DNA of 63,812 nucleotides, filler included, from an uncultured bacterium (GTDB lineage: Bacteria > CAZSTA01): assembly GCA_964609495.1 (NCBI GenBank). It is 3 parts of 3 records of this genome, joined end to end, with 100 filler letters (N's around TTAATTAATTAA, not from the genome) between each part and the next. Parts side by side here need not be neighbours in the genome. Positions count along the whole stretch, not along the records: positions 43,326 to 63,812 come from CAZSTA010000046.1; 2 more parts are not named here. The stretch is one strand, 5' to 3'. This document shows, piece by piece, positions 1 through 63,812 of this stretch. Position 1 is the stretch's first letter. The number at the start of each line of letters is the position of its first letter. The translations under genes and the position numbers were made by a program. A model generated the notes under the pieces. It saw nothing but the letters and a program-made list of their open reading frames with translations, made no database searches and was not told where the DNA came from.

Positions 1-83
1 CTCGCTCGCCGTTGTGTAACGAATGCGTTCTGGCGGAGGAATGCGATTATTTTCAACGTCAACCACCCCTACCACAAGGGTAG
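1..83 (+). CDS. 3' end of probable endonuclease III / HhH-GPD glycosylase (partial)
   Basis: Frame from nt 3 reads RSPLCNECVLAEECDYFQRQPPLPQG*; the P-x-C-x2-C-x5-C spacing fits the C-terminal FES [4Fe-4S] motif of Nth/MutY. Confidence 0.6.
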   Translation, partial: RSPLCNECVLAEECDYFQRQPPLPQG

Positions 84-104
84 GGATTTTTACGCCAGTT
101 TTTT
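58..104 (+). mobile_element. Minimal non-autonomous IS200/IS605 (IscB-type) end element
   Basis: Starts GTCAACCACCCC (typical IscB/HEARO 5' end), single hairpin CCCTACC-ACAAG-GGTAGGG, then TTTTTACGCCAGTTTTTT followed by ATAAAA. Confidence 0.6.
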
Positions 105-144
105 ATAAAATTAGGTGAAGTTACTGCCTGTTTTGGTAGGTAGG

Positions 145-258
145 ATGAAGGATGGGGATAAGACAAAAGAGTAACTTATAAATGACTTGGTGGAAATGCA
201 TCAACGAATTACTGAATTGGAAGAATCAGAAATCGAGCGCAAGCGGATGGAAGAGAAA
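145..258 (+). pseudogene. Remnant of the N-terminal coiled coil of a PAS/sensor signalling protein
   Basis: MKDGDKTKE*LINDLVEMHQRITELEESEIERKRMEEK resembles the common KTKEQLINEL...ERKRAEE sensor N-terminus; in-frame TAA at 172-174 and no downstream domain. Confidence 0.55.
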
Positions 259-356
259 GGATGGATATTAGATAGTTAGGAGAGGACGCGAGAAAAAGCG
301 TTCTCTCCTTATATTTTGACATCATAGAAACTAACTTTTGTTAGTTGTGATTATAG

Positions 357-385
357 TTGACAGTTTTTCTTACATCTGTTATAAT
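357..385 (+). promoter_or_regulatory. sigma70/sigmaA promoter
   Basis: TTGACA-17nt-TATAAT with extended -10 TG. Confidence 0.75.
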
Positions 386-525
386 CTAATAAAGCTTGTT
401 TAAATATTTTTAGATTCATTGATAATTCAGTCTATATAATTTAATCTCCCCTTATTCCAGACTGACTATGATATTTTGGTAGGTTTTTCAAAGGGGTGGG
501 ATGAACTAAGGAGGGAGGGATATCT

Positions 526-1344
526 TTGTGTAGATTCTGCGCAGAACATAATTACGGGAAAAAGTGGTTTCTAAATCCTGAAAATTTTAAGGAGGACTTA
601 CTGGAGGATAAGTGGCGGATGAAGATAGTCTCCGCGATCAGCGGTTGGGATCTCGATTTTTATGTGGAGTGGACGAGCAAGTGGTCCTCTCGTGCGCAAT
701 GGCCTATTGTAGGAGGCCCGATAAAAGCGGCTTTGAATTCGATAGCTCCCCTCTTTCACGCAGGACAGGTGGTCAAGCTTGAGGATGCTTTGAAGATAGT
801 AGAGCTTGCTGATAAGCATGTTATCATGCCCTGTATATGTCGCCGAATGACAGGGGCTAAGGAGGAGATGAATTGTATCCAATTCGGGCCGATAAAGGAA
901 TTATTCGGTAGAAAGAAGCCCGAAGAAAAGATGGAGGAGTTGACCTTAGATGAGATCAAGGATGTGATCAAGAGGTGTGCGAAGAAGGGATATGTCCAGC
1001 AGGTGTTATACGCTAAATGGCCTTACCCAATAGCTCTTTGCAACTGCGATATCAAATATTGCACCTCGATGAAACAGAGATTTGTTTTTGGAATTGCTTC
1101 GGCTTGCTTAAAAGGTTATGAGGTGTGTGTTGTAGATACAGATAGATGCGATGGTTGTGAGGGAGATCCTCAATGTGTATCCAAGTGCCAATTCAATGCT
1201 CTTCGCTGGCTACCTACGGACAACAAGGTGGTCTGCGATCCTAATCTTTGCTTTGGCTGTGGCCTCTGTCGTCTGGCTTGTCCCACAGGTGCGTTAAGTT
1301 TGAAACCCAGAGAGGAAGTTTTAGCGGCTAAGGGAACATATTAA
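526..1344 (+). CDS. 4Fe-4S dicluster-binding protein
   Basis: PCICR and CNCDIKYC motifs plus C-terminal CDGC...CVSKCQF and CFGCGLCRLACP ferredoxin motifs; GGAGGG SD. Confidence 0.8.
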   Translation: MCRFCAEHNYGKKWFLNPENFKEDLLEDKWRMKIVSAISGWDLDFYVEWTSKWSSRAQWPIVGGPIKAALNSIAPLFHAGQVVKLEDALKIVELADKHVIMPCICRRMTGAKEEMNCIQFGPIKELFGRKKPEEKMEELTLDEIKDVIKRCAKKGYVQQVLYAKWPYPIALCNCDIKYCTSMKQRFVFGIASACLKGYEVCVVDTDRCDGCEGDPQCVSKCQFNALRWLPTDNKVVCDPNLCFGCGLCRLACPTGALSLKPREEVLAAKGTY

Positions 1345-1577
1345 TGAACTTCCGAGTAAAGGTTAAGAAGTGTGACCCTGGGGCTTGTGGATATCGTTGC
1401 CTGAAGGTATGCCCAACTGGCGTTTTTCTATGCGCTCCACAAGGCGGATTTGTTCTTCTCAGGGATCAATTACCCCGAGGATTTAAGATTATCCCCAGAT
1501 TTGCCAGCTTATGTATTGGATGTCGGAAATGTGTAGAGGTTTGCCCAGAAAATGCTATTGAGATTCGCGAAAAGTGA
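1344..1577 (+). CDS. Small 4Fe-4S ferredoxin
   Basis: CLKVCP and CIGCRKCVEVCP motifs; TAATG coupling to the upstream gene. Confidence 0.85.
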   Translation: MNFRVKVKKCDPGACGYRCLKVCPTGVFLCAPQGGFVLLRDQLPRGFKIIPRFASLCIGCRKCVEVCPENAIEIREK

Positions 1578-1621
1578 GGGAAAGCCCGCTTTATAGGAAT
1601 TATTAGATCGGAGTGATTTAG

Positions 1622-2323
1622 TTGGGAATTGTAGATAATTTGGTCTTGGTAAGGGAGCGGATAAGGATGGCGGCTCAGAGAGCGGGTCGTGATGCTCGTG
1701 AGATCAAGCTCATCGCAGCGACAAAAACGATCCCTGTTCCTTTGATCGAAGAGGCTATATCCGCTGGGATCATTGATATAGGTGAAAATAGAATACAAGA
1801 TGCTCAAGCCAAATATCCCCATATCGGCAATAAAGTGCAGTGGCATATGATCGGGCATCTTCAGACTAATAAAGTGAAATATGCGGTGCGGATGTTCGAT
1901 ATGATTCAGTCGGTGGATAGTCTTCGTCTAGCTCAAGAGATATCTAGGAGGGCGCTCGAAGCTCAGAGGAGGATAGATATTCTAATAGAGGTTAAGGTCT
2001 CTCCTGAAAGCACTAAGTTCGGGATAGAGCCTGAGGATGCCTTGAGTTTCGTTCGAGAAATATCAGAGCTAGAGGGGATAAGTGTAAAAGGACTGATGGC
2101 CCTCGCTCCTTTAGCTGATGATCCAGAGAAAATTCGTCCCTATTTCGCTCAAATGAGAGACTTAGCGGATATGATCGCCGGAGAGGGAATACCTGGGGTG
2201 GAGATGAGATATCTATCTATGGGGATGACGAACGATTTTGAGGTGGCTATCGAAGAGGGAGCGAATATGGTGAGATTAGGGACTGCCATTTTTGGACCGA
2301 GAAGAGGCGAGAATAGAAAATAG
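1622..2323 (+). CDS. yggS: PLP homeostasis protein YggS
   Basis: AATK, GENRIQ, WHMIGHLQTNK, LSMGMTNDFEVAIEEGANMVRLG motifs. Confidence 0.95.
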   Translation: MGIVDNLVLVRERIRMAAQRAGRDAREIKLIAATKTIPVPLIEEAISAGIIDIGENRIQDAQAKYPHIGNKVQWHMIGHLQTNKVKYAVRMFDMIQSVDSLRLAQEISRRALEAQRRIDILIEVKVSPESTKFGIEPEDALSFVREISELEGISVKGLMALAPLADDPEKIRPYFAQMRDLADMIAGEGIPGVEMRYLSMGMTNDFEVAIEEGANMVRLGTAIFGPRRGENRK

Positions 2324-2351
2324 AATCCCAGCACAGGGGGTGAGAGGGCAA

Positions 2352-2786
2352 GTGTTTCGCAGACTATTAGAGGTATTAGGTTTTGCTGAGGAGGAAGAGG
2401 GGGAATTTGAAGAAGAGGAGTTTGAAGGAGAACGTCATTTAAGAGTGGTGGGGGGTATGAAAAGTATTTCTAAACAACAATTAGATATCATAATAGTCAA
2501 GCCAGTGTCCTTTGAGGAAGCCAGAAGTTTCGCGGATAATCTGAAGGATGGAAAGATCGTTATTATGAATTTGGAGGATGCAGATAAGGACACCGCGAAA
2601 CGATTCATAGATTTTGCTAGTGGACTTACTTATGCTTTAAATGGTCATCTTTATCCTATAGGGAAGGATATATTTCTCTTTACTTCTGGGAGTGTAAAAA
2701 CCTCTTTACCCCCTGGTAAAGAGGGGGAAGGTAAATTCAAAGCTGATACCTTGCTCTCTCAAGAGGAGAAATCATCTAAAAGCTAA
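2352..2786 (+). CDS. sepF: Cell division protein SepF
   Basis: PVSFEEARSFADNLK...RFIDFASGLTYALNG; yggS-sepF-yggT synteny; GTG start at 2352 chosen over the ORF-track start. Confidence 0.9.
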   Translation: MFRRLLEVLGFAEEEEGEFEEEEFEGERHLRVVGGMKSISKQQLDIIIVKPVSFEEARSFADNLKDGKIVIMNLEDADKDTAKRFIDFASGLTYALNGHLYPIGKDIFLFTSGSVKTSLPPGKEGEGKFKADTLLSQEEKSSKS

Positions 2787-2809
2787 ACAGAAAAGGAGAG
2801 GGAGAAAAT

Positions 2810-3061
2810 ATGTATGGATTATTTAGGCTAATTGACACCTTGCTTTGGCTCTTCGAGATCGTCCTGCTGGTTAGGGTGATTATGTCCTGGTTTAGAGTCG
2901 ATCCTTATCATCCTGTAGTTCGCTTCATTTATCAGATTACAGAGCCTGTGCTAGCTCCAGTCCGAAATATCCTCGCCCCTTATCAGCGAAGTGTCCCTCT
3001 TGATTTCTCACCCTTAGTAGTTTTCATCCTAATAGATATAATTCGCCGAATCATCTTCTAG
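2810..3061 (+). CDS. yggT: YggT family membrane protein
   Basis: RVIMSWF...ITEPVLAPVR...DFSP signature. Confidence 0.9.
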   Translation: MYGLFRLIDTLLWLFEIVLLVRVIMSWFRVDPYHPVVRFIYQITEPVLAPVRNILAPYQRSVPLDFSPLVVFILIDIIRRIIF

Positions 3062-3073
3062 CAATAGATCTTT

Positions 3074-3379
3074 ATGGTGAGTATGATGATACCTATTAGT
3101 GAAACTAGGGATGGGCTTAGTTTCAAGGTCAAAGTATATCCTAAATCTTCTAAGAATGAGATCGTGGGGGCTAAAGGGGATGCTCTGGGAGTAAAGATCA
3201 CTGCGGCTCCTACTAAGGGGAAGGCTAATAGCTCTTGTATAGCTCTTCTAGCTGATGAATTCTCTCTCTCCAAATCTCAGATAGAGATAGTGAGGGGAAG
3301 AATATCCCGAAATAAGGTCATTAGGATCAAAGGTATATCTAGGGAAGATTTGGAGACGATCTTGAGTAGATACTTATAG
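3074..3379 (+). CDS. DUF167 (YggU/UPF0235) protein
   Basis: [12 protein letters not shown]...AAPTKGKAN...SRNK. Confidence 0.9.
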
Positions 3380-3389
3380 GAGGAGTATA

Positions 3390-4422
3390 TTGGAAACTAT
3401 TGAGTGGGATAATGATATGGTGAAGATGATAGATCAGACTAAGTTACCTCTGGAGGAGGTAACTTTAGAGTGCAGAAGTTATCAGGAGGTAGCCGAGGCG
3501 ATCAGGTCTATGAAGATAAGGGGAGCGCCAGCGATCGGAGTGGCTGCCGCCTTCGGGATAGCTTTAGCCACTAAGAAGATAGAGGCTCTCAATGGGGATG
3601 ATTTCTTGAGGGAACTCCAGAAGATAGCGGAAGTTATGTCTAAAACTAGACCGACCGCGGTCAATCTCTTCTGGGCGATAGAACGGATGATCAAGGTGGC
3701 GAAGGAGAATAAAGATCGGGATGTCTCCGAGATAAAAGATGTATTAGTTCAAGAGGCTCTATCGATCTATGGGGAGGATATAGAGATCAACAAAAGCTTG
3801 GGCAAAAATGGTGCGTCTCTAATAGGTGAAAGCGCTACGATCCTCACTCATTGTAACGCTGGAGCTTTAGCCACCGCGGGATATGGCACAGCTCTGGGAG
3901 TAATTCGCGCCGCTTGGGAGGAGGGCAAGGATATCAGGGTCTTCGTGGATGAGACCAGACCCTTTTTGCAAGGGGCTCGCCTCACCGCTTGGGAGATGGT
4001 TAAAGAGGGGATCCCCGCTACTTTGATAACCGATAATATGGCTGGCTATTTTATGAGCAGAGGAGAGGTCGATCTGATCATCGTAGGAGCGGATCGGATC
4101 GCGGCTAATGGTGATACCGCTAATAAGATCGGCACCTATACCTTGGCGGTGTTGGCGAAGGAGAACGGCATCCCCTTCTATATAGCGGCTCCGTTATCGA
4201 CTATCGATCTATCCTTGGATTCGGGAGAGGAGGTCCCGATAGAGGAGAGAAATCCAGAGGAGGTATTATATATCGCTGGGAAGCGGATAGCTCCTGAGGG
4301 GATAGAGGTAGCTAATCCGGCCTTCGATGTTACTCCTAATCGCTATGTGAGTGCTATTATTACTGAGAAGGGAATTATAAGACCTCCTTATGCAGAGAAT
4401 TTAAGGAGGATTTTTGATCTCT
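3390..4422 (+). CDS. mtnA: S-methyl-5-thioribose-1-phosphate isomerase (3' end lost in N gap)
   Basis: [58 protein letters not shown]. Confidence 0.93.
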
Positions 4423-4528
4423 NNNNNNNNNNNNNNNNNNNNNNNNNNNNNNNNNNNNNNNNNNNNNNNNNNNNNNNNNNNNNNNNNNNNNNNNNNNNNN
4501 NNNNNNNNNNNNNNNNNNNNNNATATGG

Positions 4529-5602
4529 GTGAATAAAGTGCAAGTAGTAGAGATAGGTCCACTGGAGAGGGATGCTTGGAATAACTTCGTAACTTCAACC
4601 TCTCGCCCCTCGATTTTACAATCGTATGAGTGGGGAGAGTTTAAATCTCGCTTTGGTTGGCAGCCTCTTAGATTGATGATTAAAGATGGAAGTGGGATAA
4701 GAGGGGTTATATCTATCCTCATCAGGAGAGTTCCTTTTTTAAAAAGGACGATCTTCTATGCTCCTCGAGGTCCTATAATCGATTTCGAGGAAGAGGAGGT
4801 ATTTGAAACATTACTAGAGGCACTTTCTCAAGGGGCTTCGGAGAAAAGAGGGATATTCTTAAAGATCGATCCTGAGATAAAGGAGGATAGTGAGCGAGCT
4901 AAAGAGATTATAATAGCAAATGGGTTTAGAGCTTGTAGTTCGCAAGTTCAACCTCGCTGCACTTTTTTGATCGATCTCGACAAGGATGAGGATGAGCTAT
5001 TAAAGGGATTTAAGAGCAAGACGAGATATAATATCCGCCTAGCAGAACGAAAGGGAGTAAAGGTTGAGGAAGCTCATTCGGAGGAAGATATAGAGCGATT
5101 CTACAAGATATTACGAGAGACAAGCGCTAGAGATAAATTTTTGCTCCATAGTATCAAATATTATCAGGGGATTTGGGAGCTACTTCGAGCTAGGGATATG
5201 GCTTCTCTATTCTTAGCTCACTATCGAGGGGAGATGATCGCCGCTAGCTTAATCTTCAAATTTGGGGATTGGTGCTGGTATATGTATGGAGCATCCAGCC
5301 ATCACCATCGGGAGGTGATGCCCAATCAGGCTATCCACTGGTATATTATGAGGAAGATGAAGGAAGAGGGATATAAGACCTATGACTTGTGGGGAATCCC
5401 CTGCAACCCCCAGCCAGATCACCCCCTATGGGGGGTATATCGTTTCAAAGCGGGCTTTCAGGGAAGGTTGGTTAAGTTTATCGGAGCTTATGATCTCCCG
5501 TTCTCTCCACTCTATCGCTGTTGGGGTGGCTTAGAAACTACCTATAAGACAGCTCGCAGTCTCCTTTTCAAAGGGACAGTGGTAGATTCGTTGAGAGAAT
5601 AA
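4529..5602 (+). CDS. FemABX-family peptidoglycan bridge aminoacyltransferase
   Basis: LQSYEWGEFK, YAPRGP, LKIDP, KTRYNIRLAERKGV, YDLWG, GVYRFKAGF. Confidence 0.9.
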   Translation: MNKVQVVEIGPLERDAWNNFVTSTSRPSILQSYEWGEFKSRFGWQPLRLMIKDGSGIRGVISILIRRVPFLKRTIFYAPRGPIIDFEEEEVFETLLEALSQGASEKRGIFLKIDPEIKEDSERAKEIIIANGFRACSSQVQPRCTFLIDLDKDEDELLKGFKSKTRYNIRLAERKGVKVEEAHSEEDIERFYKILRETSARDKFLLHSIKYYQGIWELLRARDMASLFLAHYRGEMIAASLIFKFGDWCWYMYGASSHHHREVMPNQAIHWYIMRKMKEEGYKTYDLWGIPCNPQPDHPLWGVYRFKAGFQGRLVKFIGAYDLPFSPLYRCWGGLETTYKTARSLLFKGTVVDSLRE

Positions 5603-5608
5603 TTATAT

Positions 5609-6655
5609 TTAAAACCTCCAGTAATCTTGATGAACTTTCTGCACCACAGTTACTATCCTATCCACCCTTTCCTGGGCTAATCCCTTCAGAATTGAAATTT
5701 CTTCCCTAGCCACCTCGAAATTCCCTAATTCGGCTAGGGTAGCGGATACCGAAGGAGCTAGTCCCTTCCCATACCCACCTTCCAAGAGTAAAACTACCCC
5801 CCCCTCGCTGAACTTGTTAGCTAGAGCTTGAGCTATCTCAGCCATCTTGGCAAATCCTTCTTGAGTTACTAGCATCCCCCCTATGGGATCGGCGAAGTGG
5901 GAATCGTATCCGGCGGAGATCATAACTAATTCTGGCTCGAATTGTTCGGCGATGGGAATTAGGATCTCCTTGAAGACTTGGATATATCCTTTATCGCCTG
6001 TTCCAGCGGGGAGAGGCACATTAATAGTAAATCCCAATCCTTTTCCCTCTCCTATCTCGGAGTAATGACCGCTACCTGGATAAAAAGGGTATTGATGGGT
6101 GGAGAAGTAGAGGAGGGAAGGATCATCATAGAATATATCTTGGGTACCATTTCCGTGATGGAGATCCCAATCTACTATAAGGATACGCTTGATACCAAGT
6201 TCCTTTTGCGCATACTTAGCCGCGATAGCTATATTATTGAAGAGACAGAAGCCAGCCGCTTTATACCGATTGGAGTGATGACCGGGGGGACGCACCGCCG
6301 CAAAACCGATGTCTAGCTCATCACTTATCACTTTTTCTACCGCTGATATAGCCCCTCCTGCTGCCCAGAGTGCCACCTCATAGGAGTTTGAGCCAAAATC
6401 AGTTCCATCAAAAAGACGAGCTCCCCCACGTTGACATAGAGAATCTATCTTCTTTATATGTTCAGCGGTATGGACTAGAAGTATCTCCTCCACTTCCGCC
6501 TTTTTGGGCTTATAGCGAAGGATTTGATCTTTCCAATTCTGTTTCTCCAGATGAGATAATATAACTTTTAACCTGGCGGGAGATTCCGGATGAAAGGGGG
6601 AGGTAGTATGCTCTAGGTATATATCATCATATATAAAACCGATCTTTTTGGACAT
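5609..6655 (-). CDS. Zn-dependent histone deacetylase-family protein
   Basis: HPESPARL, RPPGHH, GFCLFNN, DWDLHHGNGTQ, SAGYDSH, LEGGY. Confidence 0.93.
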   Translation of the reverse strand: MSKKIGFIYDDIYLEHTTSPFHPESPARLKVILSHLEKQNWKDQILRYKPKKAEVEEILLVHTAEHIKKIDSLCQRGGARLFDGTDFGSNSYEVALWAAGGAISAVEKVISDELDIGFAAVRPPGHHSNRYKAAGFCLFNNIAIAAKYAQKELGIKRILIVDWDLHHGNGTQDIFYDDPSLLYFSTHQYPFYPGSGHYSEIGEGKGLGFTINVPLPAGTGDKGYIQVFKEILIPIAEQFEPELVMISAGYDSHFADPIGGMLVTQEGFAKMAEIAQALANKFSEGGVVLLLEGGYGKGLAPSVSATLAELGNFEVAREEISILKGLAQERVDRIVTVVQKVHQDYWRF

Positions 6656-6666
6656 AGGGATCTCCT

Positions 6667-7110
6667 TAATTTAAGTAGTTTCAAAAAGTTTCAGGGAGAA
6701 TTGTTTAAATCACCCTCCCCTCTTGGTCCTTGAACTTCTAATCGGGGCATCATATTCTTAGTTTTTCGCTAAGGGGGTTCAAGATGTGATTCCACTTCAC
6801 CCTATCCCTCTCCCCTGGTAGGAGAGGGGATTCTTGAGACCTGCGATTCCTTTTATTTCCTCCCTTGACGGGAGGGGGTTAGGGGAAGGTGTAAAGGAAA
6901 TTTTTGAACCTTGAGTTTTGTTCAAAGCAAAAGTTCCCTTTATCTAAGGTGGGTTCGAGATCTAACAGGAGAAAAATCTTCAATAGCCCGATTAATTTAG
7001 CAAAGACCAAGGGGGAGAGGAAAATAAAGAGAGTGGTCTTATCTCAATAAACCCTCTCCCCCTGTGGGAGAGGAAGAAACCAAAGAGGAAATCCCAATCG
7101 TGAGTCGAAG
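6667..7110. repeat. Composite cluster of REP-like hairpin repeats (family C) containing one family B palindrome
   Basis: CACCCTATCCCTCTCCCC..GGAGAGGGG hairpins, TTCGCTA..GTTCAAGAT and TTAAGTAGTTTCAAAA modules also found at 21987, 27255, 42088, 43140 and 56050. Confidence 0.8.
6892..6942. repeat. 51-bp palindromic repeat (family B)
   Basis: TAAAGGAAATTTTTGAACCTTGAGTTTTGTTCAAAGCAAAAGTTCCCTTTA. Confidence 0.85.
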
Positions 7111-7153
7111 ATACTCTCTATTAGAAAGTATCTATAATTTATGAATGGCAGGT

Positions 7154-9562
7154 TCACTTTAGCAGATAACCTCTAACTATAAGTTCTGCCGCCTCCTTGG
7201 GGATATCAGTCTTTAAGGTGAGATTCATCGTCTTTCCTATATCAGCCCTACCTATTTTGTATCTGAAGGCAACCCAGGAACAGGAACTCCAGATCAATTG
7301 ATCAGGAGTGTTTATAAAATTTATGATCTTATCATCAATCTTGGCTTCTAGCTTTATAGAATTCTGAGGAGTCCTAATCCTCCTCATCGGTTTGCCTTCG
7401 TGAATAAGGTTGACCGTGATTGCCAATATCTTATTCGTAGCGTCCTCGGGGATCGCTAGTTGGCTACTTCCTTCCCTCAACCCATCACCGCTATCCCGAA
7501 GTTCTACATTTATGTCAACTTTCTCGGAAGTTTGGGGAACGATCCCTTGCATTCCATATCTTGTTGCTACCAATTGAGCGAGATTATCAGCTACCTCTAA
7601 GACTGCCACTTCAGAGGGATATAGATTGATCTCGATCTCGTCTCCATAATTAAATATCTCAGGAGTATCAAAGATGAGCTTCCTATTTCTCGAATATATC
7701 TGTTTAAGTAATATCTCCTCCTCTTTGAACTCGGCTTTGAGGGCCAGGGTCTCGTCCAACTTCAGAGTTATATTCTTACTGGTGAGACTGGGATTACACA
7801 AGGTAATGAATCCGTGAGTGCCATATACGTTAGCATAGCCATATACCTCACCTTTACCGGGCATTCCTAAGATCGCCTTGGTATTAGAGAAGCATTCGAC
7901 GTTATCATTGAATAGCTTCATAGCTGCGCTTAAGAACTCTCGATCGCTATCATCCAAAAGCCTTAGATCTCCGTAGAAGTGAGGTTTCAAATTTCCTCTA
8001 CTGAGCGATAGGATGAAGGCTTCCCTCCAGCCCTCCCCCTCTAGCCAGTAGATAGTCCCCGTCTTTCCGATCATAATTCCGTGATCATCAGTCATATACC
8101 AGGGGATCAAGGAGCGAGAGAATAATCTAGCTTGGTGATCTTGGTAGTAGTTGATCGAATCCCTCAAGCTCAAGCTTGGAATCTCGGAGGGGCGAGGATC
8201 ACCTGCATAGAGGAAGTCGATGAAGGTCAGCCACCAGGGAGATATAGGGAATTTATCTCCCTCGATGATCGTCGTTACTATTCCCCAACCCTCTACAAAA
8301 CCATTATAAGCTAGGACTACTAGCTCTGGATTCTCCTCCCTAGCCTCCCTCAAAATATCCATCAAGACATCCACCGATTTCTCTCGGGAGTATTTACCCG
8401 TCCGATGTCCGTGTTCCTCATTATTGCACTCGAACATCGCAAAATCAAATTTGATCATCCCTAATTTATGATTTTCGATGTGATAGCGGAATGATTTTCT
8501 GAGGGTCTCCTCATACTCCGGGGTATTAAGACAAAATCTTCCCCGGTGATTTTTGCAATGTTCCAATGCCTTATTCTCTAGCACCCCACCGGTGGTATCG
8601 AACCAAAGTCCCAGCTTGAGTCCTAGCTCTTGTATCCGCTTGGAGGCGCAATCGAATCCCTCGGGCCAATATCTATCATCGAACTTTATATAATCAGCCG
8701 CGGGATCGAACCAGAAAGCATCCATCAGGTAGTAGTCGAATTTGATTCCCCAGCGCTCAGCTAGATATTCCAAGTGATCTAACAACTCTAGGGTCAATTC
8801 CTCCGTAAGGTGGATATTATCGGATAGCTCGTCATGGGCTGCCCAATCACCGAAGATTCGACAGGGGACTTTCCTCCTTACCGCGATCCTTTCCACATAT
8901 CTCTTAAAGGTATCCTCCAGACTCTCCTCGGTTCTTATCCCCATAACAGTGCTTTTGCTTCGGTAACTTTCCCCACCCTTGAGGGTAACTCCTGGAAAAT
9001 GAGTTAATCGTATATTATTATGCTCGTAGTTATTCGAGCTGTAAGGAAATTCCAAGCCAAGGAATAATTGATCCTCAACGAAGACGGGTTGTCCCTCTCC
9101 ACCTCTGGATACATAGCTCTTGAGCTTTAAGTTCTCCACATCGATATTGAGTAGCAGTATCTCTTCCTCCCCCTCATTCTTAATCTCTAAGCATTTATGA
9201 AGATAAAAATCGGGGGTTGTTAATCGATAGTGAATAGATATGGAGAGATTATGGGCATCGTTCTTGAGATTTAGGGAGAGTTGACTGCCATCTTGATCGA
9301 ATGTTGAATCCTCTATTGAGAGTAGCTCACAATCAATATTAGAAATGGAGAAGGGATTCCCATCTTTATCCTCGAAGTATAGGGTGAATTCAGGAGATGA
9401 TTGGAATCTAGTCGCTTTATCGAGCAATTTGTTGGTGATGGAAACCGTGCTGAATCTCTCCTCATCAAGTCCAAGCTGAAGCTCCAGGTATCTATTACCT
9501 ATAGCTACATACCCTTCCGAACGAAATATATATGCCTCTTCCATCAGGCTATCTCCTTTCAC
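7154..9562 (-). CDS. Putative glycoside hydrolase, alpha-galactosidase-like (GH36/GH27-type TIM barrel)
   Basis: MDAFWFD, RYWPEG, LGLKLGLWF and MIKFDF motifs in an 802 aa ORF. Confidence 0.6.
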   Translation of the reverse strand: MKGDSLMEEAYIFRSEGYVAIGNRYLELQLGLDEERFSTVSITNKLLDKATRFQSSPEFTLYFEDKDGNPFSISNIDCELLSIEDSTFDQDGSQLSLNLKNDAHNLSISIHYRLTTPDFYLHKCLEIKNEGEEEILLLNIDVENLKLKSYVSRGGEGQPVFVEDQLFLGLEFPYSSNNYEHNNIRLTHFPGVTLKGGESYRSKSTVMGIRTEESLEDTFKRYVERIAVRRKVPCRIFGDWAAHDELSDNIHLTEELTLELLDHLEYLAERWGIKFDYYLMDAFWFDPAADYIKFDDRYWPEGFDCASKRIQELGLKLGLWFDTTGGVLENKALEHCKNHRGRFCLNTPEYEETLRKSFRYHIENHKLGMIKFDFAMFECNNEEHGHRTGKYSREKSVDVLMDILREAREENPELVVLAYNGFVEGWGIVTTIIEGDKFPISPWWLTFIDFLYAGDPRPSEIPSLSLRDSINYYQDHQARLFSRSLIPWYMTDDHGIMIGKTGTIYWLEGEGWREAFILSLSRGNLKPHFYGDLRLLDDSDREFLSAAMKLFNDNVECFSNTKAILGMPGKGEVYGYANVYGTHGFITLCNPSLTSKNITLKLDETLALKAEFKEEEILLKQIYSRNRKLIFDTPEIFNYGDEIEINLYPSEVAVLEVADNLAQLVATRYGMQGIVPQTSEKVDINVELRDSGDGLREGSSQLAIPEDATNKILAITVNLIHEGKPMRRIRTPQNSIKLEAKIDDKIINFINTPDQLIWSSCSWVAFRYKIGRADIGKTMNLTLKTDIPKEAAELIVRGYLLK

Positions 9563-9577
9563 TACTTCGAGAGAAGA

Positions 9578-10102
9578 TTAGAGATTTACCTCCTCATCTG
9601 CGTAGGCGGCTAATATCTCTCCATAGTAGATCTTATGGAAGTCTCCAGCAGGATATGCACTGGAGACGATCTCTCGAGCTAGTTCGCTATTTAGGACATC
9701 ATTTTTGTGGATGCTACGACATTCATAGTGAATCACACACTTATCTATGATCGGAGCGTTAACGACTCTTCCGGGACTTATGGAGATATTATGCTCAGCG
9801 AGTTTATCATGATCTCGCCCGGAGAAGCCACCACTAAAGGCGGTAAATTTCGCCAGCTCCTTCGGGGGTACATTAACAGTGAAATCTCCGTTCTCCTCGA
9901 TGAGTTTAAAGGTATAACGAGAAGGACGAACCAGGACGGTGAAGATCTTCCTTCCCCAAATTATGCCGATCATCCCCCAGCCTATCGTCATAACGTTGGG
10001 CTTCCCATCATTACCCTGGGATACTAATAGCGCTCCTCCACTGCTCAAAGCTTTTAAGGTCTCCTTAATATAATCGGTATATCCTATAGCGACCTTGGCC
10101 AT
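9578..10102 (-). CDS. Flavin reductase family protein
   Basis: PNVMTIGWG, VRPSRYT, FTVNVP, SGRDHDK, HKIYYGEI. Confidence 0.9.
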   Translation of the reverse strand: MAKVAIGYTDYIKETLKALSSGGALLVSQGNDGKPNVMTIGWGMIGIIWGRKIFTVLVRPSRYTFKLIEENGDFTVNVPPKELAKFTAFSGGFSGRDHDKLAEHNISISPGRVVNAPIIDKCVIHYECRSIHKNDVLNSELAREIVSSAYPAGDFHKIYYGEILAAYADEEVNL

Positions 10103-10275
10103 ATAAATGCCCTCCTTATGAAGTGATTTTATCCTTCTATCCTTTTAGACCAGTTAAGGTTATCCCCTGAATAAATGTTCTCTGAGTGAGGAAGAATAAG
10201 ATTATCACCGGTAGAATTACCATAGTTGAAGCGGCCATCAACATATGAGCTATCATCCTTTCTCTAATCGGAGCA

Positions 10276-11058
10276 TTATTTTTGCTCTTCCTTAAGCCTA
10301 TCGTAGACTCTCCCTATCCCTGTTCTAAGCATTTCGCTTTCTTCCGGCCGATCCGAGAACTTCTCGACTTGAGATATAGCTTCATCTTTACCTAGATCAT
10401 TCTCAATCGCTTTCAAAACGGTGTCTCTTACCTTCTGGATATAATCTATCTGCTTGTCCAATTCTCTCTTATCCTCAATAGGAGGGATGTGTCCTCCGAT
10501 AAAAGTGTTTACCTCCATCTCCTTAATCTTTTTCAGGCTATCTATCCACTGGCTAGTATAACCCTCGGCGAAAAAGAGAGAAGTGTCAGNNNNNNNNNNG
10601 AAAAGCACCTTCTCCTCTGGAACATAGATCGCTAAGGTGTTCTCCGTATGCCCTACTAGAGGAAACATCTGAATGGTATGTTCGCCTAGATAAAGTATTA
10701 AGCACTCGGAGAAGGTTATAGTAGGAGGTTTAACTTTGAGTTGATCTATGAAGACTGCCTCTTTAGGATCATCTAATGGTTGCTTTAGAAGGGAGTCATC
10801 GGTAGGAAATTTCTCCCTAGTTTTATTATGTCCTATTACAGGTATATCGAAGAGAGAATTACATAAGATATGATCGAGGTGATGATCGGTATTGATTAGA
10901 TAAAGCAGAGGACCAAACCCTGCCAGCTTTTCCTTTAGCTCAGAAGCCTTACTGGGATACATCGGCGTATCTATTAATATTACTCCCTCACTAGTAACTA
11001 TGATACCTACATTAGGAAAACCCTCCTCAAGGTATATATTGGCAGTTATTTTTCTCAC
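10276..11058 (-). CDS. Metallo-beta-lactamase-fold hydrolase (short N gap inside)
   Basis: [20 protein letters not shown] motifs. Confidence 0.85.
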
Positions 11059-11098
11059 TATATACTACCTCCTATCTGTTAATACATCTCTGATATCC

Positions 11099-11127
11099 AT
11101 TATACTAAAGTTAATCGTATAAGTCAA
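11099..11127 (-). promoter_or_regulatory. sigma70 promoter for the MBL gene
   Basis: Minus strand TTGACT-17nt-TATAAT. Confidence 0.65.
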
Positions 11128-11164
11128 GAGAATTCGAGGATAAATACCAAGTTTTTGGTGTATG

Positions 11165-11450
11165 TGAATATCCTATAAAAAATGTCAAGAGTAAAAATAA
11201 GATATCTTTTCAAATTTCTGCTAGGTCAAAGCATAGTATCACTAATCCCTGTCCTAGAGATGACTCTGGAAAGATAAATCAACAAACTATAGTCTTTTAA
11301 GAGCAATCTCTTATTGAAATTTTCCTCTCCCTTAAAGTTAAGTTAGACAGCAACTTTTACTATCTTCTCTTTCTCTTTCGTTGCATAAGGATCATAGAGG
11401 GTATTATCCCTTAGCATCGCCCACATCACTCTTACTAGTTGCCTAGCTAA
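11165..11450 (-). mobile_element. IS110-family remnant: transposase C-terminus plus 3' non-coding end
   Basis: 11450-11343 encodes LARQLVRVMWAMLRDNTLYDPY..., resembling the IS110 C-terminal ARKL.R.IWAML motif; ~180 nt later the segment ends CTTGACATTTTTTATAGGATAT, an outward -35 box. Confidence 0.65.
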
Positions 11451-11507
11451 AAAGGCTTTAAGACCCTTAGACGAAAGGTTCTGGGATTGATTTGCTCAAA
11501 AAAACGC

Positions 11508-11536
11508 TTGACAATTTCAGATATTTGTTCTATACT
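11508..11536 (+). promoter_or_regulatory. sigma70 promoter
   Basis: TTGACA-17nt-TATACT. Confidence 0.7.
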
Positions 11537-11686
11537 ATATATAACAGCACAAGTTGCTCTTTGAAAAGAGCATAGGATTGTGTCAGAAATCCCTAATATG
11601 TCCAACTCGAAGGTTGGAAAAAAGAATTGAAGCTCCCTAAAATTGTTCCTCTGATACAACTTGTAAAACTAGAGGAGATGAGAAAT

Positions 11687-12259
11687 ATGTTCGCAGATCT
11701 GTTAAAACAATCTTGGTGGTCGTTGTTATTGCGGGGTATAGCTGCCATACTCTTTGGCGTATTAGCCCTCACCTGGCCGGGTCTCACCATAGTGACGCTG
11801 ATAATACTCTTTGGCGCTTTCGCCTTGGTAGATGGTATCTTCGTGGTGTTTGGATCGTTGATAAACCGTGAAGCGTATGAGCACTGGTGGCTGGTCTTGT
11901 TGAGCGGACTGATCAGCATCGCAGCAGGCATTCTTGTCTTCGTCTGGCCGCTCCTCACTGCACTGATCTTACTCTACCTGATTGCTGCTCGGGCGCTCAT
12001 CGTAGGTATCATGGACATCATCGCTGCCATTCGACTGCGGAAGGAAATCGAGGGTGAATGGATGCTTATCCTGGCCGGGATCGCATCGGTGCTTTTTGGC
12101 CTAATAATGTTCATTTGGCCCGGCGCTGGCGCGCTGGCGGTTATCTGGCTGATTGCAATCTATGCCATCTTTGTTGGCCTGATGCTACTGATCCTTGCCT
12201 TCAAGGTGCGGAGTTGGAGAAGCCAACTTGAGGAGCGCGGGGAACAGAGTACATCCTGA
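11687..12259 (+). CDS. HdeD/DUF308 family membrane protein
   Basis: WWSLLLRGIAAILFGVLALTWPG...AAIRLRKEIEGEW; GAGGAG SD before ATG 11687. Confidence 0.9.
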   Translation: MFADLLKQSWWSLLLRGIAAILFGVLALTWPGLTIVTLIILFGAFALVDGIFVVFGSLINREAYEHWWLVLLSGLISIAAGILVFVWPLLTALILLYLIAARALIVGIMDIIAAIRLRKEIEGEWMLILAGIASVLFGLIMFIWPGAGALAVIWLIAIYAIFVGLMLLILAFKVRSWRSQLEERGEQSTS

Positions 12260-12430
12260 ACCTGTACAAATTTGCCTCAGAATCATAAGGGAAGGGCCGT
12301 CCACGAATCGGGCCCAGATACACGAATTTCTAGCTTGCATAAATCTCCCAATAGGGAATTGGGAGTAGGTCATAACCTATACTATTCTCAGCTGTGTTAA
12401 GCGGTGAACAGAGGAATTTTCTCAGAGGTA

Positions 12431-12459
12431 TTGACAAAAACGATTTTCTTTGGTATAAT
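12431..12459 (+). promoter_or_regulatory. tRNA operon promoter
   Basis: TTGACA-17nt-TATAAT, 11 nt before tRNA-Gly. Confidence 0.85.
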
Positions 12460-12470
12460 TGCTAAAAAGG

Positions 12471-12545
12471 GCGGAAGCAGCTCAATGGTAGAGCATCGCC
12501 TTGCCAAGGCGGGGGTTGCGGGTTCAAGTCCCGTCTTCCGCTCCA
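12471..12545 (+). tRNA. tRNA-Gly(GCC)
   Basis: Cloverleaf, anticodon arm CGCC-TTGCCAA-GGCG, GGTTCAAGTCC, encoded CCA. Confidence 0.95.
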
Positions 12546-12551
12546 TCTATT

Positions 12552-12627
12552 GGCGACGTAGCCAAGTGGCTAAGGCAGAGGTCTGCAAAACCTCCATTCC
12601 CCGGTTCAAATCCGGGCGTCGCCTCCA
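12552..12627 (+). tRNA. tRNA-Cys(GCA)
   Basis: GAGGT-CTGCAAA-ACCTC anticodon arm, U73 discriminator, CCA. Confidence 0.95.
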
Positions 12628-12641
12628 GCAAATTCTTGTGT

Positions 12642-12716
12642 GGGCGATTAGCTCAGGGGGAGAGCATCTCCTTGACGCGGAGAGGGTCGTAGGTTCAAAT
12701 CCTACATCGCCCACCA
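12642..12716 (+). tRNA. tRNA-Val(GAC)
   Basis: TCTCC-TTGACGC-GGAGA anticodon arm, GGTTCAAATCC, ACCA. Confidence 0.95.
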
Positions 12717-12799
12717 TTATTTATTTACGGGAATATGACTTGAAGACCCCTAGACTTCAGGATGAGGGAGTGGAAAGTCATTTTCTATCTTTAAAACAC

Positions 12800-12828
12800 T
12801 TGATAATATCGCCCATCTGTGATATAAT
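12800..12828 (+). promoter_or_regulatory. sigma70 promoter for the sugar ABC operon
   Basis: TTGATA-17nt-TATAAT with extended -10 TG. Confidence 0.7.
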
Positions 12829-13011
12829 ATATACATAAGTTACTCTAGTTTCACTTGCCTACATTATCAGAAAGAGAGAAATCAAATCGGATTTACTAAG
12901 GAGGTGATGGAGCAAGCAGATTTATTGTTTGGGGAAGAAGAAAGTTCCCAAAGATAAAGGTTGGGAGCTTTCACGGGAGAATAAACCATTAAAGAAAGGA
13001 GAGAAAATAAA

Positions 13012-14007
13012 ATGAAAAAGAGATTTATAGCCCTTGCAATGATTCTGACAATGTGCATACTTTTCTTTGCTGTAGGTTATGTGGCCGCTGAAGGAAAGCA
13101 TTTCGAGGGGATAAGGATTCGCTTCTTCTGTGGAGGTCCCCCCGGATGTCCATTTGCCAGTGTAGTCTATAAAGGGGCGAAGGCCGCCGAGGAGGATTTA
13201 GGATGTAAGGTGGATTATGTGTGGTCAGACTGGAATCCGGAAAAGATGATTGCCCAATTCAAAGATGCTATCGCCGTTAGACCTGATGGTATATGCATAA
13301 TGGGGCATCCAGGACAAGATGCATTTGGACCCCTGGTGGATGAAGCCATTGCCAAGGGAATTATCGTAACCAGCCAGAACACGGACCTCCCTCAAATCGA
13401 AAGGAAATATGTAGCAAATGGTTTCGGCTACGTCGGCCAGGATCTATACTTATCTGGCTTATCCTTGGGGAGAAAGTGCGTAGATAAGTGGGGTCTGGGA
13501 GAGGGAGATAGAGCTCTGGTCTGGGGTCTTCTGGGGGAGGAAATGCGGGGCTTAAGGTCGAAAGGTTGCATAGATGGTTTGGAAGAAGCAGGAGTAACGG
13601 TTGATTATTTGGATATCTCGGCCGACGTGGATAAAGATCCACCTTTGGGCGCTCCGATTGTAACTGGCTATATCTCAGCCCATCCCGATGTGAAATTGAT
13701 CATTACCGATCACGGCGGACTTACCGCAACCCTAGAAACCTACTTAAAAACGGCCGGTAAGAAACCTGGAGAAATAAAGGGCGCAGGGTTTGATCTTACT
13801 GCGGCTACAGTAGAGTCTATTAGAAATGGGTATGTTGGAGTTATACTGGATCAACAGCCATACCTTCAGGGATATCTACCTATTCTTCAAGTTTGTCTAA
13901 CCAAGAAGTATGGTTTTGCGGGCCTCCACATCGATACTGGATCTGGTTTCATAGATGAAACTAACGTCGAAGCTGTTGCCAAATTAGCTGAGGAAGGGAT
14001 ACGGTAA
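13012..14007 (+). CDS. Sugar ABC transporter substrate-binding protein (RbsB-like)
   Basis: Signal peptide, GYVGQD, AGFDL, LDQQPYLQGYLP. Confidence 0.9.
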   Translation: MKKRFIALAMILTMCILFFAVGYVAAEGKHFEGIRIRFFCGGPPGCPFASVVYKGAKAAEEDLGCKVDYVWSDWNPEKMIAQFKDAIAVRPDGICIMGHPGQDAFGPLVDEAIAKGIIVTSQNTDLPQIERKYVANGFGYVGQDLYLSGLSLGRKCVDKWGLGEGDRALVWGLLGEEMRGLRSKGCIDGLEEAGVTVDYLDISADVDKDPPLGAPIVTGYISAHPDVKLIITDHGGLTATLETYLKTAGKKPGEIKGAGFDLTAATVESIRNGYVGVILDQQPYLQGYLPILQVCLTKKYGFAGLHIDTGSGFIDETNVEAVAKLAEEGIR

Positions 14008-14008
14008 A

Positions 14009-14785
14009 GTGACGGAAGAGAAAGCAGTAACTCCTCCATTAGTGCGTATGGTTAATATCCATAAGTCTTTCGGAGAAGTTACTGCTCTTCATAACGAAAA
14101 TTTTGAAGTCGGGTATAATGAAATTGTCGGGCTGGTAGGCGATAACGGAGCAGGTAAATCAACCCTGATAAAGATCCTGACCGGAGTTTATGCCCCCGAT
14201 AAAGGGGAGATCTATTTTAAAGGGAGTAGGATAACCAAACACTCCGTTGAAGAAGCTCGCAATATGGGTATTGAAACCGTCTATCAAGAAAAAGCACTGG
14301 GTGAGCAACAGACATTATGGCGAAATATTTTCATGGGGAGAGAAATAACATCTTCTTTAGGTTTTCTCCGGGTAAAAGAGGCAAAGGAAGAAGCCAATAG
14401 GATATTGAAAGAGATGATAGGATTTACCGCGGAAGGACTTACCCCCGACTCGGTGGTTAGGTGGTTATCTGGCGGGGAAAAACAAGGCGTGACAATAGCC
14501 AGGGCTCTCTATTTCGAGGCGGATTTGATAATATTGGATGAGCCAACTATGGGCTTATCGCTTTCCGAGACCAAAAAAGTCCTGGATTTTGTAAGAGGGA
14601 TAAAAGAACAGGGGAAGTCCTGTATCTTCATCACCCATAATATCTATTATGTATATCCGGTTGCGGATAGGCTTGTCATCTTAGACCGGGGAAAGACCGT
14701 GGGGGAATTTAGAAAGGAAGATATTTCGCTGGAAGAGCTCGTCGATAAATTATACCTTGTGGCGCGAACTGGGGAATTGAGTTAA
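14009..14785 (+). CDS. Sugar ABC transporter ATP-binding protein
   Basis: GDNGAGKST, LSGGEKQ, ILDEPT, FITH. Confidence 0.95.
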   Translation: MTEEKAVTPPLVRMVNIHKSFGEVTALHNENFEVGYNEIVGLVGDNGAGKSTLIKILTGVYAPDKGEIYFKGSRITKHSVEEARNMGIETVYQEKALGEQQTLWRNIFMGREITSSLGFLRVKEAKEEANRILKEMIGFTAEGLTPDSVVRWLSGGEKQGVTIARALYFEADLIILDEPTMGLSLSETKKVLDFVRGIKEQGKSCIFITHNIYYVYPVADRLVILDRGKTVGEFRKEDISLEELVDKLYLVARTGELS

Positions 14786-14842
14786 TCCAAACTCGATCCC
14801 GAACACCATTTCTGCGTAGGGTCGTTTTATGTCAAAGAAAGG

Positions 14843-15834
14843 GTGAGGAAGATCATAAAGGCAATAAGTTCTAAGCTGCGCGAGAGCAGATTGCAAATAA
14901 GTATATTCTTAGTGTTTCTAGCAATATTTATATTTTTTATCATCGGAAATCCTCGAGCTTTTCTCAGATTTGATATTTACTATTCTTTTATGTCCACCAT
15001 TCCCTTCTCAGCCATTATGGCGTTAGCCTTGACGCTCATAGTTATTTGCGGAGAGATGGACCTGTCCTTCCCTTCCATAATGGGATTTGCCGGTTGGGTA
15101 TTTGCTAGCGTATCCAAGGTAACCGGAAATGTTTACTTAGCTTTGCTCAGTTGTTTGATGGTAGGAGTGATCGGAGGAATTATAAATGGAACATTAGTAG
15201 TGAAAATCGGCATCCCTTCCTTGATAGCAACTATAGGCACTATGTTCTTCTGGAGAGGAATGGTGATGGTTTGCAGTCAAGGAGTAGGAATAACACTAGT
15301 ACCCTCTAAAGGAACTGCCTTATATAGCGCTTTAGTAGGGAGAATAGGGGGTGTTATTCCCGCTCAGGCGGTATGGCTGGTAGGAATAGCGGTTCTGTTC
15401 TGGGTGCTTCTAAATCGACATAGATTTGGCGCTCATATATATTTTACTGGGGATAATGCGGAAAGTTCAAGGATGATGGGCATATCCGTAGGAAGGGTGA
15501 AGGTGCTAGTCTTCGTGATCGTAGGGATCACTGCTTCTTTTGCAGGAGTGCTGTCTAGTCTGGAGGTATTATACTTTTGGCCCACGCTGGGAGAAGGATA
15601 TCTTCTCAGAACAANNNNNNNNNNAAAACCCTAGCCGCGGTTTTCGTGGGAGGAACTTCAGTTTTTGGAGGGATGGGGACTATTTTTGGAACTTTTATAG
15701 GAGCTTTCATCATAGGCTCTCTAGAAGCTGGAATTATTGCTATGGGGGCTTCAGGATTTTGGATCCAGTTGATCTATGGCTTGGTCATAGTTGTCTCCCT
15801 TTCCATTTACTCGTTTATGAGGAAAAGATCCTGA
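14843..15834 (+). CDS. Sugar ABC transporter permease (apparent frameshift caused by N gap 15615-15624)
   Basis: GEMDLSFPS, IPSLIATIG and AAVFVGGTSVFGG lie on either side of the gap. Confidence 0.9.
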
Positions 15835-16233
15835 TTTAAGGATCGCGTAACTGTCAAAATCAGGTTATCATCATTTCCAAGACCAGAATTTAAATTTAAT
15901 TTGATATAATTAGCAAAAAAGTGCTTGCTAATTTGAGTCAATTATGCTATAATCATCTCAAGTTTGTGTTAGAAGCGGGAGTTAGGGAGATCGAGTCCCA
16001 TCTGGGGACCATCCCTTGACAAAAAGTAAAAGGTATTATATACTCTTGATATGAGACTGGGCATATAGCTTGGTCTGATTAGGCGTTCGAATCGGAGCCT
16101 GTTAAAAGGAGTAGAATTACGTCGAACCAATTACTACTTCAGAGTTTTCAATTTGCGACTTGTTAAAGATATTCTCTGTTAATGACCCTTGTTTTATTTT
16201 CTAATCCGTAATCACCAAGAGAGAGATTAAGGT

Positions 16234-16872
16234 ATGGAAAAAATATTTTTAATTTTAATAATTATTTTTTCCCTTATAATTGTAGAAAGTGCATCAGCTC
16301 ATCAACCAAGGATTGTTTCGGGAGAAGAGATTATTCAAATAGAAAATCCTGAAGTTTCCCAAGCCTTCTACGGAGAGCTTAATGGAGAACCGGCTTATTT
16401 TGAGATTAATTCAATTGAGCCTTTTAGATTTTATATTGGCATTTTGGTTCCTGATTTAGAAGGTGTTAAAAAAGATATTTCTGCGAGAGTTTATCTTGAA
16501 GAAGTAAATGATGAAAAAGAATTGCTTTTTTTGGATGGTTCTAATTATAACTGGGAACCTTATTATGAAGAGTTTGCTGGAGATTCGTATTACAAAGGGC
16601 CAGAGATAAGTAAAGATTTCGGAAAAGGGAAGTATATTATAGAAGTTTTTAATAGTAATAATCAGGGAAAATATGTTTTGGTGATAGGAGAAAGAGAGGA
16701 GTTCCCTCCAAAAGAAATTATTAAAACAATAATACTTTTACCAAGTTTAAAAAAGGATTTTTTTAATAAATCACCCTTCACGGCTTATTTTAACTTAACA
16801 GGGTTGTTTTTACTTATTTTTCTCTTAGTTATCTCTGGTATTGTTATTCTTATTTCTTCCTTAGTACTGTAG
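16234..16872 (+). CDS. Hypothetical secreted, C-terminally anchored protein (AT-rich gene)
   Basis: Signal peptide ending ASA-HQPR, C-terminal TM helix; visibly lower GC than neighbours. Confidence 0.75.
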   Translation: MEKIFLILIIIFSLIIVESASAHQPRIVSGEEIIQIENPEVSQAFYGELNGEPAYFEINSIEPFRFYIGILVPDLEGVKKDISARVYLEEVNDEKELLFLDGSNYNWEPYYEEFAGDSYYKGPEISKDFGKGKYIIEVFNSNNQGKYVLVIGEREEFPPKEIIKTIILLPSLKKDFFNKSPFTAYFNLTGLFLLIFLLVISGIVILISSLVL

Positions 16873-17021
16873 TTTCGCATTTTTGAAAACGCTAAACTGA
16901 AAATTCAGTTTCTAAACGAATTTTTGGATAAAAAGTATGAGCAAAACGAGCCCTGCAAGAATCTTCATTAATACTAGATTTTTGAAAAATCTGCGAAAGT
17001 ATAGTTAGAATCGAGATACGA

Positions 17022-17268
17022 GAAAAGCTATGATGAGGACGAGTAACTCCTCGCCTCCTTGGTAGAGAACGAAAGTCATCGGCTGAGAGCTTTCGGCAAG
17101 GGAGAGGAGCGAAAACCACCTCGGAGCTAGGGGCTGAAGTCGTAGTAAGCCTTATCGGTTGGGGAGCCGTTATCGCCCCTGAGAGCGGATGAAATGATTC
17201 ATCAATAAGGGTGGAACCGCGGGAATATCGCCTCTCGTCCCTATCTATTAGGGATGAGGGGCTTTTTT
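17022..17268 (+). promoter_or_regulatory. T-box riboswitch (Thr) with terminator
   Basis: AGAGA and GGCTGA stem-I motifs, specifier ACC at 17115-17117, CCGTTATC, T-box AAGGGTGGAACCGCG at 17207-17221, terminator hairpin plus U-tract; upstream of thrS. Confidence 0.92.
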
Positions 17269-17349
17269 AGTTTGTAGGTGATTATGATCGGATTATCACA
17301 TCCGATCACGATATACAAAATTTCAAACCGATTAAAGGAGGGGTAAGAA

Positions 17350-19287
17350 ATGGAAGTGAAAGTGACGTTGCCCGATGGTTCGGTAGAGGAGTATGAGAAA
17401 GGGACCACGGTAGCTCAGATAGCGGCTAGCATCGGAAAGAGATTAGCGAAAGCCGCTATAGTCGGTAAGGTAAATGATAAACTCGTCGATCTTAACTATC
17501 CGGTGGAGGAGGATTGTCGTCTGGAGATCATAACTGAGACCTCTCCTGAGGCGCTTTCCATTCTCCGCCATAGCACCTCTCACATTATGGCTCAGGCAGT
17601 AAAGAGCCTGTTCCCGGAGGCAAAGTTAGCTATAGGGCCCGCTATAGAGGACGGTTTCTACTATGACTTTGATGTAATCCTGCCATTTACACCTGAGGAC
17701 TTAGCCGAGATCGAAGAGAAGATGAGGGAGATAGTAGAGCAGAATCTTCCTTTCTCTTCTAAGATGTTCACGAAAGATGAGGCGAAGAAGTTCTTCGCTG
17801 AGAGGGGAGAGAAATATAAAATCGAACTGCTCGAGGATATCCCAGACGAAGAAGTCCCTATCTATAAGCAGGGTGATTTCGCCGACCTATGTTTAGGACC
17901 TCACATTCCTTCTACTGGAAAAGCCAAAGCTTTCAAGTTGCTAAATGTGGCAGGAGCATATTGGAGAGGCGACGAAAAGCGAGAGATGTTGCAGAGGATC
18001 TATGGGACAGTTTATTCCTCCCAGAAGGATCTGGACGATCATCTTCACCGGTTGGAGGAAGCTAAGAGGAGGGATCATCGCAAATTAGGTAGAGATCTGG
18101 ATATCTATAGCATCCATGAGGAGGTGGGAGCAGGATTAATCCACTGGCATCCCAAGGGGGCTATGATCCGCACGCTCATCGAGGACTTCTGGAAGAAGGA
18201 GCATTTCCGAAGGGGATACGATCTGGTTTACACCCCTCATATAGCCAGCGAGAAGATATATGCTATCAGTGGTCATCTGGAGAATTACCTGGATAGTATG
18301 TATTCGGCGATGGATATAGAAGGCTCTCCTTACCGAATGAAGCCGATGAACTGCCCCGGACATATAATGATCTATCAGACGAAGACGAGGAGCTATCGAG
18401 ATCTCCCCATCCGTTTGGCTGAGTTGGGAACGGTATATCGCTATGAACGAAGTGGCACTCTGCACGGTATGTTGAGAGTGCGAGGCTTTACACAGGATGA
18501 CTCTCACATATTCTGTACCCCGGATCAGCTTGTCAAGGAGCTGGTAAAGATCCTAGAGCTAGTGGACTTCATGATGGCCACCTTCGGTTATAGATATCAG
18601 GCGTTTCTATCCACGAGACCAGAGAAGTCTATCGGCTCAGATGAGGTATGGGAGATGGCTACGAATGCTTTGAAGGAGGCTTTGAGGATCAGAGATCAAG
18701 AGTATGAGATCGACCCTGGAGCCGGGATATTCTATGGCCCTAAGATCGATATCAAGATTGTGGATGCCCTGGGACGAGGTTGGCAAGGACCGACGATTCA
18801 AGTCGATTTTAATCTGCCAGAGAGGTTCGATGTAACTTATATCGGCGAGGATAACGAGAGACACCGCGTAGTTATGGTTCACCGCACGGTCTTAGGTTCA
18901 ATGGAAAGATTCATCGGTGGCTTGATCGAGCATTACGCGGGGGCGTTCCCAACCTGGCTTTCCCCCATTCAAGTCCGAGTTATTCCGATTGCTGATCGGC
19001 ATCTTCCCTATGCCTCGAAAGTCAGGGATATGCTCTTCGATAAAGAAGTCAGAGTTGAACTTGACGATCGTAGTGAGAGTGTGAGCTTCAAGATACGATC
19101 CGCTCAATTGGAGAAGCTACCCTATATGCTTATCATCGGCGATAGAGAGGTGGAGCATCGGACGGTAGCGGTTAGAAGGAGAGATGAAAGAGACCTGGGG
19201 GCGATGAAGTTGGATAGCTTCTCCAAACAGTTGGAGGAGGAGATCGAGAGCAGGGCTAGGGAATTAAAAGTGGAGAAGGAAAAATAA
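17350..19287 (+). CDS. thrS: Threonyl-tRNA synthetase
   Basis: TGS domain, RHSTSH, RDHRKLG, KPMNCPGH, RVRGFTQDD, GSMERFIG. Confidence 0.98.
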   Translation: MEVKVTLPDGSVEEYEKGTTVAQIAASIGKRLAKAAIVGKVNDKLVDLNYPVEEDCRLEIITETSPEALSILRHSTSHIMAQAVKSLFPEAKLAIGPAIEDGFYYDFDVILPFTPEDLAEIEEKMREIVEQNLPFSSKMFTKDEAKKFFAERGEKYKIELLEDIPDEEVPIYKQGDFADLCLGPHIPSTGKAKAFKLLNVAGAYWRGDEKREMLQRIYGTVYSSQKDLDDHLHRLEEAKRRDHRKLGRDLDIYSIHEEVGAGLIHWHPKGAMIRTLIEDFWKKEHFRRGYDLVYTPHIASEKIYAISGHLENYLDSMYSAMDIEGSPYRMKPMNCPGHIMIYQTKTRSYRDLPIRLAELGTVYRYERSGTLHGMLRVRGFTQDDSHIFCTPDQLVKELVKILELVDFMMATFGYRYQAFLSTRPEKSIGSDEVWEMATNALKEALRIRDQEYEIDPGAGIFYGPKIDIKIVDALGRGWQGPTIQVDFNLPERFDVTYIGEDNERHRVVMVHRTVLGSMERFIGGLIEHYAGAFPTWLSPIQVRVIPIADRHLPYASKVRDMLFDKEVRVELDDRSESVSFKIRSAQLEKLPYMLIIGDREVEHRTVAVRRRDERDLGAMKLDSFSKQLEEEIESRARELKVEKEK

Positions 19288-19299
19288 CGAATAGTGCTG

Positions 19300-19334
19300 A
19301 AGGGGTGTGATCGAGGTGATCACACCCCTTTTTT
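19300..19334 (+). terminator. Intrinsic terminator
   Basis: AAGGGGTGTGATC-GAGGT-GATCACACCCCTT followed by a T-run. Confidence 0.85.
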
Positions 19335-19468
19335 AAAAAATTTTTAAAATTTATGGTTTATTTAATCGTAAATTTGGGTATAATATTAGTAAGGTTAATC
19401 CGAGCCATTATTATGAGAAAGGGTGGAGAGATATCTCGATCTACATTTGACGGGGAGATATCAAGCGG

Positions 19469-20464
19469 ATGATATCAGTTATCGTTCCTGCTTATAACGC
19501 AGTTGATACGATCGAAAAATGCCTTAGGGCCCTGCTCGACCAATCCTATCCTCGCGATGATTATGAGGTAATCGTAGTCGATGATGGCTCCACTGATAGG
19601 ACTAGGGAGATAGTCGGCAAATATCCGGTGAAATTGCTATCTCAACCGAATCAAGGACCAGCGGTCGCTAGAAACTTGGGAGTCGAAAACGCCGAAGGAG
19701 ATATAATCCTCTTCACCGATTCCGATTGCGAGCCAGCAAGAGATTGGATAGAGCAGATGGTCAAACCATTTCAAGATGAGGAGATAGTCGGAACTAAGGG
19801 TGTCTATAAGACTCGTCAGAGGGAGTTGGTCGCTAGATTCGTGCAGATAGAGTATGAGGATAGATATGATAAGATGAAGCACGATAAGTATATAGACTTT
19901 ATAGATACCTATTCGGCTGGCTATAGGAAAGATGTCTTTCTCAATTGTGGTGGGTTTGATCCAGTCTTCACCACTGCTTCGGTGGAGGATCAAGAGCTGT
20001 CATTTAAGATAGCTAGTCAGGGCTATAAGATGGTCTTCGTTCCCCAAGCCATTGTCTATCATAGACACGCTTACACACTGGAGAGATACCTGAGGAAGAA
20101 ATTCTGGATAGGATATTGGAAGTATCTGGTGCTTAAGAGATATCCCCAAAAGGTCGTCAAAGATTCTCATACTCCGCAGATCTTAAAAGCTCAAGTAGGA
20201 TTGTTCTACCTAATTTTATTGGGATTCTTTGCCTCTATCTTTTACAACCCGCTTATCTATCCAGCGCTCTTTCTTCTATTTACACTTCTAATAAGCACGA
20301 TACCTTACTCCTTAAAGGCTTTGAGGAAAGATTTGATTGTAGGATCACTATCTCCCTTGCTGATCTTTTTAAGGGCAGGTGCCCTAGGGCTTGGTTTAGG
20401 CATAGGATTCATAACCAGTAAAGCTCGGATCGATAGGCAGGTGATTCATAATGATGTTGGATAA
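19469..20464 (+). CDS. GT2 glycosyltransferase with C-terminal TM helices
   Basis: SVIVPAYN, VDDGSTD, GPAVARN, FTDSDC, GGFD, VEDQEL. Confidence 0.9.
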   Translation: MISVIVPAYNAVDTIEKCLRALLDQSYPRDDYEVIVVDDGSTDRTREIVGKYPVKLLSQPNQGPAVARNLGVENAEGDIILFTDSDCEPARDWIEQMVKPFQDEEIVGTKGVYKTRQRELVARFVQIEYEDRYDKMKHDKYIDFIDTYSAGYRKDVFLNCGGFDPVFTTASVEDQELSFKIASQGYKMVFVPQAIVYHRHAYTLERYLRKKFWIGYWKYLVLKRYPQKVVKDSHTPQILKAQVGLFYLILLGFFASIFYNPLIYPALFLLFTLLISTIPYSLKALRKDLIVGSLSPLLIFLRAGALGLGLGIGFITSKARIDRQVIHNDVG

Positions 20465-29851: not shown

Positions 29852-32509
29852 ATGGCTAAAAGTAAAAAAGGAGTCTACTTTTTCGGAGAGGGAGAGGCCT
29901 CGATGAAGGGGCTCCTCGGTGGTAAGGGAGCTAATTTATCAGAGATGACGAGGATCGGATTGCCGGTTCCTTCTGGCTTCACTATAACTACCGAGGTATG
30001 CAACGAGTACGTGAAATTGGGGAATAAATTCCCTGAAGGTTTGATGGACGACGTTATGGAGAATCTGAAGAGATTAGAGGAGAAGATGGGGAAGAAGTTG
30101 GGCGATAAGGACAATCCTCTTCTCGTATCGGTTCGTTCTGGAGCTAAATTCTCTATGCCTGGTATGATGGACACGGTTTTGAACCTTGGTCTCAACGACG
30201 AATCTATACAAGGATTGATCAAGCAAACCGGTAACGAGCGTTTCGCCTATGATGCCTATCGCCGCTTCATAATGATGTTCTCCAACATCGTTATGGGAAT
30301 GGACAGAGGGAAGTTCGAGGAGTTAATGGATAGGATGAAGGAGGAGAGAGGGGCAAAACTCGATACCGATCTTACTGCTGAGGATCTAAAAGAATTGGTA
30401 AAACAATACAAAGAGTTATATAAAAAGGAGCAGCATTCCGATTTTCCCACCGAGCCAATAGAGCAGTTGAAGAGGGCGATCGCCGCGGTATTCGACTCCT
30501 GGAATAATCCTCGAGCTATCACCTATCGTAACCGAGAGAAGATACCTCACGATTTAGGAACCGCAATTAACGTTCAAACTATGGTCTTCGGTAATATGGG
30601 CGAGGACTCCGGGACGGGAGTGGCTTTCACTCGTGACCCCGCGACTGGAGAGAATAAGATCTTCGGCGAGTACTTGATGAACGCTCAAGGTGAAGATGTG
30701 GTGGCTGGAGTTAGAACTCCTGTTCCCATAAGCGAATTAGAGAAGCAGAACTCTGACATCTATAAGCAGTTCGCCGATACCTGCGATATCCTTGAAAAAC
30801 ACTATAAAGAGGTTATGGATATAGAGTTTACTATTGAGCAGAGCAAGTTTTATATGTTGCAGTGCCGAGTGGGGAAGAGAACGGCTTCGGCCGCGGTCGA
30901 GATCGCGGTGGAAATGGTGCATGAGGGCTTGATCGATAAGGAAGAGGCTCTAATGAGGGTCAAACCTGAGCAAGTAGATCAGTTACTTCACCGCCAGATC
31001 GATCCCGAGGCTGATTTAGAGGAGATCGCCACGGGAGTAGCCGCCTCCCCAGGAGCCGCTTCTGGAGCAGCTTATTTTGACGCTGATTCCGCGGCTGAAC
31101 ATAGTGAGACAGAGAAGGTGATCCTAGTTCGCCCTGAAACCAATCCTGATGATATCCATGGTCTTCTCGCCTCTCAGGGAGTATTAACTGCTCGAGGTGG
31201 AATGACCTCCCACGCGGCCGTGGTGGCCAGGGGCTTTGGTATCCCTGCGGTGGTGGGTTGTGAAGCTATCTCTATCGATATGAACAAGAGAACTTTCTCG
31301 GTGAACGGGGTTAATGTCAAGGAAGGAGATATCCTCACCATCGATGGTTCAACTGGTAGAGTATTCGTTGGCGAAGTTCCTACGATCGAGCCTCAGGTCT
31401 CTGGAGAGTTTGAGGAATTCCTCAGATTTGCCAATGAGGTCAAGAGATTGGGAGTGAGAACTAATGCTGATAACCCTGCTGATGCCAAGAAAGCCTTTGA
31501 CTTCGGAGCTGAGGGTATCGGACTCTGCCGCACCGAGCATATGTTCTTTCAGGATCGTCTGCCTATAGTCCAGAGGATGATCTTGGCTGACACCGTGAAG
31601 GAACGTAAAGAGGCTCTTGATAAGCTTCTGCCTATGCAGAAGGAGGACTTCGTTGGTATCTTCAAAGCTATGCAGGGTCGTCCAGTTACCATTCGTTTAC
31701 TCGATCCACCTCTTCATGAGTTTCTACCCAGATACGATGAGCTTTTGGAGGAGATCATCACCTTACGTATTAAGTCTCCTGATTCCGAGGAACTGAAGGA
31801 GAAGGAGAAGATGTTAGGCGAGGTCGAGGCTAGACGAGAGATGAATCCAATGCTTGGATTGCGTGGTTGTCGTCTAGGGCTTCTCTTCCCTGAGATCAGC
31901 GAGATGCAGGTTCGCGCTATCTTCGAGGCTGCGGTTGAGCTAGCTAAGAATGGTGAAGAAGTTCATCCCGAGGTTATGATCCCTCTAATCTGTCATGTAA
32001 ATGAGCTAAAGACCGCTCGCGATCAATTGGAGAAGGTTGCTAAAGAGGTTATGGATGAGGCGGGAGTTCAGCTTGATTACGCTTTTGGAACTATGATCGA
32101 GATTCCGAGAGCCGCTCTTACTTCTGATGAGATCGCCGAATATGCTCAGTTCTTCTCATTTGGGACGAACGATCTGACTCAGACTACCTTTGGCTTCTCC
32201 AGAGATGATGCCGAAGGTAAGATCATCGTTCCTTACGTAGAGAAGGGAATCCTTCCCAATAATCCCTTCGAGGTTATAGATCGAAAGGGTGTTGGTAAAT
32301 TGATGAAGATCTGCGTAGATCAAGCTAAGGAAGTCAACCCCGACATCAAGCTTGGTATTTGTGGTGAGCATGGGGGAGAGCCTAACTCCGTGGAGTTCTG
32401 TCATCAGATTGGTCTGACTTATGTCTCCTGCTCGCCTTTCCGAGTCCCCATCGCTAGATTAGCTGCTGCTCAGGCGGCTATCAAGGAGAAGAGGGGAGAG
32501 CTAGATTAA
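29852..32509 (+). CDS. ppdK: Pyruvate phosphate dikinase
   Basis: LGGKGANL, PLLVSVRSGA, GGMTSHAAVVARG, GIGLCRTEHMF, FSFGTNDLTQ, GICGEHGG. Confidence 0.98.
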   Translation: MAKSKKGVYFFGEGEASMKGLLGGKGANLSEMTRIGLPVPSGFTITTEVCNEYVKLGNKFPEGLMDDVMENLKRLEEKMGKKLGDKDNPLLVSVRSGAKFSMPGMMDTVLNLGLNDESIQGLIKQTGNERFAYDAYRRFIMMFSNIVMGMDRGKFEELMDRMKEERGAKLDTDLTAEDLKELVKQYKELYKKEQHSDFPTEPIEQLKRAIAAVFDSWNNPRAITYRNREKIPHDLGTAINVQTMVFGNMGEDSGTGVAFTRDPATGENKIFGEYLMNAQGEDVVAGVRTPVPISELEKQNSDIYKQFADTCDILEKHYKEVMDIEFTIEQSKFYMLQCRVGKRTASAAVEIAVEMVHEGLIDKEEALMRVKPEQVDQLLHRQIDPEADLEEIATGVAASPGAASGAAYFDADSAAEHSETEKVILVRPETNPDDIHGLLASQGVLTARGGMTSHAAVVARGFGIPAVVGCEAISIDMNKRTFSVNGVNVKEGDILTIDGSTGRVFVGEVPTIEPQVSGEFEEFLRFANEVKRLGVRTNADNPADAKKAFDFGAEGIGLCRTEHMFFQDRLPIVQRMILADTVKERKEALDKLLPMQKEDFVGIFKAMQGRPVTIRLLDPPLHEFLPRYDELLEEIITLRIKSPDSEELKEKEKMLGEVEARREMNPMLGLRGCRLGLLFPEISEMQVRAIFEAAVELAKNGEEVHPEVMIPLICHVNELKTARDQLEKVAKEVMDEAGVQLDYAFGTMIEIPRAALTSDEIAEYAQFFSFGTNDLTQTTFGFSRDDAEGKIIVPYVEKGILPNNPFEVIDRKGVGKLMKICVDQAKEVNPDIKLGICGEHGGEPNSVEFCHQIGLTYVSCSPFRVPIARLAAAQAAIKEKRGELD

Positions 32510-32549
32510 GTTCCGAAAAGTGATTTCACGGGTGTCGGGAGAGCCGACA

Positions 32550-32681
32550 GTAGGGGAACTTTTTTACCTTAAGCTTTATTTAAAGCAAAAGTTCCCTTAC
32601 CCCTTGATTTCGCTTCCTTGAGGAATGTTTAAAGGGAACTTTTTAACCTTGAGTTTTATTTGAAGCAAAAGTCCGCCTTTA
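32550..32681. repeat. Two family B palindromes (32550-32600, 32630-32681)
   Basis: GGGAACTTTTT..CCTT[AG]AG.TTTATTT.AAGCAAAAGT.C core in both copies. Confidence 0.85.
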
Positions 32682-32695
32682 TTGAGAGTTGAGGA

Positions 32696-34465
32696 ATGTT
32701 GAACCTTGAAAAATTATCGATTATAATAGCGATTTTATTCTTAACCCTTATTAATATAGAAGGGGTAGAGGGAAGGCTTTCTTCCCCTCATATAGCAGAG
32801 GCTGCTGAACCGATTATCACCGATATAGCTATAGAGGGTAATATGAGAGTAAGCTCTGAGTTAATCCTAGCCGCCACTAGATATATCTCAGTAGGGAAGA
32901 GGCTATCTATGAAGGGGCTCAGCGGTGATCTCGATTCTATCCGTTCTTTAGGCTATTTCCGAAAGGTAGATGTGGAGATAGTCCCTCGGGAAAAAGGGGT
33001 AAAGCTTATATTAAAGGTCAAGGAGAATCCAATCATTAGTGATATCCTTTGGGAGGGAAATGAGAATATATCATCTGAGGAGTTGCAAGAAGTAATCTCT
33101 ACTGAGGTAGGAAGGATATTAAATAGTCAAAGACTCGAGGAGGATTTAGATAATATCATAGCTCTCTATAAAGAAAGGGGCTATCCTTATGCTCAGATCT
33201 TAAGCGCCAACTGGGACGAGGAGGGAGTATTAACTATAAGGATCGCTGAGGGGAATATCGAGAGTATAGAGATAATCGGCAATAAGAGGACTAAGAGTTA
33301 TGTTATCAAACAGATATTAACCTTGAAGCCCCAAAGGGTGATTAAGCAGGAGGAGTTAGAGGAGAGTATAAGAAGGGTATATGAACTTGGTTTCTTCAGA
33401 GATGTAGAGATCAATATTGAGCCGACGGAGAAGAAAGGGAATTTTAAGGCTATAATCGGAGTTAAAGAGAAGGAGACCGGAAGCATTGGCTTTGGAATAG
33501 ATTATGGCACTCATCAAAGATTCTTCGGATTTATAGAGTATAGAGAGGATAATTTATTAGGTGAGGGGAAAAAAGCTCTGATACATCTGGAGTTTGGGAG
33601 CGGTTTAGACGGAGAGATCAAGTTTGAAGAGCCTAGAAGATGGGGATCTTATAATATCTTTATCAGTGCAGGTGCTATAGGTAGAATTACGGAGAGTTAT
33701 CTTGAAGGCGAGTATAAATATAAGTTAGAGGAGAGAATAGTTTCGCTATCGCTTGGTAAACCTATATCCGAAGTTTCGACTATATCCTTAGGATATGAGA
33801 TCAAGAATGTAAAGATACTCGAAGCAGATCAGGAGGAAGGGGAATTTAGACCTACCGAGGGGCAATCTAATAGCTTGACCCTATCTTATAATAGAGAGCC
33901 GAGGTATTCATCTCGGAGTTATATTTTAACTCGCTCCAGTGGGATATCCTCTCGTTCGATGGTGGAGGGGTATAGAGAGCGCATTTCTTATGAGATAGCA
34001 GGAGGTTTTCTCGGAGGAGATTTTAATTTTTCTAAATTCACCTATGAGTTGCAGAGAGTAACTCGTTTGAAAGTTGAGCAAGAGAGGAGGAGCCCTCCCC
34101 CTGAGGTTGCCTATCGGTTTAAATATGGATATGGAACAAAGAATCTTCCCGATTATGAGCTCTATCAGATAGGGGAGAGGGGACAGGTGATTAGAGGCTG
34201 TTTTGAATCTAAAGGGGAGCGAATAACATTACTCAATGGAGAATATAGATATCCACTAGATGGTAATTTTCAATTAGTTGGTTTTACCGATATGGGCAAT
34301 ACTTGGAATGAGGCTGATAGTGATCTTATTCCTCCGAGGTTGAAATTAGGTATAGGATTAGGGATCCGCTATATAACTCCCTTCGATTTTCTGATCCGTA
34401 TGGATTATGGGATAGGTGAAGCTAGGGGAGGAATGTTGTATTTAAGCATAGGTAACATATTTTGA
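32696..34465 (+). CDS. BamA/Omp85-family outer membrane protein (3 POTRA-like domains plus barrel)
   Basis: IEGNMRV, WEGNENI and IIGNKRT POTRA starts; NLLGEG; GIGLGIRY..TPF..IRMDYG; terminal F; upstream of skp and lpxD. Confidence 0.88.
   Translation: MLNLEKLSIIIAILFLTLINIEGVEGRLSSPHIAEAAEPIITDIAIEGNMRVSSELILAATRYISVGKRLSMKGLSGDLDSIRSLGYFRKVDVEIVPREKGVKLILKVKENPIISDILWEGNENISSEELQEVISTEVGRILNSQRLEEDLDNIIALYKERGYPYAQILSANWDEEGVLTIRIAEGNIESIEIIGNKRTKSYVIKQILTLKPQRVIKQEELEESIRRVYELGFFRDVEINIEPTEKKGNFKAIIGVKEKETGSIGFGIDYGTHQRFFGFIEYREDNLLGEGKKALIHLEFGSGLDGEIKFEEPRRWGSYNIFISAGAIGRITESYLEGEYKYKLEERIVSLSLGKPISEVSTISLGYEIKNVKILEADQEEGEFRPTEGQSNSLTLSYNREPRYSSRSYILTRSSGISSRSMVEGYRERISYEIAGGFLGGDFNFSKFTYELQRVTRLKVEQERRSPPPEVAYRFKYGYGTKNLPDYELYQIGERGQVIRGCFESKGERITLLNGEYRYPLDGNFQLVGFTDMGNTWNEADSDLIPPRLKLGIGLGIRYITPFDFLIRMDYGIGEARGGMLYLSIGNIF
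32750..32788 (+). repeat. Family A repeat in frame in the BamA signal-peptide region
   Basis: ATTAATATAGAAGGGGTAGAGGGAAGGCTTTCTTCCCCT = INIEGVEGRLSSP. Confidence 0.8.
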
Positions 34466-34496
34466 GATATTAGGTATCATCTGACAGGAGGCTAAA

Positions 34497-35066
34497 ATGT
34501 TAAGTAAGAAGAGGATATTTCTGCTCTTGAGTATGCTCCTCATTGGAGGTTTTTTCTCCGCTTTGGTATCGGCTGAGGCAGAACAGCAACCAGTTAAAAT
34601 AGGGGTTATTAACCTGGATAAGGCTCTCAAGGCTCATCCTAAATTCTCAGAGGTAGATGAAACTTTGAGGGATTTATTCGAAGAGCGTCAAGCTGAGCTA
34701 ACTAAGATGGGGGATGAGAGAGATGAGCTTGAGAAGAAGATCGAGGAAGGCACAGCTACTGCTGAGGAGAAAGATAAACTTGAGCAGATAAAGAAGACTG
34801 CCCAGAAATTACTCGATAAATACCAAGCTGAAATAGATACTAAGAAGGATGAGCTGGTAGGTAAATTATTGGTGGATATTATGAGTGCTATCAAACAAGT
34901 GGGCGAAGAGGAGAGCTATGGACTTATAGTTCAAGAGATGATAGGTGAGATACAGTATATCGTCTATTTCGATAACTCTTTGGATATAACCGATAAAGTT
35001 ATGGCTAAAGTTAAAGAGAATCTGGAGAGAGAGAAAGAATCAGAGAGCGAGGCAGAAGACAAGTAG
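34497..35066 (+). CDS. skp: OmpH/Skp periplasmic chaperone
   Basis: Signal peptide, KIGVINL, coiled coil, DITDKV; bamA-skp-lpxD synteny. Confidence 0.88.
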   Translation: MLSKKRIFLLLSMLLIGGFFSALVSAEAEQQPVKIGVINLDKALKAHPKFSEVDETLRDLFEERQAELTKMGDERDELEKKIEEGTATAEEKDKLEQIKKTAQKLLDKYQAEIDTKKDELVGKLLVDIMSAIKQVGEEESYGLIVQEMIGEIQYIVYFDNSLDITDKVMAKVKENLEREKESESEAEDK

Positions 35067-35088
35067 AATTTTATTTAAAGACAGAAGG

Positions 35089-35140
35089 AAAAGGAAACTT
35101 TTGAACCTTGAGTTTTGTTGTTGGCAGAAGTTTCCCTTTA
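35089..35140. repeat. Family B palindrome
   Basis: AAAAGGAAACTTTTGAACCTTGAGTTTTGTTGTTGGCAGAAGTTTCCCTTTA. Confidence 0.8.
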
Positions 35141-35159
35141 AGTAGCTTAGGAGGGAGTT

Positions 35160-36182
35160 ATGGAATTTTCCCTTCAGGAGATAGCCGAGGCTTTAGGGGG
35201 GGAGTTTAGAGGGGATGCTGGTCTCAAGTTAAAGGGGATATCCTCTCTGGAGGAGGCTCAGGAGGGGGATATAAGCCTTATCACTCGTCGCTCGAATCTG
35301 CCTCAGGCAGAGAAGAGCAGAGCTTCGGCTTTCATTGTAGCTGAGGATATCGAGATAAAGAAACCAATCATTCGGGTGGAGGATATCCGTTTGGCTATGA
35401 TTCGAGCTATTAACTTATTCAATCCTCCTTCTCGTTCGATATTAGGAATTCATCCTACTTGCAATATTGGTCAGAGGGTCAAGATCGGAGAAGGGGTAAC
35501 CTTAGGAGCTTATACTGTAGTGGGAGATGAAGTAGAGATCGGAGATAACGTTTTCATCCATCCCCAAGTTCACCTTGGAGATAGGGTCAAGATCGGAGGT
35601 GGCACTATCATCTATCCCCAGGTAACTATATATGAGCGGGTTACTATTGGAGAGGAAGTAATTATCCATAGTGGAACAGTAATCGGTAGTGATGGCTTCG
35701 GCTTCGTTTCAGTCGAGGGAGAGCATCGGAAGATCCCTCAGGTGGGAGAAGTGGCGATTGAGGATAAAGTGGAGATAGGCTCTAACGTCTCTATAGATCG
35801 AGCTACTTTAGGCACTACGAGGATCGGAAGAGGAACTAAGATAGATAACTTAGTTCAGATTGGACATAACGTTACTATCGGAAAGAACGTGATCATAGTT
35901 GCTCAAGTGGGGATATCGGGAAGCGTTACGATCGGAGATAACACGATCATAGCTGGACAAGTAGGATTCGCTGATCATCTAACTATAGGTGCTAATTCTG
36001 TAATCGGGGCAAAATCAGGGGTCCTTAAAAATCTTCCTCCTGGATCTTCTGTCTTAGGAAGCCCCGCCAGACCTCATATGGAACAGATGAGGATCTATGC
36101 GAGCTTAGGGCGGCTTCCTGAGATAGTGAAGGATATGAAGGGTTTGGAGAAGAGGGTGAGAAAGCTTGAGGGAGAAAAGTAG
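35160..36182 (+). CDS. lpxD: UDP-3-O-acylglucosamine N-acyltransferase
   Basis: Hexapeptide repeats, GSDGFGF, KIPQVG, IDRATLG, KIDNLVQIGHN. Confidence 0.96.
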   Translation: MEFSLQEIAEALGGEFRGDAGLKLKGISSLEEAQEGDISLITRRSNLPQAEKSRASAFIVAEDIEIKKPIIRVEDIRLAMIRAINLFNPPSRSILGIHPTCNIGQRVKIGEGVTLGAYTVVGDEVEIGDNVFIHPQVHLGDRVKIGGGTIIYPQVTIYERVTIGEEVIIHSGTVIGSDGFGFVSVEGEHRKIPQVGEVAIEDKVEIGSNVSIDRATLGTTRIGRGTKIDNLVQIGHNVTIGKNVIIVAQVGISGSVTIGDNTIIAGQVGFADHLTIGANSVIGAKSGVLKNLPPGSSVLGSPARPHMEQMRIYASLGRLPEIVKDMKGLEKRVRKLEGEK

Positions 36183-37046
36183 ATGAGAAGAAAGCAGAGA
36201 ACGATAGCCCAGGAGATATCCGTCTCAGGGATAGGATTGCACTCTGGAAAGAGGGTTTCTACAAGACTTTGTCCTGCTTCCCCCAATACTGGGGTTATCT
36301 TTATTCGTTCCGATCTAGAAGATTCTCCCCAGATAAGAGCTGTGGTAGAGAGGGTCGCAAGTACCGAGCGGAGTACTGATTTAGCCTCGAGTAATTCCGC
36401 GAGAATAAGGGGAGTTGAACATCTCCTAGCGGTGTTAAATGGTCTGAGCATAGATAATCTTCTCATCTATAGTGATTCTATTGAGTTACCTGCTATGGAT
36501 GGGAGTGCGCTTCCCTTCGCGGAGTTGATAAGTCGGGCTGGTATCGAAGAGCAAGGGGCAGAAGTGGAGATTTTATCCTTATCCTCACCAGTTTGGAGCG
36601 TAAGGGGAGGTAGTTATATAGTTGCTTTGCCCGACTCAACTGAGTTGAAGTTATCCTATCTGATCGATTTTACTCATCCGGCGATAGGGACTCAGTTTGG
36701 AGAGATATCGTTAGCTCCTGAGGTTGAGGTGAAGAGAGAGTTATTTTTCGCTGAGATCGCAGGGGCTCGAACCATCGGTTTTGAGGGAGAGGTAGAGATC
36801 CTGAGATCTAGAGGTCTCGCCCTGGGAGGAAGTCTAGATAACGCCTTGGTCTTTGGTAAGAATGGAGAGGTGCTTAATCCTAGTTTGAGATTCTCTGATG
36901 AACCAGTTAGACATAAATTATTAGATCTCATGGGAGATCTATATCTGGTGGGGTATAACTTTAATGCTCATATAATAGCTATTAAAGCAAGTCATTTCTT
37001 ACATATTGAGTTAGCCAGAAAGATAAGATCTATCCTCCCCCCATAA
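36183..37046 (+). CDS. lpxC: UDP-3-O-acyl-GlcNAc deacetylase
   Basis: GIGLHSG, VEHLLA, MDGSA, GLALGGSLDNA, RHKLLDLMGDL. Confidence 0.95.
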   Translation: MRRKQRTIAQEISVSGIGLHSGKRVSTRLCPASPNTGVIFIRSDLEDSPQIRAVVERVASTERSTDLASSNSARIRGVEHLLAVLNGLSIDNLLIYSDSIELPAMDGSALPFAELISRAGIEEQGAEVEILSLSSPVWSVRGGSYIVALPDSTELKLSYLIDFTHPAIGTQFGEISLAPEVEVKRELFFAEIAGARTIGFEGEVEILRSRGLALGGSLDNALVFGKNGEVLNPSLRFSDEPVRHKLLDLMGDLYLVGYNFNAHIIAIKASHFLHIELARKIRSILPP

Positions 37047-37084
37047 ATAAAATAGGAGGGGTAGAGGGGAGGATTCCTCCCCCT
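37043..37084 (+). repeat. Family A repeat overlapping the lpxC stop codon
   Basis: ATAAATAAAATAGGAGGGGTAGAGGGGAGGATTCCTCCCCCT. Confidence 0.85.
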
Positions 37085-37101
37085 ATAGGAGTGAATTCGA
37101 G

Positions 37102-37551
37102 ATGCTCGATATTCAAGGTATCAAGAGGGTCTTACCTCATCGCTATCCTTTCCTTCTAGTCGATAAGATCTTAGAGATCGAGAAAGGAAAGAGGGTAGTA
37201 GGGGTAAAAAATGTAACTATAAACGAAGCTTTTTTTAATGGACATTTTCCAGATCAACCTATTATGCCGGGGGTTTTGATCTTGGAAGCTATGGCTCAAG
37301 CGGGAGGAGTCTTGGTGTTGACTTCTGAGGGAAATGAGAATAAATACGCTTATCTCACGGGCATAGATAAAGCTAAGTTCAGAAAACCGGTAGTCCCAGG
37401 AGATCAGCTTTATACCGAGGTAATAGTTGTTCGATTGAAGGGAAATTATGGTAAGGTATCAGCTAGAGCCACAGTTGAAGATCAGGTGGTAGCAGAAGCC
37501 GAATTCTTCTTTATCTTAGCCGAAAAGGAGCAGATCGACGGGAAAAAATGA
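37102..37551 (+). CDS. fabZ: 3-hydroxyacyl-ACP dehydratase
   Basis: LPHRYPFLLVD, FFNGHFP, PGVLILEAMAQ. Confidence 0.97.
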   Translation: MLDIQGIKRVLPHRYPFLLVDKILEIEKGKRVVGVKNVTINEAFFNGHFPDQPIMPGVLILEAMAQAGGVLVLTSEGNENKYAYLTGIDKAKFRKPVVPGDQLYTEVIVVRLKGNYGKVSARATVEDQVVAEAEFFFILAEKEQIDGKK

Positions 37552-37583
37552 AAAGTAGAAATTGGAGAGGAAGAAGTTAGAAA

Positions 37584-38372
37584 GTGGATATACATAACAC
37601 AGCAATAGTGCATCCTAAGGCTCAATTGAGGGAGGAGGTTAAGATCGGACCATATTCGATCATCGGTGAGGGAGTGACTATTGGGGATAACACTCGAATC
37701 GAATCTCATGTCGTTATCAAGGGGAATATAACTATCGGGCGTAATTGTCGGATATATCCTCAAGTGGTGATCGGAGGAGAACCTCAGGACTTTGATTATC
37801 GTGGTGAAGAGACCTTTATAATAATTGGAGATGATAATATAATCCGAGAGGGAGTTACGATTCATCGAGCCAGCGGAGAGGGCAAAGCCACCAAGATCGG
37901 CGATGGTAATTTCCTGATGGCTTATTCACATATCGCTCATAATTGTCAAGTTGGCAATAAGACGATTATATCCAATCTAGGAAGTTTGGCGGGCTATTCG
38001 GTAGTCGAAGATCGAGCAGTAATCGGAGGGCTTGCTGGTGTTCACCAATTCACTAGGATAGGGAAACTCTGTATGATCGGTGGTTTGTCTAAGGTTGTTA
38101 AAGATATTCCTCCCTATACCATGGCTGATGGACATCCTGCTAAATTATGCGGTCTGAATATCATTGGTTTGAGGCGAGCGGGAATAACGAGCGAAGAGCG
38201 AGAGGCGATAAAGAAAGCCTTTAAGATATGGCATAATTCTAAAGTTAATCGGACGCAGGCGATCGAGCTTATAGAAAAGGAAGTTCCGCTTACTGCCGAG
38301 GTCGAACATTTCCTCGACTTCCTTAGAAATTCTGATTGGATCGGATCTAGGAGTAGGGGGATAGAGAAATAA
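37584..38372 (+). CDS. lpxA: UDP-GlcNAc O-acyltransferase
   Basis: Hexapeptide repeats, GGEPQD, IREGVTIHR, HIAHNC, VHQFTRIG, LNIIGLRR. Confidence 0.96.
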   Translation: MDIHNTAIVHPKAQLREEVKIGPYSIIGEGVTIGDNTRIESHVVIKGNITIGRNCRIYPQVVIGGEPQDFDYRGEETFIIIGDDNIIREGVTIHRASGEGKATKIGDGNFLMAYSHIAHNCQVGNKTIISNLGSLAGYSVVEDRAVIGGLAGVHQFTRIGKLCMIGGLSKVVKDIPPYTMADGHPAKLCGLNIIGLRRAGITSEEREAIKKAFKIWHNSKVNRTQAIELIEKEVPLTAEVEHFLDFLRNSDWIGSRSRGIEK

Positions 38373-38419
38373 ATAATTGAGCTGAACTCGAACCCAGAAT
38401 ACTTTGGGAGGATAATAAA

Positions 38420-39373
38420 GTGGAAGTTGTTAGAGTTGGAGTCGTTGGAGTTGGCAGGTGGGGAAGACATCATGCTAGAGTATATTCCGAACTTGAAGGG
38501 TGCAAGCTAGTTGGGTTAGTAGATCTGAGTTGGAAGAGAGCGAACGAGTTAGCGGAGAAGTATGACACAACGCCATATACTGATTTTTCCACCCTCTTTG
38601 GTAAAGTTGATGCGGTAAGCGTAGTGACTCCTCCCTCATCTCATTATATCATTGCTAGAGCCTTCTTAGTGGAAGGGATTAATGTTTTAGTCGATAAGCC
38701 GATGACCAGGACGATGGCCGAGGCTGATGAATTAGTAAAATTAGCCAAGGGAAATGGCCTAGTGCTTCAGGTCGGCCATATCGAGAGATTCAACTCGGCG
38801 GTGCAGAAGCTAAAGGATATCGTAGATAGTCCTATATTCATCGAATCTCATCGTTTGGGACCCCAGGCTCCTCAGGTTATGATGGAGATAGGGGTTGTCC
38901 TAGACCTAATGATTCATGATATAGATATAGTCTTAGATCTAGTGAACTCCGAGGTCCGAAAGGTTAATAGCGCTGGTTCATCGGTTGAAACTCCCTATGA
39001 GGATATAGCTACAGCTCAAGTTAGCTTCGCTAATGGGTGCATAGCGAACTTCACTGCTAGTCGTTTATCTATAGAGAAGAAGAGGAGCCTGGAAATAACT
39101 CAGAAGGATTCCTATATCTCTCTTGACTTTAGGGATCAGGATATTGAGATCAGTCGCTATGCTGATGATCCTTCTGCTAAGGACGATCTACTTTCTCGCA
39201 AGGTGGTCTCAGAGCGACCCTATTTATCCAGAAAGGAACCCCTCAAATTAGAATTAGCTGACTTCATCGATTGTGTTACATATAATAAGAAGCCCTTGGT
39301 CTCGGGAGAGGAAGGAAGAAGAGCCTTAAAAGTCGCTTTACAGGTGTTAGAGGGGATAGGGCTACAAAATTAA
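38420..39373 (+). CDS. Gfo/Idh/MocA oxidoreductase (GnnA-like, lpx-associated)
   Basis: GVGRWG, VDKPM, QVGHIERFN, VVLDLMIHDID, TASRLS. Confidence 0.85.
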   Translation: MEVVRVGVVGVGRWGRHHARVYSELEGCKLVGLVDLSWKRANELAEKYDTTPYTDFSTLFGKVDAVSVVTPPSSHYIIARAFLVEGINVLVDKPMTRTMAEADELVKLAKGNGLVLQVGHIERFNSAVQKLKDIVDSPIFIESHRLGPQAPQVMMEIGVVLDLMIHDIDIVLDLVNSEVRKVNSAGSSVETPYEDIATAQVSFANGCIANFTASRLSIEKKRSLEITQKDSYISLDFRDQDIEISRYADDPSAKDDLLSRKVVSERPYLSRKEPLKLELADFIDCVTYNKKPLVSGEEGRRALKVALQVLEGIGLQN

Positions 39374-39426
39374 GGGCAGGATTGTTCTTATAGGATGTTC
39401 TCATAATTATAATCCCAAGATAATTT

Positions 39427-39459
39427 AAAGTCCTCCTTGTCCTCAAGGGAGGACTTTTT
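39427..39459 (+). terminator. Intrinsic terminator
   Basis: AAAGTCCTCCTTG-TCCT-CAAGGGAGGACTTTTT. Confidence 0.75.
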
Positions 39460-39479
39460 CCTTAATAGGTAGTGAATAG

Positions 39480-40529
39480 ATGCGATACTATGTTATAGTT
39501 GTTAGGGGATTAGAGGAGATAGCTTTAAGCGAGTTGAGAGAGAAGTTGAGAGAGGTTCACCTAATAGAGAAGAGCAAAGGGATGATATCCTTCACCTATT
39601 CGGGGTCTCCTAGGGAACTGATTAAGCTCAGATCTATCGAGAACATCTTCATCTTCCTGAAAATTATAAAAGGGATGTCCCGAAGTCGTAATTCTTTAGG
39701 GAAGATATATAGGGTTATTAAAGGTATTGATTTAACTCCCGCTTTGTTTATCAAGCGACAGCTTCACCCTAAAAGGCGGAGGAGAAAGCCAACCTTTAGG
39801 ATAACTCCTAATATGGTGGGAAGACATAACTTTCGCCGTGTTGATATCGGAATTGCCGCGGAGAATGCTTTAGAAGATAGATATAGATGGAGGGTGAATC
39901 CTAGTGATCCCGATTTGGAGATAAGGATAGATCTGGAGGGTGAGGAAGCTCTAGTAGGTTTGCGCCTCTCAGATAAGATCATGCGACGCCGCAGGTATAA
40001 AGTCGAGCATATCCCTGCTTCCTTGAAGCCCACGGTAGCTTATTGTATGGTGAGGCTCTCCGAGCCTGCTAGCGGCGATATATTCTTAGATCCGATGTGT
40101 GGAGCAGGGACGATCTTGATCGAGAGGGCTAAGGCAGCTCCTTATGAGCGGATAATTGGAGGCGACATAGATAGAGAAGTATTAACTATTGCTGAGGAGA
40201 ATATCATCGCTAGCGGAGAGGATATAGAATTGAGAAGATGGGATGCAAATGCTCTGCCTTTAGATGATCTGGCTATAGATAAATTAGTTTGCAATCTGCC
40301 CTTTGGAAAGCAAATAAGTTCTCTCGAAGACAATAGGAAACTTTATACTGGTTTCTTCGCGGAGATGGAGCGGATACTAAAGCCTAAAGCTAAAGTTGTT
40401 CTCTTAACCTCGGAGGAGAGATTAGTTGATAGACTTATAAGTAAAAGTGAGAGGCTCAAGAGACTGAGGAAGTTTCCCATAGAACTTCTGGGATTGAGAC
40501 CTTATGTATATGTGCTTGAGAGGTCCTAG
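39480..40529 (+). CDS. THUMP-domain SAM-dependent RNA methyltransferase
   Basis: GLEEIA, ASLKPTVA, LDPMCGAGTILIE, GGDID, CNLPFG. Confidence 0.88.
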   Translation: MRYYVIVVRGLEEIALSELREKLREVHLIEKSKGMISFTYSGSPRELIKLRSIENIFIFLKIIKGMSRSRNSLGKIYRVIKGIDLTPALFIKRQLHPKRRRRKPTFRITPNMVGRHNFRRVDIGIAAENALEDRYRWRVNPSDPDLEIRIDLEGEEALVGLRLSDKIMRRRRYKVEHIPASLKPTVAYCMVRLSEPASGDIFLDPMCGAGTILIERAKAAPYERIIGGDIDREVLTIAEENIIASGEDIELRRWDANALPLDDLAIDKLVCNLPFGKQISSLEDNRKLYTGFFAEMERILKPKAKVVLLTSEERLVDRLISKSERLKRLRKFPIELLGLRPYVYVLERS

Positions 40530-40555
40530 TAAATGGAAAGAGAAAGGAGATAGTT

Positions 40556-42088
40556 ATGCCCCAAGTAATTATCAATATGTATGATCCCGAAGGAGATCCC
40601 TTGAAGGATATAAAGTTGGATTCGATGTACACATCTTATTTAGATTATACACCTTTCCCTAGCAAATTCAAAAAAGTCTCTCCAGGGAAGGTGATCTGTG
40701 AGGTTAGTACCGAGAGTCCTTTCTCTATAAATCTGTTGTGGGAAGCTCAGGGGTTCGGGGAGGTAATTCTTAAAGCTGATAATGCCGGTCAAGGTTTCAG
40801 AGCATCACCAGGAGATATTCCCTTAACAATTGAGCTGAACTACGAATTGGCTAGAAGTAGAGGTTTCGATCTCATTCGCCGATATCGAAACTACATTGAG
40901 GATAATTGTGGGTTCTCGGAAGAGATAACTAACCTCAAGGAGAAAGCGGAGGTAGCTCTCAATAAAACTAGCCAGCTGTTTAAGGATGGCGATAAAGAGT
41001 GGATCAAAATGGCTGGTGAGACTTTGCGATTGTCCCTTTGGACAAGTGAAAAGTTGGATATCGAGCGAGCTAAAGCGAATATAACTCGTCAGGGGAGAAG
41101 ACCAGGTTTTCTATTTGGAGCGAATACCTTCGGATATTATAAGGGGGATTCCGCCGCTTATAGGGAGAAATTTGAGGAGTTGTTGAACTTTGGGACCGTT
41201 CCCTTCTATTGGGGGGACTTCGAGCCAGAGGAGGGAAAACCTCGTTGGGAGATGCCAGATAAGATCGTGAAGTGGCTTTTATCGAAAGGGATTAAGGCTA
41301 AAGGACATCCGCTTCTTTGGTTCTTCGAGGATACGACTCCTAAGTGGCAATTGGATAAAGATTTCACCTCTCTTAAGAGGATCGTATATAAACACGTTTA
41401 TGATATCGTGGATAGGTATAAGGGTTCGATCGATATATGGGATGTTATTAACGAGCCTCATAGCTGGGCTAACTGTCTCAACTTCGAGCATAGCCAGATG
41501 ATCGAGATAATAAGGATGGGGATGGATGCAGCTAAGGATGCGAATCCAGAGGCCATTCGCTTAGTGAATAATTGTATATTGTGGGGTGAATATGTTGCCC
41601 AGCGTCGCACTCACCAGGGATCAACGGAGAGGCAAGATTTAGCCACTCCTTATCGCTTCTTGAAGATGTTAGAGGAAGCTGGGATTGAATACGAAGTCAT
41701 AGGGTTACAACTATACTATCCCTCTCGAGATATGGCGCAAATATCGGATCTTCTCGATCGCTTCGCCCAATTCGGCAAACCGATCCATATAACGGAATTG
41801 GGAGTCCCGTCCGAGTGGAAACACGATCCCCATAGCTGGTTTGAAGGAGAGGATAATGTCAAGCGGATGGGATATTGGCATAAGCCGTGGGATGAGGAGA
41901 CTCAAGCCGATTGGGTAGAGCAATTCTATACGATATGCTTCAGTAAGCCCTATATCGAGGCTGTGACTTGGTGGGATTTAGCTGACTATGATGGTCATTT
42001 CTTCCCTCACGGTGGATTTTTAAGGAAGGACATATCAGAAAAGCTGTCCTATAAACGGCTAAAGAACTTGATCGATTCTTGGAGTTAA
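40556..42088 (+). CDS. GH10-like glycoside hydrolase
   Basis: KGHPLLW, WDVINEP (acid/base), IHITELG (nucleophile), VTWWD; no obvious signal peptide. Confidence 0.8.
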   Translation: MPQVIINMYDPEGDPLKDIKLDSMYTSYLDYTPFPSKFKKVSPGKVICEVSTESPFSINLLWEAQGFGEVILKADNAGQGFRASPGDIPLTIELNYELARSRGFDLIRRYRNYIEDNCGFSEEITNLKEKAEVALNKTSQLFKDGDKEWIKMAGETLRLSLWTSEKLDIERAKANITRQGRRPGFLFGANTFGYYKGDSAAYREKFEELLNFGTVPFYWGDFEPEEGKPRWEMPDKIVKWLLSKGIKAKGHPLLWFFEDTTPKWQLDKDFTSLKRIVYKHVYDIVDRYKGSIDIWDVINEPHSWANCLNFEHSQMIEIIRMGMDAAKDANPEAIRLVNNCILWGEYVAQRRTHQGSTERQDLATPYRFLKMLEEAGIEYEVIGLQLYYPSRDMAQISDLLDRFAQFGKPIHITELGVPSEWKHDPHSWFEGEDNVKRMGYWHKPWDEETQADWVEQFYTICFSKPYIEAVTWWDLADYDGHFFPHGGFLRKDISEKLSYKRLKNLIDSWS

Positions 42089-42243
42089 GTTCGAGATGTA
42101 ATTCCCCCCTCACCCTATCCCTCTCCCACCAGGGGAGAGGGAACGTGATTAAGCATCTCTCCTGATGATTCTTCCCTCTCCCTTGACAGGAGGTAGGGGG
42201 GCGATTTAATTAGTTCAAGACCTAATTTTGAAGCTATTTAATA
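42088..42243. repeat. Family C repeat cluster between convergent genes
   Basis: CCCCCTCACCCTATCCCTCTCCCACCAGGGGAGAGGG, CCCTCTCCCTTGACAGGAGG, TTTTGAAGCTATTTAAT. Confidence 0.8.
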
Positions 42244-42252
42244 AGCGAGATA

Positions 42253-43116
42253 TTAAGCTTTTCCCGCACATCCCCAGGCTCTCATCTGGGCTCTTATAAA
42301 TTCCTTTATCCGCTTTCTACCCTCAGGTAGTATATGCAGGGGATAAACATCGCCTGGATTACTCTTGATATAATCTCTAATCCCATTGCGAAACTCTAAC
42401 CTCAAGGAAGTGGCGATATTGATCTTCCTTATCCCCAAGCTTATAGCTTCTATCAGGTCAGCTTCGGGAACTCCAGAGGAGCCATGAAGGACAAGGGGGA
42501 TATCGATCTTCTCATCTAGTTCCTGGAGTAGCTCGAATTTCAGTTTAGGTTCTTCCTTATAGAATCCGTGAACAGTGCCTATAGCCACGGCTAAAGAATC
42601 GATCCCTGTTTCTCGAACAAAGCGGACTGCTTCCTCGGGATCGGTGAAGTTGGATATCTCGCCCTTATCTGAGATGGTGAACTCCACTCCTGTTATATGC
42701 CCAAGCTCTGCCTCAACTGATACTCCAAGAGCTTGAGCTATAGTTACTACTTTTCTGGTCAAAGCTATGTTCTCATCTAGGGGAAGTGCAGAGGCATCGA
42801 TCATCACCGAGGTAAAACCATATTTGATTGCTTGGACTACATCCCGGAAATTATCGGAATGATCTAGGTGAAGAGCGACAGGGACTGTTGATCTCTTAGC
42901 CATCTCCCTTATCATCCAAGCGGTATATTCCATATCGTTATAACCTCTCATCTCTCCTGCTCCAGCTTGAACTATAACTGGGGATCTCTCCTCCTCGGCG
43001 GTGGAGATGATAGAGAGAATGAAGTCGATATTCCCTCCACAGGTGTCATATCCACCTACTCCATATCCTTTTTCATCAGCATCTTTAAGTATCTCTCTGG
43101 TAGTCACTAAGGGCAT
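42253..43116 (-). CDS. fba: Class II fructose/tagatose-bisphosphate aldolase
   Basis: VALHLDH, GFTSVMIDAS, VEAELGHI, LAVAIGTVHG, PLVLHGSSG, KINIAT. Confidence 0.9.
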   Translation of the reverse strand: MPLVTTREILKDADEKGYGVGGYDTCGGNIDFILSIISTAEEERSPVIVQAGAGEMRGYNDMEYTAWMIREMAKRSTVPVALHLDHSDNFRDVVQAIKYGFTSVMIDASALPLDENIALTRKVVTIAQALGVSVEAELGHITGVEFTISDKGEISNFTDPEEAVRFVRETGIDSLAVAIGTVHGFYKEEPKLKFELLQELDEKIDIPLVLHGSSGVPEADLIEAISLGIRKINIATSLRLEFRNGIRDYIKSNPGDVYPLHILPEGRKRIKEFIRAQMRAWGCAGKA

Positions 43117-43139
43117 ATTAATTCTCCTTTATCATTATG

Positions 43140-43225
43140 ATATTAAGTAGTTTCAAATATTCGCTAGTGGGTTCAAGATATAAATTCCCCCCTCACCCTA
43201 GCCCTCTCCCACGAGGGGAGAGGGA
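43140..43225. repeat. Family C repeat at a contig edge
   Basis: TTAAGTAGTTTCAAA, TTCGCTAGTGGGTTCAAGAT, CCCCTCACCCTAGCCCTCTCCCACGAGGGGAGAGGG. Confidence 0.8.
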
Positions 43226-43325
43226 NNNNNNNNNNNNNNNNNNNNNNNNNNNNNNNNNNNNNNNNNNNNTTAATTAATTAANNNNNNNNNNNNNNNNNNN
43301 NNNNNNNNNNNNNNNNNNNNNNNNN
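43226..43325. other. Artificial contig spacer
   Basis: 100-nt N block containing TTAATTAATTAA. Confidence 0.9.
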
Positions 43326-43326
43326 A

Positions 43327-43461
43327 GATAATTCTCCTACGGCTATTGAGATTGCTCAGAAAAGATTGAATACAATAAAAAATTGCTCAGCGTTTGCCCT
43401 TTATGAAATTGCAGAGGTGGAGGAGAATGAGTGGGTGGGTGATTCGTATTCACTTATTTAG
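43327..43461 (+). CDS. 3' end of a probable site-specific DNA methyltransferase (partial)
   Basis: DNSPTAIEIAQKRL resembles the D.S..A...A.KRL tail of N6/N4 methyltransferases; truncated by the contig edge. Confidence 0.4.
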   Translation, partial: DNSPTAIEIAQKRLNTIKNCSAFALYEIAEVEENEWVGDSYSLI

Positions 43462-43525
43462 ATGCAGATATAGCGGGTGATACCGGGCAAATGATATCTT
43501 AGTATAAAACGAAAGAGTAAGAGTT

Positions 43526-44941
43526 ATGAATGGTTATGATGTTATAATCGTGGGGGCAGGGCCCTCCGGGATATTCACTGCCCTGGAATTAGTTAAAAAG
43601 GATAGCGGATTAAATATATTAATTCTGGAGAAGGGAAAGGATATCGAAAGGAGATCTTGTCCCTCTCGCGAGAGAAATATTAAGTGTATTCATTGTAATC
43701 CCTGTTCAGTATTGTGTGGTTGGGGAGGCTCAGGAGCCTTCTCCGATGGGAAGTTGACTCTTACTCTCTCCTCCGAGGTAGGGGGACAACTTAGCCATTA
43801 TATCGAGAATAATTCCTCCTTCGATGGTCGCAATGGGAATGATGATCTCGATTCTCTGCTTCATTATACCGATCAGATCTTCTTGGATTTCGGAGCACCT
43901 ACCAAAGTTTATGGGATCGATTCAGATGAGATCAATAATCTCCAGCGCAAAGCTTCCCTAGCGGAGTTGAGATATATCCCGGTGCCAATAAGACATTTGG
44001 GAACGGAGAGATGTTCCGAGATCCTCCAGCGGATGAAAAATTTCCTGGAAGGAAAAGTTGAGATCAGAACTGAGGTAGAAGTTGACAGGATACTAACCGA
44101 GAATTCCCTGGTTACGGGAGTTCATACTAAAAGTGGCGAGGAGATCAAGGGGACCTATGTGGTAGTGGCTCCAGGGAGGGAAGGGGCAGGTTGGCTCTCG
44201 AAGGAGGCTAAGAGATTAGGGCTAGAGCTAACTCGCAATCCAGTCGATGTTGGAGTGCGGGTAGAATTGCCTGCGGTGGTCTTTGAACCTTTAACCGAGA
44301 TCGCTTATGAACCCAAGTTAATTTATTATTCGAAGAGCTTTGATGATAAAGTTCGTATCTTCTGCGTCTGTCCTTATGGAGAGGTCGTAACTGAGAGGAT
44401 TGAAGACATATTAACCGTTAACGGGCATAGCTATGCTAACAGAAGGACCCAGAATACTAACTTCGCTATATTGGTAAGTAAGACCTTTACCGAGCCATTT
44501 AAGGAACCGATCGCTTATGGCAGGTATATAGCGCGCCTTGCGAATTTGCTAGGGGATGGGGTGATAGTTCAGAGATTAGGGGATCTGGAGGCGGGAAGGC
44601 GCACGAATGAAGAGCGTCTCGCGAAGGGGATGGTCATCCCTACCCTAAAGGAAGCTACCCCAGGAGATCTGGGATTAGTGCTTCCCTATCGGCATCTTAC
44701 GAATATAAGAGAGATGCTATCAGCCCTTGATAAGTTGGCGGAAGGGGTATGCTCTCGTCATACCTTACTTTACGGAGTGGAGGTTAAATTTTACTCCTCG
44801 AAGTTAAAGCTCTCCGAGTGTTTAGAGACCCAGATAACGAACTTATTCGCGACTGGTGATGGGGCTGGAGTGACCAGAGGACTTATGCAATCTTCAGCCT
44901 CTGGTATAGTAGTAGCTAGGGAGATATTGTCCAGAACTTAA
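43526..44941 (+). CDS. FAD-dependent oxidoreductase (uncharacterised family)
   Basis: DVIIVGAGPSG, GWGGSGAFSDGKL, VDVGVRVE, TVNGHS, LYGVEVKFYS, GDGAGVTRGL. Confidence 0.88.
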   Translation: MNGYDVIIVGAGPSGIFTALELVKKDSGLNILILEKGKDIERRSCPSRERNIKCIHCNPCSVLCGWGGSGAFSDGKLTLTLSSEVGGQLSHYIENNSSFDGRNGNDDLDSLLHYTDQIFLDFGAPTKVYGIDSDEINNLQRKASLAELRYIPVPIRHLGTERCSEILQRMKNFLEGKVEIRTEVEVDRILTENSLVTGVHTKSGEEIKGTYVVVAPGREGAGWLSKEAKRLGLELTRNPVDVGVRVELPAVVFEPLTEIAYEPKLIYYSKSFDDKVRIFCVCPYGEVVTERIEDILTVNGHSYANRRTQNTNFAILVSKTFTEPFKEPIAYGRYIARLANLLGDGVIVQRLGDLEAGRRTNEERLAKGMVIPTLKEATPGDLGLVLPYRHLTNIREMLSALDKLAEGVCSRHTLLYGVEVKFYSSKLKLSECLETQITNLFATGDGAGVTRGLMQSSASGIVVAREILSRT

Positions 44942-44944
44942 CAC

Positions 44945-44973
44945 TTGATAAAAATGAAGATTTGTGATACAAT
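44945..44973 (+). promoter_or_regulatory. sigma70 promoter upstream of the omegaRNA-like sequence
   Basis: TTGATA-17nt-TACAAT with extended -10 TG. Confidence 0.7.
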
Positions 44974-45004
44974 GTATATAAGCGACATAAAATCGCTAAA
45001 ATTG

Positions 45005-45120
45005 AGAATCACCTGTGGGACGCGGGGAAGAGCCTGTGGAGATGCCTCAATAGAGGATCGATGCCACAGGAAGCCTTGCCAAAAGGCTTGGGTAGTTCAC
45101 TTCGCAATAGCGTCGGGATA
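45005..45120 (+). ncRNA. Stand-alone TnpB-type omegaRNA (IS200/IS605 right-end RNA) with candidate 3' guide
   Basis: ACCTGTGGGACGCGGGGAAGAGCCTGTGGAGA...CAGGAAGCC..GGCTTGGGTAGTTCAC scaffold ending at 45100; no tnpB ORF upstream. Confidence 0.65.
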
Positions 45121-45138
45121 AGATCCGACGCTTATTTA
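45109..45138 (+). terminator. Hairpin terminator after the omegaRNA scaffold
   Basis: AGCGTCGG-GATAAGAT-CCGACGCT-TATTT. Confidence 0.6.
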
Positions 45139-45165
45139 TCTATAATAGCTATTCGAGGTTTAAAG

Positions 45166-46083
45166 ATGAAAGAGAGGGGATATCAGAAGTTATATCGCAG
45201 TGGAGAGCTTGAAGAGCGAGTTAAAGAGGCTTATGAGCTACTTTCCCCTTGTCGAGTATGTCCTCGTAATTGTCGAGTTGACCGAAAGCAAGGGGAGAAA
45301 GGAGTATGTCAAGCAGGTTTTGAGCTTGAAGTCGCCAGCTTCGGAGCCCACTTCGGAGAGGAGCGTCCTCTAGTGGGAAGATCTGGATCAGGCACTATCT
45401 TCTTCTCTCATTGCAATCTGAGATGTATTTTTTGTCAGAACTATGATATAAGTCAAATATATAATGGGGAAAAGATATCGGTTGACGAATTAGCCTTGAT
45501 TATGCTAGAATTACAGCGGAGAGGATGTCACAATATCAATTTCGTATCTCCCACCCACTATGGACCTCAGATTTTGGGAGGGATACTTGAAGCGGCTCGG
45601 CGGGGTTTGAATATCCCCTTGGTCTATAACACTGGTGGTTATGATTCTCTTAAGATGCTAAAGCTCCTAGATGGAGTTATAGATATATATATGCCCGATG
45701 CTAAGTATGCGAGTGAGGATACCGCTGAGAGACTATCTGGGGCTGGGGATTATCCCCAAGTGGTTAAAGCCGCTTTGAAGGAGATGCATCGGCAGGTGGG
45801 AGATTTAGAGATATCAGATCGGGGGGTCGCCGAGAAAGGACTATTAGTCCGCCACCTGGTCCTTCCCAATGGTTTGGCTGGAACCAGAGAGATCATGCGC
45901 TTTATCGCTCAGAAGCTCTCACCGAACACCTATGTTAATGTGATGAGCCAATATCGACCGATGTTCAAGGCGAGACGGTATCCTGAGATAAATCGGTCTA
46001 TAACCAGGGAGGAGTTCCAGGAGGCAATGAGGTTGGCGGAGGAAGAGGGGATTAAGAGGTTGGATGAGAGAAGAAGATGGTAG
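45166..46083 (+). CDS. Radical SAM protein (PflX-like)
   Basis: CRVCPRNC, HFGEE, GSGTIFF, CNLRCIFCQN, DIYMPDAKY, VRHLVLP; start moved to ATG 45166. Confidence 0.9.
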   Translation: MKERGYQKLYRSGELEERVKEAYELLSPCRVCPRNCRVDRKQGEKGVCQAGFELEVASFGAHFGEERPLVGRSGSGTIFFSHCNLRCIFCQNYDISQIYNGEKISVDELALIMLELQRRGCHNINFVSPTHYGPQILGGILEAARRGLNIPLVYNTGGYDSLKMLKLLDGVIDIYMPDAKYASEDTAERLSGAGDYPQVVKAALKEMHRQVGDLEISDRGVAEKGLLVRHLVLPNGLAGTREIMRFIAQKLSPNTYVNVMSQYRPMFKARRYPEINRSITREEFQEAMRLAEEEGIKRLDERRRW

Positions 46084-46240
46084 TAGAATAAGGAGTAATT
46101 ATCCGTCTTTTAGAGAATTGATGAGATCAGAGAGAGGAATAAAGATATTTCTTTAGAGGAAATAGAAGCTCTTGTTGATGAGGCTGTAAAGACTGTACGC
46201 GAGGGAGATTATTCTTATTAAATCAAAAGGGGGGAATTTT

Positions 46241-48476
<2,236 letters not shown>

Positions 48477-48484
48477 ATCGGATT

Positions 48485-49309
48485 TTACTTCTGACAGTTG
48501 GGACAGAAGAAAGAGCTTCTTCCTCCTATGATAGCATGCTTTATCGTCCCTTGGCACTTGTAGCAAGGCTTTCCGCTTCGACCATAGACTTTGAGGTAGT
48601 TCTGAAATTTTCCCTCTTCGCCATCTGCATCCACGTAATTCGCTATAGTGGTCCCACGGTGCTTAATCCCCTCGGCTAAGGTCTCCCTGATAGCCTTGAA
48701 GAGCTCCTCGATCTCCCCTTCTGATAGAGAATTAGCTTTCCTATCGGGGAGAATTCTTGCTCTGAAGAGGATCTCGTTTGCATATATATTTCCTATTCCA
48801 GCGATGAAGCTCTGATTTAGGAGCAAGGGTTTGATCTGCCCTTTGCGTTTGTTGAGCAACTTCTTGAACCTCTCTAAGGTGAAATCATCCTCAAGAGGTT
48901 CGGGGCCCAGGTTGGATAATCCTGATATCACTGGGTCTTCCAAAGAGGAGACTAGATATAGCCGGGCGAATTGGCGAGCATCGTTTAAGCGCAGTTGAGA
49001 GCCATCCGTAAAGTGAAAGATCAGATAAGTGTGCTTCTCTCGGGGGACGTCCTTCTCTAGGCAGACTAATTGTCCAGTCATCTTTAGATGAGCGATCAAT
49101 TTCTTATCGGAATCTAAGGAGATGATCAGATATTTACCTCGCCTTCTCACCTCGGTGAAGAGGCGTTTTTCGAGTGCTGTCGCGAATTGCTCTGGAGAAG
49201 GAAAGCCTATCGAAATCGGATCTAGTATCTCTACCTGGGCGATAGTCTTTCCTACGACCCTCTTTTGTAATCCTCGCTTTATCGTCTCTACTTCCGGCAG
49301 CTCTGGCAT
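48485..49309 (-). CDS. mutM: Formamidopyrimidine-DNA glycosylase
   Basis: MPELPEVET, RRGKY, HLKMTG, GIGNIYANE, C-terminal zinc finger. Confidence 0.97.
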   Translation of the reverse strand: MPELPEVETIKRGLQKRVVGKTIAQVEILDPISIGFPSPEQFATALEKRLFTEVRRRGKYLIISLDSDKKLIAHLKMTGQLVCLEKDVPREKHTYLIFHFTDGSQLRLNDARQFARLYLVSSLEDPVISGLSNLGPEPLEDDFTLERFKKLLNKRKGQIKPLLLNQSFIAGIGNIYANEILFRARILPDRKANSLSEGEIEELFKAIRETLAEGIKHRGTTIANYVDADGEEGKFQNYLKVYGRSGKPCYKCQGTIKHAIIGGRSSFFCPNCQK

Positions 49310-49325
49310 CCTGGCTCTCCTTTAA

Positions 49326-49376
49326 TAAGGGAACTTTTTAACCTTGAGCTTTATTTGAAGTAAAAGTTTCCTTTTA
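49326..49376. repeat. Family B palindrome overlapping the FHA gene stop
   Basis: TAAGGGAACTTTTTAACCTTGAGCTTTATTTGAAGTAAAAGTTTCCTTTTA. Confidence 0.85.
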
Positions 49377-49757
49377 TAGTTCATCATATAATTTATCTTT
49401 ATCAACCCGAAGGGTTCTCCTCAAGGGAGTTTCCTCATCTTCCCGTAGAACTTTCTCTAACATCACTAGCTCAGCCTCACCCTTATCATCTTTCCTCTCG
49501 AATTGGAAGTTCGCGATCCCAAACCCACCTAGAGAGATCACATCGCCATTGCTGAGGAGATGTTCCTTTACTGCTTGGAGATTAACGAAAGTTCCATTAG
49601 AGCTATCCATATCTTTTAGGATGAAGTCATCGCCTTTACGGATTACCTGAGCATGCTTACGGGATACTCTTGGCTCGTTGATCACTATATCATTGTCTTC
49701 GTCCCTTCCTATCGTAAACTTCTCCCTAGTCAAAGGGAATCTATCCCCAAATTTCAT
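49374..49757 (-). CDS. FHA-domain protein
   Basis: IGR, VSRKHA, SSNGTFVN, NGDVI. Confidence 0.92.
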   Translation of the reverse strand: MKFGDRFPLTREKFTIGRDEDNDIVINEPRVSRKHAQVIRKGDDFILKDMDSSNGTFVNLQAVKEHLLSNGDVISLGGFGIANFQFERKDDKGEAELVMLEKVLREDEETPLRRTLRVDKDKLYDEL

Positions 49758-49782
49758 CTCTTAATTCCTCCTCCATAAATTG

Positions 49783-50802
49783 CTATAACATCACAGGTTT
49801 CCCAGTCTCAGCAGATTCCAGAATAGCACAGACGATCTTGGTCACCGCCAAGCCATCCTCACCGGTTACCATTGGTTTTTCATCTTTAATTACACAATCG
49901 GCGAAGTATCTTATACTTTCAGGAGCGAAGCCTTTAGGTTTACCATAAATAGTGGGGCAGATTATAACATCGGGATAACTGGCAGACTCCTGGGTATACT
50001 TTTGGAGCACTCTATGATGACTAGCATCAGCATAGATAACGCCCTTTGTGCCGACTAATTCTAACTTAAAATCGATTATATTGGGTGCGCTTTCCGGTAA
50101 AATCCAATTATTCTCAACAATTGCGGTAGCACCATTTCTGAACTCCAGAGTAGCTTGATAGAAATCGGGGGTATCGATGCCCATCCCCTTCAGAACTTTG
50201 GAGGAAGAAACAGCATAGACTTTTATCACCTCATCGGCGATCAACCATTGAACCAGATCTACCGCATGACTTCCCACGAACCACTCAACCGAGGATTTGC
50301 TCGCCCATTTTATCACCTTGGTGGGAATCATTATAGTATCGCTTAGGCGAGCATAAGCCATCACTGGCTCTCCTAGCTCTCCCTCCTCTATAGCCTTCTT
50401 AGCCTTGAAGAAGGGGGGATTCCAGCGGTTGTGGAAATCCACCATTAATTTCACTCCTTCCGCTTTGACCGCGGATAATATCTTCTCACAATCTTCAACG
50501 GTGGTTGCCATCGGTTTCTCTAATAATATCTGTTTGCCTGCTCTAGCTGCTTCTATCGCTATCTCAGTGTGGGCGAAATCAGGAGTAGCGATGGATACCC
50601 CTTGAATTTCCTCGTTTTCGAGCAATTCTCCGAAATCAGTATAATAGTTCTTAACCCGATAGGTCTCTGCTATCCCTTTAAGTCTCTCTCCATCGGTATC
50701 ACATATAGCTATAAGTTCTGCCCCAGGGTGATCGGAATACACCCTCACGTGCATCTCTCCCCAACCGCCTACGCCTATTACTCCGAAACCCACTTTATTC
50801 AT
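49783..50802 (-). CDS. Gfo/Idh/MocA oxidoreductase
   Basis: GVIGVGGWG, ATPDFAH, LLEKPMA, GSHAVD. Confidence 0.9.
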   Translation of the reverse strand: MNKVGFGVIGVGGWGEMHVRVYSDHPGAELIAICDTDGERLKGIAETYRVKNYYTDFGELLENEEIQGVSIATPDFAHTEIAIEAARAGKQILLEKPMATTVEDCEKILSAVKAEGVKLMVDFHNRWNPPFFKAKKAIEEGELGEPVMAYARLSDTIMIPTKVIKWASKSSVEWFVGSHAVDLVQWLIADEVIKVYAVSSSKVLKGMGIDTPDFYQATLEFRNGATAIVENNWILPESAPNIIDFKLELVGTKGVIYADASHHRVLQKYTQESASYPDVIICPTIYGKPKGFAPESIRYFADCVIKDEKPMVTGEDGLAVTKIVCAILESAETGKPVML

Positions 50803-51011
50803 CTACGATGCCTCCTTNNNNNNNNNNNNNNNNNNNNNNNNNNNNNNNNNNNNNNNNNNNNNNNNNNNNNNNNNNNNNNNNNNNNNNNNNNNNNNNNNNN
50901 NNNNNNNNNNNNNNNNNAACCGCCTACGCCTATTACTCCGAAACCCACTTTATTCATCTACGATGCCTCCTTTTTAGTTATAATCTGGGATAAAAAATCT
51001 ACTTATTATTA

Positions 51012-51299
51012 TCATTTATATATATCGCCTCGACTATCTACCTCTAATATATCTATTGATTTACTTTTTTGATTAACACGATATATAATTCTAATGTCGC
51101 CAATTCGATAGCGATATCTCCCTTTATGTTTCCCCTTCAGACGTTTAATTATCCGAGGATTAGGGTGATAAAAAGGCGAGATATTACAGATATGATCGAA
51201 GGCTTCAGCAATTCTTCTCTGGGTTTTCCGATCTCTACTCTCAATAAACTTCCTTGCGAATGATGATATTCTCTCTATTGTATAGACACTTTCCCTCAT
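51012..51299 (-). CDS. RelE/ParE-family toxin
   Basis: IKRLKG...YRYRIGDIRIIY...SRGDIYK. Confidence 0.88.
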   Translation of the reverse strand: MRESVYTIERISSFARKFIESRDRKTQRRIAEAFDHICNISPFYHPNPRIIKRLKGKHKGRYRYRIGDIRIIYRVNQKSKSIDILEVDSRGDIYK

Positions 51300-51613
51300 A
51301 AATCTAATTTACGACGAAGCTCTTCCCAACTAACTCCTTCTCCCCTAGATAATTCTGCTTCTGCTTCTTTAATGTTATCCACCACTATCTGATCGGCATT
51401 GATATTAGCTGTAGCTTTCCAATCCTCTATCAATTCTATCACTTTATCCCAATCACCACCGATCTCACTTTCACTTATTGTTTTTAATAGCTCTAAGATA
51501 AATCCCACTTTCTCTTCATCATCGAAGTGTTTTAGCCATTCGAAGTGGGATAAGACATCAGTTACTGGCAGATATATTAAGTCATCAGGATATTTTTTGG
51601 TAACTAAATCCAT
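51296..51613 (-). CDS. Putative antitoxin
   Basis: Acidic 105 aa protein ending GEGVSWEELRRKL, overlaps the toxin start (ATGA). Confidence 0.75.
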   Translation of the reverse strand: MDLVTKKYPDDLIYLPVTDVLSHFEWLKHFDDEEKVGFILELLKTISESEIGGDWDKVIELIEDWKATANINADQIVVDNIKEAEAELSRGEGVSWEELRRKLDL

Positions 51614-51631
51614 CTTATAAATTCTCCTCCC

Positions 51632-52190
51632 TCAATCAACATCTTCGAGCCTCTTGACTGTTATTCTACTAACTCCTCCCCAAGTTCCCACCCAAACATA
51701 ATCTTCATCAGCTACTATCGATTCAACTCTATTGTTGACCAATCCATCCTCAAGGGGAAAATTTCTCCACTCTCCGCTTTTCTTATCATATCCACTCAAT
51801 CCGCTATCAGTTCCCACCCAGAGATAATTATCATCGATCGCTAGAGATAAAACATCGTTATCGATCAACCCATCACGGGTATCAAAAATACTCCACCTCT
51901 AACTTCTCAGCTCGTATCTGCCTAACCCGATCTCCAATATTCCAAACCAGATAGCATCTTTATCCACGCCTATTGAGGTGAAATCGTAATTCTCCTGTAT
52001 CTCAGGGATGTTAATAGCGCTCCACTTATTAGACGCCTTGTAGTATGCGATAATTCCCCTATTCATTGCCACCCAAACTTTATCCTCGATAACCACTACT
52101 GAGTTGGCAAGGAAAGCGCTAGGGAGATCATATCCCTATCTACATATAATACAAAATTACTCCATTCTCCGTTTGTTTTATATCTGCTTA
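51632..52190 (-). pseudogene. Degraded beta-propeller (two-component regulator propeller-like) gene
   Basis: DGLIDNDVLSLAIDD.YLWVGT.SGLS repeats; in-frame TAG at 51899-51901 separates two same-frame ORFs; 5' part disrupted. Confidence 0.65.
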
Positions 52191-52224
52191 ACCCCTCCTT
52201 TATCTTTGAGATTATCACTTCAAT

Positions 52225-53298
52225 TTAGGGGAATATCACCGCTTTAATCGCAGATATCTTCTCCTTATTATCGATCACCTCGAAAGCCTCTACTACTTCA
52301 TCCAAAGGATAACGATTAGTTATTATCGGCTTCATCTTAACCATGCCAGCCTCTAATATCTTAATGGCTTTGAAGAGATCGGCATAAGCATAGTTAGCCG
52401 CAGTGATTAAGCTCCGCTCCCCACTCATAGCCTCGGGCGTCAGTTGTAGAGTATCGGATAAGCCAGCTAATAGAATTGTGTGTCCGCCTCTCTTCAAAAG
52501 TTCCATCCCCTCCAGAACACTCTCTGGAGAGCCAATAGTATTAAATACCGCGTTTATCCCTAAGCCATTAGTTACATCCATTACTAATTCCTTCACGCTC
52601 TCTCTATTAGCGTTCACCACATAATCAGCGCCGAACTCCTTCGCCAGCTTCAGAGGGCTATCATAGATATCGGAGGTGAATACTCTAGTTACGCCATAGC
52701 CTCTCGCAGTCTGAATTATGGATAAGCCAATAGGACCGGTTCCCATAACCAGAATATCATCACCTACGAAGAGATCAGCTAATTCCAGCGCATGTATCGC
52801 TACTCCTAGACCATCGAGCAGAGCCGCCTCCTCGAAGGAGATATTATCTGGGAGTGAGTAAGCTTTATCACTCCATAGAGTGCAAAATTCCGCCATTCCT
52901 CCGGGGTTATATTCGAGCTCCTCCCATCCCGCGCCATGTCCATGATGCTTCACCTCGGCGCAGAGATGTTGCTTTCCAGTCTGGCAGTAGTAGCAGGTCT
53001 CACAGCTTCTAAAGGGAAGAGCGAGGATTCTCTGCCCGATTCTCTCTGGAGATACTTTCGTTCCCACCTCGACTATCTCTCCAGCGAACTCATGTCCTAA
53101 GATCATATTGGGGGGATTAGGTCTATGATATCCTAAAGTATGCCAGGACCAGGGATTCTCCCCGTGAAGATAACGAATATCAGAGCCACATATCCCACAA
53201 GCCTTGACTCTCACCAGCACCTCATCTTCTGCTGGCTTAGGAGTTGGAACTTCAGCTACTCTTAATTTATAAGGCTCTTCTAAAACTGCTGCTTTCAT
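52225..53298 (-). CDS. Zn-dependent alcohol/sugar dehydrogenase (MDR family)
   Basis: CGICGSD, LGHEFAG, CETCYYC..C, GTGPIG. Confidence 0.93.
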   Translation of the reverse strand: MKAAVLEEPYKLRVAEVPTPKPAEDEVLVRVKACGICGSDIRYLHGENPWSWHTLGYHRPNPPNMILGHEFAGEIVEVGTKVSPERIGQRILALPFRSCETCYYCQTGKQHLCAEVKHHGHGAGWEELEYNPGGMAEFCTLWSDKAYSLPDNISFEEAALLDGLGVAIHALELADLFVGDDILVMGTGPIGLSIIQTARGYGVTRVFTSDIYDSPLKLAKEFGADYVVNANRESVKELVMDVTNGLGINAVFNTIGSPESVLEGMELLKRGGHTILLAGLSDTLQLTPEAMSGERSLITAANYAYADLFKAIKILEAGMVKMKPIITNRYPLDEVVEAFEVIDNKEKISAIKAVIFP

Positions 53299-53318
53299 AT
53301 CGATCTTCCTCTCTTAAT

Positions 53319-56036
53319 CTAGAGAAATAGCAAAATTAACACCAAGATAACTATAGCTATCGCTGGTATATTAACCTGGGGAGGAGGCTTAGGTTTCTCC
53401 TCCGACTCTAAAGTTATACGGCGAGAAGCTATGTTATCCATCTCATTCGTTTCTGCGATTATATTATCGGGATCTACAACCGTATATATCTCGTAATCCC
53501 CCGGTTTAATTTTCTCAGTTCGCCAAATGTAGTTAAGAGTTGCTTCCTCTCCAGTAGAGAGGCTAGAGGTTAATTTATCCGTATCTATTTGCGATCCGCC
53601 AGCAGAAGGGTCACCCTGAAAAATTCGGACTAAGACGCTATTGTGCTTCGGATCCTCATCCCCCACGTTTCTCACGGTCACAGCTATAGCGACATCTTCT
53701 CCTGCTTTCGGATAGGTTGGATCGAAGAAGACGGAGGAGATAATTAGATTGGGTCTTTCTGGCTCCCCTCCCTCTTGGAAGCCAGCGGAGATAACTAAAG
53801 CGAAATCCTGTATTTTCTGAGGGATGTTAGCCGCTTCCACTTCGAAGGTGTATTTGCCCCTTGTGGGGAATGAGACCAATACCTGCTCTACATTGTTAAC
53901 TCGATCGTGAGCAGTATCGAAGGGAGCGATGAAGTCATTCCCGTAGAACTTCTCTCCATTAGGGGAGATTATAGTTAGATCTAAATCGTTAACCAAGGTC
54001 CTTCCCGGATAATCGGTCCAAACCAGAGTTGCCTTCAGGGGAACATTGCTCGTCATCACATCGTAGGAGAAAGTTCTTCTCCCACCAGTAGATAAGCCCT
54101 CTTTATTATCAATATACACCCAAGATTGAGGAGGTGAGGGAAATAGACTATTAGCTAAGTTCACTCGACCCCACCCTTGAACGTTGTCCGGACGATATTT
54201 GATCTCTTGAGAAGCCCCTGTTCCATACTGACCGGGCACCAGATCAACTGCTCCATTGATTAGAGTTGCTTTGAGAAGAGCGGCGCTGGGTGAGGATAAG
54301 CCTTCCAGCTCTGTATAGAACTCTCGAACTAAAGCCGATATCCCCGAGACTAGAGGAGTCGACATACTCGTTCCTCCCATAAATATATACCAATCATTAT
54401 GGACTCCCCAACCTGTTCCTCCTAATTGAGAACGGCATGAGATTATATCGGTCCCTGGAGCAACCACATCGGGTTTGATCCGATCGTCATCTGTAGGGCC
54501 ACGACTGGAGAAAGCCGCTAATCCTACTTTATTACTTGAGATTCTATCTCTATTGATAGGATCTACCGGGAAGCTGCTCCCCCAAACATTCCCCCAGGTG
54601 GACCCAGTTAATCCCCCTGAATTAGCTGGGCGTTCTGTCTCTGTCGCTCCCACAGTAAGACAGTTCTTAGCGGTGCCAGGTGAGCAAAGGGAGTCGAGAT
54701 CTACAACTCCATTTCGATTAGAATCTAATCCCTCGTTCCCTGCCGCGAAGACTATCAGCATATCTTTATTATCCCAAACGAATTGATCTGTTTCCTTCGC
54801 ATAAGTGGTATAGTCTCCATCCACCGGCTCTCCCCAGCTATTGCTATGTATCCTCGCCCCATCGCGATAAGCTTGCTCATAGAGGATTTTGAGATCTACG
54901 GGAAGTCCCCCTAAACCGCCTCTATCATCGAGGACGGATTGTAATACCAACTTGGCAGAAGGAGCCATTCCCTTAAATCTTCCTCCCGACATCTCTCCGC
55001 TTCCTAATACCGAACCAGCTACGTGAGTTCCATGCCCATGTGGATCGCTGGCATCATTTGGTCTTCCCAGGGCATATAGAGAGACCACTCGGCCTCGAAA
55101 GTCTTTATTTAAGGAGGCATCGGTTTTCCCACTATCCAGCCCAGTATCGGCTATCGCGACTATCTGTCCCCTTCCAGTTAGAGGGGAGGAATTATTCCAA
55201 GCCGTGTCTGCTTCCAGGATCTCAGCGGCTATATCGTTGAGAAGGCGAGGGGGAATATATTCTTCAAGCCACTTCACTTCTGGAAGCTGGGAGATATCAG
55301 GAATGAAATCCCGAAGGATAACCGCTCTGATCTTATCCTCTCCAGTTGATAGGACCTTCCCCTTCCAATCCTCGATCTTCTTCACAACTTTGGGAACATC
55401 GGTCGGCTTATAGACAAGGATATCTAAAGTTACCTCCCCAGTCCCAAAGGCTCGAGAAAGACCTTCTCTGGTAACCTCGACAGCCAATTTGGGATTTACC
55501 TTGTAGGCAGGCTCATAGACTCCAATCCATTGGATAAAGGATAGTTTCGCCACTTTATCTCGCACTCCGGGGACTAGTTCCGCTAAGAATGCGTTTTGCG
55601 GGATATAGTCGAATAACTTACCTCCTAGAAGTTCGACCTGTTTCTTCCATTCAGGCTTGATTGGTCCAACGAATTGGATAATATAATGGTTGGTGGGACC
55701 TACAAGCTCCAAAGCCCGAGGAGGAGTAGGCATAGGGCCAGTGGTATCGATCTCAACACCAGCCACTTTGATCAAGGTGCTCTCTTTCAATTCCTCAACT
55801 TCGAAACCCATATCCTGGATCAACTTCAAGTCTAAGTCTTTAATCTTAGCTACAACAAAGCTTTCATATTCGGCAAGTATATCGATCCCAGTCCTTTTTA
55901 ACTCGTTTAATTGCATCGCACTTTCGAAGTATATCCTTGCTGAGATAAATTCTTCTTGTCCCCAAGCAATTGAAGTGAAGATAATACAGGTTGTTATGAT
56001 TAGGGCAAGCAGAATTGAGAGTCTGATCTTTCTCAT
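53319..56036 (-). CDS. Secreted S8 subtilisin-like protease with CARDB-like domain and C-terminal anchor
   Basis: Signal peptide; triad motifs AIADTG, HGHGTHVAG, GTSMSTP; KPDVVAPG; VDPDNIIAETNEMDN; C-terminal hydrophobic tail. Confidence 0.92.
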   Translation of the reverse strand: MRKIRLSILLALIITTCIIFTSIAWGQEEFISARIYFESAMQLNELKRTGIDILAEYESFVVAKIKDLDLKLIQDMGFEVEELKESTLIKVAGVEIDTTGPMPTPPRALELVGPTNHYIIQFVGPIKPEWKKQVELLGGKLFDYIPQNAFLAELVPGVRDKVAKLSFIQWIGVYEPAYKVNPKLAVEVTREGLSRAFGTGEVTLDILVYKPTDVPKVVKKIEDWKGKVLSTGEDKIRAVILRDFIPDISQLPEVKWLEEYIPPRLLNDIAAEILEADTAWNNSSPLTGRGQIVAIADTGLDSGKTDASLNKDFRGRVVSLYALGRPNDASDPHGHGTHVAGSVLGSGEMSGGRFKGMAPSAKLVLQSVLDDRGGLGGLPVDLKILYEQAYRDGARIHSNSWGEPVDGDYTTYAKETDQFVWDNKDMLIVFAAGNEGLDSNRNGVVDLDSLCSPGTAKNCLTVGATETERPANSGGLTGSTWGNVWGSSFPVDPINRDRISSNKVGLAAFSSRGPTDDDRIKPDVVAPGTDIISCRSQLGGTGWGVHNDWYIFMGGTSMSTPLVSGISALVREFYTELEGLSSPSAALLKATLINGAVDLVPGQYGTGASQEIKYRPDNVQGWGRVNLANSLFPSPPQSWVYIDNKEGLSTGGRRTFSYDVMTSNVPLKATLVWTDYPGRTLVNDLDLTIISPNGEKFYGNDFIAPFDTAHDRVNNVEQVLVSFPTRGKYTFEVEAANIPQKIQDFALVISAGFQEGGEPERPNLIISSVFFDPTYPKAGEDVAIAVTVRNVGDEDPKHNSVLVRIFQGDPSAGGSQIDTDKLTSSLSTGEEATLNYIWRTEKIKPGDYEIYTVVDPDNIIAETNEMDNIASRRITLESEEKPKPPPQVNIPAIAIVILVLILLFL

Positions 56037-56049
56037 TTGATTTCCCTCC

Positions 56050-56226
56050 AAATTAAGAAGTTTCAAAATTTTTTGTCTGAGATGTTCGAGATCGGATTAG
56101 ACCTTGAACTCATATAAATCACCCTCCCCTCAAGGGAGAGGGAAGAATCATCAAGAGAGGGACTTAATTATGTTCCCTCTCCCCTGGTGGGAGAGGGAAA
56201 TTATATCTTGAACTAACTAGCGAAAA
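56050..56226. repeat. Family C repeat cluster
   Basis: TTAAGAAGTTTCAAAA, CACCCTCCCCTCAAGGGAGAGGG, CCCTCTCCCCTGGTGGGAGAGGG, ATCTTGAACTAACTAGCGAA. Confidence 0.8.
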
Positions 56227-56241
56227 GTTAAGAATAACCAA

Positions 56242-58521
56242 TCACTTACTCGAAATCTCTATATCTGCCGAGGTGTTAGCGGTAACCTTATCTCCTCTCT
56301 CATCGAAACCTCGAACTTCCAGCGAGTTCACCACTTTGCCTGGGCTGGTATCTCCCTTGATTCTTCCCTTGATCCTTATCTCTATCTCTTTTCCTTTGGG
56401 AAGAAGGGGAATATTCCACAGGATTATCATCTGCTCTGGCTCAGGTGTATCAGGGATTATCCTTCGGGAAGCACGATCATCACTGTTGTCCTCAACGAAT
56501 AGTATATCTTTTGATAAGATATCACTCACAGATATATTATGTATATGTTGTCTCCCCCTATTGATTAAAGTGATTATATAGACTATTCCATCTCCAGGGT
56601 GATAGGAGTTGGAAAGCGCCTTCTTTTTGACTTCAAGCTTTGACTTTGGTATCTCGATCGCTGCGCTAGCGGAGTTTTTATTGCTGGCTAAATTTCCCTC
56701 CTTGGATATAGACTCGACCGAGATCGTATTTACTATACCCTCCCTATCTATTCTGGGATCAACCTTGATGATAGCTGATATCTCGATCTTATCTCCGCTT
56801 GCTAAGTTTCCTAAACTCCAGAATATATTTCGTCCTACGACCGCTGAAGGTAAAGGATCGCTCGACATAAAGAAAACATCGTTGGGAAGCTCCGCTTTGA
56901 TCACGATTTGGCTTAATCCCTGGCCAGTATAATTCGTTATAATTATGGAGTATTTCTCATTGCGACCTGCTAGTAGAATTTCGTTCTCAAAAATTTGTTC
57001 TATGAGCAATATATTGGAGGTCATCAATTTGGCTGGAGTTCGTTCCTTCTCAGCTTCAACTTCGAATATTGTTCTCTCTTTTAAGGGAAGGGGAGATGTA
57101 ATTTGTTCGGGGATGAAGGGATTGGGGAAGCTGTCCTCGATCTGAGATAATTTATCCCCTATAAGCGAGGGGATATCTTTCTTCTCGGCGAGGAGAGGAG
57201 ATATAGCTCGACTTTTGGGGAGAGGTTGGATAGTCTTTCTCATTCGAGTAGGATAAGATCTTTTCTCCTCCCCTATTGGAGGGGATAACTCCCCTGAGCC
57301 AACCCTTAGGGCGTAACGGATTATGTACTCTTTGGAGGCAAGAGTATCTCTTGTCCCTTTAGAAGTTAAACTGCTAAGAAATTCATCGCTCCAAAGAGGA
57401 TAGATCACGCTCTTCTCCACACTTTTTAGAGGTGGATTTTCGAGGTTATCTTTCCTATCAATCTTCACTGGCTCGGTTAATTTATCTCGGAGAGGAGCGG
57501 ATATTATCTCTTTACCTATAGTAGATCGAAGCGCGGGTTTTATTTCCCTTACTTTGACCTTTATAACCTCTTTCAGCAGGGACTCTATTTCGATTTTTTC
57601 CCCTACCATCTTGGGGATTAGTGTTTGTATCCCACTTATAGATTCTACTAAAAGGGGCTTAACTTCACCTTCGCTCTCTATGATCTTTGCTCTAATCTCT
57701 AGGGGTTTAGAAGGCTCGACCTTCTTTAAGGCTGGCTTACTTACAGATGTTAAGCTAAGTTCAGATTCTTCTACTTCCTCCTTCTCCGCAAGGGAGGGTG
57801 ATCTCTCCTCAGCTTTTAGCGATTTAGGGGAAGGGATCCCTCCCTCCACCCTTCCTATATTAATTGTGGGAATATGCTCTAAGTGGGGTGGCTCTATGGG
57901 GAATTTTGCCTCTTGTTCCTTCATAATCATCTTAGGAGTCGAGATCATCTCCTCCGTTTCGCTCCTATCCGATTCTATCAGAGCGATAAGGGATAAAGCA
58001 GAGAAGTGATTAGGCTCAAGCTTTCTGAGGCGCTTGAGCCAATTTTTGACCTGAAGTAAATAATAGCTTTGACTTGGGGAGTTTTGCTCCAACTCCATCG
58101 CTCTTAGATATAGGGATAAAGAATACAGATAAGTGCTCTCTTTAACTCCTTCGTTGTCTTTGGCGGCTTTTTCCCAAGCCCCCCATCTCTCCCTTTCATC
58201 ATACTTCGTCGGATCATCGGTGGCAGTGAGCAGAATCTTCATAAAATCATCGCCTGCCCTCTCGAATTTTCCCTGGGAGAGAGCATCCAATCCTTGTTTA
58301 TACAGCTCGAATAGATCATTGGGTAAAGATCTCCCCTTAGCTAATTCCTCCTGATATCTCTCGATGGAGAAGGGGAATTGAAGGGAGATCTCTCCCTCCT
58401 CAGTTTGAGTTATAGCAGGCAAGTTAAATAGAAGAAGCAATATTAATATAACAAGCCGAAACTTACATTTAGGGGGAGGAATCCTCCCCTCTACCCCTCC
58501 TACTTTATTTATAGGTTTCAT
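56242..58521 (-). CDS. Secreted protein with a low-complexity linker and two DUF11-like Ig domains
   Basis: N-terminal hydrophobic segment; YSIIITN..AELP..WSLGNL and YIITLIN..SDIL..WNIPLL repeats. Confidence 0.7.
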   Translation of the reverse strand: MKPINKVGGVEGRIPPPKCKFRLVILILLLLFNLPAITQTEEGEISLQFPFSIERYQEELAKGRSLPNDLFELYKQGLDALSQGKFERAGDDFMKILLTATDDPTKYDERERWGAWEKAAKDNEGVKESTYLYSLSLYLRAMELEQNSPSQSYYLLQVKNWLKRLRKLEPNHFSALSLIALIESDRSETEEMISTPKMIMKEQEAKFPIEPPHLEHIPTINIGRVEGGIPSPKSLKAEERSPSLAEKEEVEESELSLTSVSKPALKKVEPSKPLEIRAKIIESEGEVKPLLVESISGIQTLIPKMVGEKIEIESLLKEVIKVKVREIKPALRSTIGKEIISAPLRDKLTEPVKIDRKDNLENPPLKSVEKSVIYPLWSDEFLSSLTSKGTRDTLASKEYIIRYALRVGSGELSPPIGEEKRSYPTRMRKTIQPLPKSRAISPLLAEKKDIPSLIGDKLSQIEDSFPNPFIPEQITSPLPLKERTIFEVEAEKERTPAKLMTSNILLIEQIFENEILLAGRNEKYSIIITNYTGQGLSQIVIKAELPNDVFFMSSDPLPSAVVGRNIFWSLGNLASGDKIEISAIIKVDPRIDREGIVNTISVESISKEGNLASNKNSASAAIEIPKSKLEVKKKALSNSYHPGDGIVYIITLINRGRQHIHNISVSDILSKDILFVEDNSDDRASRRIIPDTPEPEQMIILWNIPLLPKGKEIEIRIKGRIKGDTSPGKVVNSLEVRGFDERGDKVTANTSADIEISSK
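57826..57864 (-). repeat. Family A repeat in frame
   Basis: ATTAATATAGGAAGGGTGGAGGGAGGGATCCCTTCCCCT = INIGRVEGGIPSP. Confidence 0.8.
58471..58512 (-). repeat. Family A repeat in frame at the N-terminus
   Basis: ATAAATAAAGTAGGAGGGGTAGAGGGGAGGATTCCTCCCCCT = INKVGGVEGRIPPP; one mismatch to 37043-37084. Confidence 0.85.
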
Positions 58522-58936
58522 CTCAAATCAGGCACGAAGACCCCGACTGATTGAAAAGAAAATCAGTCGGGGAGGAGTGCCTATCTCCCTCCCTATTAAA
58601 AGCAGTTGATTTCTCAAAGGCCCTTGTGGTAGGGGAGGAGGGAACCTCCTCCTCCCCATGACAAGGGTTTTCCACTAATATAAAGTGGTTTCTCCACCTT
58701 TCGGTGGGTTAGAGCCTCATCGGGATTGTTAAGAGGGGTTTTTAAGCTCGACAGCACTGTTCCTACCTCACAGAACTGTTTAACCATCAAGCCACAGAGC
58801 GGAAAGCTTGAGGAGCACTCGCAGATGTGTATGTATCTCACCCTCTTAACTGCTCCTAACTTGCGTTAGGCCCCTAGTCAACCAGGGCCTGCTCTCGCAA
58901 GCCCCTACTGATTCTTAATCAGTAGGGGTTGTTGAC
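58522..58936 (-). mobile_element. Non-autonomous IS200/IS605 IscB-type element lacking iscB
   Basis: Matched subterminal hairpins CCCCTACTGATT..AATCAGTAGGGG (58902-58928) and CCCCGACTGATT..AATCAGTCGGGG (58541-58572); begins GTCAAC; followed by ATGAAA. Confidence 0.8.
58690..58936 (-). ncRNA. IscB-type omegaRNA scaffold (HEARO-like)
   Basis: GTCAACAACCCC..GGGGCTTG..GTTGACTAG..CAGTT..ACAC..TGCTCCTCAAGC..CTCTGTG..TTAAACAG..CAGTG..AACAATCCCGATGAGG; long-range GTTAAGAGGG/CCCTCTTAAC helix and CCTCA/TGAGG pairing. Confidence 0.85.
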
Positions 58937-58951
58937 CGCTATTATCACCTG

Positions 58952-59040
58952 TAAAAAAGGGGACTTTTGCAGTCAATAGGACTCAAGTGTTCTGGTAACT
59001 TTTGCTTCCAATAAAACTCAAGGTAAAAAAGTTCCCTTTA
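58952..59040. repeat. Compound family B repeat
   Basis: Two fused reverse-orientation B cores joined through TTCTGGTAACTTTTGC. Confidence 0.8.
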
Positions 59041-59045
59041 CGTAA

Positions 59046-61325
59046 TTATTTCTTCTCTAAGATAGCATCTATCTCCTGATCTTGAGCGGAGAGGATTACT
59101 GCTGTCCGTTTCCACTCCTTATATCCTTCTTTAACCAATCTAATTTCATAGCTTCCGGGGGCGAAGGAGGAGATTATAAGGTCGGTCAATCCTTGCAACT
59201 GACCATCTATGTAAATCTTAGCTCCTGGAGGAGTGGATTTTATGGTCAAGGAAGAGGTGGTTTTAGCTAGCTCTGCTCTTAGCTGAGCTACCTGTCCCGC
59301 CCGGATATCCACTGTTTGGCGCCAGCTGCTATATCCATTTTTGCTAACTCTGATTTTATACTTTCCCACGGGGAGATCACTTATAGTATAAGGAGTCTCC
59401 CCTTGTAGTTCTCCTCCTATATATACTTGAGCTTTACCTGGTTCACTGCTGATCTCAAGTCCACCTGTCTCTGGTATAAGTTGAACTTTCACTTCGTTAT
59501 CCCTATTGGCGATTACTCTCGTTCTCTTCTTCCAAGTCTGATATCCATCTTTAGCTAGCTCCAAGGTATAGTCCCCGGTGGGAATAGATTCGAGAATTAA
59601 GGGAGTAGTGCCTTCAATTTCTCCATCCAAATAAACTAGGGCAGATGAAGGAGTGGAGGTTATCATTAGTTTGCCAAAATGAGCCTCAAGACTTGCTTGA
59701 ATTCTGATTATATCATTAGCTTTTATAGTTACTACCTCCTTCCAAGTATCATATCCGCTCTTTATAAGCTTGATCCTGTAAACTCCAGGAGGGAAAGAGG
59801 TGAGGGATAGAGGGGTCTTTCCTCTATCCTCATCGTTTATATATATCTCTGCAGATGCAGGGATAGAATTTATAGATAACCATCCGAGTGCTTCTGATAG
59901 AGTGATCTCTACCTCGACTCTCTGTTGCTCCTCCACAGTTACAATATCTTCATACTCCTGATACCCCTCCTTGCTCAGTCTGAGTTTATATTGGGCGATA
60001 GGTATATTAGGAATAGTAAGAGGAGTTTTACCTTTGAGTTCTTCATTTAAGTAAACATTAGCCCCATAGGGAGAAGAGGTGACGAAAAGCGTTCCTTGAG
60101 CTCTCTCTAAAGTGATCTCTACTTCTCTGCTAAGAGCAGAGGGCATGAATAGCTTACTGATCCAACTTTTATACCCTTTCTTCGAGATTCTGATATCATA
60201 ATATCCCGTCTCAAGATCCCGGATGATCAGAGGAGTCATACCTTTGAAGTTTCCTCCGATATATACTTCCGCCTCTGCTGGTTTAGAAATAATCGTTAAT
60301 ATTGGTTCTGGTTCCTCTTCAGAGAGAGATAAGGGAATATCTAAGAGATTAGTCTTATCAGAGTGAACTTCAATCAACTTTTGCCAATCGTCGTATCCTC
60401 TTAAGCTCACCTTGAGGTGATGTTGACCTATTAGGACCTCCTCGATAGTGAGGGGAGTAGTTCCTTTTTCCTCTCCATCTAAATAAACCATAGCCTTATC
60501 TGGAGATGATTTTACCCTAATAGCCCCTTTGGGGATAGCTATCTCTATCCGTTTCGACTTAAGGGTAACTATGACCTTCCCCATTTCCCTGGGCTTTAGC
60601 GTGATCTCCTCGTTCCACTCCTCATATCCATCCTTAATCAATTTCACTTGGTGGGATCCGGACAGTATAGCATCGAGTTCAAGTGGTGTTTTCCCTTTTA
60701 GCTGTCCATCTAAGTAAACCTGAGCTTTATCAGGAGTAGATATAATAGCTAAAGAACTCACAATTTTTTCTCGTACTTGTTCAAATAATTTTATTATCTT
60801 AGGGGGATGATAGGTGGGATCTAGTTGTAGCGCTGGATCGATTTGGAGGCTGTTTTTGAAGGCCTCTTGCGCCTTATCGAAATCGTTTAATCCTATGTAA
60901 GTAAAGGCTAGATACTCATACGCCTCTACTAAGTCCTTTTTATCCTTTGGATTAAGATCTATCGCTTTTTTTAACTCGGTGATAGCCTTTTCGAATAAAC
61001 ATTGATAGTAGTAGGACTTTCCCAGACCCAGGTGGCCCGAGGGATGATCGGGGTCTAGGTTTATCGCCTCTTTGAAGCTGTTCTCTGCGTTCTCAAAATC
61101 GCCTTCGTCAAGATAGGACAAACCTTCTTTGATACTATCCTCATAAGTTGTGGCTTGAACAATTGGGGCAAGAGATAACATCACTAAGATAATCGGTATG
61201 AGGAAGCAAATTCCTGAACCGATTAACCTCTTCAAGCCGAAACCCAAGTTTCGGTTATTCGGCTTGCTTTGACTATCCCTCCTATATCTGAGAATCCCCC
61301 CTATAATTATCCCTTTATGACGCAT
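59046..61325 (-). CDS. Secreted TPR plus 8x PEGA-domain protein
   Basis: Signal-like segment, about 3 TPRs, then eight S.P..A.VY.DG...G.TP...G.Y.I...K.GY repeats. Confidence 0.9.
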   Translation of the reverse strand: MRHKGIIIGGILRYRRDSQSKPNNRNLGFGLKRLIGSGICFLIPIILVMLSLAPIVQATTYEDSIKEGLSYLDEGDFENAENSFKEAINLDPDHPSGHLGLGKSYYYQCLFEKAITELKKAIDLNPKDKKDLVEAYEYLAFTYIGLNDFDKAQEAFKNSLQIDPALQLDPTYHPPKIIKLFEQVREKIVSSLAIISTPDKAQVYLDGQLKGKTPLELDAILSGSHQVKLIKDGYEEWNEEITLKPREMGKVIVTLKSKRIEIAIPKGAIRVKSSPDKAMVYLDGEEKGTTPLTIEEVLIGQHHLKVSLRGYDDWQKLIEVHSDKTNLLDIPLSLSEEEPEPILTIISKPAEAEVYIGGNFKGMTPLIIRDLETGYYDIRISKKGYKSWISKLFMPSALSREVEITLERAQGTLFVTSSPYGANVYLNEELKGKTPLTIPNIPIAQYKLRLSKEGYQEYEDIVTVEEQQRVEVEITLSEALGWLSINSIPASAEIYINDEDRGKTPLSLTSFPPGVYRIKLIKSGYDTWKEVVTIKANDIIRIQASLEAHFGKLMITSTPSSALVYLDGEIEGTTPLILESIPTGDYTLELAKDGYQTWKKRTRVIANRDNEVKVQLIPETGGLEISSEPGKAQVYIGGELQGETPYTISDLPVGKYKIRVSKNGYSSWRQTVDIRAGQVAQLRAELAKTTSSLTIKSTPPGAKIYIDGQLQGLTDLIISSFAPGSYEIRLVKEGYKEWKRTAVILSAQDQEIDAILEKK

Positions 61326-61340
61326 TCTTTCTCTCCTTTA

Positions 61341-61442
61341 TAAGGAAACTTTTTAATTCTGGTAACTTTTGCAGACAAAAATATATAAGGTTAGAAAGTT
61401 ACCAGAACACTTGAGTTTTACTTCCGGCGAAAGTTTCCTTTA
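61341..61442. repeat. Family B palindrome with a nested B-variant
   Basis: Outer AAGGAAACTTT..AAAGTTTCCTT, inner TTCTGGTAACTTT..AAAGTTACCAGAA. Confidence 0.8.

Positions 61443-63812: not shown

Follow-up and report, generated by a model that had tools for sequence, protein, structure and literature searches.

How a bacterial gene is translated when an insert lies exactly between its Shine-Dalgarno (SD) sequence and its start codon, and whether such an insert could serve its host, are the questions raised by a 415-bp element at positions 58522-58936 (minus strand) of the 63,812-nucleotide stretch of DNA analysed here (the window). Several contigs joined by N make up the window, and the whole element falls within contig C46. 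A first-pass annotation had read the element as a protein-less IscB-type omegaRNA unit and had proposed that its excision could act as a translational on/off switch for the gene behind it. The first of these readings holds; as to the second, the element looks like a tolerated parasite, an ordinary selfish insertion, and not a regulatory switch.

A protein-less member of the IscB transposon group

Judged from its sequence, the element is a protein-less derivative of an IscB (ISC, IS200/IS605) element. The Rfam model HEARO (RF02033) matched positions 58708-58936 of the minus strand with 115 bits (gathering score 83, E 2e-24) over all 211 model positions (1-211), so that the covariance-model check suggested in the first-pass annotation returned a match above the gathering score and bore out the full omegaRNA-like scaffold described there. 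HEARO RNA is reportedly the omegaRNA of IscB. Folding of the whole 415-nt element gave z = -6.7, and none of 100 shuffles folded equally well. Comparison of the scaffold among 10 genome copies, whose sequences are related, revealed double changes at 23 of 59 pairs; as far as such a comparison of sequences goes, these show a conserved fold, not current function.

The boundaries of the element are those of its sister copies. Its 5′ end (GTCAA at 58936) is common to all 19 two-ended copies in the genome, and its 3′ end at 58522 recurs in five other copies, one of which carries iscB. From the sequence, the fold and the listing of ends, a subterminal hairpin was assigned to each end: the right-end hairpin (58902-58928, minus strand), which is also the first stem-loop of the omegaRNA, and the left-end hairpin (58541-58572, plus strand). 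Their 12-bp stems are identical at 11 of 12 positions, with one compensated pair, as the earlier description of two near-identical terminal hairpins had it. The element has subterminal hairpins at both ends and neither terminal inverted repeats nor a target duplication, as is typical of the ISC / IS200-IS605 group. Beside the hairpins lie a putative right-end DNA guide, CAAG (58898-58901, plus strand), for the terminal TGAC at 58933-58936, which is identical in all copies with a separate right end, and a putative left-end guide, AAGA (58537-58540, plus strand), whose first base A misfits the TCAT target, unlike in the sister copies. The pairing register of both guides is one that we assume after the work on IS608.

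The element encodes no IscB, and 5′ and 3′ remnants of iscB alone remain. In alignment with the intact iscB of contig C31, the 5′ remnant (58662-58681, minus strand) has ATA in place of the start codon, a change common to five protein-less copies including this one. Its GKPL piece (58662-58673) matches the GKPL codons of the intact gene across a 19-nt deletion, which confirms the suspicion that this fragment was left by a nuclease gene; it is off the frame of the old start. In all copies a small hairpin (58668-58684 in the window) carries the iscB start codon in its loop; the changes seen in its stem from copy to copy are compensatory, and it may belong to the 3′ end of the omegaRNA.

The element is also mosaic: over the first 62 nt it is 90-94% like one group of copies, whereas the core is 92% like another. 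As expected of a PATE-like element, it has no protein gene, its ends are common to nuclease-bearing elements of the genome, and several dispersed copies exist. It is an internally deleted, non-autonomous element of the ISC / IS200-IS605 group, PATE-like and reduced to its omegaRNA. We put the probability of the full reading, in which such an element arrived in the way proposed below and is now a tolerated parasite, at about 80%.

The target or TAM of the element, ATGA(A) at 58517-58521 (minus strand), coincides with the start codon of the downstream gene. An N|ATGA target is given in Kapitonov 2016, and the plus-strand flank, TTCAT, is identical to the GstIscB motif of Meers 2023, which supports the earlier equation of TAM and start codon. 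Under the IscB omegaRNA architecture set out in Meers 2023, the predicted guide segment is the 5′ flank (58937-58952, minus strand), SD included, in agreement with the suggestion that the guide is the ribosome-binding site (RBS). No perfect 14-nt target with TAM for this predicted guide occurs in the assembly, where one site with two mismatches was found. In a search that required xTGA, the 4-nt target by the left end was ATGA in five of the six copies of this end type and GTGA in one, and the flanks were unrelated.

Sister copies and mobility genes in the genome

The genome holds at least 19 complete (two-ended) copies of 46 to 1509 bp, with four end types and with ATGA (10), ATAA (7) or GTGA (2) as targets; such dispersal implies past mobility. 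HEARO matches number 12 over the cut-off and two below it. iscB occurs at six places, two full-length genes passing the NCBIfam IscB model NF040563, and the iscB element on C31 agrees with the 58522-58936 element in the terminal 12 nt, after which ATGA follows. Two models found a single Y1 tnpA, a truncated gene into which a HEARO element is inserted; the assembly, 99% complete, is in 349 contigs, and a repeated tnpA copy could be missing from it. The proposed search of the genome for a nuclease or tnpA with matching ends thus succeeded for iscB and failed for tnpA, of which it returned only the broken gene.

The interrupted tnpA (L001, G000 C343:1227-1640) has a HEARO/iscB element immediately behind its GYY codons, the family having inserted into its own helper. 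The intact iscB element on C31 (L037, G000 C31:4103-5587) lies before rlmN and has lost its left-end hairpin, and its iscB stop codon is provided by the target and overlaps the rlmN start. A 415-bp sister copy (L005, G000 C5:35051-35465, minus strand) lies between rpmD and single-copy rplO; when rejoined, this site has a stop/start overlap and an SD, both of which rplO lacks while the element is present, and the rpmD frame extends 22 nt into the element. Single-hairpin minis of 46-54 bp that fuse two element ends were seen at L034, L035, L036 and G000 C25, C41, C73 and C175, one such mini lying on the start of a hisJ-family gene. The genome (G000) also has four tnpB-domain matches.

Separation of a host gene from its Shine-Dalgarno sequence

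Directly after the 3′ end of the element, an ATG at 58521 opens a 759-aa ORF (56242-58521, minus strand), the host gene, which has two C-terminal DUF11 stretches by domain match and an N-terminus that, after discounting a genome-wide repeat, reads by eye as a signal peptide. An orphaned SD motif, AGGTGA (58945-58950, minus strand), lies 8 nt from the element's 5′ junction. Pairing of the genome's own 16S tail at the host start amounts to -9.8 kcal/mol with the element removed in silico and to -2.6 kcal/mol with the element present (called-gene median -9.3), bearing out the claim that removal places an SD 8 nt before the ATG. The element end holds no replacement SD (-2.6 kcal/mol), and no outward promoter or terminator was found on the minus strand between 58400 and 59200. 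The filled start is also predicted to be the more structured one, with a mean unpaired value of 0.45 as against 0.60 when empty.

We accept the host ATG as the start because no in-frame alternative start with an SD was found in the host gene before codon 94, because the N-terminus that follows resembles a signal peptide and because the ORF carries DUF11 domains. The start assumed in the first-pass annotation stands. Membership of the host ATG in the neighbouring repeat was ruled out, since copies of that repeat agree only from ~10 nt downstream.

Two short repeats were observed at the locus. A ~40-nt purine-rich hairpin repeat, which we take to resemble palindromic elements that insert into coding DNA, occurs twice in frame in the host gene (57827-57866 and ~58470-58510), the first of these copies being absent from a related strain; 18 of its 29 genome copies lie in called genes, 11 in one frame. 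At ~58955-59040 the window has a tandem pair of a second, ~45-nt inverted-repeat element with ~90 genome matches, one copy of which is in frame at the pyrD start and another within the C82 omegaRNA element.

A search of 41 genomes gave no kin of this genome nearer than domain level and, outside this genome, only weak DUF11-region matches; a metagenome scan for the empty site yielded one weak locus among 156 candidates. Contigs of four out of 22 sequencing runs, none of the 22 being listed as RNA, contained no joint that skips the element, all of them being short contigs that break at repeats, and among the records shown no independent contig had at least 31 letters on both sides of either junction. 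The empty site was seen in none of these sequences. We infer the exact junction, and insertion at this spot, from the sister copies.

Insertion at start codons in this genome and in related loci

The position on a start codon is not peculiar to this copy. Of the 10 ATGA-target copies, seven coincide with a called start, and three precede one by 17-51 nt. The genes hit at their start are the 759-aa DUF11 gene, rplO, a Nudix gene, rlmN, pyrD, amaP and a hisJ-family gene, of which rplO, rlmN and hisJ are single-copy in the assembly and have the same element layout. A same-strand gene lies upstream of all 10 copies, and in the rejoined rpmD-rplO and pyrK-pyrD sites the ATGA is a stop/start overlap.

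ATGA, which is reportedly also the motif of AwaIscB, is the commonest gene start in this genome (1141 of the 3290 genes called with a heuristic caller). Starts make up 2.8% of all ATGA; the share rises to 20.7% when coding DNA is set aside and to 36.5% when only ATGA between co-oriented genes are counted, and the probability of seven in 10 at starts is 1e-9, 0.001 and 0.033 under these three nulls, respectively. A null limited to sites at most 60 nt from a start (62% starts, P 0.43) removes the enrichment; it is defined by the observed feature and we do not rely on it. The seven ATAA-target copies, which cannot sit on an ATG, persist equally well. Given the excess that is left when co-orientation is allowed for (P 0.033), something besides survival may contribute to the clustering at start codons.

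An outside check used the best 80 of 102 related iscB loci. Of these, 21 were left out before parsing, nearly all with a match ending well short of the C-terminus, and 59 were parsed. The left end was found in 47 of the 59, and seven were dropped (two duplicates, two misparses, two weak hairpins and one contig end), leaving 40. An ORF of at least 80 codons starts at the target in 28 of these 40 relatives, drawn from the best 80 of 102, as against 105 of 522 flank ATGA; the parser required ATGA or GTGA and several loci come from one genus, so that the comparison tests what follows the target and overstates independence. Among start-landed relatives with both ends, 15 of 19 have an SD in the 5′ flank. 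The counts in this genome and in the relatives support the expectation that an ATGA TAM biases the family towards start codons. In two relatives (L074 and L104) the reading frame in which the iscB match ends continues without a stop into the downstream host gene (by eye frr-like and ruvA-like, respectively).

Translation of the host gene behind the element

The host gene is most likely translated at a lower level through SD-independent initiation, and weak initiation of this kind most likely also serves SD-less genes such as rplO. In E. coli, SD motifs affect the efficiency of initiation and not the choice of start (Saito 2020). An SD of -5 or better precedes 86% of called genes, in part by construction of the gene caller; this usage, taken with the more structured filled start, means that SD-less initiation may be poor, which fits poorly with rplO.

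Rescue by translational coupling, in which ribosomes that finish ORFs in the 3′ part of the element, at most 9 nt from the ATG, would re-initiate there, is a possible, if doubtful, alternative. This end type does have stops in all three frames at most 9 nt from the ATG, where two mini-ORFs of the 58522-58936 copy end; a predicted 50-codon mini-ORF in the old iscB frame (58523-58675, minus strand) stops 1 nt before the host ATG, with a poorly spaced SD. All five protein-less copies of this end type have a GTG 14 nt before the ATG and in frame with the target TGA, and on C31 the iscB stop overlaps the rlmN start. In five protein-less copies, however, the iscB ATG has become ATA, the GTG at -154 is 16 nt away from its SD, that of the GTG at -14 is buried in the end hairpin (unpaired 0.11-0.34), and the rplO copy has not retained the long mini-ORFs. 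The relatives show no enrichment of such features at starts, where 19 of 28 loci have either coupling or a replacement SD, as against 7 of 12 at non-starts (Fisher P 0.72). Coupling is compatible with SD-independent initiation and perhaps contributes to it.

Loss of the SD and the more structured start could also mean that the insertion shut off a dispensable secreted-protein gene whose decay is still to come. The protein has no known essential role and is nearly without homologs, a protein search having given one distant homolog. We consider such silencing unlikely: the ORF is intact, and 11 of 19 listed codon changes (the differences being listed in part) are synonymous relative to a related strain, which may or may not carry the element. 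Even the best-matching parts of the copy, moreover, are 6-8% divergent from the nearest sisters, which suggests that it is not brand new.

It is rather improbable that start-targeted omegaRNA elements are made harmless or switchable by an undescribed route, be it RNA bypass or TnpA excision with IscB homing that cycles the RBS. The sharpest test of such a route is rplO, which is severed from its SD and from the rpmD overlap and has no replacement signal.

The RNA-level form of this idea, in which the element splices out or its folding brings the upstream SD next to the ATG, would explain why the single-copy rplO ORF is intact behind a 415-bp copy with neither an SD nor a good coupling ORF, and why nine of 28 start-landed relatives have neither rescue feature. 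IStrons offer a precedent for splicing of transposon RNAs (bioRxiv 10.1101/2023.11.20.567912). Yet no group I or II intron family matched positions 57500-60000 at E up to 1 (Rfam), the 5′ end pairs internally in 10 of 10 aligned copies, and ensemble pairing between the two ends is about zero in the 58522-58936 copy, with 2.6-3.3 expected pairs in two sister copies; bypass is therefore very unlikely.

A switch that serves the host would have TnpA excision restore the SD-ATG junction (ON) and IscB-driven homing reinsert the element (OFF). Removal of the element does rebuild an SD of median strength, both end hairpins are intact, the genome has intact iscB genes, and scarless excision of omegaRNA-only elements is published (Meers 2023). 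The machinery argues otherwise. The only tnpA found is broken (in an assembly of 349 pieces), and excision requires a cognate guide, whereas the left-end guide here is mismatched. By eye, nine TCAT/TCAC-flanked copies have G, and seven TTAT-flanked copies have A, at the fourth position before the left hairpin; this rule is kept by 16 of 18 copies, the exceptions being the 58522-58936 element and C225, each with A and TCAT. The mismatch probably reflects decay of this copy, which would now be hard to excise; shared as it is by two copies, it might instead be tolerated.

In the published assay, excision occurred at 0.7% and integration at 2.5e-7 (Meers 2023), so that the process runs almost entirely in one direction, and IscB would be led to the excised allele by the guide of the element itself. 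The host genes, which encode a ribosomal protein, an rRNA methylase, pyrimidine and histidine enzymes and a secreted protein, are unrelated and share no regulatory theme. The same layout at single-copy rplO, rlmN and hisJ, where an OFF state would be costly, argues that loss of the SD is tolerated and does not amount to a full OFF state. The switch proposed in the first-pass annotation is thus unsupported, and we hold it to be highly improbable.

Least probable is an assembly chimera, in which two flanks from different copies were joined through the repeat: the element is mosaic and no independent contig spans it, but each of its parts differs from all other copies in the assembly, the core-to-3′ transition is covered, with 8 differences in 193 nt, by a contig of a separate study, and the rejoined flanks yield a normally spaced SD.

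Proposed origin

Following the published mechanism, a Y1 transposase acting in trans would have inserted the element, or its ancestor, 5′ of an ATGA. Insertions within genes would be purged, and IscB elements would require read-through transcription from an upstream gene for guide production. With ATGA the commonest start, such purging and such a need for read-through would pile copies up on start codons within operons, a pattern that is seen here and whose cause we infer. The omegaRNA may still load on an intact IscB of the genome and, aimed at the empty allele, cause the element to be retained. The host gene has lost its SD without replacement and would now rely on lower, SD-independent initiation, perhaps aided by short element ORFs that stop by the ATG.

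Comparison with known systems

Among known systems, IStrons (Zedaveinyte et al., bioRxiv 10.1101/2023.11.20.567912) resemble the 58522-58936 element in being transposons with a structured guide RNA that interrupt host expression signals; unlike them, it has no group I intron core (Rfam, E up to 1), lies outside coding sequence and comes with no evidence of splicing. It shares with RF02033 HEARO RNA, the IscB omegaRNA of Aliaga Goltsman 2022 (PMC9755519), a full-length match above the gathering score, and differs from such loci in that no ORF follows.

Closer are the ISGst5-related PATE-like elements of Geobacillus stearothermophilus (Meers 2023, bioRxiv 10.1101/2023.03.14.532601), which are likewise protein-less, with similar left and right ends, TTCAT by the left end, a flank-derived guide (predicted here) and co-orientation with the upstream gene. 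According to that work, IscB draws its guide from the flank upstream, iscB elements have the orientation of the gene before them, some elements lack a protein gene or consist of an omegaRNA alone, and GstIscB uses TTCAT by the left end. It also reports that IscB cuts the empty (donor) joint, by which the element is retained in its model, and that excision, which needs a cognate guide, is far more frequent than integration. The Geobacillus genome has an active TnpA, unlike the broken one found here, and the excerpted text of the paper does not report a start-codon position for these elements.

The ISC N|ATGA transposons of Kapitonov, Makarova and Koonin 2016 (PMC4810608), in which insertion 5′ of ATGA is given for ISC1-1_MA, ISC2-1_HM and ISC2-1_MS, share with the element a 5′-GT terminus, insertion just 5′ of ATGA, subterminal hairpins, the lack of a target duplication and the lack of a transposase of their own; the 58522-58936 copy differs from them in being without iscB. 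The word "codon" is absent from the main text of that paper, where start landing is not discussed, and outside supplements, Weinberg 2009 and Altae-Tran 2021 we found no published account of it. Both ingredients are already published, the N|ATGA target in Kapitonov 2016 and elements with an omegaRNA alone in Meers 2023, and the target rule, purging of coding insertions and the need for read-through together predict the start-codon pattern.

Landing on start codons is in this sense a side effect of a published target rule and follows from known parts. Its consequence is that elements with an ATGA target survive mainly at gene starts, where they routinely split genes from their RBS and have guides made of RBS sequence. 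What these known systems leave as a useful remainder is a cheap, testable question, namely how a gene of the rplO type is translated behind such an insert.
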